A stretch of DNA of 62,427 nt, the filler included, from Actinomycetota bacterium (lineage in GTDB: Bacteria; Actinomycetota; Actinomycetes; JAKEEW01), in assembly GCA_046725875.1 (NCBI GenBank). It is 4 parts of 4 records of this genome, joined end to end, with 100 filler letters (N's around TTAATTAATTAA, not from the genome) between each part and the next. Parts side by side here need not be neighbours in the genome. Positions count along the whole stretch, not along the records: positions 31,202 to 37,615 come from JBKOZJ010000011.1; 3 more parts are not named here. One strand, 5' to 3'. The notes under the pieces are model-generated. The model was given only the letters and a program-made list of their open reading frames with translations, was not told the DNA's origin and ran no database searches. Of this stretch, positions 1-62,427 are shown piece after piece; positions within the stretch are counted from its first letter, which is position 1; the number at the start of each line of letters is the position of its first letter. The translations under genes and the position numbers were made by a program.

Positions 1-8
1 AGTGCGAC

Positions 9-518
9 TTGCTGCCACACCTGGACCGGCTGTACTCCCTCGCGCTGCTCATGACGGGGAATACAAGCGACGCTGAAGATCTCGTCGAGAAGACGGTCAC
101 CGCCGCCTACGCCTCGCTCCCTCAGCCCCAGGCCGGCGCGGCCCGGAAGGCCCGGCTCTATCGCCTCCTCCTCACCGGCTACCGCCACAGCCCGCCCCCC
201 GAGACCCCACCCCTGGCCGCCGACGGGCCGGACCGGCCGCCCGCCGAGCCGAGCACCGGTTCCGGTCTAGGGGTGACGCTGACCGAGGCGCTGCACCGCC
301 TTCCCGATTCGGACATCAAGCACGCCCTCCATCAGCTCCCCGACGATATCCGGATCATGGTCTACCTAGCCGACGTCGAGGGCTACAGCCACACCGAGAT
401 CGCCGACATCACCGCAATCCCCACCGAGGCGGTGACCGCACGACTGCGCCGCGGCCGCCGCCAGCTGCGGGAACGCCTCCACACCTACGCCACCACACCC
501 ACCCCGGAGCCCGGATGA
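9..518 (+). CDS. ECF sigma-70 factor, divergent SigH/SigR-like; true start may lie before the window
   Basis: Region 2-like LDRLYSLALLMTGNTSDAEDLVE and region 4-like LPDSDIKHAL...VYLADVEGYSHTEIADI...RLRRGRRQLR. Confidence 0.8.
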   Translation: MLPHLDRLYSLALLMTGNTSDAEDLVEKTVTAAYASLPQPQAGAARKARLYRLLLTGYRHSPPPETPPLAADGPDRPPAEPSTGSGLGVTLTEALHRLPDSDIKHALHQLPDDIRIMVYLADVEGYSHTEIADITAIPTEAVTARLRRGRRQLRERLHTYATTPTPEPG

Positions 519-679
519 GCAGACCCAGCCTTCCTGTCGGCCGGCGCGGCCGCCCGCGATCGACCGCAGAACCAAGCAACGGCAAATGGATCGAAACCAG
601 CGTGTCAAGGCAGACAGCTCGCCCGACCGGTGACGGCCTAACCGATCCCGATCACGGCCACAACGAGCGGTCCGTCTCA

Positions 680-1027
680 ATGCAGCGGCGGCTCAACACC
701 CCACAACCCGATCGGCTGCCCGCCGCCATGGGCGAGGTCGAACGCCTGCTCGCCGCGTCCAGCGAAACGCCACCCAGCGACAACCTGGGCGGAATGCTCG
801 CGGACATCGGCCGTCGCATCGCCCAACACGGCGCAGCCGCCGAACCACGGATCCACCTGCTCGCTGACGCCGTACGCGCCACCAGCCCGATCGCAGCCGC
901 CGTACTCGCCTCCCCCACCGACCCCGACATCGCCCGCGCCCGGGCATTCCTCCACGTCGCACGCGCGGCCGCGCGGCTGCCCCAGCCACAACAAGACACC
1001 CTCGCAGCGGCGCTGGCCATGACGTGA
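680..1027 (+). CDS. hypothetical Ala-rich protein (start 680 or 728; ORF track extends it to 515)
   Basis: Open frame with protein-like helical composition; no recognised motif. Confidence 0.4.
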   Translation: MQRRLNTPQPDRLPAAMGEVERLLAASSETPPSDNLGGMLADIGRRIAQHGAAAEPRIHLLADAVRATSPIAAAVLASPTDPDIARARAFLHVARAAARLPQPQQDTLAAALAMT

Positions 1028-1529
1028 GGCTGCGGCCGCTGGCTCCCATCCGGAGCAGGTTCGCCGCTGGCCCACCGCGAAGCCGGACGACCTCTACCGT
1101 GGCGCCGGGCTCCTCCGCGCCGAAAGGGCCGTGCGAACAGCGGTTCGCCCGAGTCCGTCGTGGTGATCGTCCACGTGTTCCCGTACGCGAGCTCGACCGT
1201 CGAGTCCTTCTTCTGGGATTCGCAGTCGACTCGTTGCAGTCTGCCCAGTAGATCATGCTTGCCGGCGAGCGGTTAGGTGTACTCGCTGCCCATCGCAGGA
1301 GGGTCGGCGTCCCCGCGCCATACCCGCTGGATTGTCGCCGGTGAGCCGCACCATGTCGGGCGGCAGCGGATCGTTGATGTATGCCATCACCTGCTCAGCG
1401 CGCTCCGCATCACTCTCGGCCCGTCGAGATGGACGTCGCTGGCGTGGGCCGAGATGGTCGTGATCACCTCCCAGTGGCAGCACGAACGCCTACGCTGCGT
1501 CCACAGCAGCGGCTCACCGGTGGTCGAGC

Positions 1530-1600
1530 GAGTGGATCGCGCCGGTCGAGCTCGGCATTCACCAGTGGCGCTACGTCGACCCCGTGGACCAGAAGGTTCC
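1530..1600 (-). pseudogene. short relic of a pentapeptide/DinB-family gene
   Basis: NLLVHGVDVAPLVNAELDRRDP resembles the NGVDVAPLVEAELDRR segment of actinobacterial DinB-family proteins; flanks unrelated. Confidence 0.35.
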
Positions 1601-1782
1601 GCTTTGGTCGTCTCCCGCCAGACCCTCGCCGTGGCCTCCGACAGGCCGGCATCGCCGCGCGAGCATCCCGCCCGGGGGCGGATAACAGCTGCGCCTACCT
1701 CTGTCTCGAGCGGATCCCGACACTCTGAGAGAACGGGCCGGCTCACTCGCAAGGCCATTGCTGTCGAGCGGTCTGGCGGTGC

Positions 1783-3045
1783 TTAGTCGAGAACGGCGAT
1801 CCGCTCGTCGGCCACCACGCTTGGGGTTGAGAAGCGGCGGAGCCCGGGCGTTCTCATGCCGATCACGACTACCGCGGCGACGCAGAGCAGTCCGCCGCTG
1901 ACGAGGGCAGCGCGACCTGAGGTCGCATCCGCGACCAGGCCGCCCCGCATGTTGCCGACGTCGGGGCCCGCTTGCCCGACGATCTGCTCGGCTGCTGCGA
2001 CTCGCCCCCGTAGCTCGTCAGGCGTGTGCAATTGAACGATAGTGCTGCGGGACACCACCGATACCGTGTCCGCAGCGCCCGCCATGAGCAGGAAGGACAG
2101 CCCGAGCCAGGGGTTCGGCGCGACGCCGAACAGCGCGACGGCCACACCCCAGACAGCTGATCCGACCAGCATGACCGCACCGGGACGGGTCGACCGCGTG
2201 AACGCCCCGGAGAAGGTTGATGCGATCACCCCACCGGCCGCGATCGCGGTGAGGAAGAGGCCGAGAGTACGCGGGTCGTTGTCGAAGCGCTCGGCATTGA
2301 TCAGCGGAAAGAGGCTGATCGGAAACGAAAACACCGTGGTCGCAAGGTCAGTGAGCAGCGCACCTCGGACCGCTGGATGGCGCAGCAAGAAGCTGACACC
2401 GTCGACCACACCGCACAGTCCCCGTCGGGCCGGCTTACCCTCCGGACGCATGGTCGGCAGTCCGAAAGCGCCGTAGAAGGCGAAGACAAAGGTGTTGGCA
2501 TCGACCAAATAGCAGACTCCGACACCGCGCCAGCCGAGAATCAGACCGCCAATGGCGGGCCCCACCAGCATCGCGACCTGGAACGTTATCCGGTTCAGAG
2601 CCAGGCCGGCCGCGACCTGACGCGCCGGAAGAAGTCGCGGGATGAAGGTACGAAACGCAGGCGCACCACCTGCACCGAAGCACGCTTGCGCTGCTACGAG
2701 CGACAGGACTCCGAGCACGGGCAGATGCCCGAGGAGGCCTTGTACCGCGAGGAGCATCGAGCACGTGGCCTGGCCGGTCGTGGTGACCAAGTAGACCTTC
2801 CGCCGGTCGCGTCGATCGGTGACCGATCCGGCGAAGAGCCCGAACACGACGAGTGGGATGGTCCGTGCCAGGCCCACCGCGCCGGTCCAGACAGTGCTAT
2901 CGGTCATCTGCCAGACCTGGTACATCACCGCAATGAGCGTCATCTGGCCGCCGAACTCTGAGAACGCCCGACCGATCCATAGCCGCCGGAATGCGGGTGA
3001 CGTATGCAGTGGGCCGAGATCGACGAAGGCGTTGCTCACGCCCAT
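1783..3045 (-). CDS. MFS transporter (EntS/DHA3-like)
   Basis: 420 aa, about 12 hydrophobic segments, GSVTDRRDRRK motif A, TPDELRGRV. Confidence 0.92.
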   Translation of the reverse strand: MGVSNAFVDLGPLHTSPAFRRLWIGRAFSEFGGQMTLIAVMYQVWQMTDSTVWTGAVGLARTIPLVVFGLFAGSVTDRRDRRKVYLVTTTGQATCSMLLAVQGLLGHLPVLGVLSLVAAQACFGAGGAPAFRTFIPRLLPARQVAAGLALNRITFQVAMLVGPAIGGLILGWRGVGVCYLVDANTFVFAFYGAFGLPTMRPEGKPARRGLCGVVDGVSFLLRHPAVRGALLTDLATTVFSFPISLFPLINAERFDNDPRTLGLFLTAIAAGGVIASTFSGAFTRSTRPGAVMLVGSAVWGVAVALFGVAPNPWLGLSFLLMAGAADTVSVVSRSTIVQLHTPDELRGRVAAAEQIVGQAGPDVGNMRGGLVADATSGRAALVSGGLLCVAAVVVIGMRTPGLRRFSTPSVVADERIAVLD

Positions 3046-3536
3046 GCGTCGTCAGCTGCCAGTTTCTTGGCGATGCGATCGTGGAAGCTTTTGCGCTGAA
3101 GCGCTTCCTCGATATCCGTGACCACCCGACTCAGTGGATAAGGGATCTCGGTCTCGATCTCGCAGATCGCTGCCTCGGTCGCTCGCCACTCGGCAGCCAA
3201 CCGACCTGCCATCCGCTTGGCCCTGGTCGTGAGGGCGACCTTCTTGCTGCGCGCATCCGGGCCCGGCATGGTCCGCACGAGGCCGACGCTCCGCATCGCG
3301 GCCACCTTCTGGCTCGTGGCCGAGTGGGTTCGCTGGACCGACTCGGCGAGCTGAGTGATCGTCATCGGGCCACGAGCGTTCAGCCGCAGCAACTCCATCA
3401 CGAAGCTCGGCTTCAGCCCTTCGATCCGCGCCTCGGTGTAGAGCCGGGCGACGTCCGCATCCATCGCGGCCTGCAACAACCGCAGCCCACGCCAACGGCT
3501 CTCTTCGGTCGGGTCGGGCTCAGCGAATCTGGTCAT
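3036..3536 (-). CDS. MarR-family transcriptional regulator
   Basis: wHTH GPMTITQLAESVQRTHSATSQKV...GPDARSKKVALT; overlaps the MFS start. Confidence 0.9.
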   Translation of the reverse strand: MTRFAEPDPTEESRWRGLRLLQAAMDADVARLYTEARIEGLKPSFVMELLRLNARGPMTITQLAESVQRTHSATSQKVAAMRSVGLVRTMPGPDARSKKVALTTRAKRMAGRLAAEWRATEAAICEIETEIPYPLSRVVTDIEEALQRKSFHDRIAKKLAADDAWA

Positions 3537-3544
3537 AGCTAAAC

Positions 3545-3574
3545 TATAACAGCACTTATATAAGTACTGTTATA
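3545..3574. promoter_or_regulatory. 30-bp palindromic operator over the leaderless marR promoter
   Basis: TATAACAGCACTTAT|ATAAGTACTGTTATA, 14 of 15 pairs; minus-strand TATAGT lies 6 nt before the ATG. Confidence 0.75.
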
Positions 3575-3848
3575 ACTATAGCGGTCCCCCACCAGACCGA
3601 GCCGGTGCCGCCTTCATCGGTCGCCATCGTCCCTTGGACCGCGGGCTCACCGGTCGCCGTCGCTTGCGCTCGACCAGTGGATCGTCCCCGCCTCGGCGAA
3701 GGGCTGCGGCGGCCGAGCTCCCCGCTAGCGAGCGGGCAGGCATCGCCCTGGACGGCCGTTGGCACCAGCAATCGGCTCCCACCGAGCAGCGAGCGGGGGT
3801 TGCCCTACCCGTGGCGTGGCGGACATCGGCTGGGCACCTGTGCTGCCG

Positions 3849-3978
3849 GTAGCCGGCGTTGCACAACGCCTCGGCGTCGGGCGTCGATCAACATCTCGGC
3901 GAACAGCCCCAGCATGTCCCGCAATAGATCGGGACTGGCCTGCTCCAAGCGCTGCCTCACCCAACCCAGCAGATCCTG
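3849..3978 (-). mobile_element. IS256-family transposase 5' remnant, frameshifted
   Basis: DLLGWVRQRLEQASPDLLRDMLGLFAEMLIDA then +1 shift to DAEALCNAGY, like the IS256/IS1081-type N-terminus ASPDLLR...ADALCxAxY. Confidence 0.65.
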
Positions 3979-4210
3979 TCCACACTTCCCGGTGATTTGT
4001 GGCCCCCGGCGACTTCACGGAGAGGAGACCGAACCGCCCATCCCGCGGCAGGACCTCCGGCCGATGTCGGTTTCGAGTCAGCCAACGTCACATGACGATC
4101 CCGCAGACGCCGACTGAAGGACGCGCCAATTGCGGCAGGAGCGGAAGGGCGGCATGCCTAGACTGCCAAGTGTTCAGGGCTGACCCGGAGGCTCTTCAAG
4201 AGGGAATGTC

Positions 4211-4786
4211 ATGAGCGAGTACACGATCAGACCACTAGGAACCGAGACCTGGGATGCCTTTGTCCACTTGTGCGAGAAGCACAACGGCGTGTGGGGCGGG
4301 TGTTGGTGCACGTGGTTCCATCCAGCCTGCGCGGAGAAGGGCAAGGGTCCTGACCGCAACCGCGCATACAAGGAGCGTCTGGTCCGAGAGGGCAAGGCGC
4401 ATGCTGCCTTGGTTTTCGACGGTGCTGTCGCGGTGGGTTGGTGTGAGTACGGGACGCCGGAGGAACTGCCGGGCATCTATCACAAGAGGGAGTACGAGGC
4501 TGGCCTCGAGTCCTTGCCCGACTACCGCCTCACATGCTTCTTCGTGGACCGGAACCACCGCCGCAGGGGGGTGGCCGCCGTCGCCCTCACTGGAGCACTG
4601 AACTTGATCGCGACCGCGGGTGGCGGAGTTGTGGAGGCATACCCGCAGGACACGCAGGGGAAGAAGACTTCGGCCTCGTTTCTCTACAACGGCACCCGCA
4701 GCCTGTTCGAACGGGCTGGCTTCGAATATGAGCGCCCCAAGGGCAAGAGCCATTGCGTGATGCGCAAGGTAGTCCCTCCCAATTAG
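4211..4786 (+). CDS. GNAT N-acetyltransferase
   Basis: GGCWCTWFH, TCFFVDRNHRRRGVA acetyl-CoA motif, VEAYP; AGAGGG RBS. Confidence 0.9.
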   Translation: MSEYTIRPLGTETWDAFVHLCEKHNGVWGGCWCTWFHPACAEKGKGPDRNRAYKERLVREGKAHAALVFDGAVAVGWCEYGTPEELPGIYHKREYEAGLESLPDYRLTCFFVDRNHRRRGVAAVALTGALNLIATAGGGVVEAYPQDTQGKKTSASFLYNGTRSLFERAGFEYERPKGKSHCVMRKVVPPN

Positions 4787-4966
4787 CGCTAGAGGATGCG
4801 ACGCCCGCTCGGTGGCTATCGAGTGCAGGGAGAGCGTTCACTGCCAGTGTCAGCAATGCCGAAAAGCATGCTCCCAAACGGGATTCCCGGTCTTCCCTTT
4901 CAATAAAAGGGGCCACCGCCGAGGCGCGTTGGCCCAGGCGGTGACCGCGTCCGAGTCCCGGTTACA

Positions 4967-5404
4967 TCACCGCTCGGCGGTGACGTGCTCATGCTGCTCG
5001 GTCGGTGCCGCCGCACGGCGCCTGCCCAGGCCGGCCGTGGCGAAGGGTCCGCTCGGCCGCGCCGACTCCGTTTCATCGGCTGACTGCGAAGCGCGCAACC
5101 GCTCCCGCTCTGCTTCCAGCTGCTCGCGTTCGCGCGCGAGCTCGGCGTGCTCGCGGTCGCGGTCCCTACGAATCGCCCGCATCTGACGCCGTCGCATCGT
5201 GTTCTGCCGCGCTCCGACCAGACCCATCCACGCAGCGAGGGCTACAGCCAGGCCACAGGCAGCGCCTGCGGCAAAGACCTCAGGTACGGACGCGCTGATG
5301 GTTTCATCGAAGATGTCGAAAACGACGTCCCCTTCGGCACCGACGATCACGCCCGCCGTAACGGCGCCGACCGCGGCCAGGAGTAGCACCGCGATCACAA
5401 TCAT
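4967..5404 (-). CDS. membrane protein with two TM segments and a coiled-coil tail
   Basis: Hydrophobic N-terminus, second TM, R/E-rich coil; GAGGAGG RBS. Confidence 0.7.
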   Translation of the reverse strand: MIVIAVLLLAAVGAVTAGVIVGAEGDVVFDIFDETISASVPEVFAAGAACGLAVALAAWMGLVGARQNTMRRRQMRAIRRDRDREHAELAREREQLEAERERLRASQSADETESARPSGPFATAGLGRRRAAAPTEQHEHVTAER

Positions 5405-5527
5405 GAGGACCTCCTCAGCCCGAGGGATGGCCTCTTCGGCCGTCCATAATGCGGTTGACTAGGTCGTGCTACCCATCTCGTCGTCGTTCAGCCATCCATA
5501 CTCCGCGGCGCAGCAGGACTCGCGAAG

Positions 5528-6406
5528 TCAGCCAGCCGAGATCGATGCGGCGTAGTCGGGCACATATGTCTGCATCTCTCGCGGCGGCCGCTCATAGCCC
5601 TTCGATGGTGGACGAGGGGGAAGGTCAAACGGTGGTCGCTGCACCTCGTAGTACGGAAGCGTCGAGAGCAGGTGAGCGATCATGTTGATTCGCGCAGCTC
5701 GCTTGTCCTCGCTCATCACCACGTACCACGGCGCCTCGGGAATGTCGGTGTACAGGAACATCTCGTCCTTGGCTCGCGAGTAATCCTCCCAGCGGCTGAT
5801 CGATTCCAGATCCATGGGCGAGAGCTTCCATCGCCGCATCGGATCCTCCAGTCTGCGCCGAAAACGGGTCTCCTGCTCGGCGTCGCTAACCGAGAACCAG
5901 TACTTCCTCAGCAGGATGCCGTCCTCGACGATCAGACGCTCGAGGATCGGGCATTGATGGAGGAAGCGCATGTACTCCTCCTTCGTGCAGAAGCCCATGA
6001 CCCGTTCGACACCGGCACGGTTGTACCAACTTCGATCGAACAGCACGATCTCGCCGGCGGCGGGTAGCTGCTCGATATAGCGCTGGAAGTACCACTCCGA
6101 CCGCTGCCGCTCGGTAGGCGCGGGAAGCGCGACGATCCGCGCAACACGGGGATTCAAGTACTGCGTCACGCGCTTGATCGTGCTGCCCTTGCCAGCCGCG
6201 TCCCGTCCCTCGAAGACCACGACCAGCCGGGCGCCTGCAGTGCGTACCCACTCCTGCAGCTTCACCAGCTCGGCCTGAAGACGAAGGAGCTCCTTCTCGT
6301 AGAGCTTCTTCGGCATCGAAACCGGCCGTTGGCCATCGACCTGCGTGGCCGGCGCTACCGCTCGGCCCTGCTTCACGTTCTTGGCACGCTTCGTCTTGCC
6401 TGTCAT
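5528..6406 (-). CDS. ppk2: polyphosphate kinase 2
   Basis: FEGRDAAGKG Walker A, FDRSWYNRAGVERVMGFC, WKLSPMD. Confidence 0.96.
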   Translation of the reverse strand: MTGKTKRAKNVKQGRAVAPATQVDGQRPVSMPKKLYEKELLRLQAELVKLQEWVRTAGARLVVVFEGRDAAGKGSTIKRVTQYLNPRVARIVALPAPTERQRSEWYFQRYIEQLPAAGEIVLFDRSWYNRAGVERVMGFCTKEEYMRFLHQCPILERLIVEDGILLRKYWFSVSDAEQETRFRRRLEDPMRRWKLSPMDLESISRWEDYSRAKDEMFLYTDIPEAPWYVVMSEDKRAARINMIAHLLSTLPYYEVQRPPFDLPPRPPSKGYERPPREMQTYVPDYAASISAG

Positions 6407-7008
6407 CTGCGGCCGCCAGCCGCGCTGGCAATGCCCGCGCGAAGCGCCACCACCTCGGCGCGCACGTCGTCGGCCAACTCCCTAGCCATCGGGCGCGACA
6501 CTGAGGCCAGCGCGTCCGACGCCGCAGCCTGGATCTGCCGGGCAGCCGACAGCACCTCATTGATCTCGAGGCCGGGGTGCTCCAGCCGGGCACCGGCTAC
6601 CGCGGACCGCTGCCAGATGGCCATGGAACAGTCGGCGCTGCCGGCTGCCCGTCGCAGGCGCTGGCACAGCCCGTCCAGATCCCCGGTCGGCGCGCCGCCA
6701 CGGTGAGCCGCCGCCACCGCATGCTCGGCCGCGCGCACCGCACCCCACAGCTCCCGGCGAGCTCTGGCACCGCCCCACCAGCGGCGATCTGGCAGCGGCA
6801 GCGACCATATCCAACGCGAACCGGCGCCGCCGACCGGCCGAGCGCCGCGGGCCGGGCCGGTCAGTAGCAGCCTCAACCATTCCAGGCGGCGCCGCACGAG
6901 CCGCCGCAGCCACCACACCCCGAGAGCTATCACCGTGAGCAGCACGGTTCCGGCAAGCACGGCAGCGGCGACCAGCTCAGCAGTGCGCAGGGCAAGAGAT
7001 GAGCCCAT
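6403..7008 (-). CDS. hypothetical membrane-anchored protein, coupled to ppk2
   Basis: N-terminal TM; ATGA overlap with the ppk2 start. Confidence 0.6.
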   Translation of the reverse strand: MGSSLALRTAELVAAAVLAGTVLLTVIALGVWWLRRLVRRRLEWLRLLLTGPARGARPVGGAGSRWIWSLPLPDRRWWGGARARRELWGAVRAAEHAVAAAHRGGAPTGDLDGLCQRLRRAAGSADCSMAIWQRSAVAGARLEHPGLEINEVLSAARQIQAAASDALASVSRPMARELADDVRAEVVALRAGIASAAGGRR

Positions 7009-7160
7009 TCCCAGACCCCTTTCCAGCAGTTGGTGGTCTCAATTGTGGTCTGCCTCGTTCCGCAAGGTTCGGTGGCGTCCGGTGTGGCCTGCAGGAACGC
7101 CTACCTGCCCGCCACCGGGGGCTGATCACGGCACATTACGGGCCGGTTTAGCATCGGCCC

Positions 7161-7877
7161 GTGGCTGAGATGGTGGACCGCCCGGCGGATATGGATGATC
7201 GCCGCGTCGCGCTAGTCACGGGCGGAAACCGGGGGATCGGCCGGGAGGTCGCTCGGAAGCTCTCCGGCGAAGGCTTTCGAACGATCCTGACTGCTCGAGA
7301 CGAGGTGCGAGGGCGAGCAGCCGCCAACGAGCTCGGCTCCGAGTTCGTTCAGCTCGATGTGTCCGAGGATGCAAGCGTCGACGGGTGTTTCCGGCTTGTG
7401 GACGAGCGATACGGCCGGCTCGATGTACTCGTAAACAACGCCGCCATCCATTACGACACGTGGCAGCGCGGGGTCAACGCCGACCTTGCCGTCGTCCGGG
7501 AGGCCTTCGAGACGAACCTGTTCGGATCCTGGCGCTGCTGCCGGCTCGCCATCCCGCTGATGCGACGGACTCGGTGGGGCCGCATTGTGAACGTCTCGAG
7601 TGAGGCCGGCTCGTTGACCTCGATGAGCGGCGGCACCCCCGCGTACGCCATCTCCAAGGCGGCGGTGAACGCCCTTACCAGGGTGCTTGCCGCAGAATTG
7701 GCAGGCACCGGGATCCTCGTGAACGCCGTCTGTCCTGGGTGGATCGCCTCCGACATGGGCGGTCCGGGCGGCCAGCCACTTGAGGTGGGAGCCGCGAGGG
7801 TCATCTGGGCGGTCCTGCTCCCGGACGACGGCCCGACCGGAGGCTTCTTCCGCGATGGAAGGCAGCTTCCTTGGTGA
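7161..7877 (+). CDS. short-chain dehydrogenase/reductase (carbonyl reductase-like)
   Basis: TGGNRGIG, NNAA, YAISK, DGPTGGFF. Confidence 0.93.
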   Translation: MAEMVDRPADMDDRRVALVTGGNRGIGREVARKLSGEGFRTILTARDEVRGRAAANELGSEFVQLDVSEDASVDGCFRLVDERYGRLDVLVNNAAIHYDTWQRGVNADLAVVREAFETNLFGSWRCCRLAIPLMRRTRWGRIVNVSSEAGSLTSMSGGTPAYAISKAAVNALTRVLAAELAGTGILVNAVCPGWIASDMGGPGGQPLEVGAARVIWAVLLPDDGPTGGFFRDGRQLPW

Positions 7878-8009
7878 CCTACCTGCCGAGAAACCCAATG
7901 ATGGCCGGTCGCCCATGGTGGGAGGCACTTCGTCATTCCCGGCCAGCGAGGCTCGCCAACCTTCGGCGCCTGTCAATGCGTCTTCGAGGAGAGGCGCACG
8001 GGAGGACCA

Positions 8010-8558
8010 GTGGCTGATCGGGCTGACTACGACGAATTCGTCGCGGCGCGATCGCGGCACCTCCTGCGCATCGCATTCATCCTCACCCGCAACGTCGCGA
8101 GCGCGGAAGACCTTGTCCAGGATGCGCTGGTAAAGGCGTGGTTTGCATGGCCGCGGATTGAGTCGAATCCCGAGGCCTACGTGCGCCGCGTCCTCTTTCG
8201 TACCTTCATATCGAACCTTCGCCGGCGGTCCACCCAGGAGACGACCGTCGAGGTGCTTCCGGAGGATGGTCAACTGACAACCGATGTCGCGGTCAGTGTC
8301 GCGACACGCCTCGCTCTCTGGGAGGCGCTCGGACGGCTGCCACGTAAGCAACGTGCCCTGGTGGTCCTTCGCTACTTCGAAGACCTCACAGAGGTGCAGA
8401 CGGCCGACCTCCTCGGCGTCTCCGTCGGAACCGTGAAAAGTCAAACCAGCCGAGCGCTCGCTCGCCTGCGCATCGACCCAACCCTCGTCGACCGATCACC
8501 CGATGCCGCCCCTAACTCGATCAAGCACAAGGAGCGTCCGCATGCCCACGGAGCATGA
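8010..8558 (+). CDS. ECF sigma factor, SigE-family
   Basis: AEDLVQDALVKAW, PEAYVRR, LVVLRYFEDLTEVQTADLLGVSVGTVKSQTSRAL; GGAGG RBS. Confidence 0.92.
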   Translation: MADRADYDEFVAARSRHLLRIAFILTRNVASAEDLVQDALVKAWFAWPRIESNPEAYVRRVLFRTFISNLRRRSTQETTVEVLPEDGQLTTDVAVSVATRLALWEALGRLPRKQRALVVLRYFEDLTEVQTADLLGVSVGTVKSQTSRALARLRIDPTLVDRSPDAAPNSIKHKERPHAHGA

Positions 8559-9261
8559 CCTGCGGCAGTCGCTCGACTACGTCGCCTCACAAGTCCACCA
8601 AGACGTCGATCTGGCGCGACTGCACAAACAAATCCGACGGCGGCGTCGCCGCCGCCATGCCGCTGCTGCGGTGGCGATCGCGGTCACGGTGTCGGCGTCG
8701 GCGCTTGCCGTTCAGTCGCTCGGTGCATTGGACTCCCCCGACTCCCAGGAGGCCGCGCCCAGCGGGAGTCATTCGGTGACGGCGGGTGCCACGACGCCCA
8801 CGCCGACCGTCAAGGTAACCGGCTCGTCGTGGATCCCTGGATACCGGACAGTCAAGGAACGGGAATACGGCTACTCACTGGACTACCGGGAGTCGACCGA
8901 GATCCACTTCTCGTTCCGCCTTCGTAGTCAGGACGAGGCGGTCGCCATAACGATGGACAAGGAGAGCGCATCGGGAACATTCCTGCATTGCGAGCTGATG
9001 GTCAACGGCCGGAATCTGGGCAGGTGCAGCGACATCGCCACGAGGGGCGAATTGCTGAACTCGGACGGGACCCAGCTGATCGGCGACCCTTTTGTCATCC
9101 AAGATCTTTCCCGGAGACTCGGTTGGGCCGACCTCGGCATAGCTCCAGGCGATCAAGTGCGGGTGAGGTTCGTTGTCGAATACATCACGCCCGCTCCGTC
9201 GTATAAACCCCAGCACACAAGCGGGACGCTGACCGTCGGTGTCTACGAACCGGCCGAATAA
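8542..9261 (+). CDS. single-pass membrane protein, probable partner/anti-sigma of the upstream ECF
   Basis: EHDLRQSL...RRRRRRR then TM then extracytoplasmic domain; AAGGAG RBS; overlaps the sigma gene end. Confidence 0.7.
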   Translation: MPTEHDLRQSLDYVASQVHQDVDLARLHKQIRRRRRRRHAAAAVAIAVTVSASALAVQSLGALDSPDSQEAAPSGSHSVTAGATTPTPTVKVTGSSWIPGYRTVKEREYGYSLDYRESTEIHFSFRLRSQDEAVAITMDKESASGTFLHCELMVNGRNLGRCSDIATRGELLNSDGTQLIGDPFVIQDLSRRLGWADLGIAPGDQVRVRFVVEYITPAPSYKPQHTSGTLTVGVYEPAE

Positions 9262-9528
9262 AAGCCGCACTGGGCTGGCGGCCGGAGGCGTTGACGCTGG
9301 TCCAGTCCAACACTTCGGATCTGGCTCTGTTACTGGGCCAGCCGTCCATCACAAGCTCGAGACTGTGACCGATGTTCTGAACGCCGCTCCCCGGTGCGGC
9401 CGAGGTCGATTTCCGGCCGGCTCGGAACGGGGAGCGGACCACTGCGGTGCTGACCGGTCCCCTGGTCCATCCGGTCCGCCGGTCGTAGCGTCCCGGCGGC
9501 GCGAGCCGCCGGGACCTGCGTCGTCTCG

Positions 9529-9815
9529 CTAGGCCTCCTGGGCTTGCTTCCTGCGGACCTCGGTGGCCTCCTCCACCGCGAACGAGCCGTACCTAATGTC
9601 GCCCTCCCGTTGATAACGAACGGCGATCACACCTGTGGTCGACGTCTCGAGGTCGACCACCTGAAGGCCCCCGGGGATGGTCCCGTCACCGAACAGCCGC
9701 TTCCCGGTGCCAAGTACGACCGGGAACGTCATCAGCGAGAACTCGTCCACCAGGTCGTTCTCGAGCAGCGTCTGTACGAGGTTCCCGCTGCCGTGCACCT
9801 GGATCTCCGGGTCCA
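9529..9815 (-). pseudogene. C-terminal half of a dihydrofolate reductase/RibD-C family gene
   Basis: EIQVHGSGNLVQTLLENDLVDEFSLMTFPVVLGTGKRLF present; N-terminal SLDG region absent. Confidence 0.75.
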
Positions 9816-10046
9816 AGCAACCACTGTTCAAGTCGGCTGCAGTGCGGGTCGTCAAGCTCGCCGATTCGGGTGGCGTGCCGGCGCCCGCACCCACCACCAC
9901 GGGCGCAGGGCGGAACAGCCGATACTCGGCAGCCAGTAATCCGGGCGACGCCGCTGCGTGTGGACGCCTAACCGGCCGCGAGCCCGATATGCGCGCGAAC
10001 GATCAGTGGAGCGCGCTAAGTCTGGCCAGACTGGGGGACGGTGCAG

Positions 10047-10781
10047 TCAGCCGGGCTTAGGGCCAGGCTCGACCTGGGAAGTCCGGTCCGGACGGGCAGC
10101 TGGGCTTTCGGACCGGAAGAGCAACCAGAACAGGTATCTGGTGGCGAGCGAGCGGTACGGACGCCACTGCTCGGCACGCGCGGCCGCACTCTTTTCCGTG
10201 GGTGGCTGGTCGAGCCCGTCGAGCAGCTGGACTGCCTTGCGAATCCCAAGGTCACCGGACGGAAACACGTCCGGTCGGTGCAGCTGGAACAACAGAAACA
10301 TGTCCGCCGACCACGGTCCGATCCCCGCCACCGCAACCAATTGCGTGCGGACCTCGTCGTCGGACAGCTCGTCCAGCCGGTCCAGCCCCAGCCGGCCGTC
10401 GAGGGCCCGCTCGGCGAGATCACGGATATAGGCGACCTTCCGGCCGGAGAGCCCGGTCGTACGCAACTCCTCGGGCGAACGGCTCAGTACTCCAGCCGGG
10501 GTAAGCGGGTCGCCCGCGGACGCGCGCAGCCGGCCATAGATCGCCGCGGCCGCGAATGTCGAGATCTGCTGACCCGCGATCGCCCGGACCAGCGCCTCGA
10601 ACGGCGATTGCCACGGCCGGGTCTTTTCCCATGCGAACACGTCCGCCCCATCCGCTGCGGCGATCACCTCCGCGAGCTTCTGGTCCGCACGGAGGTGTTC
10701 CAGTGCCGCGGCATCGGGCACGGCCGACCCCTCGGCCTTCGGTCGCTCCTGCGCACCTGTCTCGGCGTTCACCGCCATCAT
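10047..10781 (-). CDS. alkA: DNA-3-methyladenine glycosylase II (HhH-GPD)
   Basis: ALVRAIAGQQIS, GLSGRK, GIGPWSADMFLLF, DVFPSGDLGIRK, WRPYRS; GGGAGG RBS before ATG 10781. Confidence 0.88.
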   Translation of the reverse strand: MMAVNAETGAQERPKAEGSAVPDAAALEHLRADQKLAEVIAAADGADVFAWEKTRPWQSPFEALVRAIAGQQISTFAAAAIYGRLRASAGDPLTPAGVLSRSPEELRTTGLSGRKVAYIRDLAERALDGRLGLDRLDELSDDEVRTQLVAVAGIGPWSADMFLLFQLHRPDVFPSGDLGIRKAVQLLDGLDQPPTEKSAAARAEQWRPYRSLATRYLFWLLFRSESPAARPDRTSQVEPGPKPG

Positions 10782-11257
10782 CGCCTCCCGGTCGCTGGTG
10801 TCAGCACCATGGTCGACGGGCAGGACTGACACTCCCTGTGCCACCCCCGACCACGCCGGTCGACGGGTGGCCGTACAGGCCAAACATCCGCGCAGCCGCA
10901 AAGCTTCCCCCAGGTCGATCAGACCACCTTTCCTGGCGAGCGAATACTCCGGCGTGCCGCGGCCATGAGCTCGAGGACACCGACACCGGGTCTGGGGCTG
11001 GTCGGCAAACATGCTGTACGTGACAACGCTCCGCGTCGCACTCGCTTCCCGGCGGTCATACCACCGTGGGCGTGAACTCGTCGCCGTGCTGCTACCCGCT
11101 GGTCCCGGAAGGAGATCACCGATCATGCAAAGGCAACGGTTCCCGAGGCGGCCGTGGAGGCGTGCGATCCGATCTTGCGGGACTTCCTCCCGAAAATCGG
11201 ATCGGGCGTCGCCGGACAGGTGACCGCCTCAATCGCCCTGTACCGAGGCGAGAGCCG

Positions 11258-11298
11258 TGGCGCTGCCGCGTACCCCAGGAGAGTCTGCGGCAGCGCCA
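11258..11298. terminator. stem-loop just downstream of the MMPL gene
   Basis: TGGCGCTGCCGC...GCGGCAGCGCCA, perfect 12-bp stem. Confidence 0.45.
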
Positions 11299-11307
11299 GG
11301 GCGTTCG

Positions 11308-11628
11308 CTAGGTAGTCGCGCCGGCTGTCTCCAGTCGGCGTCCGTCCGGAACCTCAGCAATAGTAGGCGCCGGCAGGAATTGCTCCGGCCGACCCTCGAC
11401 CCGCAGCTGCGGCAGCCACCGCTCGAGTGATCTGGGCAGCCACCAATTCGCCCGGCCGAGCAGATGCATCACCGCTGGGACAAGCAGCAGCCGCACCACC
11501 GTAGCGTCGATTGCGATTGCCGCCGCCATGCCGACGCCGATGACCTTGAGGAATACCTCGGGGCTCGGGATGAAGGCGGCGAAAACGGCGACCATGATCG
11601 CTGCCGCAGCGGTGATGACGCGGCCGGT
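11308..11628 (-). CDS. MMPL/RND transporter, C-terminal part (cut by contig end)
   Basis: TGRVITAAAAIMVAVF, AIAIDATVVRLLLVPAVMHLLGRANWWLP. Confidence 0.9.
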   Translation of the reverse strand, partial: TGRVITAAAAIMVAVFAAFIPSPEVFLKVIGVGMAAAIAIDATVVRLLLVPAVMHLLGRANWWLPRSLERWLPQLRVEGRPEQFLPAPTIAEVPDGRRLETAGATT

Positions 11629-11728
11629 NNNNNNNNNNNNNNNNNNNNNNNNNNNNNNNNNNNNNNNNNNNNTTAATTAATTAANNNNNNNNNNNNNNNN
11701 NNNNNNNNNNNNNNNNNNNNNNNNNNNN
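11629..11728. other. artificial contig spacer
   Basis: 44 N + TTAATTAATTAA + 44 N. Confidence 0.98.
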
Positions 11729-12117
11729 CGCACCTCATACACATTGGACTCGACCTGGCCGCGGCGGAGGACGGCTCGGACGCGGGCGAGCAGCTCGGCC
11801 AGCCGAAAGGGCTTCGTCACGTAGTCGTCCGCACCCGCGTCCAAGCCGATCACCGTGTCAAGCTCCCCCGCCCGAGCGGTGAGCATCACAATCGGGAGGT
11901 GCGGGGACTCGGTGCGCAGCCGCCGGCACACATCCATGCCGTCGACATCGGGCAGGCCGAGATCCAGAACAACAAGGTCTACGTCGCCGCGGGTAGCGCG
12001 GGCGAGCCCGGAAGCCCCGTCCGGCCGGACGTCGACCTCGTAGCCGTCCCGGCGCAGGGCGCGCGCCAGCGGTTCGGCGATCGTGGGGTCGTCCTCGACC
12101 ACGAGTAGCCGGCGCAT
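11729..12117 (-). CDS. OmpR-family response regulator (3' end cut by contig end)
   Basis: LLVVEDD, LDLGLPDVDG, GLDAGADDYVTKPF. Confidence 0.93.
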
Positions 12118-12288
12118 AGCCCGATCGTATGCCCGACATGCAAGAACGATGGAGGACCCGCACGGCGCCGTTGACAGGGCGACGGCTCAAACGGCGATCC
12201 CCTCGACGAGGCAACGGCGGATGTCCCCACTGCAGGGTCCCTGCGAAATCTTCGCGCGAGCGAGGGCGAGCGAAGATTTCCTGGGTGG

Positions 12289-13860
12289 CTAGACCGGGGT
12301 TACGCCGTGGCGGCGACGGGAGAAGGCCCGGTCCTTGCTCGCGTACGCCGCAACGCGCTTGATCAGTTCGTTCCGCAGGTCATCCGGCTGGATGATCGCA
12401 TCGACGACCAGCTCGGAGGCGAGTCGGATGATGTCGATGTCGGCTTCGTACTCCTGCCGTCGCGAGGCCACGAACGCAGCCCGCTCCTCGCCGTCCTCGA
12501 CGGCAGCGATCTTGTTTGCGTAGACGGCGTTGACCGCCGCTTCGGCGCCCATCACCGCGATCTTCGCCGTCGGCAGGGCCAGCGTGGCGTCGGGGTCGAA
12601 GCCCGGTCCGGCCATCGCGTACAACCCGGCCCCATAGGCCTTGCGGACGACAACGCAGATCTTCGGGACGGTCGCCTCCGATACGGCACTGATCATCTTT
12701 GCCCCGTGGCGGATGATGCCCTGCTTCTCGACTGCGGCGCCGACCATGAAGCCGGGCACGTCGGCGAGGAAGAGCAGTGGGACGTTGAAGGCGTCGCACA
12801 GCTGGATAAACCGCGTGGCCTTGTCGGCGCTGTCCACGAAGAGCACGCCCGCGCGGTGCATCGAGTTGTTTGCCACGACACCCACAACCCGGCCGCCGAG
12901 CCGCCCGAAGCCGACCACGAGCTCGCGGGCCCACAGCGCCTGGATCTCGAAGAAGGAGCCGTCATCCAGAAGCCCCCGCACGAGCTTGCGCATGTCGAAG
13001 GCGTGCCGCTCGTTGTGCGGGACGATGCTGCCCAGGTCGATGGCGGCGGGTGCATCAGCCGGGACGGCGAGCGGCGGCTCACCGAGCCAGTTCGATGGCA
13101 GATAGCTCAGGTACTGCCGCACCGTGTCGAGCGCCTCGGCCTCGGACTTGACGAGGAAGTGGCCGACCCCGGACTCCTTGCAGTGGACGGCCGCGCCACC
13201 CATCTCCTCCAGGGTGGTCTTCTCACCGGTCACCATCTCGACCATCCGGTCGGACGCCAAATACATCGAGGCGTTCCCGTCCACCATCACGACCACGTCG
13301 CAGAACGCCGGGATGTACGCACCACCCGCCGCACTCGGGCCGAACAGCGCGCACACCTGCGGTATCGACCCGGAAGCGCGGACCTGGTTCCAGAAGATCC
13401 GACCGGCGCCGCGGCGGCCGGGAAAGAGATCGACCTGGTCGGTAATTCGCGCTCCGGCCGAGTCGACTAGGTAGACCATCGGAACGCCGTCCCGGTACGC
13501 CGTCTCGATGATCCGGATAATCTTCTCGACCGTTCGTGCGCCCCACGAGCCAGCTTTGACCGTCGAGTCGTTGGCCATGAGGCAGACCGGCCGGCCGTCG
13601 ATCATCGCCGTTCCGGTGATCACGCCGTCCGCCGGCAGGTCGCCCGCGAGCACGTTGGCGAGTTGCCCGTCCTCAACGAAGCTGCCCTCGTCCACGAGCA
13701 GGTGGATCCGCTCCCGGGCGAACAGCTTCCCACGCTTGGCGTTGGCCTCGTGGTATTTCGTCGCACCGCCGGCGGAGACCGTCGCCCGCATCTCCGCGAT
13801 CGGCGGGTGCCCGAGCGCCGCCTGCTCTGTGTCCGTCCTGCCCTCTACCTCTGCCGCCAC
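12289..13860 (-). CDS. acyl-CoA carboxylase beta (carboxyltransferase) subunit, methylcrotonyl-CoA carboxylase-like
   Basis: ANDSTVKAGSWG, VDSAGARI, GPSAAGGAYIP, DVPGFMVG, RKAYGAGLYAM. Confidence 0.92.
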   Translation of the reverse strand: MAAEVEGRTDTEQAALGHPPIAEMRATVSAGGATKYHEANAKRGKLFARERIHLLVDEGSFVEDGQLANVLAGDLPADGVITGTAMIDGRPVCLMANDSTVKAGSWGARTVEKIIRIIETAYRDGVPMVYLVDSAGARITDQVDLFPGRRGAGRIFWNQVRASGSIPQVCALFGPSAAGGAYIPAFCDVVVMVDGNASMYLASDRMVEMVTGEKTTLEEMGGAAVHCKESGVGHFLVKSEAEALDTVRQYLSYLPSNWLGEPPLAVPADAPAAIDLGSIVPHNERHAFDMRKLVRGLLDDGSFFEIQALWARELVVGFGRLGGRVVGVVANNSMHRAGVLFVDSADKATRFIQLCDAFNVPLLFLADVPGFMVGAAVEKQGIIRHGAKMISAVSEATVPKICVVVRKAYGAGLYAMAGPGFDPDATLALPTAKIAVMGAEAAVNAVYANKIAAVEDGEERAAFVASRRQEYEADIDIIRLASELVVDAIIQPDDLRNELIKRVAAYASKDRAFSRRRHGVTPV

Positions 13861-13929
13861 GCCGCGGAGCCTACCTCGGCCTCGAGCGAAGATCCTGACG
13901 CACCGAGCGAAGCGCCTGGTGCTGGAGTG

Positions 13930-14253
13930 TCAGTCGGCGAGGATGAGTGCGACGCCTGCGATACCGGTGAGGAGGACCAGCGCGGCTGTGGCGGCGACCG
14001 CGCGACCATCTGTTGACGGGCGACCATCGCCCGGTGCGGACGCCGTTCGGCCGTACCGGCGGTAGGCGGAGCGCAGCACAGCCGCGGCCACGACCGTCGC
14101 AATCGCCGCTAGTGCAAGCCCGAGAACGGGAGCATGGGTGGCGGCGAGGCGGGCAGTGGCCAGTCCAACGACCAGCATCGAGAGCCCGGTGCGCGTCCAG
14201 GCGAGGGCTGTGCGCTCGTTGTACAGACCGCGGCCGGTCCGGTCAGGAATCAC
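13930..14253 (-). CDS. DUF202 (YidG/YidH-like) membrane protein
   Basis: GLYNERTALAWTRTGL plus 3 TM; GTGA overlap with the upstream gene. Confidence 0.85.
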   Translation of the reverse strand: MIPDRTGRGLYNERTALAWTRTGLSMLVVGLATARLAATHAPVLGLALAAIATVVAAAVLRSAYRRYGRTASAPGDGRPSTDGRAVAATAALVLLTGIAGVALILAD

Positions 14254-14606
14254 CGCGCGACCACGAGGACGATTCCGAGAATGCCGGCGCCCGCCACCGC
14301 ATATGCCAGCGCTGACAACAGGCCGGCTGCCGGGAGCGGTTCGCGCCGTCGCAACGCAGTCTCGGCCGCCATCCAGCGGAAATATGCGACGACGGCACCG
14401 ACGCTCCCGAATACGACGAGGAGGAGGGCCGAGCTCGTGCGTACCCACCCGGGCACATCCTCAACGAACGCGTCGAGTGCGATGCCGGCAGCCAAGAGGG
14501 CAAGCGAGGTCCGGATCCAGGCGAGGAAGGTGCGCTCGTTCGCAAAGGTGAACCGCGGGTCCGGCTCCTCCCCCTGCCCGTAGACCCGCTCGGGCCAGCG
14601 CCTCAT
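14250..14606 (-). CDS. DUF202 (YidH-like) membrane protein
   Basis: EPDPRFTFANERTFLAWIRTSLAL. Confidence 0.9.
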   Translation of the reverse strand: MRRWPERVYGQGEEPDPRFTFANERTFLAWIRTSLALLAAGIALDAFVEDVPGWVRTSSALLLVVFGSVGAVVAYFRWMAAETALRRREPLPAAGLLSALAYAVAGAGILGIVLVVAR

Positions 14607-14779
14607 GCCACCGCAGGCTACCGAGGCGCCCGCGTCGATTCGGGAAGCACGGCCCGCTGGCCGGTCTGCGGCGGTCCCTCTTCGACCCGCCGACGGACTG
14701 CCGCGAACGGCTCGGCTGGCTCCAAGCCGGACCGACCGGCCGGGGCCGAAGAGCCGGGATGGGCTCGTACGCTGCAGGG

Positions 14780-15715
14780 GTGGGCAGGCTTACGCGGCGC
14801 TATCGGGTACGGCGGTTGCGCGGCGGCGAATGGTCGGACCGCCCCGACACCCTGGTCGTGGAGGAGCCACTCGAGCTCCGGGTCGGTGGACATCCTTACG
14901 CCGTGACGATGCGAACGCCTGGCGACGACTTCGACCTCGCCGCCGGATTCCTCGTCTCCGAGGGGGTGGTGGGAGAACCCAAGGAGATTTCGACCATCCG
15001 CTACTGCTCCGACGAGTCACCATGTGGCCGGCTTGCCGCCGCTGCATTCCTTGAGCTCGGCTCGACGGCCGGACCACTCGCGGCGGAGGCCGAGTCCGCG
15101 ACGGAGTACGTCCCTTTCCAAAGCGCCGCAGCGCTCGGCGACTCTACGTACAACGTCGTCGACGTGACCCTGGCGGCGGCCGTCGCGCCACCACGAGCCG
15201 GCATGGAGCGCTCCGTCTATACCACGAGCTCCTGTGGCGTCTGCGGAAAGACGGCCCTGGACGCTGTACAGACCACCACGCGCTGGCCGGTCGGCGACGA
15301 CCCGATGCAGGTCGAGGCGTCCACAATCGCCAAGCTCCCTGAGCTGCTCCGCGCGGAGCAGCAGGTATTCGCTCGCACCGGCGGTCTCCACGCCGCAGGC
15401 GTCTTCACCTCCGACGGCACGCTCGGCTGCCTGCGCGAAGACGTCGGCCGGCACAACGCCGTCGACAAGATCCTCGGTTGGGCGTTGCGGACCGGCGCGC
15501 TGCCGCTGCGCGGACACATCCTCCAGGTCAGCGGGCGGGCGTCCTTCGAGCTTGTCCAGAAGGCTGTCATGGCCGGCATCCCGATGCTCACCGCCGTCTC
15601 CGCGCCTTCTTCGCTCGCGGTCGACCTGGCGACCGAGGCTGGGCTCACGCTCGTCGGGTTCGTCCGCGACCACGGTATGAACGTCTACACCCACGGCCAC
15701 CGTCTGGATGGGTAA
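14780..15715 (+). CDS. fdhD: formate dehydrogenase accessory sulfurtransferase
   Basis: VEEPLEL, TMRTPG, TTSSCGVCGK, TGGLHAA, REDVGRHNAVDK, SGRASFELVQK. Confidence 0.95.
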   Translation: MGRLTRRYRVRRLRGGEWSDRPDTLVVEEPLELRVGGHPYAVTMRTPGDDFDLAAGFLVSEGVVGEPKEISTIRYCSDESPCGRLAAAAFLELGSTAGPLAAEAESATEYVPFQSAAALGDSTYNVVDVTLAAAVAPPRAGMERSVYTTSSCGVCGKTALDAVQTTTRWPVGDDPMQVEASTIAKLPELLRAEQQVFARTGGLHAAGVFTSDGTLGCLREDVGRHNAVDKILGWALRTGALPLRGHILQVSGRASFELVQKAVMAGIPMLTAVSAPSSLAVDLATEAGLTLVGFVRDHGMNVYTHGHRLDG

Positions 15716-15762
15716 CCAGGCTCGAGCGGGACCCCCTCCCGCTCCCGCCGCCAATGTCCGGC

Positions 15763-15846
15763 TTGATCCGTCGAGCGCAGTGAACCCAAGCGTTGCGCTC
15801 TGACCGTGGCACGCGAGGCTCGCATTCCGTGCGGTTGACGGATCAA
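15763..15846. repeat. 84-bp palindromic intergenic element, copy 1
   Basis: TTGATCCGTCGAGCGCA...TGCGGTTGACGGATCAA; related copy at 38004-38087. Confidence 0.7.
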
Positions 15847-15904
15847 ACCGACAGGACGCAGAACGATCTCTGCTCCATCAGGAAAGGCCCCGGCCAGGAC
15901 CCGA

Positions 15905-16825
15905 TCAGGCCGGGATCGTACGGGTACGCGGGCCGGCGCGGAGGACCTGCGACGGGAGCGTACGGCCCACAAGGCGCTCGGCGGTCGCCGCCGCATCGAT
16001 CATCGCCTCGAGATCGACACCGGTCTCGACGCCCATGTCCTCGACCATATGGACGACCTCCTCGGTCGCGATGTTGCCCGTCGCCCCTGGGGCGTATGGG
16101 CACCCGCCGAGGCCGCCAACCGATGCGTCGAAGTCGCGCACCCCAAGCTGCAGCGCCGCGAGCACGTTGGCGAGACCTGTGCCGCGGGTGTTGTGGAAAT
16201 GCAGGTTAAGCGGCAGGTCCGGATGGCGCACGAATGTCTCGCCGACCAGCTCGGTGACGCGTCCGGGGGTCGCCATGCCCGTGGTATCGCCAAAAGACAC
16301 CGAGTCAGCGCCGGCCGCAACCGCGCGGTCGACCACCCACAAGACGCGCCCGACCGGGACGTCACCCTCGTACGGGCAGCCGAACGCGGTCGACACGATG
16401 ACCTGGCAGGTCGCACCGCGCTCGTGCGCCAGCACGATTACCTGCTCGATCTCCTCCAGCGACTCGGCCGTGGTGCGGTTGACGTTCTTCTTGTTGTGGG
16501 TGTCCGACGCCGAGACCACGGCCTCGATCTCGGGGAACCCCGCAGCGATTGCCCGTTCCGCACCGCGCAGGTTGGGGACCAATGCCGAGTAGCGCACGGA
16601 CTCATTGCGGTGGACACTGGCCCACACCTCGTCCGCGTCGGCCATCTGCGGGATGGCCCGCGGATGTACGAACGAGACGGCCTCAATGCGGCCGACACCG
16701 GTCTTGGACAGTGCATCGATGAGTTCGACCTTGGCCGCGGTCGGCACCGGGTCCTCGTTCTGCAGTCCGTCCCGCGGACCGACCTCGCGCAAAGAGATCG
16801 ACGGTGGCAAGTCAGACATGGTCAC
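15905..16825 (-). CDS. hydroxymethylglutaryl-CoA lyase
   Basis: EVGPRDGLQNE, HFHNTRG, GGLGGCPYAPGATGNIATE. Confidence 0.95.
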   Translation of the reverse strand: MTMSDLPPSISLREVGPRDGLQNEDPVPTAAKVELIDALSKTGVGRIEAVSFVHPRAIPQMADADEVWASVHRNESVRYSALVPNLRGAERAIAAGFPEIEAVVSASDTHNKKNVNRTTAESLEEIEQVIVLAHERGATCQVIVSTAFGCPYEGDVPVGRVLWVVDRAVAAGADSVSFGDTTGMATPGRVTELVGETFVRHPDLPLNLHFHNTRGTGLANVLAALQLGVRDFDASVGGLGGCPYAPGATGNIATEEVVHMVEDMGVETGVDLEAMIDAAATAERLVGRTLPSQVLRAGPRTRTIPA

Positions 16826-17673
16826 TACTCCCCCGGCCAGGAGGGCGAGCGCTTCTCGTTGAAGGCGGCGACACCCTCGCGCCGGTCATCAGAGAACGCG
16901 GTTGCCCGCCAGGCCGAATCCTCGATATCGAGACCGGCAGGCAGGTCGGTGCTGGCGCCTGCCCGCAGCGCCCGCTTGGCATTCCTGATGCCGACCGGTG
17001 AGTTCGCAGCGATCTGCGCGGCCAGCTCGAGCGCGACCTTGGGCGCCTCGCCCGCTGGGACCCGGCGATCGACCAGCCCGAGCCGCTCGGCCTCATCGAT
17101 CTCGACCCGGCGGCCGGTAAAGATCAGATCGGCCGCCCGGGACGCCCCGATCCGGCGCACCAGGAGCTGAGTGCCGCCGCCGCCCGGCACGACGCCCACC
17201 GTGACCTCTGGCAGGCCCAGAACCGTGGTCTCGTCGGCGACGATCAAGTCGCAGGAGAGTGCGAGCTCGAACCCGCCGCCCAGCGCGAAGCCGTGCACGG
17301 CAGCGATGGCGGGCATAGGCAGCCCGAGCAGACCACCGAACGCCGAGCGGAAAACCGGCCGCTGTCGCATCAGGTCGGCGTCGCTGAACGCGTTGCGCTC
17401 CTTCAGATCCGCGCCGACAGAGAAGGCCTTCTCGCCGGCGGCGCTGAGCACCAGGGCGCGCACGTCGCGGTCGGCCGCGATGGCCGCCGTTACTCTCGCA
17501 ATCTCGTCGGCCATCGCGGTCGAAAGGGCGTTGTGCGCATGGGGACGGTTCAGCGTCAGGTCGACGACGTGACCGTGCCGTTCGATCGCTACGTACTCGA
17601 AAGACCCCTGCACGTTGGCGAGGCTACCCCGCGACAACCGGGCCGCCACTGCTGGAAGGGCCCCCTTTGCCAA
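16825..17673 (-). CDS. enoyl-CoA hydratase (methylglutaconyl-CoA hydratase-like); start uncertain
   Basis: LNRPHAHNAL, AFSVGADLKER, GGGFELAL, LPEV. Confidence 0.92.
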   Translation of the reverse strand: MAKGALPAVAARLSRGSLANVQGSFEYVAIERHGHVVDLTLNRPHAHNALSTAMADEIARVTAAIAADRDVRALVLSAAGEKAFSVGADLKERNAFSDADLMRQRPVFRSAFGGLLGLPMPAIAAVHGFALGGGFELALSCDLIVADETTVLGLPEVTVGVVPGGGGTQLLVRRIGASRAADLIFTGRRVEIDEAERLGLVDRRVPAGEAPKVALELAAQIAANSPVGIRNAKRALRAGASTDLPAGLDIEDSAWRATAFSDDRREGVAAFNEKRSPSWPGE

Positions 17674-17756
17674 TCCTGCTGACGTAGGGGACCCTCTCCG
17701 AAGGCGCCGCTGAAGCAGGGGTCCTTTCTACCAGGCTCCGACGAGCCCGTCGCCTC

Positions 17757-18326
17757 CTATGTCCCGTCGCCGTGATCCTCCAGCAGCCTGGCCGCGGCTT
17801 GACCGGCGGGTCCCTCCGGGGACCTGTGGAGGCGCTCCCGCTGGTCGCGAACCACCAGCTCGTACAGATCGCGTTGTACGTCCTCCACGTGCGGAATGTC
17901 CTTCAGGACCACCTGCCCGCGCTCGCCGGCCGACTCCACGGTCAGGGTGCCGCACCGCAGGATGCGCTCGACCCAGGTGTGCGCGAACGACACGTCGTTG
18001 ATGCGCTGCAGCGGGATGTCATGGCCCATCCTGGAGAGGACACCGGTGCGCAGGATGAGCCGGCGGTTCGTCACCGTGTATTGGGTGTACCACCAGACGA
18101 GCAACGGCCATATACCCCACTTGCCGACGACGATCAGCCAGACCAGGCCGACCGCGCCGCGCAGCCACAGCTGCGCGTCGCCGCCGGGGGTAACCGTCAC
18201 AATGAAGCCCCCGAGGGCGGAGCCCAGCACGAAGACAATGAGCGGCCACACGATCTCCTTCCAGTGCGGCCTCAGCTCCATCACGATCTGCTCGTCCTCG
18301 CCCAGCAACCGCGTCGGATACCCCAT
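17757..18326 (-). CDS. bacterial PH-domain membrane protein
   Basis: RPHWK, 2 TM, YTVTNRRLILRTGVL...IPLQRINDV. Confidence 0.88.
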   Translation of the reverse strand: MGYPTRLLGEDEQIVMELRPHWKEIVWPLIVFVLGSALGGFIVTVTPGGDAQLWLRGAVGLVWLIVVGKWGIWPLLVWWYTQYTVTNRRLILRTGVLSRMGHDIPLQRINDVSFAHTWVERILRCGTLTVESAGERGQVVLKDIPHVEDVQRDLYELVVRDQRERLHRSPEGPAGQAAARLLEDHGDGT

Positions 18327-18612
18327 CGCCCACTCCCTAGGTCGTTTCGGCGGGCCAGCCTCGCGACAGGTGGACTCGTCGGACTGGCCGACCGGCCATG
18401 CAGGGGAATGGTGACAGCAAATGCGGCCAGACCGCCAGATCTTGTCCGTCCAGAGCCGACGTAAAGCACGGCCGGCAGACTCCTGAGGTTCGGTAGAGCT
18501 GAGGGCAGCACCAAGCTGCCGCCGCGTGAGGCATCTTCAGTCGATCTCCCATCCTTCGAGGCGTACCTTCACGCAGACCCCGCTGGTGAGTGCCTCTCAT
18601 GCGATTGGCGGT

Positions 18613-19440
18613 TCAGCGGACGTGTACGACATCGCCGGCACTCAGTTTGCGGTCGCCGCTTTCGGTCCGTACAACAAGCTGGCCCAACACGTCGACGGCG
18701 ATGGCCTCGCCCTCGAGCTCGTCGCCGGACGGCAGTGCCACCCGCACCTTCTCCCCCAACGTGAGGCAACGCTCCGCATAGGCAGCGCGCACCCCGCCAG
18801 CGCCCGGACCGCCGCCGCCGTCCCGCCACGCGACGTAGCGTCGCGCTAGCTCGCGCAGGACCGCCCGGAGGATCGGGTCTCGGTCGGTCGTGGCGGCTCC
18901 CTCGATGGCGAGCGAGGTCGCCGCAGGAACGGGAAGCTCCTCGGGACGGAGGCTGACGTTGAGGCCGATCCCCACGACGACCGCGTCGTCGATCACCTCG
19001 GCGAGGATCCCCGCGACCTTGAGATCGCCGACGAGTACGTCGTTGGGCCATTTGAGCTGCGCGTCGACCTCGGCGACCTGGCGCAGCACGTCGGCGACGG
19101 CGATCCCGGCGAGCAGGGGAATCCAGCCCCGGTTGACGGGCGGGACGGCGGCGGGACGCAGCAGGACCGAGAAGGTGAGGCCCGACCGCGCCGGCGCCTC
19201 CCACGAGCGGCCCAGCCGACCGCGGCCCCCGGTTTGCCGCTCGGCGATCAGGACCAGCCCCTCGGGCGCACCCGCGGTGGCGGCGGCGTGCACATCGGCG
19301 TTGGTCGACCCGGTCTCCTCCACGATCCGGATGTCCCGCCACAGCGTTGGCGTAAGCGTGAAGGCGCGGCGCAACGCGGACTCCCGCAGCGGCGGTCGAT
19401 CTAGGTCGACGTACGGCGAGGTGGATGGGGAAGGACGCAC
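18613..19440 (-). CDS. birA: biotin-protein ligase
   Basis: TGSTNAD, AERQTGGRGRLGRSW, LKWPNDV, KVAGILAE. Confidence 0.95.
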   Translation of the reverse strand: MRPSPSTSPYVDLDRPPLRESALRRAFTLTPTLWRDIRIVEETGSTNADVHAAATAGAPEGLVLIAERQTGGRGRLGRSWEAPARSGLTFSVLLRPAAVPPVNRGWIPLLAGIAVADVLRQVAEVDAQLKWPNDVLVGDLKVAGILAEVIDDAVVVGIGLNVSLRPEELPVPAATSLAIEGAATTDRDPILRAVLRELARRYVAWRDGGGGPGAGGVRAAYAERCLTLGEKVRVALPSGDELEGEAIAVDVLGQLVVRTESGDRKLSAGDVVHVR

Positions 19441-19577
19441 CCGCCCATAGTGCGCCGGAACCAAGCCGAGTTGAAGCCGCCATTTTGGGCATGCCGGCGG
19501 CCGCCCGAGACGGGGTCGCCGCAGCGCGGCCGACCGGCTGACCTACCGTTGGGTCGGATTCGAGCCAGGAGGGATCG

Positions 19578-21179
<1,602 letters not shown>

Positions 21180-21268
21180 GACGCCCCACGACGACTGGCC
21201 GCTTCGTGCGTAACTTTGGCGGACCGTCGGAGGTTAGGGTCCTTGTGGCGGAGTCCCGTTGCCCTGGC

Positions 21269-21811
21269 CTACTTCGCCTCGTAAGTGACCACGAGCGTTC
21301 CGCGGGCCAGCGCGTTGGCGTTGCTCATGAAGCCGACCGCGGCCGCCGAGGCGTCGGAGTCGAGCCCGAGCGACTCGACGGCGAGCGCGTGTACGACGAA
21401 GTAGTAGCGGTGCGGTCCACCGCCGGACGGTGGCGCGGCGCCACCATACGCCTTGCCGCCGAAATCGTTGCGTGCATGAATCGCGCCCTCGGGCAGGCCC
21501 TTCATGTCTCCGCTGCCCGCACCCTGTGGCAGCTCGGTGACCGACGCGGGGATGTCGAAGAGCAGCCAGTGCCAGAAGCCGCTCTCGGTCGGCGCATCGG
21601 GGTCATAACAGGTAACGGCGAAGCTCTTCGTGCCATCAGGAAACCCCGACCACCGCAGCTCCGGCGAGATGTTCTCGCCCGACTGCCCCCAGTCATTGAA
21701 GACATGGCGCTGCGGCACCGTTCCACCGCCGACCAAGTCGTCGCTTTCCAGGGTGAACGACGGGACCGGTTTGAGGAACTGGTACGGGTCCGGCCGGCGA
21801 GCGTCTGACAT
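21269..21811 (-). CDS. YbhB/YbcL PEBP (Raf kinase inhibitor-like) protein
   Basis: NISPELRW, YDPDAPTESGFWHW, GAAPP...HRYYF; AAGGAG RBS. Confidence 0.92.
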   Translation of the reverse strand: MSDARRPDPYQFLKPVPSFTLESDDLVGGGTVPQRHVFNDWGQSGENISPELRWSGFPDGTKSFAVTCYDPDAPTESGFWHWLLFDIPASVTELPQGAGSGDMKGLPEGAIHARNDFGGKAYGGAAPPSGGGPHRYYFVVHALAVESLGLDSDASAAAVGFMSNANALARGTLVVTYEAK

Positions 21812-22041
21812 CACGGACTCCTTTGTCTCGCTCTGGTGTACGAGTGGGAGCGTATGAGCTGTTCTCTGGTTCATGAGCAAGCGGCGGTACGGACTGAGAT
21901 CCTCGGCCCACCCGCTCATGATCGCAAGGTCTCAGTCGTAGTCTTTCCTGGGTCGTGGTCCAACCGGACGGTGACCCCCGGAGCGGGTCGCCGAGGCACG
22001 AGCGCGGCGCTGGAGTCGGGCAGTTGGACGGAGCGGACGGC

Positions 22042-22275
22042 ATGGCGCAAGAAGCGGGTCGGCCGCTGCTCCGCGTGGTCCGGGGGAGCCCGACCGCCAC
22101 GGAGCTCGCGGCGCTTGTCAGCGTGCTCGCCGCCCGCGCCCGCCAGCAGGCGACGGCGCGTGCGGCTGCCGAACGCCAAGCGCCGCTAAGCGCCTGGACG
22201 GAACGAATCCGGCTACTTCGCCGGCCGCTGCAGCCCGGGCCCGGGGCCTGGCGAGCGAGTGGCTGGCCCGGCTGA
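22042..22275 (+). CDS. accE: acyl-CoA carboxylase epsilon subunit (start uncertain)
   Basis: LRVVRGSPTATELAALVSVL...SAW...PGPGAWRAS. Confidence 0.85.
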   Translation: MAQEAGRPLLRVVRGSPTATELAALVSVLAARARQQATARAAAERQAPLSAWTERIRLLRRPLQPGPGAWRASGWPG

Positions 22276-22277
22276 CG

Positions 22278-22889
22278 ATGGGAGTCGCCAGTCTCCCGCC
22301 CCTCGTACTCGCCTCCGCTTCTCCGGCCCGGCTCGGCGTGCTTAGACGTGCGGGCTTCGACCCAGTAGTGGCAGTCAGCGGCGTCAAGGAGGCGGTGCGC
22401 CAGGGCGAATCACCACGCGAGCATTGCGGTCGGCTCGCCCGGGCCAAGGCGGCAGCCGTGGCCGCAGCCCAAGACGAGGGCTTGGTCATCGGCTGCGACT
22501 CGATGCTCGTCATCGACGGCCTTGCGCGGGGCAAACCGGCGTCAGCGGACGAGGCCCGCCGATGGTGGAAGGAGATGTCCGGGCGCCCCGGCACCCTGCT
22601 TACGGGCCACTGCCTTGTCGATGCTTCGACCGGCCGGAGCGCGGCCGATATCGCGGGTACGACGGTTCGCTTCGGCAAGCCGACCAAGGAGGAACTCGAC
22701 GCATATCTCCAGACGAGAGAGCCGCTCTCGGTGGCTGGATCATTCACGATCGAAGGCTTCGCCGGCCCGTTCGTCGACGGGGTCGACGGCGATCCGAACA
22801 ACGTCCTCGGCTTGTCTCTGCCACTCCTCCGCCGCCTGGTCGCGGACCTCGGCTATCGAATCACAGACTTCTGGGTCACTGACAGGTAG
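22278..22889 (+). CDS. maf: Maf nucleoside triphosphate pyrophosphatase
   Basis: LVLASASPAR, IGCDS, AGSFTIEG, NVLGLSL. Confidence 0.93.
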   Translation: MGVASLPPLVLASASPARLGVLRRAGFDPVVAVSGVKEAVRQGESPREHCGRLARAKAAAVAAAQDEGLVIGCDSMLVIDGLARGKPASADEARRWWKEMSGRPGTLLTGHCLVDASTGRSAADIAGTTVRFGKPTKEELDAYLQTREPLSVAGSFTIEGFAGPFVDGVDGDPNNVLGLSLPLLRRLVADLGYRITDFWVTDR

Positions 22890-23033
22890 CCCGCGTCGAG
22901 AGCCGAGCTCAGGTGGGGTGCGCCGCCCTCGCTTCCGAGTCGATGCGGGCGGCTCCACGGGGTCGAGAATTCGGCGTGGTTGCCCACAACCGGGGTCGGT
23001 CGGTCGGTCGGGCCGGGCCGCGGCGCGCCGAAC

Positions 23034-23228
23034 GATCAGGCAATGTGCCGAAGCCGTGAGTTTTGCGGTGACAGGGAGCAGGCAGTGTGCCAGGACCGTG
23101 CCAAAGGCGGCCAATTCGTCAAGGTCTCAGCACACTGCCCGATCGCGATCACTTGGGAACTCACGGTCCTCGCACACGGCCTGATCGCGATCGCTCGGTG
23201 ACTCGCGGTCCTCGCACACCGCCTGATC
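23034..23228. repeat. 42-bp-period repeat array: 2 copies in one orientation, 3 inverted
   Basis: Core ACTCrCGGTCCTCGCACACsGCCTGATC ends at 23186 and 23228 (degenerate copy ends at 23144); reverse-complement copies start at 23034 and 23076. Confidence 0.75.
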
Positions 23229-23264
23229 CTCGACCAGCTCGGCCAGATTAGGCGCCGGCGCGGA

Positions 23265-23951
23265 TCAGTTACGAGGAAGGCAGGCGGCGGCGCCGCGCTT
23301 GGAGGACATGGTTGTCGCCACCCAGATACCCGCGTCGTTCCGTTCCATCCTCGTGGCGTAGCGGACGACGCTCTGGTTGCCGGAGGGGCTGCGCAGCACG
23401 TGGCCGGATGCTCGCTCCATCGGATAAGCGTTCCGAAGGTCGGCGCACCACGCCACCTCCGCGGTGTCTCCGCTCACTCGGGCCGAACGGCGGTTCACGA
23501 GCACTGAGCCGGTCACGGTCCAGCCGTTCGCCCGGAACATAGCGACGACCTCCCGCATGTCCGATCGGACCGCCGAGCTTGTGTAGCGCCCGTACAAGGG
23601 GTCGTCGATGTCACCGCGGCCGATTGCTTGATACCAGGCCGCGAAGAGCACGGCGGTGTCGGTGAGCGCGGCCTGCTCGTCGGCGTTGAGCCCGCGCACC
23701 GGCTCGAATCTGATCGTGAAGCGCTTCGGCAGCTCGATGAGCAGCCCGCCGGTCGCGGCCGATGTCGACAGCACAGACCCGGGAGGCTGCCCGGCCGCCC
23801 GGTCCCGTTCCCCCCGGGCCTGCGCCGCCGTATCGCCGGCGCCCAACCCGGGGCGGGCCGACACCCCATCCTCGCCGATCAGCGCGCAGCCGGCGATGCC
23901 GAGCCCGGCAATCGTCGCCACCAGACCGGCGAGCGGGCGACGTAGGTGCAT
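23265..23951 (-). CDS. putative lipoprotein
   Basis: Signal peptide with lipobox IAGC; two further Cys. Confidence 0.7.
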   Translation of the reverse strand: MHLRRPLAGLVATIAGLGIAGCALIGEDGVSARPGLGAGDTAAQARGERDRAAGQPPGSVLSTSAATGGLLIELPKRFTIRFEPVRGLNADEQAALTDTAVLFAAWYQAIGRGDIDDPLYGRYTSSAVRSDMREVVAMFRANGWTVTGSVLVNRRSARVSGDTAEVAWCADLRNAYPMERASGHVLRSPSGNQSVVRYATRMERNDAGIWVATTMSSKRGAAACLPRN

Positions 23952-24433
23952 GCGATATCCAAGCTGGCCACTAACGAGGCCCGAAGTGGGCGAGCCGCCA
24001 GAGGAGTTGACGACCCTGCCGGAGAATAGCGCTGTTCCCACCGCCCGCGGACACGTGGGAACCGGGGCGTGCCCTTGGTCGTGGGCTGTCCCGTCTCGCC
24101 TGGGAGGATCGTTCGAACGGAGATCATCCTGGGGAGCGGAAGGGTGCCCGGACCGCTGGCTACCTCGACATTTCGGCTTCACCGACGCCTAGATGGGAAG
24201 GTGCCGGCACCCACGACGCTGCCGCGCAGCGCCTCACGCGGACTTAGTGCGGCACTGCCGTCCCTCGAGCCCGCGGACGACCAAACGTGGCCGCATTCGA
24301 CGGGTGACGCGGGCGCGGCCGGGCAGTGCCTGGTCGGCTCGCCCGAGCGCGGGCAGCGGCCAGTCGGCGCGCAGAGGGCGGGGGGTTCGCCAGCGCCCTA
24401 GACTCGCGAGCGGAACCAGGAGGTGCCGGACAA

Positions 24434-26200
24434 GTGCGCAAAGTGCTGATCGCCAACCGGGGCGAGATTGCGGTACGCATCGCCCGTGCCTGCCGGGATG
24501 CCGGCAAGGCGAGCGTCGCGGTCTACGCCGAGCCCGATCGCGATGCGCTGCACGTCCGGCTCGCGGACGAGGCCTACGCGCTCGGCGGCAGCACTCCGGG
24601 GGACAGCTACCTCGCCATCGACAAGATCCTCGAAGCGGCGAAGACCTCCGGTACGGATGCGGTTCACCCCGGCTACGGTTTCCTCGCCGAAAACGCTGAA
24701 TTTGCCGAAGCGGTACTCGCCGCGGGCCTGATCTGGATCGGCCCGCCGCCGGCGGCAATCGTCGCGCTCGGCGACAAGGTGCAGGCCAGACACATCGCGC
24801 AGCGGGCCGGCGCCCCGCTGGTGCCTGGGACCGCCGATCCCGTATCGAGCGTGGACGAGGTGGTCGCCTTCGCCACGGAGCACGGCCTGCCGGTTGCGAT
24901 CAAGGCGGCGTTCGGCGGTGGCGGGCGGGGGCTGAAAGTCGCCCGAACGCTGGCCGAGATCCCTGACCTGTACGAATCGGCTGTGCGCGAGGCGGTCGCC
25001 GCGTTCGGGCGGGGGGAATGCTTCGTGGAGCGATACCTCGACCGGCCGCGACACGTCGAGACGCAATGCCTGGCCGACCAGTACGGCAGCGTCGTCGTCG
25101 TTTCCACGCGTGACTGCTCCCTTCAGCGCCGGCACCAGAAGCTCGTCGAGGAGGCGCCGGCGCCCTTCCTGACCAACGCGCAGGCGAAGGAGCTCTACCG
25201 GGCCTCGAAGGCAATCTTGAAGGAGGCCGGGTACGTCGGCGCTGGCACCTGCGAGTTCCTCGTTGGCCAAGACGAGACCGTCTCCTTCCTGGAGGTCAAC
25301 ACCCGGCTGCAGGTGGAGCACCCCGTGACCGAGGAGGTCACCGGGATCGACCTGGTGCGGGAGATGTTCCGCATCGCCGACGGTCAGCCGCTCGGATACG
25401 ACGATCCCGAGATCCGCGGCCACTCGATCGAGTTCCGGATCAACGGGGAGGATGCCGGCCGAAACTTCCTGCCCGCCCCTGGCACCCTGCGTGTGTGGCG
25501 GCCGCCGTCCGGCCCGGGCGTGCGGGTGGATGCAGGGGTGGAACGGGGCACCACCGTAGGGCAGGGTTTCGACTCGCTGCTGGCGAAGCTGATCGTCACG
25601 GGCGCGACCCGGACAGAGGCGATCGAGCGGGCCCGCCGGGCCCTGGCGGAATTCGAAGTCGACGGCGTGCCGACGGTGCTGCCGTTCCACCGTGCCGTGG
25701 TCGAGGATCCGGCGTTCGCCCCGGCCGACCCGCAGACGCCGTTCTCCATACACACGCGCTGGATCGAGACGGAGTTCCCGAGCAACATCGCACCGTACAC
25801 AGGCGACCCGGCCGGCGAGGATGAGGCCACCACAGAACGGATAACGGTCGAGGTCGGCGGCAAGCGGCTCGAGGTCGTACTCCCGGCTGGACTGGGCCTG
25901 ACCGAGACCTCGGCTGCGGTGCCCGGAGGTGGCCGGAAACCGCCCGGCGGAAGGTCCGGCAAGAAGGCCGCAGGGGCGGTGTCCGGCGACGCGCTCACCT
26001 CTCCGATGCAGGGGACGATCGTCAAGGTGCTCGTCGAGGAGGGACAGCACGTCGAACACGGCGACCTCGTCGTCGTCCTCGAGGCGATGAAGATGGAGCA
26101 GCCGCTGAACGCGCACAAGTCAGGCACCGTTAGCGGCCTCGTGGCTGAAGTTGGCGCCACGGTGGCCAGTGGCGCCGTCTTGTGCGACATCAAGGGGTAG
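24434..26200 (+). CDS. bccA: acyl-CoA carboxylase alpha subunit (biotin carboxylase + BCCP; AccA3/BccA)
   Basis: [46 protein letters not shown]. Confidence 0.95.
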
Positions 26201-26210
26201 CTTCTGCGGT

Positions 26211-27647
26211 ATGCGTAGGGGATCCCCGCAGGTTGCAGCTGAGCCGGGGAGCGCGCAGACGAGGCAGGCTCGGTTAAGGCGCCACGGAGCCCGCTGGGCA
26301 GTCGCGTTGCCGTTGCTCGTGACGATTACCGCGCTGATACCTGCCGCCCGGCCGGCACAGGGGGACGAATCGCCGACCGCTCCGCCGCCGGAGGCCCGGG
26401 TCCGCGGCGCCAGGACCACCGACCCGATTGCCCGCGCCGCCGAAGCGTTCGCCAGGGCGGAGCACTTGTACGTGGATCCAGCGGCAGCATCAGCTCTCAC
26501 CGCCGATGAGGTAAGCCACATTGCCGACCGCCTCAACCGGGCGGCCACCCCGATCTATATTGCGCTGTTTCCGAAGGACATCCTCAAGAAGACCGACGGG
26601 AACGCGACACTGCTGGCGGCCGAGGTCCACCAGGCGGCGGGCAGTCCGGAAGGTACGGTCGCGGTCCTAGCCGGCGGTACCTTCGCGGCCGGCTCCACAA
26701 TCCTTGGCGTGCGCGCCCGTAACATCGCGGCGGAAGTCGCTCTGCGCGTCACCAAACCCGCCGACCGACTCATGACCTTTATAGATGGGATCGGGCTTGC
26801 GGCCACATCGCCACCCGCCGAGCTGGCCGAGCAACAAGGCACCTCCCACCGACAATCCGACCAGTTGTCTGTCGGCTGGCTCCTGCCCGCCGCGGTTCTA
26901 GGCGCGGCCGGCTGGCTGCTCTACCTACGCCGGCGGCGGCGCAACCGGGAGGCCGATGGCCTGCGGATGGTGATCAGGGCGGTCGACGAAGATCTGGCTG
27001 CCTACGGCCGCGAACTCCGCGCCCTCGACTCGCGCTTGCGGGTCGCGGCCGCGGACGCTCCGACCCGCAGCGACTACGGACGGGCGCTCGAGGCGTACGA
27101 GCGGGCGAAGCAAGCCGCGTCTCGGACGACTCACTTGGACGAGGTTGAAACAGTGACGGCCGCATTGGAGCAAGGTGGGCACGCCGTGGCATCGGCACGA
27201 GCCCGGATGGCCGGCGAACCGCCGCCCGCGCACTGCCCTCCATGCCTCTTCAACCCCCAGCATGGCCCGGCCGCCCGCGACATCGCCTGGACGCCGCCGG
27301 GGAATGACTCGCGGCCAATCCCGTGCTGCGTTGCGGACGCGCGGCGGCTCAGCAAGGGGGAACCGCCCGATGTGCGGATGGTGCGGTACGGCGACGGCAT
27401 CCGGCCGTACTGGGACACCGGGCCGGCCTACGCGAGCTGGGCGCAGGGGTGGTATGTCGCGTACGGTCCCAGGTTGCTCCCGATGCTGCTGTATGGCACC
27501 GCGCTCGGCGACGTTTGGGATGACCCAACGACACCGACGGCTGAGTCCCCGCTCGACGACCTTGTCGGTGATCCGGCCGAGCGCGGGCCGGCGGTCGTCC
27601 GGCGGCATGGGAGACGTTCAGAAGCCTCCCCGGGGCCGCGTCGGTAG
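26211..27647 (+). CDS. conserved actinobacterial membrane protein (extracellular TPM-like domain, TM, coiled coil, Cys-containing tail)
   Basis: Signal/TM, second TM then RRRRR, PCLFNPQHGP, IPCCVADA, RPYWD. Confidence 0.7.
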   Translation: MRRGSPQVAAEPGSAQTRQARLRRHGARWAVALPLLVTITALIPAARPAQGDESPTAPPPEARVRGARTTDPIARAAEAFARAEHLYVDPAAASALTADEVSHIADRLNRAATPIYIALFPKDILKKTDGNATLLAAEVHQAAGSPEGTVAVLAGGTFAAGSTILGVRARNIAAEVALRVTKPADRLMTFIDGIGLAATSPPAELAEQQGTSHRQSDQLSVGWLLPAAVLGAAGWLLYLRRRRRNREADGLRMVIRAVDEDLAAYGRELRALDSRLRVAAADAPTRSDYGRALEAYERAKQAASRTTHLDEVETVTAALEQGGHAVASARARMAGEPPPAHCPPCLFNPQHGPAARDIAWTPPGNDSRPIPCCVADARRLSKGEPPDVRMVRYGDGIRPYWDTGPAYASWAQGWYVAYGPRLLPMLLYGTALGDVWDDPTTPTAESPLDDLVGDPAERGPAVVRRHGRRSEASPGPRR

Positions 27648-28591
27648 TGTTGCCCGACGTGCCCGCCGCGAGGATGCTGCTGGGGAAGCTCGCCCGTCGG
27701 GGAAGGCGTCTGTCTGCGGTGGCGATTCTGCTGCTGGGTGGCTGCTCTATAGCGCCTGGGTCCGGCGGCGATGGCACGGACGACGCGACCGTAAGCAAGG
27801 CAACGTCGGTCGGGATCCCGCCGTCGATCTCGGCGCCGCCCAATGGCGACGTGACCGCCGAAGGTGAGCCGACGTCTCCGGCAAGCTCCGCCCCAACCGG
27901 CCGCGCAAGACCAACCCTCACCGGCCGGGTCCTCGTGCTAGATCCGGGTCACAACGGTGGCAACGGCGAACACGCTGAGCAGATCTCTCGCCTGGTCGAT
28001 GCGGGCGGTTTCGAGAAGCCGTGCAACACGGTAGGCACAAGAACGCAGTCCGGATACTTGGAAGCGACCTTCAATTGGCGAGTTACACAGCTGCTGGCCG
28101 GCCGGCTACGCGCCGCTGGTGCGACGGTCGTACTCACTCGAAACGGGAACGACGGCTGGGGTCCATGCGTGGACGCGCGCGGGAAGACGGCCGCCACGAA
28201 GCATGCCGACCTCCTGCTGTCGATTCATGCAGACGGGGCACCCAGCACTGCCCATGGCTTCCACGTGATCTCGCCCGCCCGGCTCGATGGCTACACCACC
28301 GCTGCGGCGGCGCGAGAGTCGGCGGTGCTAGCCCGCGCGATACGCGATGCGATGGTCGGTGCCGGCTTCGAGACCTCGACGTATGCGGGACGTGACGGGC
28401 TCGTGGTGCGCAGCGACTTGGGGACGCTCAATCTCGCGGGTACGCCCGCCGCAATGGTTGAGTGTGGCAACATGCTCAACCGCGCCGACGCCGCACTCAT
28501 GGAGAGCGCGGCAGGACGGAACCGGATCGCGGCCGCCCTTGCCGCCGCGATCCGACACATCCTCGAGACCACCCCGCACAAACGCCGTTGA
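27647..28591 (+). CDS. N-acetylmuramoyl-L-alanine amidase (Amidase_3), probable lipoprotein
   Basis: LGGC lipobox, VLDPGHNG, LSIHADG, MVECGNM. Confidence 0.92.
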   Translation: MLPDVPAARMLLGKLARRGRRLSAVAILLLGGCSIAPGSGGDGTDDATVSKATSVGIPPSISAPPNGDVTAEGEPTSPASSAPTGRARPTLTGRVLVLDPGHNGGNGEHAEQISRLVDAGGFEKPCNTVGTRTQSGYLEATFNWRVTQLLAGRLRAAGATVVLTRNGNDGWGPCVDARGKTAATKHADLLLSIHADGAPSTAHGFHVISPARLDGYTTAAAARESAVLARAIRDAMVGAGFETSTYAGRDGLVVRSDLGTLNLAGTPAAMVECGNMLNRADAALMESAAGRNRIAAALAAAIRHILETTPHKRR

Positions 28592-28671
28592 CCTCCTTCT
28601 TCGTAATCAGCGGAGGCATCCCCCGCGGCGGGCAGGGGTTTACGGCACCAGCTCCCGGATAGTCGGCTGCC

Positions 28672-29328
28672 ATGGACGGGCCCATCAACGAACTACCGGC
28701 CGCAGTGCTTTTCGACCGCGATGGGACGCTCGTCGAGAATGTTCCATACAACGGGGACCCGACTCTGGTCCGACCGATCGCGGGAGCGGTCCGGGCCGTG
28801 TGGCGACTGCGCTCGGCGGGAATCCCCATCGGCGTCATCACGAACCAGTCGGGGGTGGCGCGCGGGCTGATCGACGCGGCTGCGGTCACCCTGGTCAACG
28901 CCCGCATCGACGAGCTCATCGGCCCGTTCGACACATGGCAGGTCTGCCCGCACGATACCGACCAAGGCTGCCGGTGCCGTAAACCGGGGCCCGGCCTCGT
29001 CGAGGCCGCGGCCGCCGACCTGGAAGTGGCAATAAACCGGGTTGCCGTCATCGGGGACATCGGCGCCGACGTAGACGCTGCTGAAGCCGCCGGAGCACGT
29101 GGCATCCTCGTCCCCTCGACGGACACGATGCCGGATGAGATTGCAGCGGCGGCTGAGGTCGCGGCGGACCTGGACGCGGCCGTGGATCTCCTCCTCGGGC
29201 AACGCCCAGCAGGGCCCGCCGGGACCTGCCCGGTCCGGCTGACCCCGGCGAAGACCGTTGGCGTTGATCGCGTTCCAAGCCGAGCTGTCGCATGGGTTGG
29301 CCCGGGTCGGGTAGGTCGCTGCGCATGA
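28672..29328 (+). CDS. HAD-IIIA hydrolase (GmhB/HisB-like)
   Basis: FDRDGTL, TNQSG, CPH...CRCRKP, IGD. Confidence 0.9.
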   Translation: MDGPINELPAAVLFDRDGTLVENVPYNGDPTLVRPIAGAVRAVWRLRSAGIPIGVITNQSGVARGLIDAAAVTLVNARIDELIGPFDTWQVCPHDTDQGCRCRKPGPGLVEAAAADLEVAINRVAVIGDIGADVDAAEAAGARGILVPSTDTMPDEIAAAAEVAADLDAAVDLLLGQRPAGPAGTCPVRLTPAKTVGVDRVPSRAVAWVGPGRVGRCA

Positions 29329-30347
29329 GCACTGAGTCCCGCGGATGGCGGCAGCAACACCGGGACCCGGACCGGCCCGTCGTGGTGGTGACCGGAGCGA
29401 GCGCCGGGGTTGGCCGGGCGACCGCGGTGGAATTCGCGCGTCGTAACGCGGCCGTTGGCCTCCTCGCCCGGGGGGAGAGCGGGCTCGATGCGGCCGTCGA
29501 GGATGTACGCAGGGCCGGTGGCGTCGCCGTTGCCATACCAACCGACGTCGCGGACTGGGCCCAGGTCAACGCCGCCGCCGATCGGGTCGAGGAGGAGCTC
29601 GGCCCGATCGACGTGTGGGTAAACAACGCATCAACGACCGTGTTCGGGCGGTTCGTCGACTCGTCTGCCGAGGAGTTCCGCCAGGCGACTGACGTCACTT
29701 ACCTCGGCGTGGTGCATGGAACCCGCGCTGCGCTGGACCGGATGCTCGGCCGTAACCACGGCACCATAGTTCAGGTCGGGTCGGCCCTCGCCTACCGGGC
29801 GATCCCCTTGCAGTCCGCATACTGCGGGGCCAAGCATGCCATCAAAGGTTTCACGGAGTCCGTACGCACCGAACTCATGCACGAACGCAGCGCCGTTCGC
29901 ATCACTATGGTGCAGCTGCCCGCCCTGAACACACCCCAGTTTGACTGGGTGCTCTCCCGGCTACCCCGGCGGGCGCAGCCGGTGCCACCGATCTTTCAAC
30001 CGGAGGTGGCGGCGCGAGCCATCGCATATGCCGCCGACTATCCGGATCGGAAGGAGTACTGGGTCGGCGGTCCGACTGTCGCGACGCTCCTCGCGAATCG
30101 GATTATTCCGGCGCTTCTCGATCGCTACCTCGCTCGAACCGGTGTCCAATCACAGCAAGCCCGCGAGCCGGAACAGCCTGACCGACCGCACAACCTTTGG
30201 AAGCCGCTGGACGGCAGGTCTGGCTCAGATCATGGCGCTCGCGGCCGCTTCAGCGGGACGGCCAAAGACCGCAGCCGGCAGGCAAACCTGGCGCGCCTCC
30301 TTCGGGACAGCGGCCGCCGCGTACGGGCCGTACTGCGCGCCGGCTGA
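29325..30347 (+). CDS. SDR oxidoreductase
   Basis: TGASAGVG, VWVNNA, YCGAK; ATGA overlap with the HAD gene. Confidence 0.92.
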   Translation: MSTESRGWRQQHRDPDRPVVVVTGASAGVGRATAVEFARRNAAVGLLARGESGLDAAVEDVRRAGGVAVAIPTDVADWAQVNAAADRVEEELGPIDVWVNNASTTVFGRFVDSSAEEFRQATDVTYLGVVHGTRAALDRMLGRNHGTIVQVGSALAYRAIPLQSAYCGAKHAIKGFTESVRTELMHERSAVRITMVQLPALNTPQFDWVLSRLPRRAQPVPPIFQPEVAARAIAYAADYPDRKEYWVGGPTVATLLANRIIPALLDRYLARTGVQSQQAREPEQPDRPHNLWKPLDGRSGSDHGARGRFSGTAKDRSRQANLARLLRDSGRRVRAVLRAG

Positions 30348-30401
30348 CTGCCACGGGCTGATGGAGCCTCGGCCGCTGCTTCGAATATGCCGATTGAGTG
30401 C

Positions 30402-30806
30402 TTAGCGGGCCTTAGCGGTAGCCCGGCGATTCGCCTTCTTGATGGCGTTGACGAGGTCGCCCTTGTTCATCCGCGCCCGGCCGGGAATGTCGAGACGCTT
30501 CGCGATCTCCATGAGGTGCGACTTGGACGCGTTCGCGTCGACGCCCTCGGCCGTCTTCGCGGGCCGCTCCCTCGATGCGGGCACTCGCTTCTTGGCCTGC
30601 CGATCCGACGGGCCTTTGCGTCCCTTACGCTCCCAGCGGTCGCCCACCTTCTCGAAGCTGTGCTTCAGCGCGGCGAACGCGGTCATATGGGCCCGGCGGC
30701 CCTCGCCGTAGGTCTCCACCGCGGAGTCGTGGACCTTGATCCACGTCTCCTGGGCGTCCTTCGGCGATTTCCGCAGTGTCGACGGTAGGTCCTCGCGGGC
30801 TGGCAT
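30402..30806 (-). CDS. ChaB-family protein with C-terminal Rho-N-like domain
   Basis: LPSTL...AQETW...AFAALKHSFEKVGDRW; SKSHLMEIAKRLDIPGRARMNK. Confidence 0.85.
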   Translation of the reverse strand: MPAREDLPSTLRKSPKDAQETWIKVHDSAVETYGEGRRAHMTAFAALKHSFEKVGDRWERKGRKGPSDRQAKKRVPASRERPAKTAEGVDANASKSHLMEIAKRLDIPGRARMNKGDLVNAIKKANRRATAKAR

Positions 30807-31101
30807 GACTCCCTCCCTGGACTCCACTCCGGATATTCCTGGATATTCCTACAGTTTGATCGTTTGCCCGTTCCGCACCAGCTCTAACGTTGGCCGGGCC
30901 GGGGCCTAGGCCTCGGCCCGGCTGCGCGGCTGCTCGGGCGAACGCGGGACTAGCGCAAGGCCGGAGTGGAGTGCTGCCAATCTCCGCTAACTCAGCTATA
31001 CGCGCGTCGGCCGGTCGACCCGCTCGTCACTGGTCAGCCGACCGCGCGCCGTTCCTGCAGGATCCGAAGGTGACGGGCCGTGTTCGGCAGCAAGCTCGCC
31101 C

Positions 31102-31201
31102 NNNNNNNNNNNNNNNNNNNNNNNNNNNNNNNNNNNNNNNNNNNNTTAATTAATTAANNNNNNNNNNNNNNNNNNNNNNNNNNNNNNNNNNNNNNNNNNN
31201 N
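31102..31201. other. artificial contig spacer
   Basis: 44 N + TTAATTAATTAA + 44 N. Confidence 0.98.
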
Positions 31202-31379
31202 ACGCCGCCACCTCGAACATGTTGACGGTGACTTGCTGCCCCTCGTAGAAGACGGGCCTTTGAGTCGAAGCGCCGTTCGGGCTCCCCTGCGCGAGCGCGG
31301 TGCCGGCCGTGAGGGCAACGAACAGGCCCCCGGTGACGAGGAAGGCTCCGATCCTCACTGTGACTCTGTTCAGCCGCAT
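31202..31379 (-). CDS. secreted protein, N-terminal part (cut by contig end)
   Basis: Signal peptide ending ALA-Q; GGGAGG RBS. Confidence 0.65.
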
Positions 31380-31784
31380 GCTGAACCTCCCTTGTGTCGA
31401 AGCGGGACCTTCCCGCCCCGTATTGGGGACTACGTGCGGGTTCGTATCAAGGTTCACTGAAACGAGGTAAACGCTCGGCGACCAGGTTCCCATTCATTTC
31501 TGAAGTCGACAGGATGGTCTGCACCTGATCAGTGGCATCGGGGCGCCGAGTCAACTTCGGGAAGGGGATCACCCGCAGCAACCCTCCGCTGGACGAGGCT
31601 CAGCACACCTAGGTGTGCCGTTCTCGATCTCGCGATCAGTCCGCTGCCGACGCTCGGTAGTGCCGGTTATCGCGTGCCCGGCGGAACACGCGCTCATGCC
31701 GCTCCTGGTGTGCGGTCCTGCCGCAGGTTGCGGTCTCCGGTTGCCGCGCACCGCCTTGCCGGCAAACTTTGGGTCGGCGGGAGC

Positions 31785-31826
31785 CGTGAGGGATTCCGGA
31801 GGTGTGGGTCAGCAGATGTCGCACTC
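31785..31826 (-). pseudogene. serine hydrolase (beta-lactamase family) micro-relic
   Basis: Isolated VRHLLTHTSGIP motif without the flanking domain. Confidence 0.35.
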
Positions 31827-31927
31827 GGGCCGGAGGCCGGCGCCTTGTGCGCGATGCGAATGGCGGAGCTGTGGCATGACGCTGGCATGACGAACCGCGT
31901 TCCCGAACCGGACCCTGCCCAGCACGG

Positions 31928-32305
31928 CTAGGAGCCGGGGGCGCTGTAGATGGTGTCGGCGGGGGTGCCGACGTTGATGTGGAAGGTTTCTAGGCAGCCG
32001 ATCTTGTCGCCGGTGAAGGTGTATAGAAGACGAAGGCAACCCGACCGGCCTCTTTGAGGGTCATCTCCCCGGTGCCGACGGCGACCACGGTGTGCCCTCC
32101 TCGATCAGCCGGTCGAGGTTCAGCGTCGGGCTGCCGACGTCGGCGTCGTTCTCGATCTCGGCGTCGAACGCCTCCTTGCCGTGCAGCGTCGTGTAGTCGT
32201 GTAGCACCCACACGACGTCGTCGGCCAGGCAGGCCAGGATCGCCTCGTGGTCGGTGCGTCGGAAGCCTCGATGTAGGCCTCCACGACCGCCTTGTGCGAT
32301 GCCAT
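31928..32305 (-). pseudogene. NTF2/SnoaL-like gene with three frameshifts
   Basis: Reassembles as MASHKAVVEAYIE/FRRTDHEAILACLADDVVW...LIEEG/TVVAVG...FVF/YTFTGDKI. Confidence 0.8.
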
Positions 32306-32511
32306 GCGCTCGGCCCCCTCACCCGTGGTTCGGCGCGCCGTTCAGGTTCGCCTGGCAGGTCTCGATGCGGCTGATCTTGTCACAATAGGCGGCAGGTGGC
32401 ATGGCTCTACGTCCGAGCTTGGATGACCGGACCGCCCCCATCTACTGCGATCAGCTGGCCGCCCGCATGGCCGTGACAGGGGCGGGTAGCGGGGTCTTGG
32501 AGGTGATCGAC

Positions 32512-32625
32512 ATGGTCTCTCGAACTGCTCGCAATCGGACCATCTGGATTGTCGTCGCTTTCGTCGTGGTGGCCGTCGTTGTGGCGCTCATCTTGACGGC
32601 AGGCGATGGCGGCGGAGGTTACTGA
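32512..32625 (+). CDS. 37-aa single-TM small protein
   Basis: GGAGG RBS; MVSRTARNRTIWIVVAFVVVAVVVALILTAGDGGGGY. Confidence 0.6.
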   Translation: MVSRTARNRTIWIVVAFVVVAVVVALILTAGDGGGGY

Positions 32626-32705
32626 ATCAGGCCCGGCTCACTCTCTCACGCCGCCTGTGGCTGTGGGCTTCAATCCGATGATTGGCGAACGCAGCGCGGC
32701 GGTAC

Positions 32706-33540
32706 TCATCTGATGGACGCGACAGGCAGCGTCAGCGTTCGCTGGGGTGCTGAGCCGGGAGGAGCGGCAGGCGGCGTTGGATTCGTTCCCGGGGCCGCGC
32801 GACCGGGTTGTGCGGGGTCTCGTGCTGGGCCCTCACCGTTGATCGTCCCGCTCGCGGGCTCATCGGTAAGGGTCGCGTCCGCCGGTGGCGTCGGGCCGCT
32901 CGGGGTGACGAGTAGCCTGCGCCAGGCCTCGGCGAGCCATTGCCCAAACCGTTGCGGTGTCCAGCCCCGGTCGTGGACGAGCAGGATGTAGTATTCCGCG
33001 GCGTTCATGCTCCACAGGACGTCGGCGACCTCGTCGAGGGTGAGCCCCGCGCGCAGCTCGCCGGTGGCCGCGAGATCGGAGCTCGCGCATGTTCCGGGCG
33101 CGACGGTCGGCGACCTGGGCCCATAGCTCGCCGAGTTCGGGGTTGGCGGTGGCCGCCTCGCGTAGCGCGAGGAACAGGGGAGCGAGCCGTTGGTGGATCG
33201 CCGCAATCGTCGAGGCGTAGACCTCGATCTTGTCGCTTGCCGTGGCCATCGATCGGATCTGCCGGACACTCTCGCCTTCCCCCACAGGCACGGCCTGGTC
33301 CTGGCCGGCGATCGAGGTTTCGATCAGCTGTCGGAACAGCGCGGGCTTGCGGCCGACCGAGGCATACACGGTGTCCACGGCGACGTTGGCCGCTCGGGCG
33401 ATCCCGGCGATGGTCGTTGCGGTGTACCCGTTGCGCAGGAACTCCGAGGGTGCCGCGGTCAGAATCGCCTGCCGGGTGGCGGCCGCCGCCGCGACCCGCC
33501 GAGGCGAGTGGTAGGCACGCCGGTTGACATCCTTCGTCAT
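32706..33540 (-). pseudogene. TetR-family regulator, frameshifted near 33078
   Basis: HTH YTATTIAGIARAANVAVDTVY in one frame; C-terminus DLAATGELR...LVHDRGWTPQRF in another. Confidence 0.82.
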
Positions 33541-33621
33541 TCGGCCTAGTGTACAGGTATTCATCCGAGATAATTTCGGGCGAATATGGATCGACCGCCA
33601 ACATGAAAGGAGGCGGGGTCC

Positions 33622-33912
33622 GTGACATACGTGTTCACCCAGGACGCACCGATCAGCGCAGAGGTGTACGGCAAGATCGCCACGAAGGTCGGCAGTGAGC
33701 CGATGAAGGGCCTGATCGTGCACGTCGCATCCAAGACGACTGACGGCAAGCTCCACTACTTCGACGTTTGGGAGTCGAAGGAACTATGCGACCGGGCATT
33801 CGAGCGGCGCATCAGCCCAGCGACCCGGCGGGTGCTCAGCGACAGCGGCGCCACACCGCTCAACGAGACCGAGCGACAGGTGCTCGACATCGTCGACGTT
33901 CGCCGCAGCTAA
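33622..33912 (+). CDS. small hypothetical protein divergent from the TetR gene
   Basis: AAGGAGG RBS; GLIVHVA...FDVWESKE suggests a dimeric alpha-beta barrel (ABM-like) fold. Confidence 0.75.
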   Translation: MTYVFTQDAPISAEVYGKIATKVGSEPMKGLIVHVASKTTDGKLHYFDVWESKELCDRAFERRISPATRRVLSDSGATPLNETERQVLDIVDVRRS

Positions 33913-33984
33913 GCAACCCCCCGATGGGGAGGGCCGGTCCGCCTGCAGGTGGACCGGCCCTCCCCATCGCCGCGACGTAAGAGG

Positions 33985-34075
33985 ACGGGGTTTGAGATCT
34001 TCATGAGGCGAGTCGGGGGGCTCAAGGACACCCCGCCCACCGACATCCTGCAGGCCGTGCGGCTGGTCGCGGAGA
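33985..34075 (+). pseudogene. NarL-type response regulator fragment
   Basis: LKDTPPTDILQAVRLVA matches the end of a receiver domain; no intact ORF. Confidence 0.4.
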
Positions 34076-34332
34076 AGAACTCGACCTGGTGCTGCCCTTC
34101 CCGGTTGAGCTACTGCGGTTTCTCGACCAAGCCACGAGCGGGTGGCGCCCGTCGCCGCCGGCGTCGGAGTCCGGCCCTGCCGGGCCTTCCGCCGTGCCGT
34201 CGAGCGAGCCGAGGCCGCCCGTCTCGCCCGGGTCGGATACTCCCACCGGCGATGGGTCGCCGGGGGGTCCTGATGCGCCATGGGTGGACCAGTACGACGA
34301 GCTTGCCGGCTCCGCGGTTTTGCTCCGTGGAC

Positions 34333-34360
34333 CTGCGGGGGTCTGTTGCATTCAGCGATC
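34333..34360 (+). repeat. solo copy of the element end found at 55578-55605
   Basis: CTGCGGGGGTCTGTTGCATT(C/G)AGCGATC, 27 of 28 identical. Confidence 0.75.
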
Positions 34361-34492
34361 CGAGCGATGCTGGCTAGGCCGCAAAGGCCATTCGGGTTGC
34401 GGGTGAGAGGTGCGCCTGGAGGTAGCCTTCGGGCGAGGAGCCGACCGTTCCGGGACGTCGGCTGACTCCCATCTCCGCGGGGCCCATGTGAC

Positions 34493-34714
34493 TCACAGCA
34501 CTGGACCACGCGGCGACACCTCAAGGGCGGCGACACCCCTTCCGTACAGTACGACGAGCCGGTCGCCATGTCGGGTGCGAAGCAAACCAGAATCCTGGGC
34601 GAGCGTTGAAACAATGTGCTCAATGACGTCGTCTGCGTCGCTCGTGGGTTCGTCGAATGTGACGTCTATATGATCCCCGCCGGTAAGCAGGACGCGCAGC
34701 ACAATCTCTGCCAT
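34493..34714 (-). CDS. small hypothetical protein
   Basis: 73 aa, globular composition, TAGGGT 9 nt before the ATG (3 nt before the upstream GTG). Confidence 0.6.
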   Translation of the reverse strand: MAEIVLRVLLTGGDHIDVTFDEPTSDADDVIEHIVSTLAQDSGLLRTRHGDRLVVLYGRGVAALEVSPRGPVL

Positions 34715-34905
34715 GACCACGCACCCTAGACGCCTAACGGCACAGCCGGCACGGCGGCGACCGCCTCGGGCCCGGAGGTGCTGGCAGCCCTCAACCTCCC
34801 GGCCTGGTCGTCCGTGGATAACTCCGCGGCCTGCGCAGATGCTGCCGTTCGGGCCGGCCCGACTCGTGCGTCCGCAGCTCGCTCCGGCCGATCACGCGAC
34901 CTGCC

Positions 34906-35094
34906 CTACAACCGCTGCACCCGGCGCAGGAACCCGCGCGCGGCCAGGAAGTCGGCCAGCGACGGGCGGTGTTCCTCGCATGCCAGCCAGATCTTCTCCC
35001 GCTCCGGCGGGTGGATCTTCGGGTTGTTCCAAACCACCGCGTACGACGCGGTCGCGCCGCAACCCCTCGCCGAGCAGACCAACGGCTCAGCCAT
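34906..35094 (-). CDS. conserved small actinobacterial Cys/His protein, possibly zinc-binding
   Basis: CSARGC...WNNPKIH...RxKxWLACEEH...L.ARGF. Confidence 0.8.
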   Translation of the reverse strand: MAEPLVCSARGCGATASYAVVWNNPKIHPPEREKIWLACEEHRPSLADFLAARGFLRRVQRL

Positions 35095-35207
35095 CGGTGG
35101 TGAGCCTATGCCGCCCGGGGGTCACGCAAGCGCTTCCCCCCGCTACGACCGCTGGCGCCCACCGATGCCGTCGAGTCCCAGTCCGCGTCGCACCGGCGAC
35201 TTTGACG

Positions 35208-35749
35208 GCAGGGTCGGCCGCACGGCGAGGTTCCTGGTGAGCAGGTCCTTTTCCGTGCGGCCTCCCACCGAACCGGACGGGCCCGTTTCCGGGCATCCGG
35301 CTCTCCAGTGACCTATGCCGTGAATTAGCGTTCACGGAGGACACCCAGCACCGTTTCGGCGTTCGGCATTTCGCATACCTCCCGGCTGTCGGTATCCGAT
35401 CACCTGTTCCCCTTCGCCCTGTGGACGGCTTTCCCGTCCTCCCCGGCAGGTCGTTACTACTGCGACTACTACGGGAACTCCGTCGCCGTGGGGCTCGCGC
35501 CCGGTAGGCGATCCCACGTTCGTCCTCGCCGTACGTGTCAGCGTGACGTAGGCGGCCCACTCATCTCCTTGAATGCCCTTGCTGGACATCGCTCCACGCC
35601 CCGGAGGTTGCGCCGACCGACATACCAGGCCGACGCAGGGCGTGGCACCGGTTTCAGGCGTCTTTCCGGTGGACGGGACGTTGCGTCTCCTGGAGATTAG
35701 GCTTCAGGCAATCCAGCTTTCGCCATATCACGCGGGTCCCTCAGCGCAC
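35208..35749 (-). ncRNA. ORF-less (internally deleted) group II intron
   Basis: 5' GTGCG at 35749; 34-nt domain V GAGCCGGATGCCCGGAAACGGGCCCGTCCGGTTC (35270-35303); domain VI ending CCGACCCTGC; 14-codon RT stub MPNAETVLGVLRER* (35325-35369). Confidence 0.88.
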
Positions 35750-35919
35750 CGCCCCCTACGCCTGGGCACGGCCGCTGGTTTCCTGGCATGCCCTTGTCCC
35801 CTCTAGGCTTTCGGCCTCAGGTCAGCCATCAGACCCAGGAACCTCCCTCCAAATTCCTCCCAGCGGAGCTGGGGATACAGCAAGGCGCCTCGCGGCGCAC
35901 TAGGTCCCGTCCACGTGCC

Positions 35920-36035
35920 AGCGGTCGCCCACGTACAGAGAGCAAGGACGCCAGCCGACGGGACCGGTGGCACACCGCTCGGTTCAAGGCCCTGGCCGAC
36001 GGACTGGGCATCGTGGTTACCAAGGACCCGGGCGT
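35920..36035 (+). pseudogene. relic of a SprT-like gene typical of actinobacterial integrative elements
   Basis: VAHV/KDASRRDRWHTARFKALADGLGIVVTKDP resembles KDTSRQGRYHNxRF...ELGL. Confidence 0.45.
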
Positions 36036-36053
36036 CCGCTGCCCCTCTGGCGG

Positions 36054-36212
36054 TGTGGCATGACGGCTGGCATGACGAACACCGTTTGCCCGGATCGTGG
36101 AGTGCTATCAGTGCGCTGGGATGTGGCATGAGTGCTGGTAGCGCGCTTGGAGCGGTGCAGCGGCGTCCTCGTAATGCGTAGGTCCGGGGTTCGACTCCCC
36201 GAGGCGGCTCCA
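36054..36212 (+). mobile_element. att site: 3' part of tRNA-Thr(CGT) (36168-36212) preceded by TGGCATGA repeats
   Basis: CTCGTAATGCGTAGGTCCGGGGTTCGACTCCCCGAGGCGGCTCCA; no acceptor 5' strand or D-arm upstream. Confidence 0.8.
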
Positions 36213-36245
36213 ATCAAAGCCGCAGGTCAGAGAGTACCGGGCCAC

Positions 36246-36325
36246 TCAGGCATGCACGCTCTGTCTTGAGATGCCAAAGCGGGCGCCGACCTCCACCACC
36301 GTTGCGCCGGCTAAAACCGCCCGGC
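36246..36325 (-). mobile_element. IS481-family transposase N-terminal HTH remnant
   Basis: AVLAGATVVEVGARFGISRQSVHA* with a stop where Trp is expected. Confidence 0.6.
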
Positions 36326-36709
36326 CGCATCCAGACGCTGCTCGCCTCCGCGGCCTCTGACTCGAGGTCCGGCTCGCGAGTCCATTCTGAAATTGCCGCC
36401 CGGCTCGCCGCGGATGCTTCAGGACCCACCACGGGTCTGCAACATGTTGCACAAGCCAACGCAGCGACCTCTTGGACACGAAGATGTCACGTTCGCCGAA
36501 GGCTCGGATCAATCGCCGCTCGGCGACATCCACCGGCTTCCCACGCAGCTCCCGCTTGAGGCCGTCCACCACCGACTGTATGCAAGACGCGAGGTCAACA
36601 GCGTAGTCATCCAACTCATCCACGATCGCAGTATCTAAGCGAGCGCCTCCCGGTCGAGAACCCGTTCGCCAAACTGCGCTGTCCACGGCAGATGCGGGCG
36701 TTGCGAGGC

Positions 36710-37150
36710 TCAGCCGATGCGCTCGGCCAGCGAGACGATGATCCCTTCCGGCCCCCGGACGTAGGCCATCCGCCAAGCGCCCTCGTACTCGCCGATGCCA
36801 CCGACGAGTCCGTAGCCCTCGGTAGCTGCCCAATCGACAGCCGCCTGCAGGTCATTGACCTCGAAGGCCACGTTGCGCAATCCCAGCTCGTTGGCCATGG
36901 CGGCCGGTGAGCCCGGCACGGAGTCGGGTCGGACGAAGCTCGAGAGCTCCAGGCGGGTGCCATCGTCGGGCAGCTTCAGCATGACGATCTCGGTGCGGGA
37001 GTCGGGAATGCCGCAGACCGTCTCCAAGAACTCGCCCTCGACGAACGTCCTGCCCTCGACCTCCAGGCCCAGCGCCACGAAGAAGCCGGTCACGACGTCG
37101 AGATCTGCGACCGTGAGGCCGACGTGGTCGAAGCGTCGTACATGTGACAT
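36710..37150 (-). CDS. VOC/glyoxalase family protein
   Basis: FDHVGLTVADL, RLELS, GLRNVAFEV, YVRGPEGIIV; GGGAGG RBS. Confidence 0.92.
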   Translation of the reverse strand: MSHVRRFDHVGLTVADLDVVTGFFVALGLEVEGRTFVEGEFLETVCGIPDSRTEIVMLKLPDDGTRLELSSFVRPDSVPGSPAAMANELGLRNVAFEVNDLQAAVDWAATEGYGLVGGIGEYEGAWRMAYVRGPEGIIVSLAERIG

Positions 37151-37615
37151 AGGCCCGTCCTCCCGTCGTCGTATCGACCGTGCATCCGCCACGGTAGGCG
37201 TTCTCAATACCTCTCGTAGCGGGACCTCCGCAAACGCACACCATCAGCGGCCATGAGAGTGCTGGTGTAGTCCCCCAGGTGGGCAGGGTGGCCAAGGCAG
37301 TCCTCTAGCCGTGCCGTTGTCTACGGCACGACGCGCGTGGCGGGGGATTCGCCGGGGAGGCCAGGGCCGTAGGCCGCTTTCGACGGTTGAACAGGGGTCT
37401 GCCCGAGGAGCTTGCCGTCCGCGTCGTAGGCGCGGGCCGATGCCGGTGTGTCGAGTGGTAGGGAGGTGACCGCCGCACCGGTCGGATCGAGATCAACCGG
37501 GCGCACCTGGCCGTCGATAACGAGCTCGGCTCGTGCGGCGTTTGCCGGGGCGATTACCAGCAGGGTTGTGATATCGGGCGCCGGGTGATCGCCTCTGATC
37601 CAGAGGGCGTACGGC

Positions 37616-37715
37616 NNNNNNNNNNNNNNNNNNNNNNNNNNNNNNNNNNNNNNNNNNNNTTAATTAATTAANNNNNNNNNNNNNNNNNNNNNNNNNNNNN
37701 NNNNNNNNNNNNNNN
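37616..37715. other. artificial contig spacer
   Basis: 44 N + TTAATTAATTAA + 44 N. Confidence 0.98.
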
Positions 37716-37847
37716 AAGGTGGCGGTTCCCTGGGCGCAGCTCGTCCTCTTCGTGGCGGTCGCCGCGTTGATCGGCATGCTCGCCGCTATGGGGCCGGCCC
37801 GGCGGGCCGCCCGGCTCGATGTCGTCCAGGCGATCGCCACCGAGTAG
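37716..37847 (+). CDS. C-terminus of a FtsX-like ABC permease (not in the ORF track)
   Basis: VPWAQLVLFVAVAALIGMLAAMGPARRAARLDVVQAIATE*. Confidence 0.85.
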   Translation, partial: KVAVPWAQLVLFVAVAALIGMLAAMGPARRAARLDVVQAIATE

Positions 37848-38003
37848 CACGAGTCCGGGCAACGAGGGCCCCGGAATCCCCCGCCGCGGGGGTATGGCCC
37901 AAGCGCTCAAGCGGACCGGCCCGATACTCCTCAACGGGCTGCATCGACGATCGCATCGAGCTGACCGGGGTGAGCCACGTACTCCTTCCCGGAGGCAGTC
38001 GGA

Positions 38004-38087
38004 TTGATCCGCCAAGCGCAGGAAACCCGATCGCCGCGGCCGGAATGCAGTGCGCGGTGTCAGGGTTGCGCGCGCTTGGTGGATCAA
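38004..38087. repeat. 84-bp palindromic intergenic element, copy 2
   Basis: TTGATCCGCCAAGCGCA...CGCGCTTGGTGGATCAA. Confidence 0.7.
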
Positions 38088-38108
38088 ATCGCGACGTACG
38101 GTCGGACC

Positions 38109-38786
38109 TCAAGAACCGGAACGCACCAGGGCCGCTAGCTGAGCCGGGTCGAGGTCAGCCAGCGACTCGACTACAGTCAGCCGCTCGCCGGGCTGGATCG
38201 TGGCAGCATGCGGCACCGCAACGACATAGCATCCCGCCGCCAACCCGGCGGCCACCCCGTTGGGCGAGTCCTCGAGGACAACGCAGCGCTCCGGCTCAAC
38301 CCCAAGTGACGCGATCGCCTTGAGATACGGCTCCGGGTCGGGTTTTGTACGGGAGACGTCGTCGCCCGACACGGTCACCGCGAAGTGGCCGGTGCCGATG
38401 TGCGCCAGAACCGCATCGACCATCGGCCGTACAGAAGACGAGACCAGCCCGCACGAAACCTTGGCGCGGCCCAGGTCGTCCAGGAGTTCGCGTGCCCCGG
38501 ACAACACGGTCACATGCCGCTGCACATGCTGGACAATCCCCTCGTCCAGCCATGCGACCACGTCGTCGACAGTCACACCCGCGGCGGCAGTGCCCAGCTT
38601 CTCGAGCATGTAGGTCGCACCACGGTGGGACGAGGCTCCGAGAATGGCCACCTGGTCGGCGGGCGTCCAGTCGCCGCCGAGCCTGGCCATCACCTCGGTC
38701 TCGACCTCGAACCACTGCGGCTCGGTGTCGACGAGCAGCCCGTCCATGTCGAACAGGACGGCTTCAAGATTCCCTGTTGCGCGCAC
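38109..38786 (-). CDS. HAD-IA phosphatase
   Basis: FDMDGLLVDTE, KPDPEPY, LEDSPNG; GGAGG RBS. Confidence 0.92.
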   Translation of the reverse strand: MRATGNLEAVLFDMDGLLVDTEPQWFEVETEVMARLGGDWTPADQVAILGASSHRGATYMLEKLGTAAAGVTVDDVVAWLDEGIVQHVQRHVTVLSGARELLDDLGRAKVSCGLVSSSVRPMVDAVLAHIGTGHFAVTVSGDDVSRTKPDPEPYLKAIASLGVEPERCVVLEDSPNGVAAGLAAGCYVVAVPHAATIQPGERLTVVESLADLDPAQLAALVRSGS

Positions 38787-38815
38787 CCAACCTCCGCACC
38801 TGCGACGGCGACCGC

Positions 38816-38928
38816 ATGAACGGCACATTCACTCGAACCCGGCGGGGATGAACGGCACCTTGACGCGAACCTATCGAGCCAACGGCACATTCATTCACCG
38901 GCGGTTGGAGCGAACGGCACGTTCATGC
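38816..38928. repeat. four regularly spaced (G)AACGGCACnTTsA repeats
   Basis: AACGGCAC at 38819, 38851, 38881, 38913. Confidence 0.8.
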
Positions 38929-41900
38929 GTTGAAGTACTTTGCCTCGGGGTGGTGGACGATCAGCGCGTCCGTGGACTGCTCGGGGTGCAGCTGATACTC
39001 CTCTGAGAGCGTCACCCCGATGCGAGCCGGCCGCAGCAGCTCGACCAGCTTCGCCCGGTCTTCGAGGTTGGGGCAGGCCGGGTAGCCGAACGAGTAGCGA
39101 GCGCCCCGGTAGCCGACCTTCAGCACCTCTTCCATGTCGTCCGGGTCCTCCGCGGCGAAGCCGAGCTCGTCCCGGACCCGCGCGTGCCAATACTCGGCAA
39201 GCGCCTCAGTTAGCTGCACCGACAGTCCGTGCAGTTCGAGGTAGTCACGGTAGGCGTTTGTCTCGAACAGCTCCGCAGTCGCCGCCGATATCCGCGAGCC
39301 GACCGTAACGAGCTGGAACGCGACCACGTCGATCTCGCCGGAGTCGGCCGACCGGAAGAAGTCCGACAGGCATAGGTGGCGATCGCGGCGCTGTCTGGGG
39401 AAGGTGAAGCGGAACCGCTCGCTTTGCCCCTCGGCAGACCGGCCCTCGCTATCCTCCGCGACATCATCCCGGCTGAGGACGATGAGGTCGTCACCCTTGC
39501 TCACGCACGGGAAGTAGCCGTAGACGACCGCGGCTTCGAGCAGCCCGTCGGTGTGCAAGCGGTCCAGCCAAGCGCGCAGCCTGGGCCGCCCCTCCGCCTC
39601 AACCAGCTCCTCGTAGGCAGGGCTGTCGGCGCCGCGAGTCGGGCGCAGCCCCCACTGGCCGAGAAAGGTCGCCCGCTCGTCCAGATAGGCCGCGTAGTCG
39701 GCGAGCGGAATCCCCTTGACCACGCGGGTCCCCCAAAACCGTGGAGTCGGCAACGGATTGTCGGTGACTACGTCCGAGCGGGCCGGCATCTCTTGGTCCG
39801 GTGTCTCCCGCAGGACCGCCGCGGCATGGCGCACTCGGCGCTGCCGCGGCGCGGGCAGCGCAGCACCGTCCTTACCCCGCTTGACCGCCATGATCGCATC
39901 CATCAGGTGCAGCCCCTCGAACGCGTCCCGGGCATACCGAACCTCGCCCTCGAACACGGCGTTCAGGTCTTGCTCCACGTACGCCCGGGTCAGTGCGGCG
40001 CCGCCGAGCAGCACTGGCCATCGCTTGGCAACGCCGCGGCCGTTCATCTCCAGCAGGTTGTCCTTCATGACCACGGTCGACTTGACCAGTAGCCCGGACA
40101 TGCCGATGACGTCGGCGCTGTGCTCCGCTGCGGCATCCAGAATCGTCGCGACCGGCTGCTTGATGCCGAGGTTGACGACGTTGTAGCCGTTGTTGGTCAG
40201 GATGATGTCGACCAGGTTCTTGCCGATGTCGTGGACATCTCCCTTGACCGTGGCGACCACGATCGTCCCCTTGCCGCCGGTATCGGACTTCTCCATGTGC
40301 GGTTCGAGGTAGCCGACCGCGGCCTTCATAACCTCGGCGGATTGGAGCACGAACGGCAGCTGCATCTGGCCCGACCCGAACAGGTCGCCGACGGTCTTCA
40401 TGCCGGCCAACAGCGTCTCGTTGATGATGTCGAGCGCGGACCGGGCTTGCAGCGCCTCGTCCAGGTCGGCCTCCAGTCCGTTCCGCTCGCCGTCGACGAT
40501 GCGCCGCTGCAGCCGCTCGTCGAGCGGCAGCGCGGCGAGCTCAGCGGCTCGGGATTGCGCGCTGCTCTTGGCATCGACACCTTCGAATAGCTCGAGCATG
40601 CGCTGCAGGGGGTCGTAGCCGTCCAGGCGGCGGTCGTACACCAGGTCGAGGGCCACCTGGCGCTGATCGTCCGGGATGCGGGACATCGGCAGGATCTTCG
40701 CCGCGTGCACGATCGCGGAATCCAGGCCCGCCTGGACACACTCGTGCAGGAACACCGAGTTGAGCACAACCCGCGCGGCCTGGTTGAGGCCGAAGGAAAC
40801 GTTCGAGATCCCGAGAGTCGTCTGGACATCCGGCCAGCGCCGCTTCACCTCCCGAATCGCTTCGATCGTCTCCATCGCGTCCCGGCGAGTCTCCTCCTGC
40901 CCGGTGGCGATCGGGAAGGTGAGGCAGTCGATGACGATGTCCTCGAGTCGCATCCCCCACATTCCGGTCAGGTCGCGGATGAGCCGCTCGGCGATGCGGA
41001 CCTTCCACTCGGCCGTGCGGGCCTGGCCCTCCTCGTCGATGGTGAGCGCGACGACCGCGGTCCCGTGCTCCTTGACTACCGGCATCAGCCGGCGGATGCG
41101 GGATCCGGGCCCGTCGCCGTCCTCGTAATTCACCGAGTTGATCAGGCACCGCCCGGCGAGCATCTCCAGGCCGGCCTCGACGACGTCCGGCTCGGTCGAA
41201 TCCAGAACGATCGGGAGTGTGGACGCCGTCGCGAGCCGGCCCGCGAGCTCTCGCATGTCGGCGACACCGTTGCGGCCGACATAGTCGACGCAAAGGTCCA
41301 GCAGGTGTGCACCGTCGCGGGTCTGACCGCGGGCGATCTCGACACAGTCTTCCCACCGGCCGTCGAGCATCGCCTCCCGGAAGGCCTTCGACCCATTGGC
41401 GTTGGTCCGCTCGCCGATCGAGAGATAGGCGGTGTCCTGCCGGAACGGCACGTGCTGGTAGAGGCTCGCGGCGCCGGGGTCGGGCCGCGGGTGGCGCGGG
41501 ACGACCGCCCGGCCATGTACGGCCTCGACCACCGCGCGCAGATGCTCCGGGGTCGTACCGCAGCATCCCCCGACCAGGTTCAGCCCGAACTCCCGGGTGA
41601 AGGCGTCGTGGGCGGTCACCAGCTCGGCCGGCGTCAGTGGATAGTGGGCGCCGTCGGCGGTCAGCACCGGCAGGCCGGCGTTCGGCATGCACGACAGGCC
41701 GACCCGGGCCAACTTGGCGAGCTGGCGCAAGTGCTCGCTCATCTCGGCCGGCCCGGTCGCGCAGTTCAGCCCGATCATTTCGATGCCGAGCGGCTCGAGC
41801 GCGGTGAGCGCTGCGGTGATCTCACTGCCCAGCAGCATGGTGCCGGTGGTCTCAACGGTCACCTGCGCCCATACCGGGACATCAACACCAGCGGCAGCGA

Positions 41901-42438
41901 CCGCTCGGTGGGCGCCGACCACCGCAGCCTTGGTCTGCAGCAGGTCCTGCGAGGTCTCGACCAGGAGGGCATGCGCGCCACCTGCGAGCAGGCCAGCGCA
42001 CTCCTCCTGGTAGGAGTCGCGGAGTACGGAATACGGCACGTGGCCGAGGCTCGGCAACTTAGTGCCGGGACCGACCGACCCGATAACCCAGCGCGGACGG
42101 TCCGTCGTGGACCAGCCGTCGGCGACTTCGCGGGCGATCCGTGCACCCGCTTCGGCAAGCTCCCTGATGCGCGGCACGATGTCGTACTCGGCGAAGTTGC
42201 CGTAGTTTGCACCAAAGGTGTTGGTCTCCACGCAGTCCACGCCGACCGCGAGGTAGGCGTCGTGTACGGCGGCCACGATGTCCGGCCTGGTCTCGTTGAG
42301 GATCTCGTTGCAGCCATCGAGGCCCGCGAAGTCGTCGAGAGTCGGCTCCTGCGCCTGCAACATCGTCCCCATCGCACCATCTGCGATCACGACGCGCTCG
42401 GCCAGGGCTCTTCGCAAGGTCGCAGGTGTCGCATGCAT
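38923..42438 (-). CDS. metH: cobalamin-dependent methionine synthase
   Basis: DGAMGT, GLNCATG, GGCCGT, GERTN, TVKGDVHDIGKN, RYSFGYPACP. Confidence 0.97.
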   Translation of the reverse strand: MHATPATLRRALAERVVIADGAMGTMLQAQEPTLDDFAGLDGCNEILNETRPDIVAAVHDAYLAVGVDCVETNTFGANYGNFAEYDIVPRIRELAEAGARIAREVADGWSTTDRPRWVIGSVGPGTKLPSLGHVPYSVLRDSYQEECAGLLAGGAHALLVETSQDLLQTKAAVVGAHRAVAAAGVDVPVWAQVTVETTGTMLLGSEITAALTALEPLGIEMIGLNCATGPAEMSEHLRQLAKLARVGLSCMPNAGLPVLTADGAHYPLTPAELVTAHDAFTREFGLNLVGGCCGTTPEHLRAVVEAVHGRAVVPRHPRPDPGAASLYQHVPFRQDTAYLSIGERTNANGSKAFREAMLDGRWEDCVEIARGQTRDGAHLLDLCVDYVGRNGVADMRELAGRLATASTLPIVLDSTEPDVVEAGLEMLAGRCLINSVNYEDGDGPGSRIRRLMPVVKEHGTAVVALTIDEEGQARTAEWKVRIAERLIRDLTGMWGMRLEDIVIDCLTFPIATGQEETRRDAMETIEAIREVKRRWPDVQTTLGISNVSFGLNQAARVVLNSVFLHECVQAGLDSAIVHAAKILPMSRIPDDQRQVALDLVYDRRLDGYDPLQRMLELFEGVDAKSSAQSRAAELAALPLDERLQRRIVDGERNGLEADLDEALQARSALDIINETLLAGMKTVGDLFGSGQMQLPFVLQSAEVMKAAVGYLEPHMEKSDTGGKGTIVVATVKGDVHDIGKNLVDIILTNNGYNVVNLGIKQPVATILDAAAEHSADVIGMSGLLVKSTVVMKDNLLEMNGRGVAKRWPVLLGGAALTRAYVEQDLNAVFEGEVRYARDAFEGLHLMDAIMAVKRGKDGAALPAPRQRRVRHAAAVLRETPDQEMPARSDVVTDNPLPTPRFWGTRVVKGIPLADYAAYLDERATFLGQWGLRPTRGADSPAYEELVEAEGRPRLRAWLDRLHTDGLLEAAVVYGYFPCVSKGDDLIVLSRDDVAEDSEGRSAEGQSERFRFTFPRQRRDRHLCLSDFFRSADSGEIDVVAFQLVTVGSRISAATAELFETNAYRDYLELHGLSVQLTEALAEYWHARVRDELGFAAEDPDDMEEVLKVGYRGARYSFGYPACPNLEDRAKLVELLRPARIGVTLSEEYQLHPEQSTDALIVHHPEAKYFNA

Positions 42439-42578
42439 GGGATCCGAGCCTAGTGCGGCCTCGGCTCCGCCAGGACCTCGCGCCTGGGACGTCTCGGGCG
42501 AGCGCCCGCGACCGGACGGCATAGGGTGATAGGTGCAAGGTCGATCTTCGGATAGCTACGAGGCTTGGGGAGGGCGCG

Positions 42579-43493
42579 GTGACCGAGCACAGCGGAGGCA
42601 CGCGCGCACCGCGGCCGTCGCGTTCTCGCACGGAGCGTGCGTCCCAGGCGCCGTCGCGCGCTGAGCCGATCATGATCGCCGCATTCGAGGGCTGGAACGA
42701 CGCAGGCTCGGCGGCGAGCGGTGCACTGGAGCACCTGGAGTCGGTATGGGACGCGACCGAGATCGCGGCGCTGGATCCCGAGGACTACTACGACTTCCAG
42801 GTCAACCGGCCACAGGTGGTGCTAGAGGGCGCTGAGAGGTCGATCATCTGGCCGACCACAAGGCTTTTTGCGGCGCGGCCCCCGGGTAACGACCGGAACA
42901 TCATCGTTGTCCACGGCATCGAACCGAACATCCGCTGGCGGGCGTACTCCCACGAGCTGGTGGACCACGCCGAGCGGCTCGGGGTCGGGACAGTCATTAC
43001 ATTGGCGGCACTACTCGCGGAGGTACCGCATAGTCGCCCCGTGCCGGTGAGCGGCTCCGCGGTTGACCCGAAGCTCAGGGAGCAGCTCCGGCTCGAGCCG
43101 TCGAGCTACGAGGGCCCGACCGGCATCGTCGGTGTTCTGCAGGATGCGTGTACGAGGGCCGGGATGGCCGCCGTCTCCTTCTGGGCGGCCGTACCGCACT
43201 ACGTGGCGTCGGTCTCCTGTCCGAAGGCAACGCTGGCGCTGCTTCGACAGGTGGAGGAGATGCTCGACGTCGCCGTGCCCCTCGGCGACCTGCCGGAGCA
43301 GGCCAAGACGTGGCAGGAGAGCGCGGACGAGCTGGTATCCAAGGACGAGGAGATCGCCGAGTACGTCCACCAGCTCGAGGAGTCGAAGGACACCGCCGAG
43401 CTGCCGGAAGCGTCCGGGGAGTTTATCGCCCGGGAATTCGAGCGCTACCTGCGACGCCAGCAGGAGCACGGGCCGGGCAGCGGCGACTCCTGA
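42579..43493 (+). CDS. PAC2 (proteasome assembly chaperone-like) family protein
   Basis: AAFEGWNDAG, YYDFQVNRP, YEGPTGI, WAAVPHY. Confidence 0.92.
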   Translation: MTEHSGGTRAPRPSRSRTERASQAPSRAEPIMIAAFEGWNDAGSAASGALEHLESVWDATEIAALDPEDYYDFQVNRPQVVLEGAERSIIWPTTRLFAARPPGNDRNIIVVHGIEPNIRWRAYSHELVDHAERLGVGTVITLAALLAEVPHSRPVPVSGSAVDPKLREQLRLEPSSYEGPTGIVGVLQDACTRAGMAAVSFWAAVPHYVASVSCPKATLALLRQVEEMLDVAVPLGDLPEQAKTWQESADELVSKDEEIAEYVHQLEESKDTAELPEASGEFIAREFERYLRRQQEHGPGSGDS

Positions 43494-43577
43494 TCGTTTC
43501 CCGCGAGCCTCGCCGCGCCTATGTTCGAAACCGCCTGGATGAAAAGGACCAGTCGATTTGGGCTTGCTTAGCCGGAC

Positions 43578-44837
43578 CTACAGTGCGATGCCGAGGAGCG
43601 CGTCGACCGCGCGGGAGACGATCCCGGGTGCCGCCGGATCGGCCGCAGCCGCTCCGGCGGCCGGCCTACTGCCCGTCGGCGCCGCCGCCAGCTGGGCGTC
43701 GACCCACGCGTCGACCGCGGCGAGCGCCGCCGGAGTGTCGAGGTCGTCGGCGAGGCGGTCCCTCAGCACCGCGAGGACCTTGGTGGCGTCCCGGCCGTCG
43801 GGTACGGACACCGCCGCCCGCCACCGGGCGAGCCGAGTGATCGCCTCGGCCAGCCCCACCACGGTCCAATCCCAGTCCGTCCGGTAGTGGTGCGCGAGGA
43901 TGGCGAGCCGGATTGCCATCGGGTCAACTTTGTCCCGGCGGAGCTTCGAGACGAAGACCAGGTTCCCCCGGGACTTCGCCATCTTCTCCCCGTCCAGGCC
44001 AACCATCCCGGCATGGACGTACACCTTCGCGTAGGGCGCTTGGCCGGTGGCGACCTGACCTTCGGCCGCGCCGAACTCGTGGTGGGGAAAGATCAGATCG
44101 TTCCCGCCGCCCTGGACGTCGAAGCCAGGACCGAGGTAGCGCAGCGCGATCGCGGTGCACTCGACGTGCCACCCCGGTCGACCGGGTCCGAACTGCGAGT
44201 CCCAACTCGGCTCGCCCGGACGTCGGGCGTGCCAGAGGACGGAGTCGAGGGGGTCCTTCTTGCCTGGCCGGTCCGGATCCCCGCCCCGCTCCCGGGATAG
44301 CGCGATCATGTCCGACACGGTCAGCTTGCCGATCGAGCCGAACCGCGGATCGGCACTCGCCGGGAAGTAGAGATCGCCGTTCACCTCGTATGCAGCGCCG
44401 CGTTCGCACAGCGTCTCGATCAGCTCGACGATGTCTGGGATCGCCTCGCCTGCACCGACGAAGTGATCCGGCGGAAGGACGCGCAACGCGATCATGTCCT
44501 CCCGGAACACCTCGGTCTCGGCCGCCGCGAGGTCGCGCCAGTCCCGGCCCTGCTCCCTGGCCCGGTCGAAGAGCGGGTCATCAACGTCGGTGATGTTCTG
44601 TACGTAGCGGACGCTGTATCCGGCATCCCGCCATATCCGGTACAAAACATCGAATGCCACGTAGGTCGCGGCGTGGCCGACGTGCGTGGCGTCGTAGGGC
44701 GTAATCCCACAGACGTACAGCCGCGCGGTCCGGTCGGCGGTCGCTACCACAACCGATTGCGATGCGGTGTCGAAGACCCGAAGCTCGTGGCCGGCGCCGG
44801 GCAACAGGGGAATGTGCGGTGCTGGCCAGGACTCCAC
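43578..44837 (-). CDS. mshC: cysteine:GlcN-Ins ligase (mycothiol synthesis)
   Basis: [37 protein letters not shown]. Confidence 0.95.
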
Positions 44838-44957
44838 ACTCGCAGCCTAGCCAGTGGGAGGAAGCCGCCCGTTTCCTTGCTCGCCTACCGCCGCCGCTGG
44901 ATCCGCCGGCTCCGCCTCGCTCACCGACGATCCCGGTGACCCCTTAGCCCCGGGATG

Positions 44958-45767
44958 CTAGAACGGCGGCCAGGGCACCGCCGGCCAATCGCCGGTTGGC
45001 AACGGCAGCCGTCCCTCCGCGAGAAGCCGGTCCACCCGGCCCGCGGTCGCCGCCACCTCCTCGACCTCGAGTAGCTCGCCGAGCACAGCCCGCAAGTCGC
45101 CGTCGAGTCCGGACCGCAGCCCGCGCAACACCTCGTACTCCCCCGACATGAGCGGTTCCCCAGCCCAGTTCCAAAGGAGCGTCCGCAGCTTGTCGTCCAC
45201 ACTGAAGCAGACCCCGTGATCCACCGCAAAGATCCGGCCGCTGGTCGTGGGCAGCAGATGGCCGCCCTTGCGGTCCGCGTTGTTCACGATCGCGTCGAAG
45301 ACCGCAATCGGGCGCAGCCGACGGTCCCCACTGCGCAGCATCGCAACGACATCAATCGACTCGTCGACATCGATCCACAGCTGGCACATGCCCGGACCGA
45401 AAGGTCCGTCCCGAAGGACGGTCGGCGGCACGATACGCCAGCCGCCGGCCTCGGAAACCCGGAACGCCGCGGTCTCGCGGGCGGCGAGCGTCCCATCCGG
45501 GAAGTCCCAGAGCGGCCTTTCGCCAGCGACCGGCTTGTAGACACAAGCGGCGTGCACCCCATCGAGGCTTACTGTGCAGTAGAGGGTGGCATTGGAAGCC
45601 TCGACCAACCGGCCGACGACCCTCAGCTCACCAATGGCGAGCAGTTGCAGCGCATCCCCGGCGGCCAGGTCGGGCTGTCCTACCCTACCGACACTGTTTG
45701 CATGGCCCGGGGTAGCTGGACGTACCCCAGGGTCGGGTGCTCCGACCTCTCCGCGCGCGCCGGTCAT
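44958..45767 (-). CDS. SCO1664-family PI3/PI4-kinase-like protein
   Basis: VYKPVAGERPLWDFPDGTL, NNADRKGGH, VDHG. Confidence 0.9.
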   Translation of the reverse strand: MTGARGEVGAPDPGVRPATPGHANSVGRVGQPDLAAGDALQLLAIGELRVVGRLVEASNATLYCTVSLDGVHAACVYKPVAGERPLWDFPDGTLAARETAAFRVSEAGGWRIVPPTVLRDGPFGPGMCQLWIDVDESIDVVAMLRSGDRRLRPIAVFDAIVNNADRKGGHLLPTTSGRIFAVDHGVCFSVDDKLRTLLWNWAGEPLMSGEYEVLRGLRSGLDGDLRAVLGELLEVEEVAATAGRVDRLLAEGRLPLPTGDWPAVPWPPF

Positions 45768-45777
45768 GAGGGGGCCT

Positions 45778-46362
45778 TTACGTCTCCGCGGTCGGTGCCG
45801 ATGGACGGTGGCCGTTCATCCGCGGGCAGAGATGACCCTCGGCGTCGAGCGGGAGTCCGCAGAACGGGCACGGCGGCCGCCCAGCCGACACGACCAGTTG
45901 CGCACGCTTGGCAAAGGCACGCGCCTGAGCACCGGTGATCCGTACCCGGAGGACCGGGGGACCGTCCTCGACATCGTCGTCCAGCGCCTCGACCTGCTCC
46001 TCCTCGGTCGCGGCCCGCGCGTGCGCCTCGATGACCACCCGCTCAGCGTCGGCATCCCAGGCCAATGTCAAGGCGCCGACCCGAAACTCCTCGTCGATCG
46101 GCTGGTCGAGCGGCGCGTCGTCGACCAGGTCCACCGGCGCGACGGCTGGTACCTGTGCGGCGCCGCCAGTACGCCTCAGCACCTCGTCAAGCAGCTCGTC
46201 CATCCGTTCGGCGAGGATGGACACCTGCTCCTTCTCCAGCGCGACACTCGTAACCCGGCCGGACTGACGGGCCTGCAGGAAGAAGGTGCGCTCGCCGGGA
46301 TCGCCCACGGTGCCTGCGATGAACCGCTCGGGCGGGTCGTAGCTGTAGATCTCACGCGGCAC
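45778..46362 (-). CDS. DUF3090 protein
   Basis: GTVGDPGERTFFLQA, EKEQV, GRPPCPFCG...HLCPRMNG. Confidence 0.9.
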   Translation of the reverse strand: MPREIYSYDPPERFIAGTVGDPGERTFFLQARQSGRVTSVALEKEQVSILAERMDELLDEVLRRTGGAAQVPAVAPVDLVDDAPLDQPIDEEFRVGALTLAWDADAERVVIEAHARAATEEEQVEALDDDVEDGPPVLRVRITGAQARAFAKRAQLVVSAGRPPCPFCGLPLDAEGHLCPRMNGHRPSAPTAET

Positions 46363-46425
46363 GCTGTCCTCCCATGGGAATGCGCGCAACCGGTCACCGT
46401 CGCCGTTGCCTCCCCCGGACCGAGC

Positions 46426-47145
46426 CTACGAGTTGCCGGCGCCGCCGCCCACCGCCGCGTCGCTGGATCGCGACCTCTCAGGCCGCCGACGGCCCCGGCG
46501 CCGCCGACGAGGCGCCAACGCCTCCAGTGAACCGGTGTCGTTGAGCCGGAGCAGGAACGGCCGCAACTCGGTATAGGTGATCAGGCTGACACCGGCTGGA
46601 TCGACCGCCAGCCGCTGGAAGAGATCGAGGTGGAGGCCGAGGGCGTCGGCGACGATCGCCTTGATGACGTCGCCATGCGTGCACGCCACCCACAGCGCGC
46701 TCTCGCCGTGCTCGGCGACGACCCGCGCATTCCAGTCCCGGACCGCCGCCACCGCCCGCGCCTGGATGTCACGCATCGCTTCCCCGCCGGGACCGGGAAA
46801 GACGGCCGCCGAGGGATGGGCCTGGACGACCCGCCAAAGGCGTTGCCTGGTCAGCTCCTTCAGCGATCGTCCGGTCCAGTCGCCGTAGCCGCACTCGGTC
46901 AGGCGCTCCTCCTGGAAGACCGCGGCTCCCGGGCGGGCGGCGGCGATGACCTCCGCCGTCTCCAGGCACCGCTGCAGCGGGCTGGAGACGATCTGCGAGT
47001 ACGGGAGCGCGGCGAGCCGCTCGGCAACCTGCTTAGCCTGCGTGCGGCCGTGCTCGTCCAGCGCCACACCAGGTGTACGCCCGGCAAGGACGCCATCCGC
47101 GTTCGCGGTGGTTCGGCCGTGGCGGACGAGGATCACGGTGGCCAC
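46426..47145 (-). CDS. histidine phosphatase (MSMEG_4193-like phosphomutase)
   Basis: LVRHG, SSPLQRC, THGDVIK. Confidence 0.92.
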   Translation of the reverse strand: MATVILVRHGRTTANADGVLAGRTPGVALDEHGRTQAKQVAERLAALPYSQIVSSPLQRCLETAEVIAAARPGAAVFQEERLTECGYGDWTGRSLKELTRQRLWRVVQAHPSAAVFPGPGGEAMRDIQARAVAAVRDWNARVVAEHGESALWVACTHGDVIKAIVADALGLHLDLFQRLAVDPAGVSLITYTELRPFLLRLNDTGSLEALAPRRRRRGRRRPERSRSSDAAVGGGAGNS

Positions 47146-47228
47146 CGCTCCACCTTATTCAGCGGGCGCGCGGGGATCGCATGATGCAGGCGGCCCGGTT
47201 TGCCCGGCGCATGCGTCACAATCGTGAC

Positions 47229-48197
47229 GTGATCGTGGACTGTGCGTTGTACGTCGAAGGCCAGCGGCACGAGCTCCAGTCCGAGACGCTCGAGGACGCG
47301 GTCCGGCAGGCGAGGGGTCAGCCGGAGCGCTTCGTATGGGTCGACCTTCGCGAGCCGACCACGGACGAGTTCGCCGGCATTGCCAAACAGTTCGACCTGC
47401 ATCCACTCGCCGTCGAGGACGCCCTGGTCGCGCACCAGCGGCCGAAGCTCGAGATATATGCCGACACCTTGTTCGTCGTACTCAAGACGCTCGACACCGG
47501 CGAGGACCCCAACATCGGTGAATTGATGGTATTCCTAGGTGACGTGTTCGTGGTCACGGTGCGGCATGGCGAACCGGACCCGATTGGTGGTGCACGGAAG
47601 CGCCTCGAGGCGGACAGCCAGCACATGTCCGCCGGTCCGGGCGGCGTGCTGTATGCGATCGCAGATGCGGTCGTGGATACGTACGCCGATCTCGCGGGGC
47701 GGTTGGAGGAAGAGATCGGCGGGCTCGAGGACGAGGTCTTCTCACCTGATCGAACCAACGCCACCGAGGCGATCTACCGGATGAAGCGGCGCGTGGGAAA
47801 GGTCAGGCGGGCGGTCGTCCCGTTGCTCGAGCCCACCCAGGATTTGGCGAGCGGAAACGAGCCGCACATCGACGCGGCAACGCTGCCCTTCTTCCGGGAC
47901 GTCGCAGACCACGTCCAGCTGGCCGGTGACCATGTGGAAGCGATGGACAGCCTGCTCTCCGACATCCTGCAGGCGAACCTTGCCCAGGTGACGGTGCGGC
48001 AGAACGAGGACACGCGACGCATCTCCGCATGGGTGGCCATCGCCGCCGTGCCGACGGTGGTTGGCGCTGTCTACGGAATGAACTTCGATAACATGCCGGA
48101 GTTGCGCTGGTTCTTCGGGTATTACGGGGTGCTCATCTTTCTGGCCCTCAGCTGCACCGGCCTCTACCTGTACTTCCGACGCAGCGGCTGGCTCTAG
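47229..48197 (+). CDS. corA: CorA Mg/Co transporter
   Basis: LHPLAVED, HQRPKLE, YGMNF...MPEL. Confidence 0.95.
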   Translation: MIVDCALYVEGQRHELQSETLEDAVRQARGQPERFVWVDLREPTTDEFAGIAKQFDLHPLAVEDALVAHQRPKLEIYADTLFVVLKTLDTGEDPNIGELMVFLGDVFVVTVRHGEPDPIGGARKRLEADSQHMSAGPGGVLYAIADAVVDTYADLAGRLEEEIGGLEDEVFSPDRTNATEAIYRMKRRVGKVRRAVVPLLEPTQDLASGNEPHIDAATLPFFRDVADHVQLAGDHVEAMDSLLSDILQANLAQVTVRQNEDTRRISAWVAIAAVPTVVGAVYGMNFDNMPELRWFFGYYGVLIFLALSCTGLYLYFRRSGWL

Positions 48198-48220
48198 GAA
48201 GTCTTCGCTCGACGCAAACC

Positions 48221-49045
48221 TCAGCTGGTTGCCGCGAGAGTTCCGGTTGCGACGAGGATCAGGACGAGGGCGCCGAGCGCAACGCGGTAGACGACGAATC
48301 CCTTGAACGAGTGCGATGTGATGAACCTGAGCAGCCAAGCGATGGACGCATAGCCGCTGACGAACGCGAGTGCCGTAGCTAGCGCGGTCGGCACGACCTC
48401 GACAGCACCCTTGCCTCCGATGTCCCGCAGCTCGAACAGTCCGGACAGCACGACAGCGGGAACCGACAGCAGGAAGGAGAACCGCGCCGCCGCCTCTCGC
48501 GTGAAGCCCAGGAACAGGCCGGCCGTGATGGTGGCGCCGGACCGGCTGACCCCCGGGACCAGTGCCAGCGTCTGTGCGCAGCCGATCAGCAGACCGTCGC
48601 GCAGGCGGAGCCGCCGCATCTCCTGCCGCTGGCTGCCGACCCGCTCCGCCAACAGCAGGATCAGGCCGAAGAGGATCAGCATGATCGCTATGAGCCGGAG
48701 GTCACGGAACGTGCTCTCGATCGTGTCCTGGAACGCAACTCCGGCGACGCCGATCGGGATCGTGCCAAGCCCGATGTACCAGCCCAGCCTGGCGTCCAGC
48801 TCGCCGCGAAGCTCCGGGCGGACCAGGCTACGCGCCCAGGCCGCGGTTATCCGCACGATGTCCCGCCAGAAGTAGAGCAGGACGGCGGCCATCGTCCCGA
48901 GCTGGATGACCGCCGTGAACGCCGCGCCAGGGTCGTCCCAGCCGAACAGCGCCGGGACGATCCGAAGGTGGCCGCTCGAAGAGATCGGGAGGAACTCGGT
49001 CAATCCCTGCACGACGCCGAGCACTGCGGCCTGGAACAGATCCAT
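48221..49045 (-). CDS. uppP: undecaprenyl-diphosphate phosphatase
   Basis: [27 protein letters not shown]. Confidence 0.96.
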
Positions 49046-49091
49046 GCGGTGCGGGCTCCCTCTCCCGGGGGGTTCGCGGCGGGTCCGCGGC

Positions 49092-50150
49092 TCAGTCCCC
49101 GACCCCGGACCGCTCCAGGGCTTCGGAGACATTACGCAAGGCCGCGATGCGCTTGTCGAGTGACCCGGCGAACGGTGTCACGGAGACCGTGGTCACACCG
49201 ACCGCCGCGAAGGCCGCGAGGCGTTCGGCGATCCGCTGCTTGCTCCCGAGCAGCGACGTCTGGTCGATGAGCTCCGTAGGCACGGCCAGCGCGGCCGCGC
49301 GATGCTCCTTAGCAAGGTAGAGCCGCTGAACTTCCTCCGCTGCCTCGTCGAATCCCATCCGGCGGGCGAGCTGGTTGTAGAAGTTCTGCTCACGGCTGCC
49401 CATGCCGCCGACGTAGAGCGCGACGTATGGCCGAACCGGGTCGGCGCATGCGTCGAGATCGCCGCCAACCGCCAGCGGGACCGCCGCGTTGACGTCGAAG
49501 CCGGGGGCGAGCGAGCCCGGCGAGCCGGCCGCGCGGCCCGTCGCGATCTCGGTCAGCTGCTCTGCTGCATGCTCGGGTGACAGAAAGACGGCGAGCCAAC
49601 CGTCCGCGATCTCCCCGGTGAGCCGCAGGTTGGCCGGGCCGATCGCGGCAAGGTAGATCGGTATGCGCTCACGCGGCGGGTGCACCGCCAGCCTGAGCAC
49701 CTTGCCCGGGCCCCCGGGGAGCGGCAGCTGATAGTGCTCATCGTGGGCCGTGACCGGCTTCCTCGCGATCGCCGTGCGGACGATCTCCACGTACGTCCTG
49801 GTTCGCGCCAGCGGCCTGGCAAATGGCACGCCATGCCAGCCCTCGGAGACCTGCGGGCCCGACACGCCAAGACCCAGCCGGAACCGCCCGCCGGAGAGCG
49901 TGTCGAGGCTCGCGGCGGTCATCGCCGTCATCGCCGGGGTTCGCGCCGGGATCTGGAGTACAGCGGAGCCAAGGTCGATGCGCGAGGTCTGCGCCGCAAG
50001 CCACGCGAGCGTCGTCGCGGCGTCCGAGCCGTACGCCTCGGCCGCCCAGCACACGGCGAAGCCGAGCCGCTCCGCCTCGTGCACCAGGGCCAGCCACTCA
50101 GGCAAGTCTTGCGCCCTCGCCCAATAGCCGAGGCTGAGTCCCAACCGCAC
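49092..50150 (-). CDS. LLM-class, probably F420-dependent, oxidoreductase
   Basis: [30 protein letters not shown]. Confidence 0.92.
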
Positions 50151-50250
50151 CTTGTCGCCCTCCCGGAGGCCTTAAATTGTCCACCCTGCTGCGCGATCCT
50201 TGTTGCGGAGTCATCGCACCCGTCCTGCGGAGGCGGTAGCCTCCGCGACC

Positions 50251-51207
50251 ATGGAGCAGCGTCACGTCGGCCGCAGCGGGCTGCTCACGTCGCGGCTCGG
50301 GCTGGGCACGATGGGCTGGGGGCGCGAGGTCGACACCGACGACGCAAAGGCAATGCTCGCGGCGTTCGCGGATGCCGGCGGGATGCTGGTCGACACCGCT
50401 GCCGGGTACGCGGACGGCGTGGGCGAACGGGTCGTCGGAACACTGCTGAGCGCTGGAGTGGTCGCCCGGGATGAGGTCGTGATCGTGACCAAGGCCGGCC
50501 TGGGGCGCCGCACCGCCGAGCGCCACGTCGACATCTCCCGCCGGGCGCTGCTTGCGATCCTCGAGGGCTCGCTTGATCGGCTACGAACCGATCACGTCGA
50601 TCTTTGGTTGGTCCACGCGTGGAGCCCCGACGTGCCGCTTGACGAGACCCTGTCCGCCCTCGACTTCGCCGTCGGCTCCGGCCGAGCCCGCTATGCAGGG
50701 GTCGGCGACTTCGCCGGATGGCAGGTCGCGAAGGCAGCCACCTGGCAGGCCGCAGTGCCGGGACGTACGCCGATGGTAGCGGCGGCCGTCGAGTACTCCC
50801 TGGTCAACCGGCTGGCCGACCGTGAACTCCGACCGGCGTGTGCCGACTCGGGCCTCGGGTTGCTCGCCTTGGCGCCGCTCGGCCGTGGCGTGCTCACCGG
50901 AAAGTACCGGCACGGGTTGCCCGCCGATTCCCGCGGCGCGTCGCCGCACTACGAGTCGTATGTCGCTCGCTACCTCGACAACCGCAGCCGCCGGGTCGTC
51001 GACGCGGTGGCCACCGCGGCCGACGGGCTTGGAGTGACGCCCGCACACGTTGCACTCGCGTGGGCTCGCGACCGGCCCGGCGTCGCCGCGGCCATCGTTG
51101 GGACACGGAACACGGTGCAGCTGACCGCCGCACTCGCCAGCGAGCGGGTGACCATCCCGGCTGAGATCCGGCGAGCCCTAGATGACGTATCCGAGCCGCC
51201 GGAATAA
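50251..51207 (+). CDS. aldo/keto reductase
   Basis: LGLGTM, DTAAGY, TDHVDL..VH, EYSL, PLGRGVLTGKY. Confidence 0.93.
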   Translation: MEQRHVGRSGLLTSRLGLGTMGWGREVDTDDAKAMLAAFADAGGMLVDTAAGYADGVGERVVGTLLSAGVVARDEVVIVTKAGLGRRTAERHVDISRRALLAILEGSLDRLRTDHVDLWLVHAWSPDVPLDETLSALDFAVGSGRARYAGVGDFAGWQVAKAATWQAAVPGRTPMVAAAVEYSLVNRLADRELRPACADSGLGLLALAPLGRGVLTGKYRHGLPADSRGASPHYESYVARYLDNRSRRVVDAVATAADGLGVTPAHVALAWARDRPGVAAAIVGTRNTVQLTAALASERVTIPAEIRRALDDVSEPPE

Positions 51208-51299
51208 GCACCCGACGGGTTGATCGATTCGCTCCAAACCTGGCTGGGTCGTCCTGGCTTAGGCAGGCGTTCCCGTCCGACGGCACTACGCTCTCGTCG

Positions 51300-52958
51300 G
51301 TGGCGAGTGACGGTCCAGATGTCCGCCGAATGGTCGAGCTTGGCCTCCCGGAGTACATTGCCGTACCTGCTCGAGCGGCGCTCGGGGCAGATGCCGCAGA
51401 TGTCATCGCCGGCGACCCGTGGTCGGTGCTTGCCGTGCCGGGGGTTCGTCCAGAACAGGCCGACGGCTATGCGCGGTCTCGGCTCGGCCCAGCTGCCCGG
51501 CCGGACGATGAGCGGCGTCAGCTCGCCTTGGTGCGTTGGTTGCTGTCCCGCGCGGCCCGGGACGGCCACACCGTCCTGCCGCTCGAGATCGCGGGTCCTG
51601 CGCTGGCCGGCTACGGGCTTAACCTAGCGTCCGCGGTAGGCGCGGCCGCTCGGGCCGGTGTCGTCGTCGAAGCTACTTGGCGCGATGGCGGCCTAGCGCT
51701 GCCCGGCCTAGCTGTCGCCGAAGAGTCCATTGCGAAAGCGATCGCTTCCCGCCGGGTCATCGATTCTGATGCGGTAGGCGACCGCACGACGCCGAGAGAC
51801 ATGCTGGCTCCGGCCGAGCCCACCTTGGCAGTTCGGGCGGAAGCCGCTGGGCTGGCGCGTGATTCGGAGCTCGTCCGTTCGGTCGAGCAGGCACGGGCTC
51901 GGGACGAGTCCGTTCTGCTCGTCGCGTCAACACTCGGTGGAGCCATTCGCCTTTCCCACCTCGTCCGCGAACGGGCGGTGACGATCGCCGAGTTGCTGAC
52001 CGACCGGGATATGACTAGCTCACGCCGCGACCTGCTCCTTGTCGACGACGCAGAATGCCTTGACGCTCCGACGACTGCGGCGCTCCTCGCCGCGGTGGAG
52101 CCCGTTGAATCCGTGCGCCTCGTGATGGATCCACAGGGCATCCCGCCAACCCACGGGCCGGGTGACCCCGGACGGGATCTGCATACCTGGCTGAATCGCG
52201 AGGCGAGGACTCCCGAGGAGAACCACCACCCAACCAGAGAGGATCAACAGCGGCACCCGGCAGCGACCATTGCGGATCTCGTCCGCGCGATCGGCGAAGG
52301 GCGGCTGCCCCCGGTCGAGTCGCCGAATCTGGAAGTCGTCGTCGTCGCGGCCGGCAGTGGTCGGGAGGCTGCGCAGCGCGCGATCCAGCTTGTGACCGAC
52401 GCGATCCCGCGGGCGATCGGCATCAATACGGCCGACATCATGGTCCTCGGCGTCGCCCGGGGCGGCGTGGCCGGTGTCGACATCCTGAACCGTGAGTTGA
52501 AGGCGAGGCTAAATCCGGGCAACGGCACCTTCGGCGGGTTTGATACCGGAGACCGCGTCGCCTTTGCGACTGAATCAGGTCGGGCCCGGCCCGGTGACGT
52601 GGGTAGCGTCGTGGCGGCCGAGGAGAGCGAACTCCTGGTCGACGTCGCTGGTGAGCCGGTAAGGGCTCCCATCCGCGAGAGAGCACTGGAGCATGCCCGC
52701 GCGCTTCCCATTGCACAAGCCGCCGTTGGGCGCTGGCCGGCCGTTGTGGTCGTCCTCCCGGGCGAGTCGGCCGGCTACCTTTCCCGTGAGCTGCTTCGGA
52801 CCGCGTTCAGCCGAGCCGGACGCCACCTGTCGGTCATCCATGCCGCCGGGCCGAGCCTGGCCCGGACCGTCACACGGGGCTACAACCGGACACGGCGCAC
52901 CTTGCTCCCCCATTTCCTAGAAGAGCTCCGATCTAGTCGCCCTCCGGACCCGGGCTAG
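51300..52958 (+). CDS. RecD2-like HhH protein with degenerate helicase motifs
   Basis: DPW...ADxxA...D.RR...ARDGHT N-terminus; degenerate SF1B motifs; no GKS/T. Confidence 0.75.
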   Translation: MASDGPDVRRMVELGLPEYIAVPARAALGADAADVIAGDPWSVLAVPGVRPEQADGYARSRLGPAARPDDERRQLALVRWLLSRAARDGHTVLPLEIAGPALAGYGLNLASAVGAAARAGVVVEATWRDGGLALPGLAVAEESIAKAIASRRVIDSDAVGDRTTPRDMLAPAEPTLAVRAEAAGLARDSELVRSVEQARARDESVLLVASTLGGAIRLSHLVRERAVTIAELLTDRDMTSSRRDLLLVDDAECLDAPTTAALLAAVEPVESVRLVMDPQGIPPTHGPGDPGRDLHTWLNREARTPEENHHPTREDQQRHPAATIADLVRAIGEGRLPPVESPNLEVVVVAAGSGREAAQRAIQLVTDAIPRAIGINTADIMVLGVARGGVAGVDILNRELKARLNPGNGTFGGFDTGDRVAFATESGRARPGDVGSVVAAEESELLVDVAGEPVRAPIRERALEHARALPIAQAAVGRWPAVVVVLPGESAGYLSRELLRTAFSRAGRHLSVIHAAGPSLARTVTRGYNRTRRTLLPHFLEELRSSRPPDPG

Positions 52959-52984
52959 CCCCTGCCGCTGATCGGCTGCGTCTC

Positions 52985-53683
52985 CTAGATTGCCCGGTCG
53001 TCCTCGGCGCCTGCCCCGTACTCCTCGGCGCCTTCCCCGTACGCCTCGGCGTCCTCCTCGGGGCCCGTGGTAAAGATCTCGTCCACCCGGTAAATGAGCC
53101 GGTCCTCGCCGACATCGGAGAACGGGTCGTCCATCCAATCCTCGCCGGCGGCCGGGTCGCCAGCCACCAGCCACGTAGTTCCGCCCTGCCGGACGAGCCC
53201 GAAGTCTTCGGCTCGGTCGACCAGATCATCGTGGCCGTATGCGTCGATGAGCCGAGCGAATGCGTCGCCTATGTCCGCGACTTCGCCCCCAGTTAGTTCC
53301 TCGGCGTCATCCACCCAAGCCTCACGTGCGGCCGTCCGGCCAGCCTCGATCACGGCGTCCCGGTCTTCGATCTCGAAATCCCAGCGGGCCAACATCGAGA
53401 CCGATTCCGGTTCGACGTCGTACTCGTCCTCGCCGGCCAGACCGAGTGGTCGAGCGCCCTCGGTGAACACGAACGGAGTCACCTCGTCGTGCACCTCGAA
53501 CAGGAGATCGTCGTAACGATGCGCGGCGTCGTGCAGCGCACTGTAGGCGTCCTGCACCGTCGGGTCCGACTCCCCGGCCCGTTCCTCTATTGCGGCCAGA
53601 TGCCGGTCAACCGCGCGCTTGAGCTGCTCAGCCGCGGCTCGTACTTCACCCACGCCGGTGCCGGCCGTGTCGGAGTCGGTCAT
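52985..53683 (-). CDS. acidic conserved hypothetical protein
   Basis: AVDRHL...YDDLLFEVHDEVTPF; very D/E-rich. Confidence 0.8.
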   Translation of the reverse strand: MTDSDTAGTGVGEVRAAAEQLKRAVDRHLAAIEERAGESDPTVQDAYSALHDAAHRYDDLLFEVHDEVTPFVFTEGARPLGLAGEDEYDVEPESVSMLARWDFEIEDRDAVIEAGRTAAREAWVDDAEELTGGEVADIGDAFARLIDAYGHDDLVDRAEDFGLVRQGGTTWLVAGDPAAGEDWMDDPFSDVGEDRLIYRVDEIFTTGPEEDAEAYGEGAEEYGAGAEDDRAI

Positions 53684-53726
53684 GAACGGCTACGGTACGC
53701 CTCCCGACGACCCCCGGGTTGTGCAG

Positions 53727-55052
53727 TCAGCTCCCGGCGATGAAGCGACCGAGGACCCTGGTGCCGAACTTCAAGCCTTCGATTGGCACCCTTTCGTCCA
53801 CGCCGTGGAACATGCCCGCAAAGTCCAGGTCAGGCGGAAGCCGCAGCGGGGTGAAGCCGAAGCAGCGGATGCCCAGACGGGAGAACGACTTCGCGTCAGT
53901 GCCACCGGAGAGCATGTACGGGACAGCACGGGCGGCGGGATCCTCGGCCATCAGTGCGGCCGCCATCGCGTCGACAATGGCCCCCGAGAAGTCGGTTTCG
54001 ACGGCGATGTCGTGGTGGACGAACTCCCGCCGTACTTGTTGACCAAGCAGGCCGTCGAGCTCAGCGAAGAACTCCTCCTCGTGACCGGGGAGGAAGCGGC
54101 CGTCGACGTGGGCCTCGGCCCGGCCCGGGATGACGTTTACCTTGTAGCCGGCCGAGAGCATTGTCGGGTTCGCGGTGTTGCGAAGTGTCGCACCCACCAT
54201 CCGCGCGATCGGGCGCAGCTTGGCCACGGTCGTCTCAATATCGTTAGGGTCGAACTCGATTCCGAGCGCGGCGGAGATCTCGTCCAGGAACGCCCGCACG
54301 GTCGGGGTGAGCGTCGCCGCGAAACGATGCCGGCCCACCCGGGCCACCGCCTCGGCCAGCTCGGTGATCGAGTTGTCCTCGTTCGTCATCGAACCGTGCC
54401 CAGCGGTTCCGTCGGCGACGAGCCGGAGCCAAGCCATGCCCTTCTCAGCGGTCTCGATGAGGTAGAGCCGCGACTCTTCCGAGATCGTGTAGGAGAAGCC
54501 GCCGACCTCGCCGATGGCCTCGGTGCATCCATCGAAGAGGTCAGGGCGTGACTCGACCAGCCAGCGTGCCCCTGCCTCGCTCCCGGCCTCCTCGTCCGCG
54601 ACGAACGCCACCACCAGGTCGCGGGGCGGTCGCCGGCCCTGCCGAGCCAGTTGCCGGACGACGGCGAGCGTCATGGCATCCATGTCCTTCATGTCGATTG
54701 CACCGCGGCCCCAGACGCAGCCGTCCTTGATCTCACCCGCGAACGGATCGACCTGCCAGTCCACCGGGTTTGCCGGCACAACGTCGAGGTGGCCGTGGAT
54801 CAGGAGCGCACTGCGACCGCTGTCCTCACCGGGAATGCGAGCGATGACGCTCGTCCGTCTCGGCCTTGATTCGATGACCTGAGGCTCGATGCCGACCTCG
54901 GCAAGCTTCCCGGCGACGTAGTCCGCAGCCGCGCGCTCGCCCGGACCTGAGTCGTCGCCGTAGTTGGACGTATCGATCCTGATCAGTGCTTGGCAAAGTT
55001 CCACGACCTCGTCCTCGGCGCTGATCGGGATGTCTGCCTCGGGCCGGGTCAT
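53727..55052 (-). CDS. M20/M25/M40 metallo-hydrolase
   Basis: HGHLDVVP, WGRGAIDMK, ADEEAG, GGTD, HGVDER; GGAGG RBS. Confidence 0.94.
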   Translation of the reverse strand: MTRPEADIPISAEDEVVELCQALIRIDTSNYGDDSGPGERAAADYVAGKLAEVGIEPQVIESRPRRTSVIARIPGEDSGRSALLIHGHLDVVPANPVDWQVDPFAGEIKDGCVWGRGAIDMKDMDAMTLAVVRQLARQGRRPPRDLVVAFVADEEAGSEAGARWLVESRPDLFDGCTEAIGEVGGFSYTISEESRLYLIETAEKGMAWLRLVADGTAGHGSMTNEDNSITELAEAVARVGRHRFAATLTPTVRAFLDEISAALGIEFDPNDIETTVAKLRPIARMVGATLRNTANPTMLSAGYKVNVIPGRAEAHVDGRFLPGHEEEFFAELDGLLGQQVRREFVHHDIAVETDFSGAIVDAMAAALMAEDPAARAVPYMLSGGTDAKSFSRLGIRCFGFTPLRLPPDLDFAGMFHGVDERVPIEGLKFGTRVLGRFIAGS

Positions 55053-55285
55053 GAGGGCTCCTCCATGGCTGCGTCGAAGATCGAAACCGTCTCGCGCTCG
55101 CCATTCTGCCGTGAGTCTCAACCCGGACGAAGAGATCCACAAACCCGGACGAACGGCTCGGCCGACCGCTTCCAACATGCGCCTTGGGCGGCGGTGGCTC
55201 GGCTGGCGTCGAGGTGCCGGTTGTTTGTATCGTTGGGCGCACACGAGCCGATCGAGCATGATCAGCCATGCTCGTGCTGACCCGA

Positions 55286-55369
55286 GTCCGGGTGGCGGAA
55301 TTGGTAGACGCGCTAGCTTGAGGTGCTAGTGCCCGCAAGGGCTTGGGGGTTCAAGTCCCCCCTCGGACA
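55286..55369 (+). tRNA. tRNA-Leu(GAG)
   Basis: GTCCGGG/CTCGGAC acceptor stem, CTAGC-TTGAGGT-GCTAG anticodon arm, long variable arm, GGTTCAA T-loop; CCA not encoded. Confidence 0.95.
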
Positions 55370-55545
55370 CGAACAGTTAGCCAACGGGTCCTGGTTCGCT
55401 GCGTTTGCTGTGACCAGGACTTTCTGCTTGTCGGGGTCGTCGGCCAGCGTGACCCCAAGCTGGCTATAGATCGTTGCCTTGCGGCGCGGGTCGGCCTGGC
55501 CCAGCATCGCCACAGCGTCGCCGAGATCATGAAGCGCGCGACAGT
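55351..55545 (-). pseudogene. C-terminal remnant of a large serine recombinase reading into the tRNA 3' end
   Basis: LHDLGDAVAMLGQADPRRKATIYSQLGVTL...; shifted frame ends VRVRGGT* inside the tRNA. Confidence 0.65.
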
Positions 55546-55585
55546 TGCTCAAGGTCGAGACGTCTGGGAGGGGTGGTCTGCGGGG

Positions 55586-55762
55586 GTCTGTTGCATTGAG
55601 CGATCGCAAGTGATCTTGGCAGGAAGATTTACCGTCAGCTCCAGTCAGCGCGGCGTGGGCGGTGGTTACGAGGCTTCAACAGCCAGCCGTGAGGCACCCA
55701 GAGGGAGCTTCCGCCGTAAGGCCTCCGGTCAAGATCACTCGCGATCACTCGATGCAACAGAC
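55586..55762. mobile_element. 177-bp MITE-like element with 41-bp imperfect terminal inverted repeats
   Basis: Left GTCTGTTGCATTGAGCGATCGCAAGTGATCTTGGCAGGAAG vs right (reverse complement) GTCTGTTGCATCGAGTGATCGCGAGTGATCTTGACCGGAGG, 35 of 41. Confidence 0.7.
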
Positions 55763-56007
55763 TGCGCACGTCTGCCCAACGATCCGCCGCGACCGGATGA
55801 TGGAGGTGCTTACGCCGTCGGGCTGGGACTGCGCGAGCGTCGACGGTTGGGGCGCGCCGCCCCGGCCTCGCCTGCAGGCCAATGGCGTGTTCGAACCGCA
55901 ACCTGCGTGTCCCCCGATCTGTTCGACCTCGTCGCGGCGAAGCGACGACTCGTTGCGATGCATCGGTGGCGGGAAGCCTTCGCACTCGGTCCGCGTTCAT
56001 CACGTCC

Positions 56008-56937
56008 ATGCTCGCGCTCCGCGTCACGGCAGTGGCCCCCCATGTAGCGATGGTCGAAGCAGAGGACCCGGTTCAGTTGCCGGGCGAAGCACTCGTCCGC
56101 GTCCGGGCATTCTCGCTCAATCACGGCGAGGTCGTCGACCTTAGGCGTGGGACGGAGGGGGCGTCGGTTGGCTGGGACCTGGTCGGCGTCGTCGAGCATG
56201 CGGCCGTCGATGGAACCGGCCCGCCAGCGGGCGCACGAGTCGTCGGCCTCGTCAGGCGAGGTGCCTGGGCCGAGTTCGTCGCCGTTCCGACGTCGCAGCT
56301 GGCTGTCGTTCCCGTGACCGTCTCGGATGTTCCGGCGGCCACGCTGCCGACGGCCGGCTTGACGGCGCTGCGCTCGCTGGAGTTGGGCGGGCTTCTCCTT
56401 GCCAAGCGAGTTCTCGTCACCGGAGCAACCGGAGGCGTTGGACGCTTCGCGGTGCAGCTCGCGGCGCTCGCCGGCGCGGTCGTGACCGCCCTCGTACGCA
56501 ATGTCGACACCGACCGTGCGCCGCTGCGGCGTATGGGCGCGACTCACGTCGTCGACGCCGTTGAGGACGAGTTCGACCTGGTCGTGGACGCGGTGGGCGG
56601 CTCGACGTTCGCCGCCGCCATCGAAAACATCGCGCCACGAGGCCTGGTCGTCAATATCGGCACCGGGAGCCCAGACGAGATCGTTTCATTCCGGGCTGCG
56701 CGCTTCGACCGGGCACCGGGAGCGAGGATCTACACCTTCAACCTGTTCGATGAGCTCCCTCGCATGAATCCACCATCAGACCTCACCCGGCTGGTCCGCC
56801 TCCTCGAGCAGCGAAAGCTCGCCGCGCCCGTGGAGTTCGAGGCGCCGTGGCAGGACATCGGCCGGGCGATCGACGCGCTTCTGACGCGCACGATCTCCCG
56901 CAAGGCGGTGCTGCATGTCCACCAACCCGATCCATAG
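56008..56937 (+). CDS. MDR-family (quinone oxidoreductase-like) dehydrogenase
   Basis: [30 protein letters not shown]. Confidence 0.9.
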
Positions 56938-57029
56938 CTCAGACGTCCTACGCCTTGCCAATCACCGGTTCGCTGCGGTCCGGGAGATCCGGCGATCCGG
57001 GCGCGATCTCGTTTGGGTGGCGGCAGCCG

Positions 57030-57637
57030 TACCGCCGACCGGCGCGAAGCCGTCGAGGATAGCGTCGACGAGGCGGGGTGCTGACCTGGCGGTCAAGTGG
57101 GCTTCCGCTGAGGAGTAACCGGCAGAAAACCGGTCCCAGCAGCGGCTCGTGCACAGGCGTGACGTCGGTCGTGCGCTGCTGGCGCCGAGAAGGCGACCGC
57201 TCGGTCAGCGCTTGGATGAACGCGGGTCGTTGCCCGGCGGGATGGTGTCTTGCGCGCGGATAATGCCGTCGGGTCCCCGAACCTGCAGCTCTCCCCCACC
57301 GTCATTGCCGAGGGTCTCCCGGGCACCGGCAATGCCCTCGGCCTGTGTAACGCCTGGCGGGCGTCGGGCACAGCGATCTGGAAGCTGATCATGGCCGAAC
57401 CGCCGAGGACCGGCCGTCGTCGAACGCGGCCTGGGGTGGAAATGGTCGGCCATGATCTGGTCGACCCACGACTCCAGCTGCTCGGGGATGCAGGGGGTTC
57501 GGCGGCGGCCAAGCCTCAGGACCGCCATGCCACGCGGCGGGTGCCGGCTCCCAGCTCGGCAGACCGTTGGCGAACGGGAGCACCTTCAGATAGTCAACGA
57601 CCTCGTCACGGTCGATGCGACGAATCTCGATCACCAC
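57030..57637 (-). pseudogene. mosaic of relics: frameshifted Eis-like GNAT N-terminus and a TetR C-terminus
   Basis: IEIRRIDRDE.../QAAFDDGR/VLGGSAMISFQIAVP; LLGPVFCRLLLSGSPLD/RLVDAILDGFAP. Confidence 0.5.
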
Positions 57638-57693
57638 GTCAAATCCAGCCGCGGGAGAGGCAGCACGGACAACCGAAATTCAGCAGGACTGCG

Positions 57694-58695
57694 CTACATC
57701 CCTGCGGTGGTTACGGCATGTTCCGTGTTTGCGGCGACGATGCTGTCGGCGAGGGCGGTTCGCCGGTACAGCACGCGTCGTCCGGTACGCCAGGAGGTGG
57801 CCAAGCTGCTGCGGCGCAGGACCGCCAGGTGCTGGCTCACTGCGGGTGGGCTTTGCCCCAGCTTGATGGCGAGTTCGGTGGTGGTCATCGGCAGGGCGAG
57901 GTTGGTGAGGATCGCAGCCCGGCTGCGGCCGATGAGGGCGGTCAACGGGTCCTCGCCAGTCGCAGCTGGTTCGGTGTGGGACCACAGGTTGCCCACGCCG
58001 CGGGCGGCATAGGTCAGGGTGCAGGGGCGGGACTGGCCGATCGCGAAGATCACCTTGGGCCAGACGAACACCGACGGTACGAGCACCATGCCCACCCCGG
58101 CGAGATTTTCCTGGGAGGCGACGGGCTTGTCGATGTGGAGAGTGTCCTCGGCGACGGTGACTGTCTCGTGTAGGCCGGCGAGCATCGCGCCGAGCCCACC
58201 GTTGGTGAGCGCGGTCGCTCGGAATGCGACATCCTCATCGAGGATCGCGCGCATCGAACGCCAATGCGGTTCAACTGCGATGCACCAATATCGCCAGAGC
58301 GCGTCTGCTACCCGGCCCGGCCCCCCGGGGTCATCAACCACCTTCCGTGCCGCTGCCGGGAGCGGTTCGCCCTGCCAGACCTCTTCGACCTCGCGGCGCA
58401 GCTGCCACGCCGGCATCCCGGCGACAAGCTTGAGCTGATCCTCGATCGTGGTTGCGGTATCGGAGGCGCCGGTGAAGAGGAAGTCGGCGATGAACGGCCG
58501 GGGTGGCACGATCGCTGCCAGCAGGCCCATGTCGACGCCGTGCAGCGCCTCACGGACGCCGGAGAACCAGGCCCGATGCAGGAAGTGGATCCGGCCCGAA
58601 GTGATCATGTGCAGGCTCTCGGCGACCTCGGCCAGTGGCGAGTACGCAAACCGCGTCCGCCGAAGATCCGCCGCACTCATCGGGACGGTTATCAT
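57694..58695 (-). CDS. ArsR-type wHTH regulator with N-terminal DUF5937-like domain
   Basis: RFAYSPLAE, LVPSVFVWP, TTTELA...VSQHLAVLR...RRVLY. Confidence 0.88.
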   Translation of the reverse strand: MITVPMSAADLRRTRFAYSPLAEVAESLHMITSGRIHFLHRAWFSGVREALHGVDMGLLAAIVPPRPFIADFLFTGASDTATTIEDQLKLVAGMPAWQLRREVEEVWQGEPLPAAARKVVDDPGGPGRVADALWRYWCIAVEPHWRSMRAILDEDVAFRATALTNGGLGAMLAGLHETVTVAEDTLHIDKPVASQENLAGVGMVLVPSVFVWPKVIFAIGQSRPCTLTYAARGVGNLWSHTEPAATGEDPLTALIGRSRAAILTNLALPMTTTELAIKLGQSPPAVSQHLAVLRRSSLATSWRTGRRVLYRRTALADSIVAANTEHAVTTAGM

Positions 58696-59379
58696 CTATT
58701 GAGGCTAAGAAGGGCTATTGGTGCGGCAAAGGTCCAATCTTGAGCTACTTAACTGAGCCAATGTGACAGGCTCAGCGAGCTGCCGTTGCCGTAGTGCTTT
58801 GCGGCGGCCGCCCACACATCCGTCGGGCGCTTGCATGCCACACCCTTAAGCCTTGTCATCGACTCGATGATGTCGAGTGCGGCCCGCTCGCATCGGTCAA
58901 GCGGCCCTCCCTGCCGGCCGCGGTTGCGAAAATCCGCTCGTGCGGTTCGCTGGCTTGGTGAGCGTCTCGCTGTGCATGTCGCGGCAGTAGGGGACGGGTT
59001 GATCTAGCTGGGTCATCGCTGACCAGCTCCACGAAGGGGTTGGCCAGGCTCCGCGACGGCACCGCCGGTACCGACAGCTTCCACCGAGTTGCAGATGGCT
59101 GGAAGTGTTTCAAACCCAGAGGGGTTCGGCTCAGGCTTAATCTTCGCGCCGTTGCCGTCTCGGCCGTATAGCTTGCTCTTGAGACCGGCCGGGCTCGCCC
59201 GAGGAGAAGATCGTGGCTGCCAGGCTCGACATCGCGGACTGTGCCCGTGGCTGGTACAAGGCGATGCTCGTCCTCGGAAGTGCGCGTCCGGCAGACCCGG
59301 CAGGCCGGGTTTCCCGGCTCGGCGACGATGACGATCGGCGTCGTCGTCGCGACCTATCGATCGAGCTGACAGGTGGGCG

Positions 59380-60030
59380 ATGACGGCGAAATATCCTGAC
59401 CGCATCCGAGTGCGTCGCAACCCCAAGAAGGGCCGTTACGCGCGGGACCAGATCGAGGCGATCCTGGACCGCTCGCTCGTCGGCCACGTTGCCTTCGTCG
59501 ACCGGGGCGAGCCGGTCTGTATCCCGATGCTCTACGCACGGATCGACCGCGATCTTTACATTCACGGTTCACGCGTGAGCCGGGCGATGCGGGTCCTGTC
59601 GCGGGGCGGGCCTGCCTGTGTTGCGGTGACGGTCCTCGACGGGCTCGTGCTCGCCCGCTCGGCCTTTGAGCACAGCGCCAACTACGAGTCCGTGGTCGCC
59701 TTCGGCCGCTTTCGCGAGATCGGCGGCGAGGAGGAGCGACTGGCAGCGCTTGCTGCCTTCACGAACCAGTTGGTGCCCGGCCGCTGGAGCGAGGTCCGCC
59801 CACCGAGCGCCAAGGAGCTGAAGGCAACTATGGTGCTCGCGATGGAGATCGTGGAAGCGTCAGCGTAGGTGCGCCATGGGCCTCCAGACGACGACGACAC
59901 CGAGGACGCCGTACTGGACGTGTGGGCAGGCGAGGTGCCGATCATTCACGCTGTCGGAATCCCTGTTCCGTCGCCGGGCCTGCGACCGGACATCGAGCTC
60001 GCACCGAGTCTCGGGCGCATGCGCGGCTGA
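59380..60030 (+). pseudogene. pyridoxamine 5'-phosphate oxidase-like (NimA-type) flavoprotein with in-frame TAG at 59866-59868
   Basis: LYIHGS, DGLVLARSAFEHSANYESVV, EASA*VRHGPP...VWAGEVP continues in frame to TGA 60030. Confidence 0.85.
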
Positions 60031-60366
60031 CCACGTTCGTCGATCGCGACAACACCCGCGGCGGATTGGGCCGGCAGCAACAGCAGTGCCGCAGCCTGAA
60101 AAGAAGACTGACTGACCGGCGCGCCCTAGTGCCGGGAGGTGCCTCGCTTGCGGTGGCGCTGGATTCGGTCCCCAGCAGTAGGGTGCACATCGGATCCTTT
60201 CTGGTGGAGCGCGACGCGTCCACGACGTTTCCCCGCTCTGAGAGAGCCGGTTACGGACCTGACTCTCCCCGCCGGTTCGCCGGAGCGAGCCCGGACACGC
60301 CCGGCCAGGCGGCTCGGTCGGTCCCTCGGACGCCAGGAGATGCGCCTATCCAAGTCGTTGATATTC

Positions 60367-61632
60367 TCAGCCGGAGATGTCGCCTGTCTTGTAGTCGAGG
60401 TTGGTGTACTTGTTGTCGGCGCCGTACTGGTAAATGCCGATGGTGGCAACCGCTGGGTCACCGACGTCGTTGAACTCCACCGGGCCGGAGACACCGTCGT
60501 AGTCGATGTCCTTGCCGTCGTCGAGCAGCGCCTTGCAGGACTTGAAGTCGTTGCACTTCTCGCCGCCCTTGCTGACGTTGATCAGCTGGGAGGCGATCGC
60601 CTGCCCGCTGTCGTTCTTCGCGGCCTGAGCAGCGAGAGCGATCAGATTCGTCGCGTCGTAGGACTCGGGGCCGTAGCTGAAGTCCTCGAGCTTCGGGTCA
60701 ACGCCGAGCAGCTTCTGCTGGAATTCCTGAGGCGAGGCGGCGCCCGGCAGGGTGCCTTTGGCACCGTGGAGCGTGCCCCGCGGGAACTTGTAGCTGTTGG
60801 ACAGGTTGCCGTCCACGAAGTACCACGGCACCGACTTGTTCGGCAGGCCCTGCGCGACCAGCTCTGGCACGATGTTCTCGGTCTCGTTGAACGCGATCAG
60901 TGCGATCGCGTCCGGAGTCGCTGCCTTCACCTTGGAGACCACCGACGCGAAGTTCGTCGTGTCGGTGCCGTAGATCTGCTTGGCCACCACCTCTCCGCCG
61001 CCCTCGGTGAAGAACTTCTCGGTGTTGTCCGCGAGGCCCGTGCCGTACGCGTCCTGGCGAGCGATGATCGCAAGCTTCTGGTGACCGTCCTCGGCGATCA
61101 GGTCGGAGAGCACCCGGCCCTGCAGCACGTCCGGCGGAGCGGTCCGGAAGTAGAGGCCTTTGTCGGGGTAGGTCGACAGCTTGTCGGACGTGTTCGCGGG
61201 CGAGAAGTGGACGACGCCAGCACCCGTGATCTTGTCGATGACGTTCAGTGAGACGCCAGAAGCTGCCGCCCCGACGATGGTGTCCGCCTTCTGGTTAATC
61301 AAGCTATCCACCGACGGGTTGGCCACGTCCGGAGCATCGTCGCCAGAATCGGTGTCGATCTCCTTGACCGGCTTACCGAGCACGCCGCCGGCCTCGTTGA
61401 CCTCCTTCACCGCGAGGTGAACACCAGCGAGCATGGGTGGACCGAGGAAGGCGAGGTCACCGGTCTGCGGAAGCAGAGTGCCCAGCGTCAGGACACCGTC
61501 GCCGGCCGGCGTGCTGGTGGGCGAGGCGCCACCCGCGGTCGAGTCGTCATCGTCGCCACCGCACGCGGTGAGGATGAGGCCGGTCGCGCCCAGCACGGCG
61601 AGTGCTCGCCATCCGGGAGTGGGGCCGATCAT
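60367..61632 (-). CDS. branched-chain amino acid ABC substrate-binding lipoprotein (LivJ/K-like)
   Basis: Lipobox LTAC, LLPQTG, VNEAGGVLG, YFRTAPPD, DYDGVSG; GAAGGAG RBS. Confidence 0.92.
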   Translation of the reverse strand: MIGPTPGWRALAVLGATGLILTACGGDDDDSTAGGASPTSTPAGDGVLTLGTLLPQTGDLAFLGPPMLAGVHLAVKEVNEAGGVLGKPVKEIDTDSGDDAPDVANPSVDSLINQKADTIVGAAASGVSLNVIDKITGAGVVHFSPANTSDKLSTYPDKGLYFRTAPPDVLQGRVLSDLIAEDGHQKLAIIARQDAYGTGLADNTEKFFTEGGGEVVAKQIYGTDTTNFASVVSKVKAATPDAIALIAFNETENIVPELVAQGLPNKSVPWYFVDGNLSNSYKFPRGTLHGAKGTLPGAASPQEFQQKLLGVDPKLEDFSYGPESYDATNLIALAAQAAKNDSGQAIASQLINVSKGGEKCNDFKSCKALLDDGKDIDYDGVSGPVEFNDVGDPAVATIGIYQYGADNKYTNLDYKTGDISG

Positions 61633-62427
61633 CAGTTCTCCTTCGCTAGAACGTTTGACAAATCCACGGGAGGCATCCAGCTTGATGATCGACATCGGTC
61701 TGTCAGACCAGCACGTTCTTATCCCGATCTCATAGCCGACGCCCGCGGGCTGCATGCTATGGTCCAGTGATCTCGGCGTTCCATGATTTCGCCGGAACCT
61801 AATCGTTCTCGCTACGTCGCCGTCCGAACGGGCAATGCGCGGCCTCGATGGATCCGCGAGGTCGATCTTGCTGGTGGACTCCCGCGACCCGATTCCGACA
61901 AGACTTACTGATTCGGGCGCGAGGTCGGTATCACACCTGTGGTCAGGAAGAAGCGGGATCGAGGACCGCTGAGAGGCTGCCCACCGCCGAGCTCAGCCGT
62001 GTTCGCCGGTTATGAATAGGCAAGGGGGGTCGGTGCGCCGCGGCGCGCCTTCACGGGCACCTGAGTTGTTCGACCAAGCGAATATGCAACGCTTTGGCCC
62101 CGGCGAAGCGAGGCAGACCGTTGAGGACGACCGACTGGTTTGGGCATTGTTCGCGAACTCACCGGTTAGCCTGCGGTGGGCTGGCTAACCGGCGAATGAT
62201 TCGAATCTGGGCGAATGGTCGCTGACCTCGTACCTAGCTGCCACGATCGACAGCGGCGCCTTCGGCGGCGGCGCAAAAAGAGACGGCTTGGCACGCGTCG
62301 TCCCGACTGGATGGACCGTGGGGCGGACCTTCCAGAGAGCCGCCCCGAGGGCAGCCGCTGGCGAGGGGCGCCGCTCGGAAACTGAAAGTCGGTGCCGGCC
62401 TCGAAAACCCTCGGGCTCGACGTGCGG

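Follow-up and report, generated by a model that had tools for sequence, protein, structure and literature searches.

The window, that is, the whole stretch of DNA that was analysed (62,427 nt), includes at positions 31202..37615 a contig of 6414 nt bordered by N spacers (31158-31201 and 37616-37659), which comes from an assembly of 197 contigs that is 89% complete. On its minus strand, from 35900 to 35208, this contig carries a genuine ORF-less group II intron of 693 nt, which lies in a remnant of an IS6-family transposase gene:

35901..35932, minus strand: 5′ exon island of an IS6-family transposase gene, 29-32 nt, codons VGDRWHVDGT followed by TA of a Tyr codon
35208..35900, minus strand: whole ORF-less intron, delimited by homology with full-length copies and by an uninterrupted IS6 gene of the same genome
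35896..35900, minus strand: true 5′ end, GUGCG, aligned with GTGCGCC of the full-length copies L016 and L018 and of most of the 80 loci fetched
35193..35207, minus strand: 3′ exon island of the same IS6 gene, 15 nt, C of the Tyr codon followed by VKVAG, after which IS6 homology stops

The intron, its boundaries and its target

A search with the Rfam model for group II intron domains V and VI (Intron_gpII, RF00029) gave a match of 54.7 bits, against a gathering score of 40, over model positions 1-77 of 77 at 35305..35208 on the minus strand; the element therefore reads right to left in window coordinates. The group-II-D1D4 models, searched over 34500-36500, gave no match at E values up to 10; only the first of the two Rfam searches proposed in an earlier interpretation made from the DNA alone (the sequence-only reading) was thus positive. 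An ORF-less group II intron, as proposed there, was the right kind of element, as indicated by the RF00029 score and by the folding of six domains (below), but the length of 542 nt given for it falls 151 nt short.

The boundaries were located by comparing a longer query with four full-length copies of the same family (L016-L019). For three independent copies, homology sets in at window positions 35903, 35901 and 35899 instead of 35749, so that by blastn and MAFFT it starts at 35899-35903 and ends at approximately 35212. In the MAFFT alignment, the full-length copies all begin with GTGCGCC and the window has GTGCGCCGCGAGG at 35900, where a second GUGCG (35900..35896) directly follows the IS6 exon ...GGGACCTA. 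The exon junction, GACCTA joined to CGTCAAAG, is found in this genome in an IS6-family transposase gene that has no interruption, and because the bases flanking each junction differ on either side, both boundaries are unambiguous. The 3′ terminus set by this empty site is GC (35209..35208) rather than AY, as had been recognized from sequence alone; in a comparison of termini, GUGCG is present at 35900, and G, U or A is found as the penultimate base among ORF-bearing members of the family. Both ends of the intron are therefore present, as claimed, with the 3′ end correctly placed but the 5′ end at 35900 instead of 35749. An intron of 542 nt that starts from the GUGCG at 35749, with GGGGGCG as the end of its 5′ exon, is practically untenable, for although GUGCG does occur at 35749..35745, the 151 nt upstream of it share approximately 80% identity with the 5′ termini of independent copies from other genomes and form covarying domain I helices, one of which has this GUGCG in its 3′ strand, and IS6 exon sequence adjoins 35900. 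The GUGCG at 35749, inside domain I, is an internal coincidence.

The last 25-32 nt before 35900 are 87-96% identical to five other places in the same genome; IS6-family transposase genes run through the insertion point at all four of these that were inspected, and the fifth is without a locus. One such uninterrupted gene (L037), which carries PF13610 (DDE_Tnp_IS240, 8e-44), reads ...GGCGACCGGTGGCACGTGGACGAGACCTA directly followed by CGTCAAAGTGGCCGG..., and its protein reads ...HRVGDRWHVDETY followed by VKVAGRWVYLYRAVDQ.... In the window, ...GGCGACCGCTGGCACGTGGACGGGACCTA is separated by the intron from CGTCAAAGTCGCCGG..., with the Tyr codon split into TA and C, and the insertion interrupts the transposase exactly at ...VDGTY/VKVAG...; the target sequence at the 5′ side is GTGGACGAGACCTA, continuing as CGTCAAAG. 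A tblastn search of the whole contig with the IS6 protein (E up to 10) returned only VGDRWHVDGT and no other IS6 piece, a repeat search found no convincing flanking direct repeats or target duplications, and the joined exon frame has no credible start, being transposase debris and no gene. The description of the surroundings as apparently non-coding was in this respect partly right, although the flanks are a remnant of approximately 47 nt of an IS6 transposase gene.

Only positions -32..+15 of the IS6 target flank the intron, which is about the size of a homing site and oddly short. Also on the minus strand, 113 nt past the 3′ end of the intron, there is a 62-codon ORF (MAEPLVCSARGC...; 35094..34906) with no Pfam hit.

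Ribozyme structure and exon recognition

A consensus structure was computed with RNAalifold from six natural ORF-less copies of 681-711 nt (the window intron, L043, L055b, L061b, L068b and L103b), aligned by reference. It comprises six domains with 214 pairs, and 97.4% of cells are paired:

35514..35895, minus strand: domain I, from the consensus of the six ORF-less copies and its pair counts; includes 35749..35745
35483..35511, minus strand: domain II (short), from the same consensus fold
35406..35478, minus strand: domain III, including the GGACGGGAAAGCCGUCC hairpin, from the same consensus fold
35307..35404, minus strand: domain IV stub, consisting of an arm with the RBS GGGAGG and a start codon, a 14-codon RT remnant and a closing hairpin
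35270..35303, minus strand: domain V, 34 nt, matched by RF00029, with an AGC triad, a GAAA loop and a CC bulge
35210..35267, minus strand: domain VI, extended, with an unpaired GA and the candidate branch A at 35214, from the consensus fold and the alignment of relatives

Both sides have changed in 53 pairs (compensatory pairs); none of 500 shuffles attained this number (21 ± 3.1), and slid controls gave 2-7. The window intron keeps 205 of the 214 consensus pairs, and the other five ORF-less copies keep 204-211. The sequence-only reading had held that a domain I that could not be folded would speak against the intron; domain I folds, with covarying helices. The same reading had correctly described a complete domain V (35303..35270) with its AGC triad, GAAA loop and CC bulge, an A located 7 nt from the end in domain VI, which is the unpaired A at 35214, and a DIII-like GGACGGGAAAGCCGTCC hairpin, which is a real helix within domain III.

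When the 5′ 575 nt of 58 copies were aligned, the window intron deviated at 3 of the 244 columns that are conserved in at least 95% of copies and ranked 34th of 58, which indicates no more decay in the window intron than in ORF-bearing members. Decay was considered as an explanation of the CC bulge in domain V and of the GC terminus, an idea that was dropped because ORF-bearing members have both: the bulge is also found in the full-length copies L101, L113 and L077, and the penultimate G in the full-length copies L084, L049, L101 and others. The GA that precedes the basal CCC of domain VI is common to the window intron and its nearest relatives. The ribozyme looks intact, with the unpaired A35214 as the candidate branch point of a lariat.

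The elements that would recognize the exons are located in domain I as follows:

35676..35680, minus strand: EBS2, CGUCC, pairing 5/5 with IBS2 GGACG at exon positions -12..-8
35619..35624, minus strand: EBS1, UAUGUC, pairing 5/6 with IBS1 GACCUA, with a U.C mismatch at -3
35625, minus strand: candidate delta G, the base 5′ of EBS1, facing C(+1)

These assignments come from covariation between the loops and very different exons across the family, for which 42 rows were examined, four were dropped for alignment gaps and 38 were scored. The 6-nt loop of EBS1 forms on average 5.4 of 6 pairs with exon positions -6..-1, and the 5-nt loop of EBS2 forms on average 4.4 of 5 pairs with positions -12..-8. 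The delta and +1 bases pair in 27 of the 38 copies, with both columns being nearly all G and C. The pairing of a CGCCUAC loop with GGGGGCG, which had been suggested from sequence alone, has to be abandoned, since GGGGGCG is intron sequence and the covariation places EBS1 at 35624..35619 and EBS2 at 35680..35676. Because EBS1 and EBS2 match the flanking exon, the intron sits at a site that its own RNA specifies, as expected of reverse splicing and retrohoming.

An 11-nt perfect complement, CCGUCCAC (35669-35679 against 35904-35914, exon -14..-4), was also considered as EBS2 and was set aside for the family register CGUCC, because it partly overlaps a conserved stem and CGUCC is tandemly duplicated. 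It constitutes an alternative, longer EBS2/IBS2 register that stems from the tandem CGUCC.

The parent family and loss of its ORF

When the 542 nt of the sequence-only reading were searched against 61 related genomes, seven matched. Several of the matches are split, with query positions 10-422 at one place and approximately 427-506 located 1.5-1.7 kb further, which identifies them as full-length introns; the search for an RT-encoding parent that had been recommended was in this way successful. In a wider sample, 13 of 401 genomes of the class matched, and an invariant 20-mer of domain I occurs in at least 122 stretches of a species-representative collection, nearly all of them Actinomycetota by record title, from which 80 loci were fetched. 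The copies sit in several transposase families, including those of the IS110 type (Transposase_20; L016), the ISL3 type (L018) and the IS4/5 type (L057).

In L016, domain IV contains a 595-aa ORF with RVT_1, Intron_maturas2 and AI2M-like HNH domains. Its protein scores 259 bits on TIGR04416, below the model cut-off of 300, and its best solved match is LtrA of Ll.LtrB (PDB 5g2x; 372 bits over residues 23-587), whereas IIC and IIB proteins reach at most 132 bits, over the RT part only. The ML protein class goes with IIA RNA, according to Table 1 of the available text of PMC4424553. By this protein match of the full-length relatives, the family appears to be LtrA-like (ML protein, IIA-type RNA), a membership that falls short of proven. 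The LtrA-like family is common and widespread in Actinomycetota, and the element at 35900..35208 is in all likelihood a Δ-ORF (ribozyme-only) derivative of this family of mobile group II introns.

Compared with L016, the window intron is without positions 717-2451 (the deletion lies between 716 and 2452), which hold the ORF of approximately 1.7 kb. What remains in domain IV consists of two overlapping features:

35369..35325, minus strand: RT remnant, GGGAGG, then ATG, 13 sense codons and TAA, reading MPNAETVLGVLRER and a stop
35337..35318, minus strand: closing hairpin CCGUGAA-CGCUAA-UUCACGG, perfect, with the deletion junction in its loop

The remnant MPNAETVLGVLRER matches MQSAETVLDVLRER... 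of the full-length relative L016, in agreement with the earlier description of an RT gene reduced to an RBS and 14 codons with a stop 21 nt before domain V. Also retained are a few nucleotides from the end of the ORF, around its stop; ORFs overlapping the intron have no Pfam match, and in domain IV there is only the 14-codon remnant. In full-length copies, the same two hexamers lie approximately 1.7 kb apart and form a helix that closes the ORF loop. After two rows had been dropped for alignment gaps, 30 of 35 full-length copies could form five or six of the pairs in this 6-bp helix, which varies in a compensatory manner: it is CCGUGA/UCACGG in 13 copies, GCGUGA/UCACGC in six and UCGUGA/UCACGA in one.

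The window intron is not the only short form. Six of the 80 loci hold copies that match the window across the deletion junction, and there are at least six further ORF-less copies, of 681-711 nt, on five contigs of four assemblies:

L043: ORF-less copy, 693 nt
L055:2500-3184 and L061:3303-3987: ORF-less copies of 685 nt each, nested in domain III of another family intron
L068 and L069: two 681-nt ORF-less copies at different sites of one contig
L103: ORF-less copy, 711 nt

The twintrons in L055 and L061 come from two contigs of one Solirubrobacterales assembly and share the same insertion place; the outer intron of L061 is itself ORF-less. The deletion junctions of the ORF-less copies differ by a few nucleotides, and in a FastTree phylogeny of the 5′ parts (midpoint root, support values unread) these copies fall at five separate places beside full-length copies, which points to at least five independent ORF losses. 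A published description of the ORF-less forms of this actinobacterial family was not found in a non-exhaustive literature search.

Two further observations concern the family. A copy of 986 nt (L092:2199-3184) has a partial deletion of the ORF and may be an intermediate toward the ORF-less state. L043, L055, L061, L068, L069, L100, L103 and others, ORF-less copies included, begin with AUGCG or CUGCG rather than GUGCG, a first base that is unusual for group II introns; these are mostly from Solirubrobacterales, and the same target is found with G or A (L118 and L100).

Mobility, alternative explanations and known systems

Among sequencing runs, the highest share of the sampled words (0.27) was found in X1, another metagenome, whose Logan contigs were compared with the intron. 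One record of this run (277 nt) covers 35205-35358 with two differences and a 3-nt gap in the stub loop and bridges the deletion junction; it continues with 126 nt unlike the window and has a 30-letter loose end that on the minus strand, after CGT, encodes VKVTGRWAY (IS6) and whose first 15 nt differ from the 3′ exon of the window at four places. Another record (346 nt) covers 35329-35674 with two differences. An intron approximately 99% identical to that of the window, in a diverged IS6 copy, would be best explained by homing of the ORF-less form, on thin evidence from short contigs, a depth of approximately 6-7 and the consensus of a 30-letter loose end. The exact deletion junction gave no match in metagenomes with either a 27-mer or a 20-mer, runs X2 and X3 contain mainly family-level pieces, and the one true RNA run that was compared (X20) contains only family-level pieces that are 88-95% alike. 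The proposed search for other short copies thus succeeded in other assemblies and in run X1, but in the genome of the window the intron remains single.

This genome contains one intron copy and one domain V in all. Neither the RT/maturase protein of a relative nor TIGR04416 gave a match in the assembly, which is 89% complete; the same TIGR04416 search gave three matches in a related genome as a positive control. Repeats such as full-length introns often stay unassembled, and with 197 contigs and 89% completeness the single copy and the lack of an RT match are weak negatives; a hidden full-length sibling in this organism is possible. The cognate IS6 sites are empty at all four places inspected. 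Given that no RT gene was found, that the copy is single and that equally good IS6 sites are empty, the copy in this genome is probably stranded and non-autonomous, though structurally sound.

The intron would have arrived by reverse splicing and retrohoming as an RNP. Lacking a protein of its own, it would need the RT/maturase of a related full-length intron in trans, and this protein would be bound at the retained domain IVa-like arm for efficient splicing and movement; DIVa is the critical region for protein binding in IIA introns, as stated in the accessible part of PMC2882425. On this view, the present copy would be a ribozyme that still looks intact within mobile DNA that is decaying, and it would leave host genes unaffected. 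Mobilization in trans, which was one of the two mechanisms suggested in the sequence-only reading, is the best supported, by RT-encoding parents in relatives, a site matched by the EBS elements and a near-identical copy elsewhere.

A less favourable view of the same facts is that the ORF-less copy is a dead relic, past splicing and moving, which decays together with its IS6 target. This would fit a single copy with no RT/maturase found in the assembly, the survival of only about 47 nt of the target gene, the U.C mismatch in the EBS1/IBS1 pairing and the empty cognate IS6 sites, and non-mobile derivatives seem not to last long in bacteria, according to the available portion of PMC4424553. It is nevertheless unlikely, since mutation of the conserved columns does not exceed that seen in ORF-bearing members (rank 34 of 58), the fold retains 205 of its 214 pairs, and the approximately 99%-identical ORF-less copy at another IS6 site argues for recent activity of the same lineage.

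Very improbable, by comparison, is a protein-independent ribozyme kept by the host in the manner of C.te.I1, which might process the leader of the small gene 113 nt downstream. The failure to find an RT/maturase in the genome, the intact ribozyme and the 62-codon ORF on the same strand (35094..34906) are compatible with this idea; for the stand-alone ribozyme that the sequence-only reading had offered as its second mechanism, the analysis brought nothing in support. The flanks are transposase debris and not a host gene, the intron was not found at the same locus in relatives (the matches in 7 of 61 and 13 of 401 genomes are all at other sites), the retained arm with the RBS and start codon suggests protein dependence, and the genome is incomplete. 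Still less probable is an assembly artefact, in which a chimeric metagenome contig was joined through the repeated intron: the contig is short (6414 nt) in a 197-contig assembly, but the two flanks are halves of a single IS6 site that fit together in codon phase, and a join of this kind would not explain why IS6 homology ends 32 nt away on one side and 15 nt away on the other.

An engineered Δ-ORF derivative of Ll.LtrB from Lactococcus lactis is mobilized by LtrA in trans. LtrA matches the protein of the full-length relatives over its full length, with RT, maturase and HNH domains present in the relatives. In Ll.LtrB as in the window intron, 1 nt separates IBS2 from IBS1 on the exon, the branch A, a candidate in the window intron, is close to the 3′ terminus, and the RBS and start codon are in the domain IV arm. 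The actinobacterial intron differs from Ll.LtrB in that its deletion is natural rather than engineered, its host belongs to another phylum and its targets are transposase genes; in addition, it has no match to the Rfam D1-D4 models, and the delta-delta′ pair, present in 27 of 38 copies, is unproven.

The nearest precedent is provided by the ORF-less TeI3 introns of Thermosynechococcus elongatus (Mohr, Ghanem and Lambowitz 2010, PMC2882425, in the sections available), which resemble the present case in a deletion of approximately 1.5-1.7 kb in domain IV (approximately 1.5 kb, in DIVb, in TeI3), in N- and C-terminal remnants of the RT ORF and in good EBS/IBS pairing with the flanks; TeI3 introns are mobilized in trans by proteins of related introns, and twintrons occur in both families. 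TeI3 is, in contrast, a IIB/CL-type intron of a cyanobacterium, whereas the family described here is LtrA-like and IIA-type by the protein match and resides in Actinomycetota. A single deletion led to 17 copies of TeI3 in one genome, as opposed to at least five separate losses, with slightly different junctions, across genomes in the actinobacterial family, and only one copy, with no protein donor detected, is present in the genome of the window.

Bacteria seldom contain ORF-less introns, which are nearly always found beside related introns that encode the protein, with C.te.I1 of Clostridium tetani as the sole exception in the available text of PMC4424553; a genome-wide pipeline counts such introns (PMC8919778, in the part available). 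C.te.I1 is likewise ORF-less in a genome in which no gene for an intron-encoded protein was found, but that genome is finished and the intron links coding exons and uses alternative 3′ splice sites (PMC4424553, same text), whereas the genome of the window is 89% complete and the exons are transposase debris. The nesting in L055 and L061, with homing into related introns, is reminiscent of the nested ORF-less introns of Methanosarcina acetivorans (Dai and Zimmerly 2003, as cited in the accessible parts of PMC4424553 and PMC8919778), which are archaeal and of other classes; the copy in the window itself is not nested.

The window intron adds a well-bounded natural Δ-ORF intron of the LtrA-like lineage. 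Together with its relatives, it indicates that in one actinobacterial family the ORF was lost at the same domain IV helix on no fewer than five separate occasions and that the ORF-less forms continue to enter new sites, both in IS genes and within other introns. These introns offer natural material for defining the minimal RNA that a IIA-type RT/maturase can mobilize and for studying the origin of non-autonomous retroelements; the element is selfish DNA in decaying mobile DNA, and a host function is not expected. A rather speculative and doubtful extension is that the LtrA-like family repeatedly spawns miniature non-autonomous introns (680-710 nt) when the ORF loop collapses at a single conserved helix of domain IV, for example as the RT jumps template across the helix base, and that transposase genes and other introns in different classes of Actinomycetota are subsequently colonized by them. 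On the same speculation, the island at -32..+15 could mean that the intron travelled with short exon flanks, for example through reverse transcription of an unspliced precursor or through recombination, a route of which no description was found in the available parts of PMC4424553, PMC2882425 and PMC8919778.

Two other features of the contig were recorded. At 36056-36232 there is a repeat of approximately 180 nt, with two more copies in this genome near contig ends (C1:133-306 and C72:298-481; 72-75% identity), which on the minus strand resembles the T-arm and acceptor fragment of a tRNA and may be an attachment-site or tRNA-derived repeat; the Rfam tRNA model matches the plus strand at 36141-36209 with a subthreshold score of 17 bits, and no tRNA gene was predicted by ARAGORN in 35900-36500 or in the related repeats L034 and L035. 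At 32706-33756 on the minus strand, a TetR-family regulator seems to be split over two frames, with TetR_N in a 298-codon ORF (33756..32860) and a C-terminal-looking part in an overlapping ORF (33269..32706), which may reflect a frameshift, a pseudogene or an assembly error.
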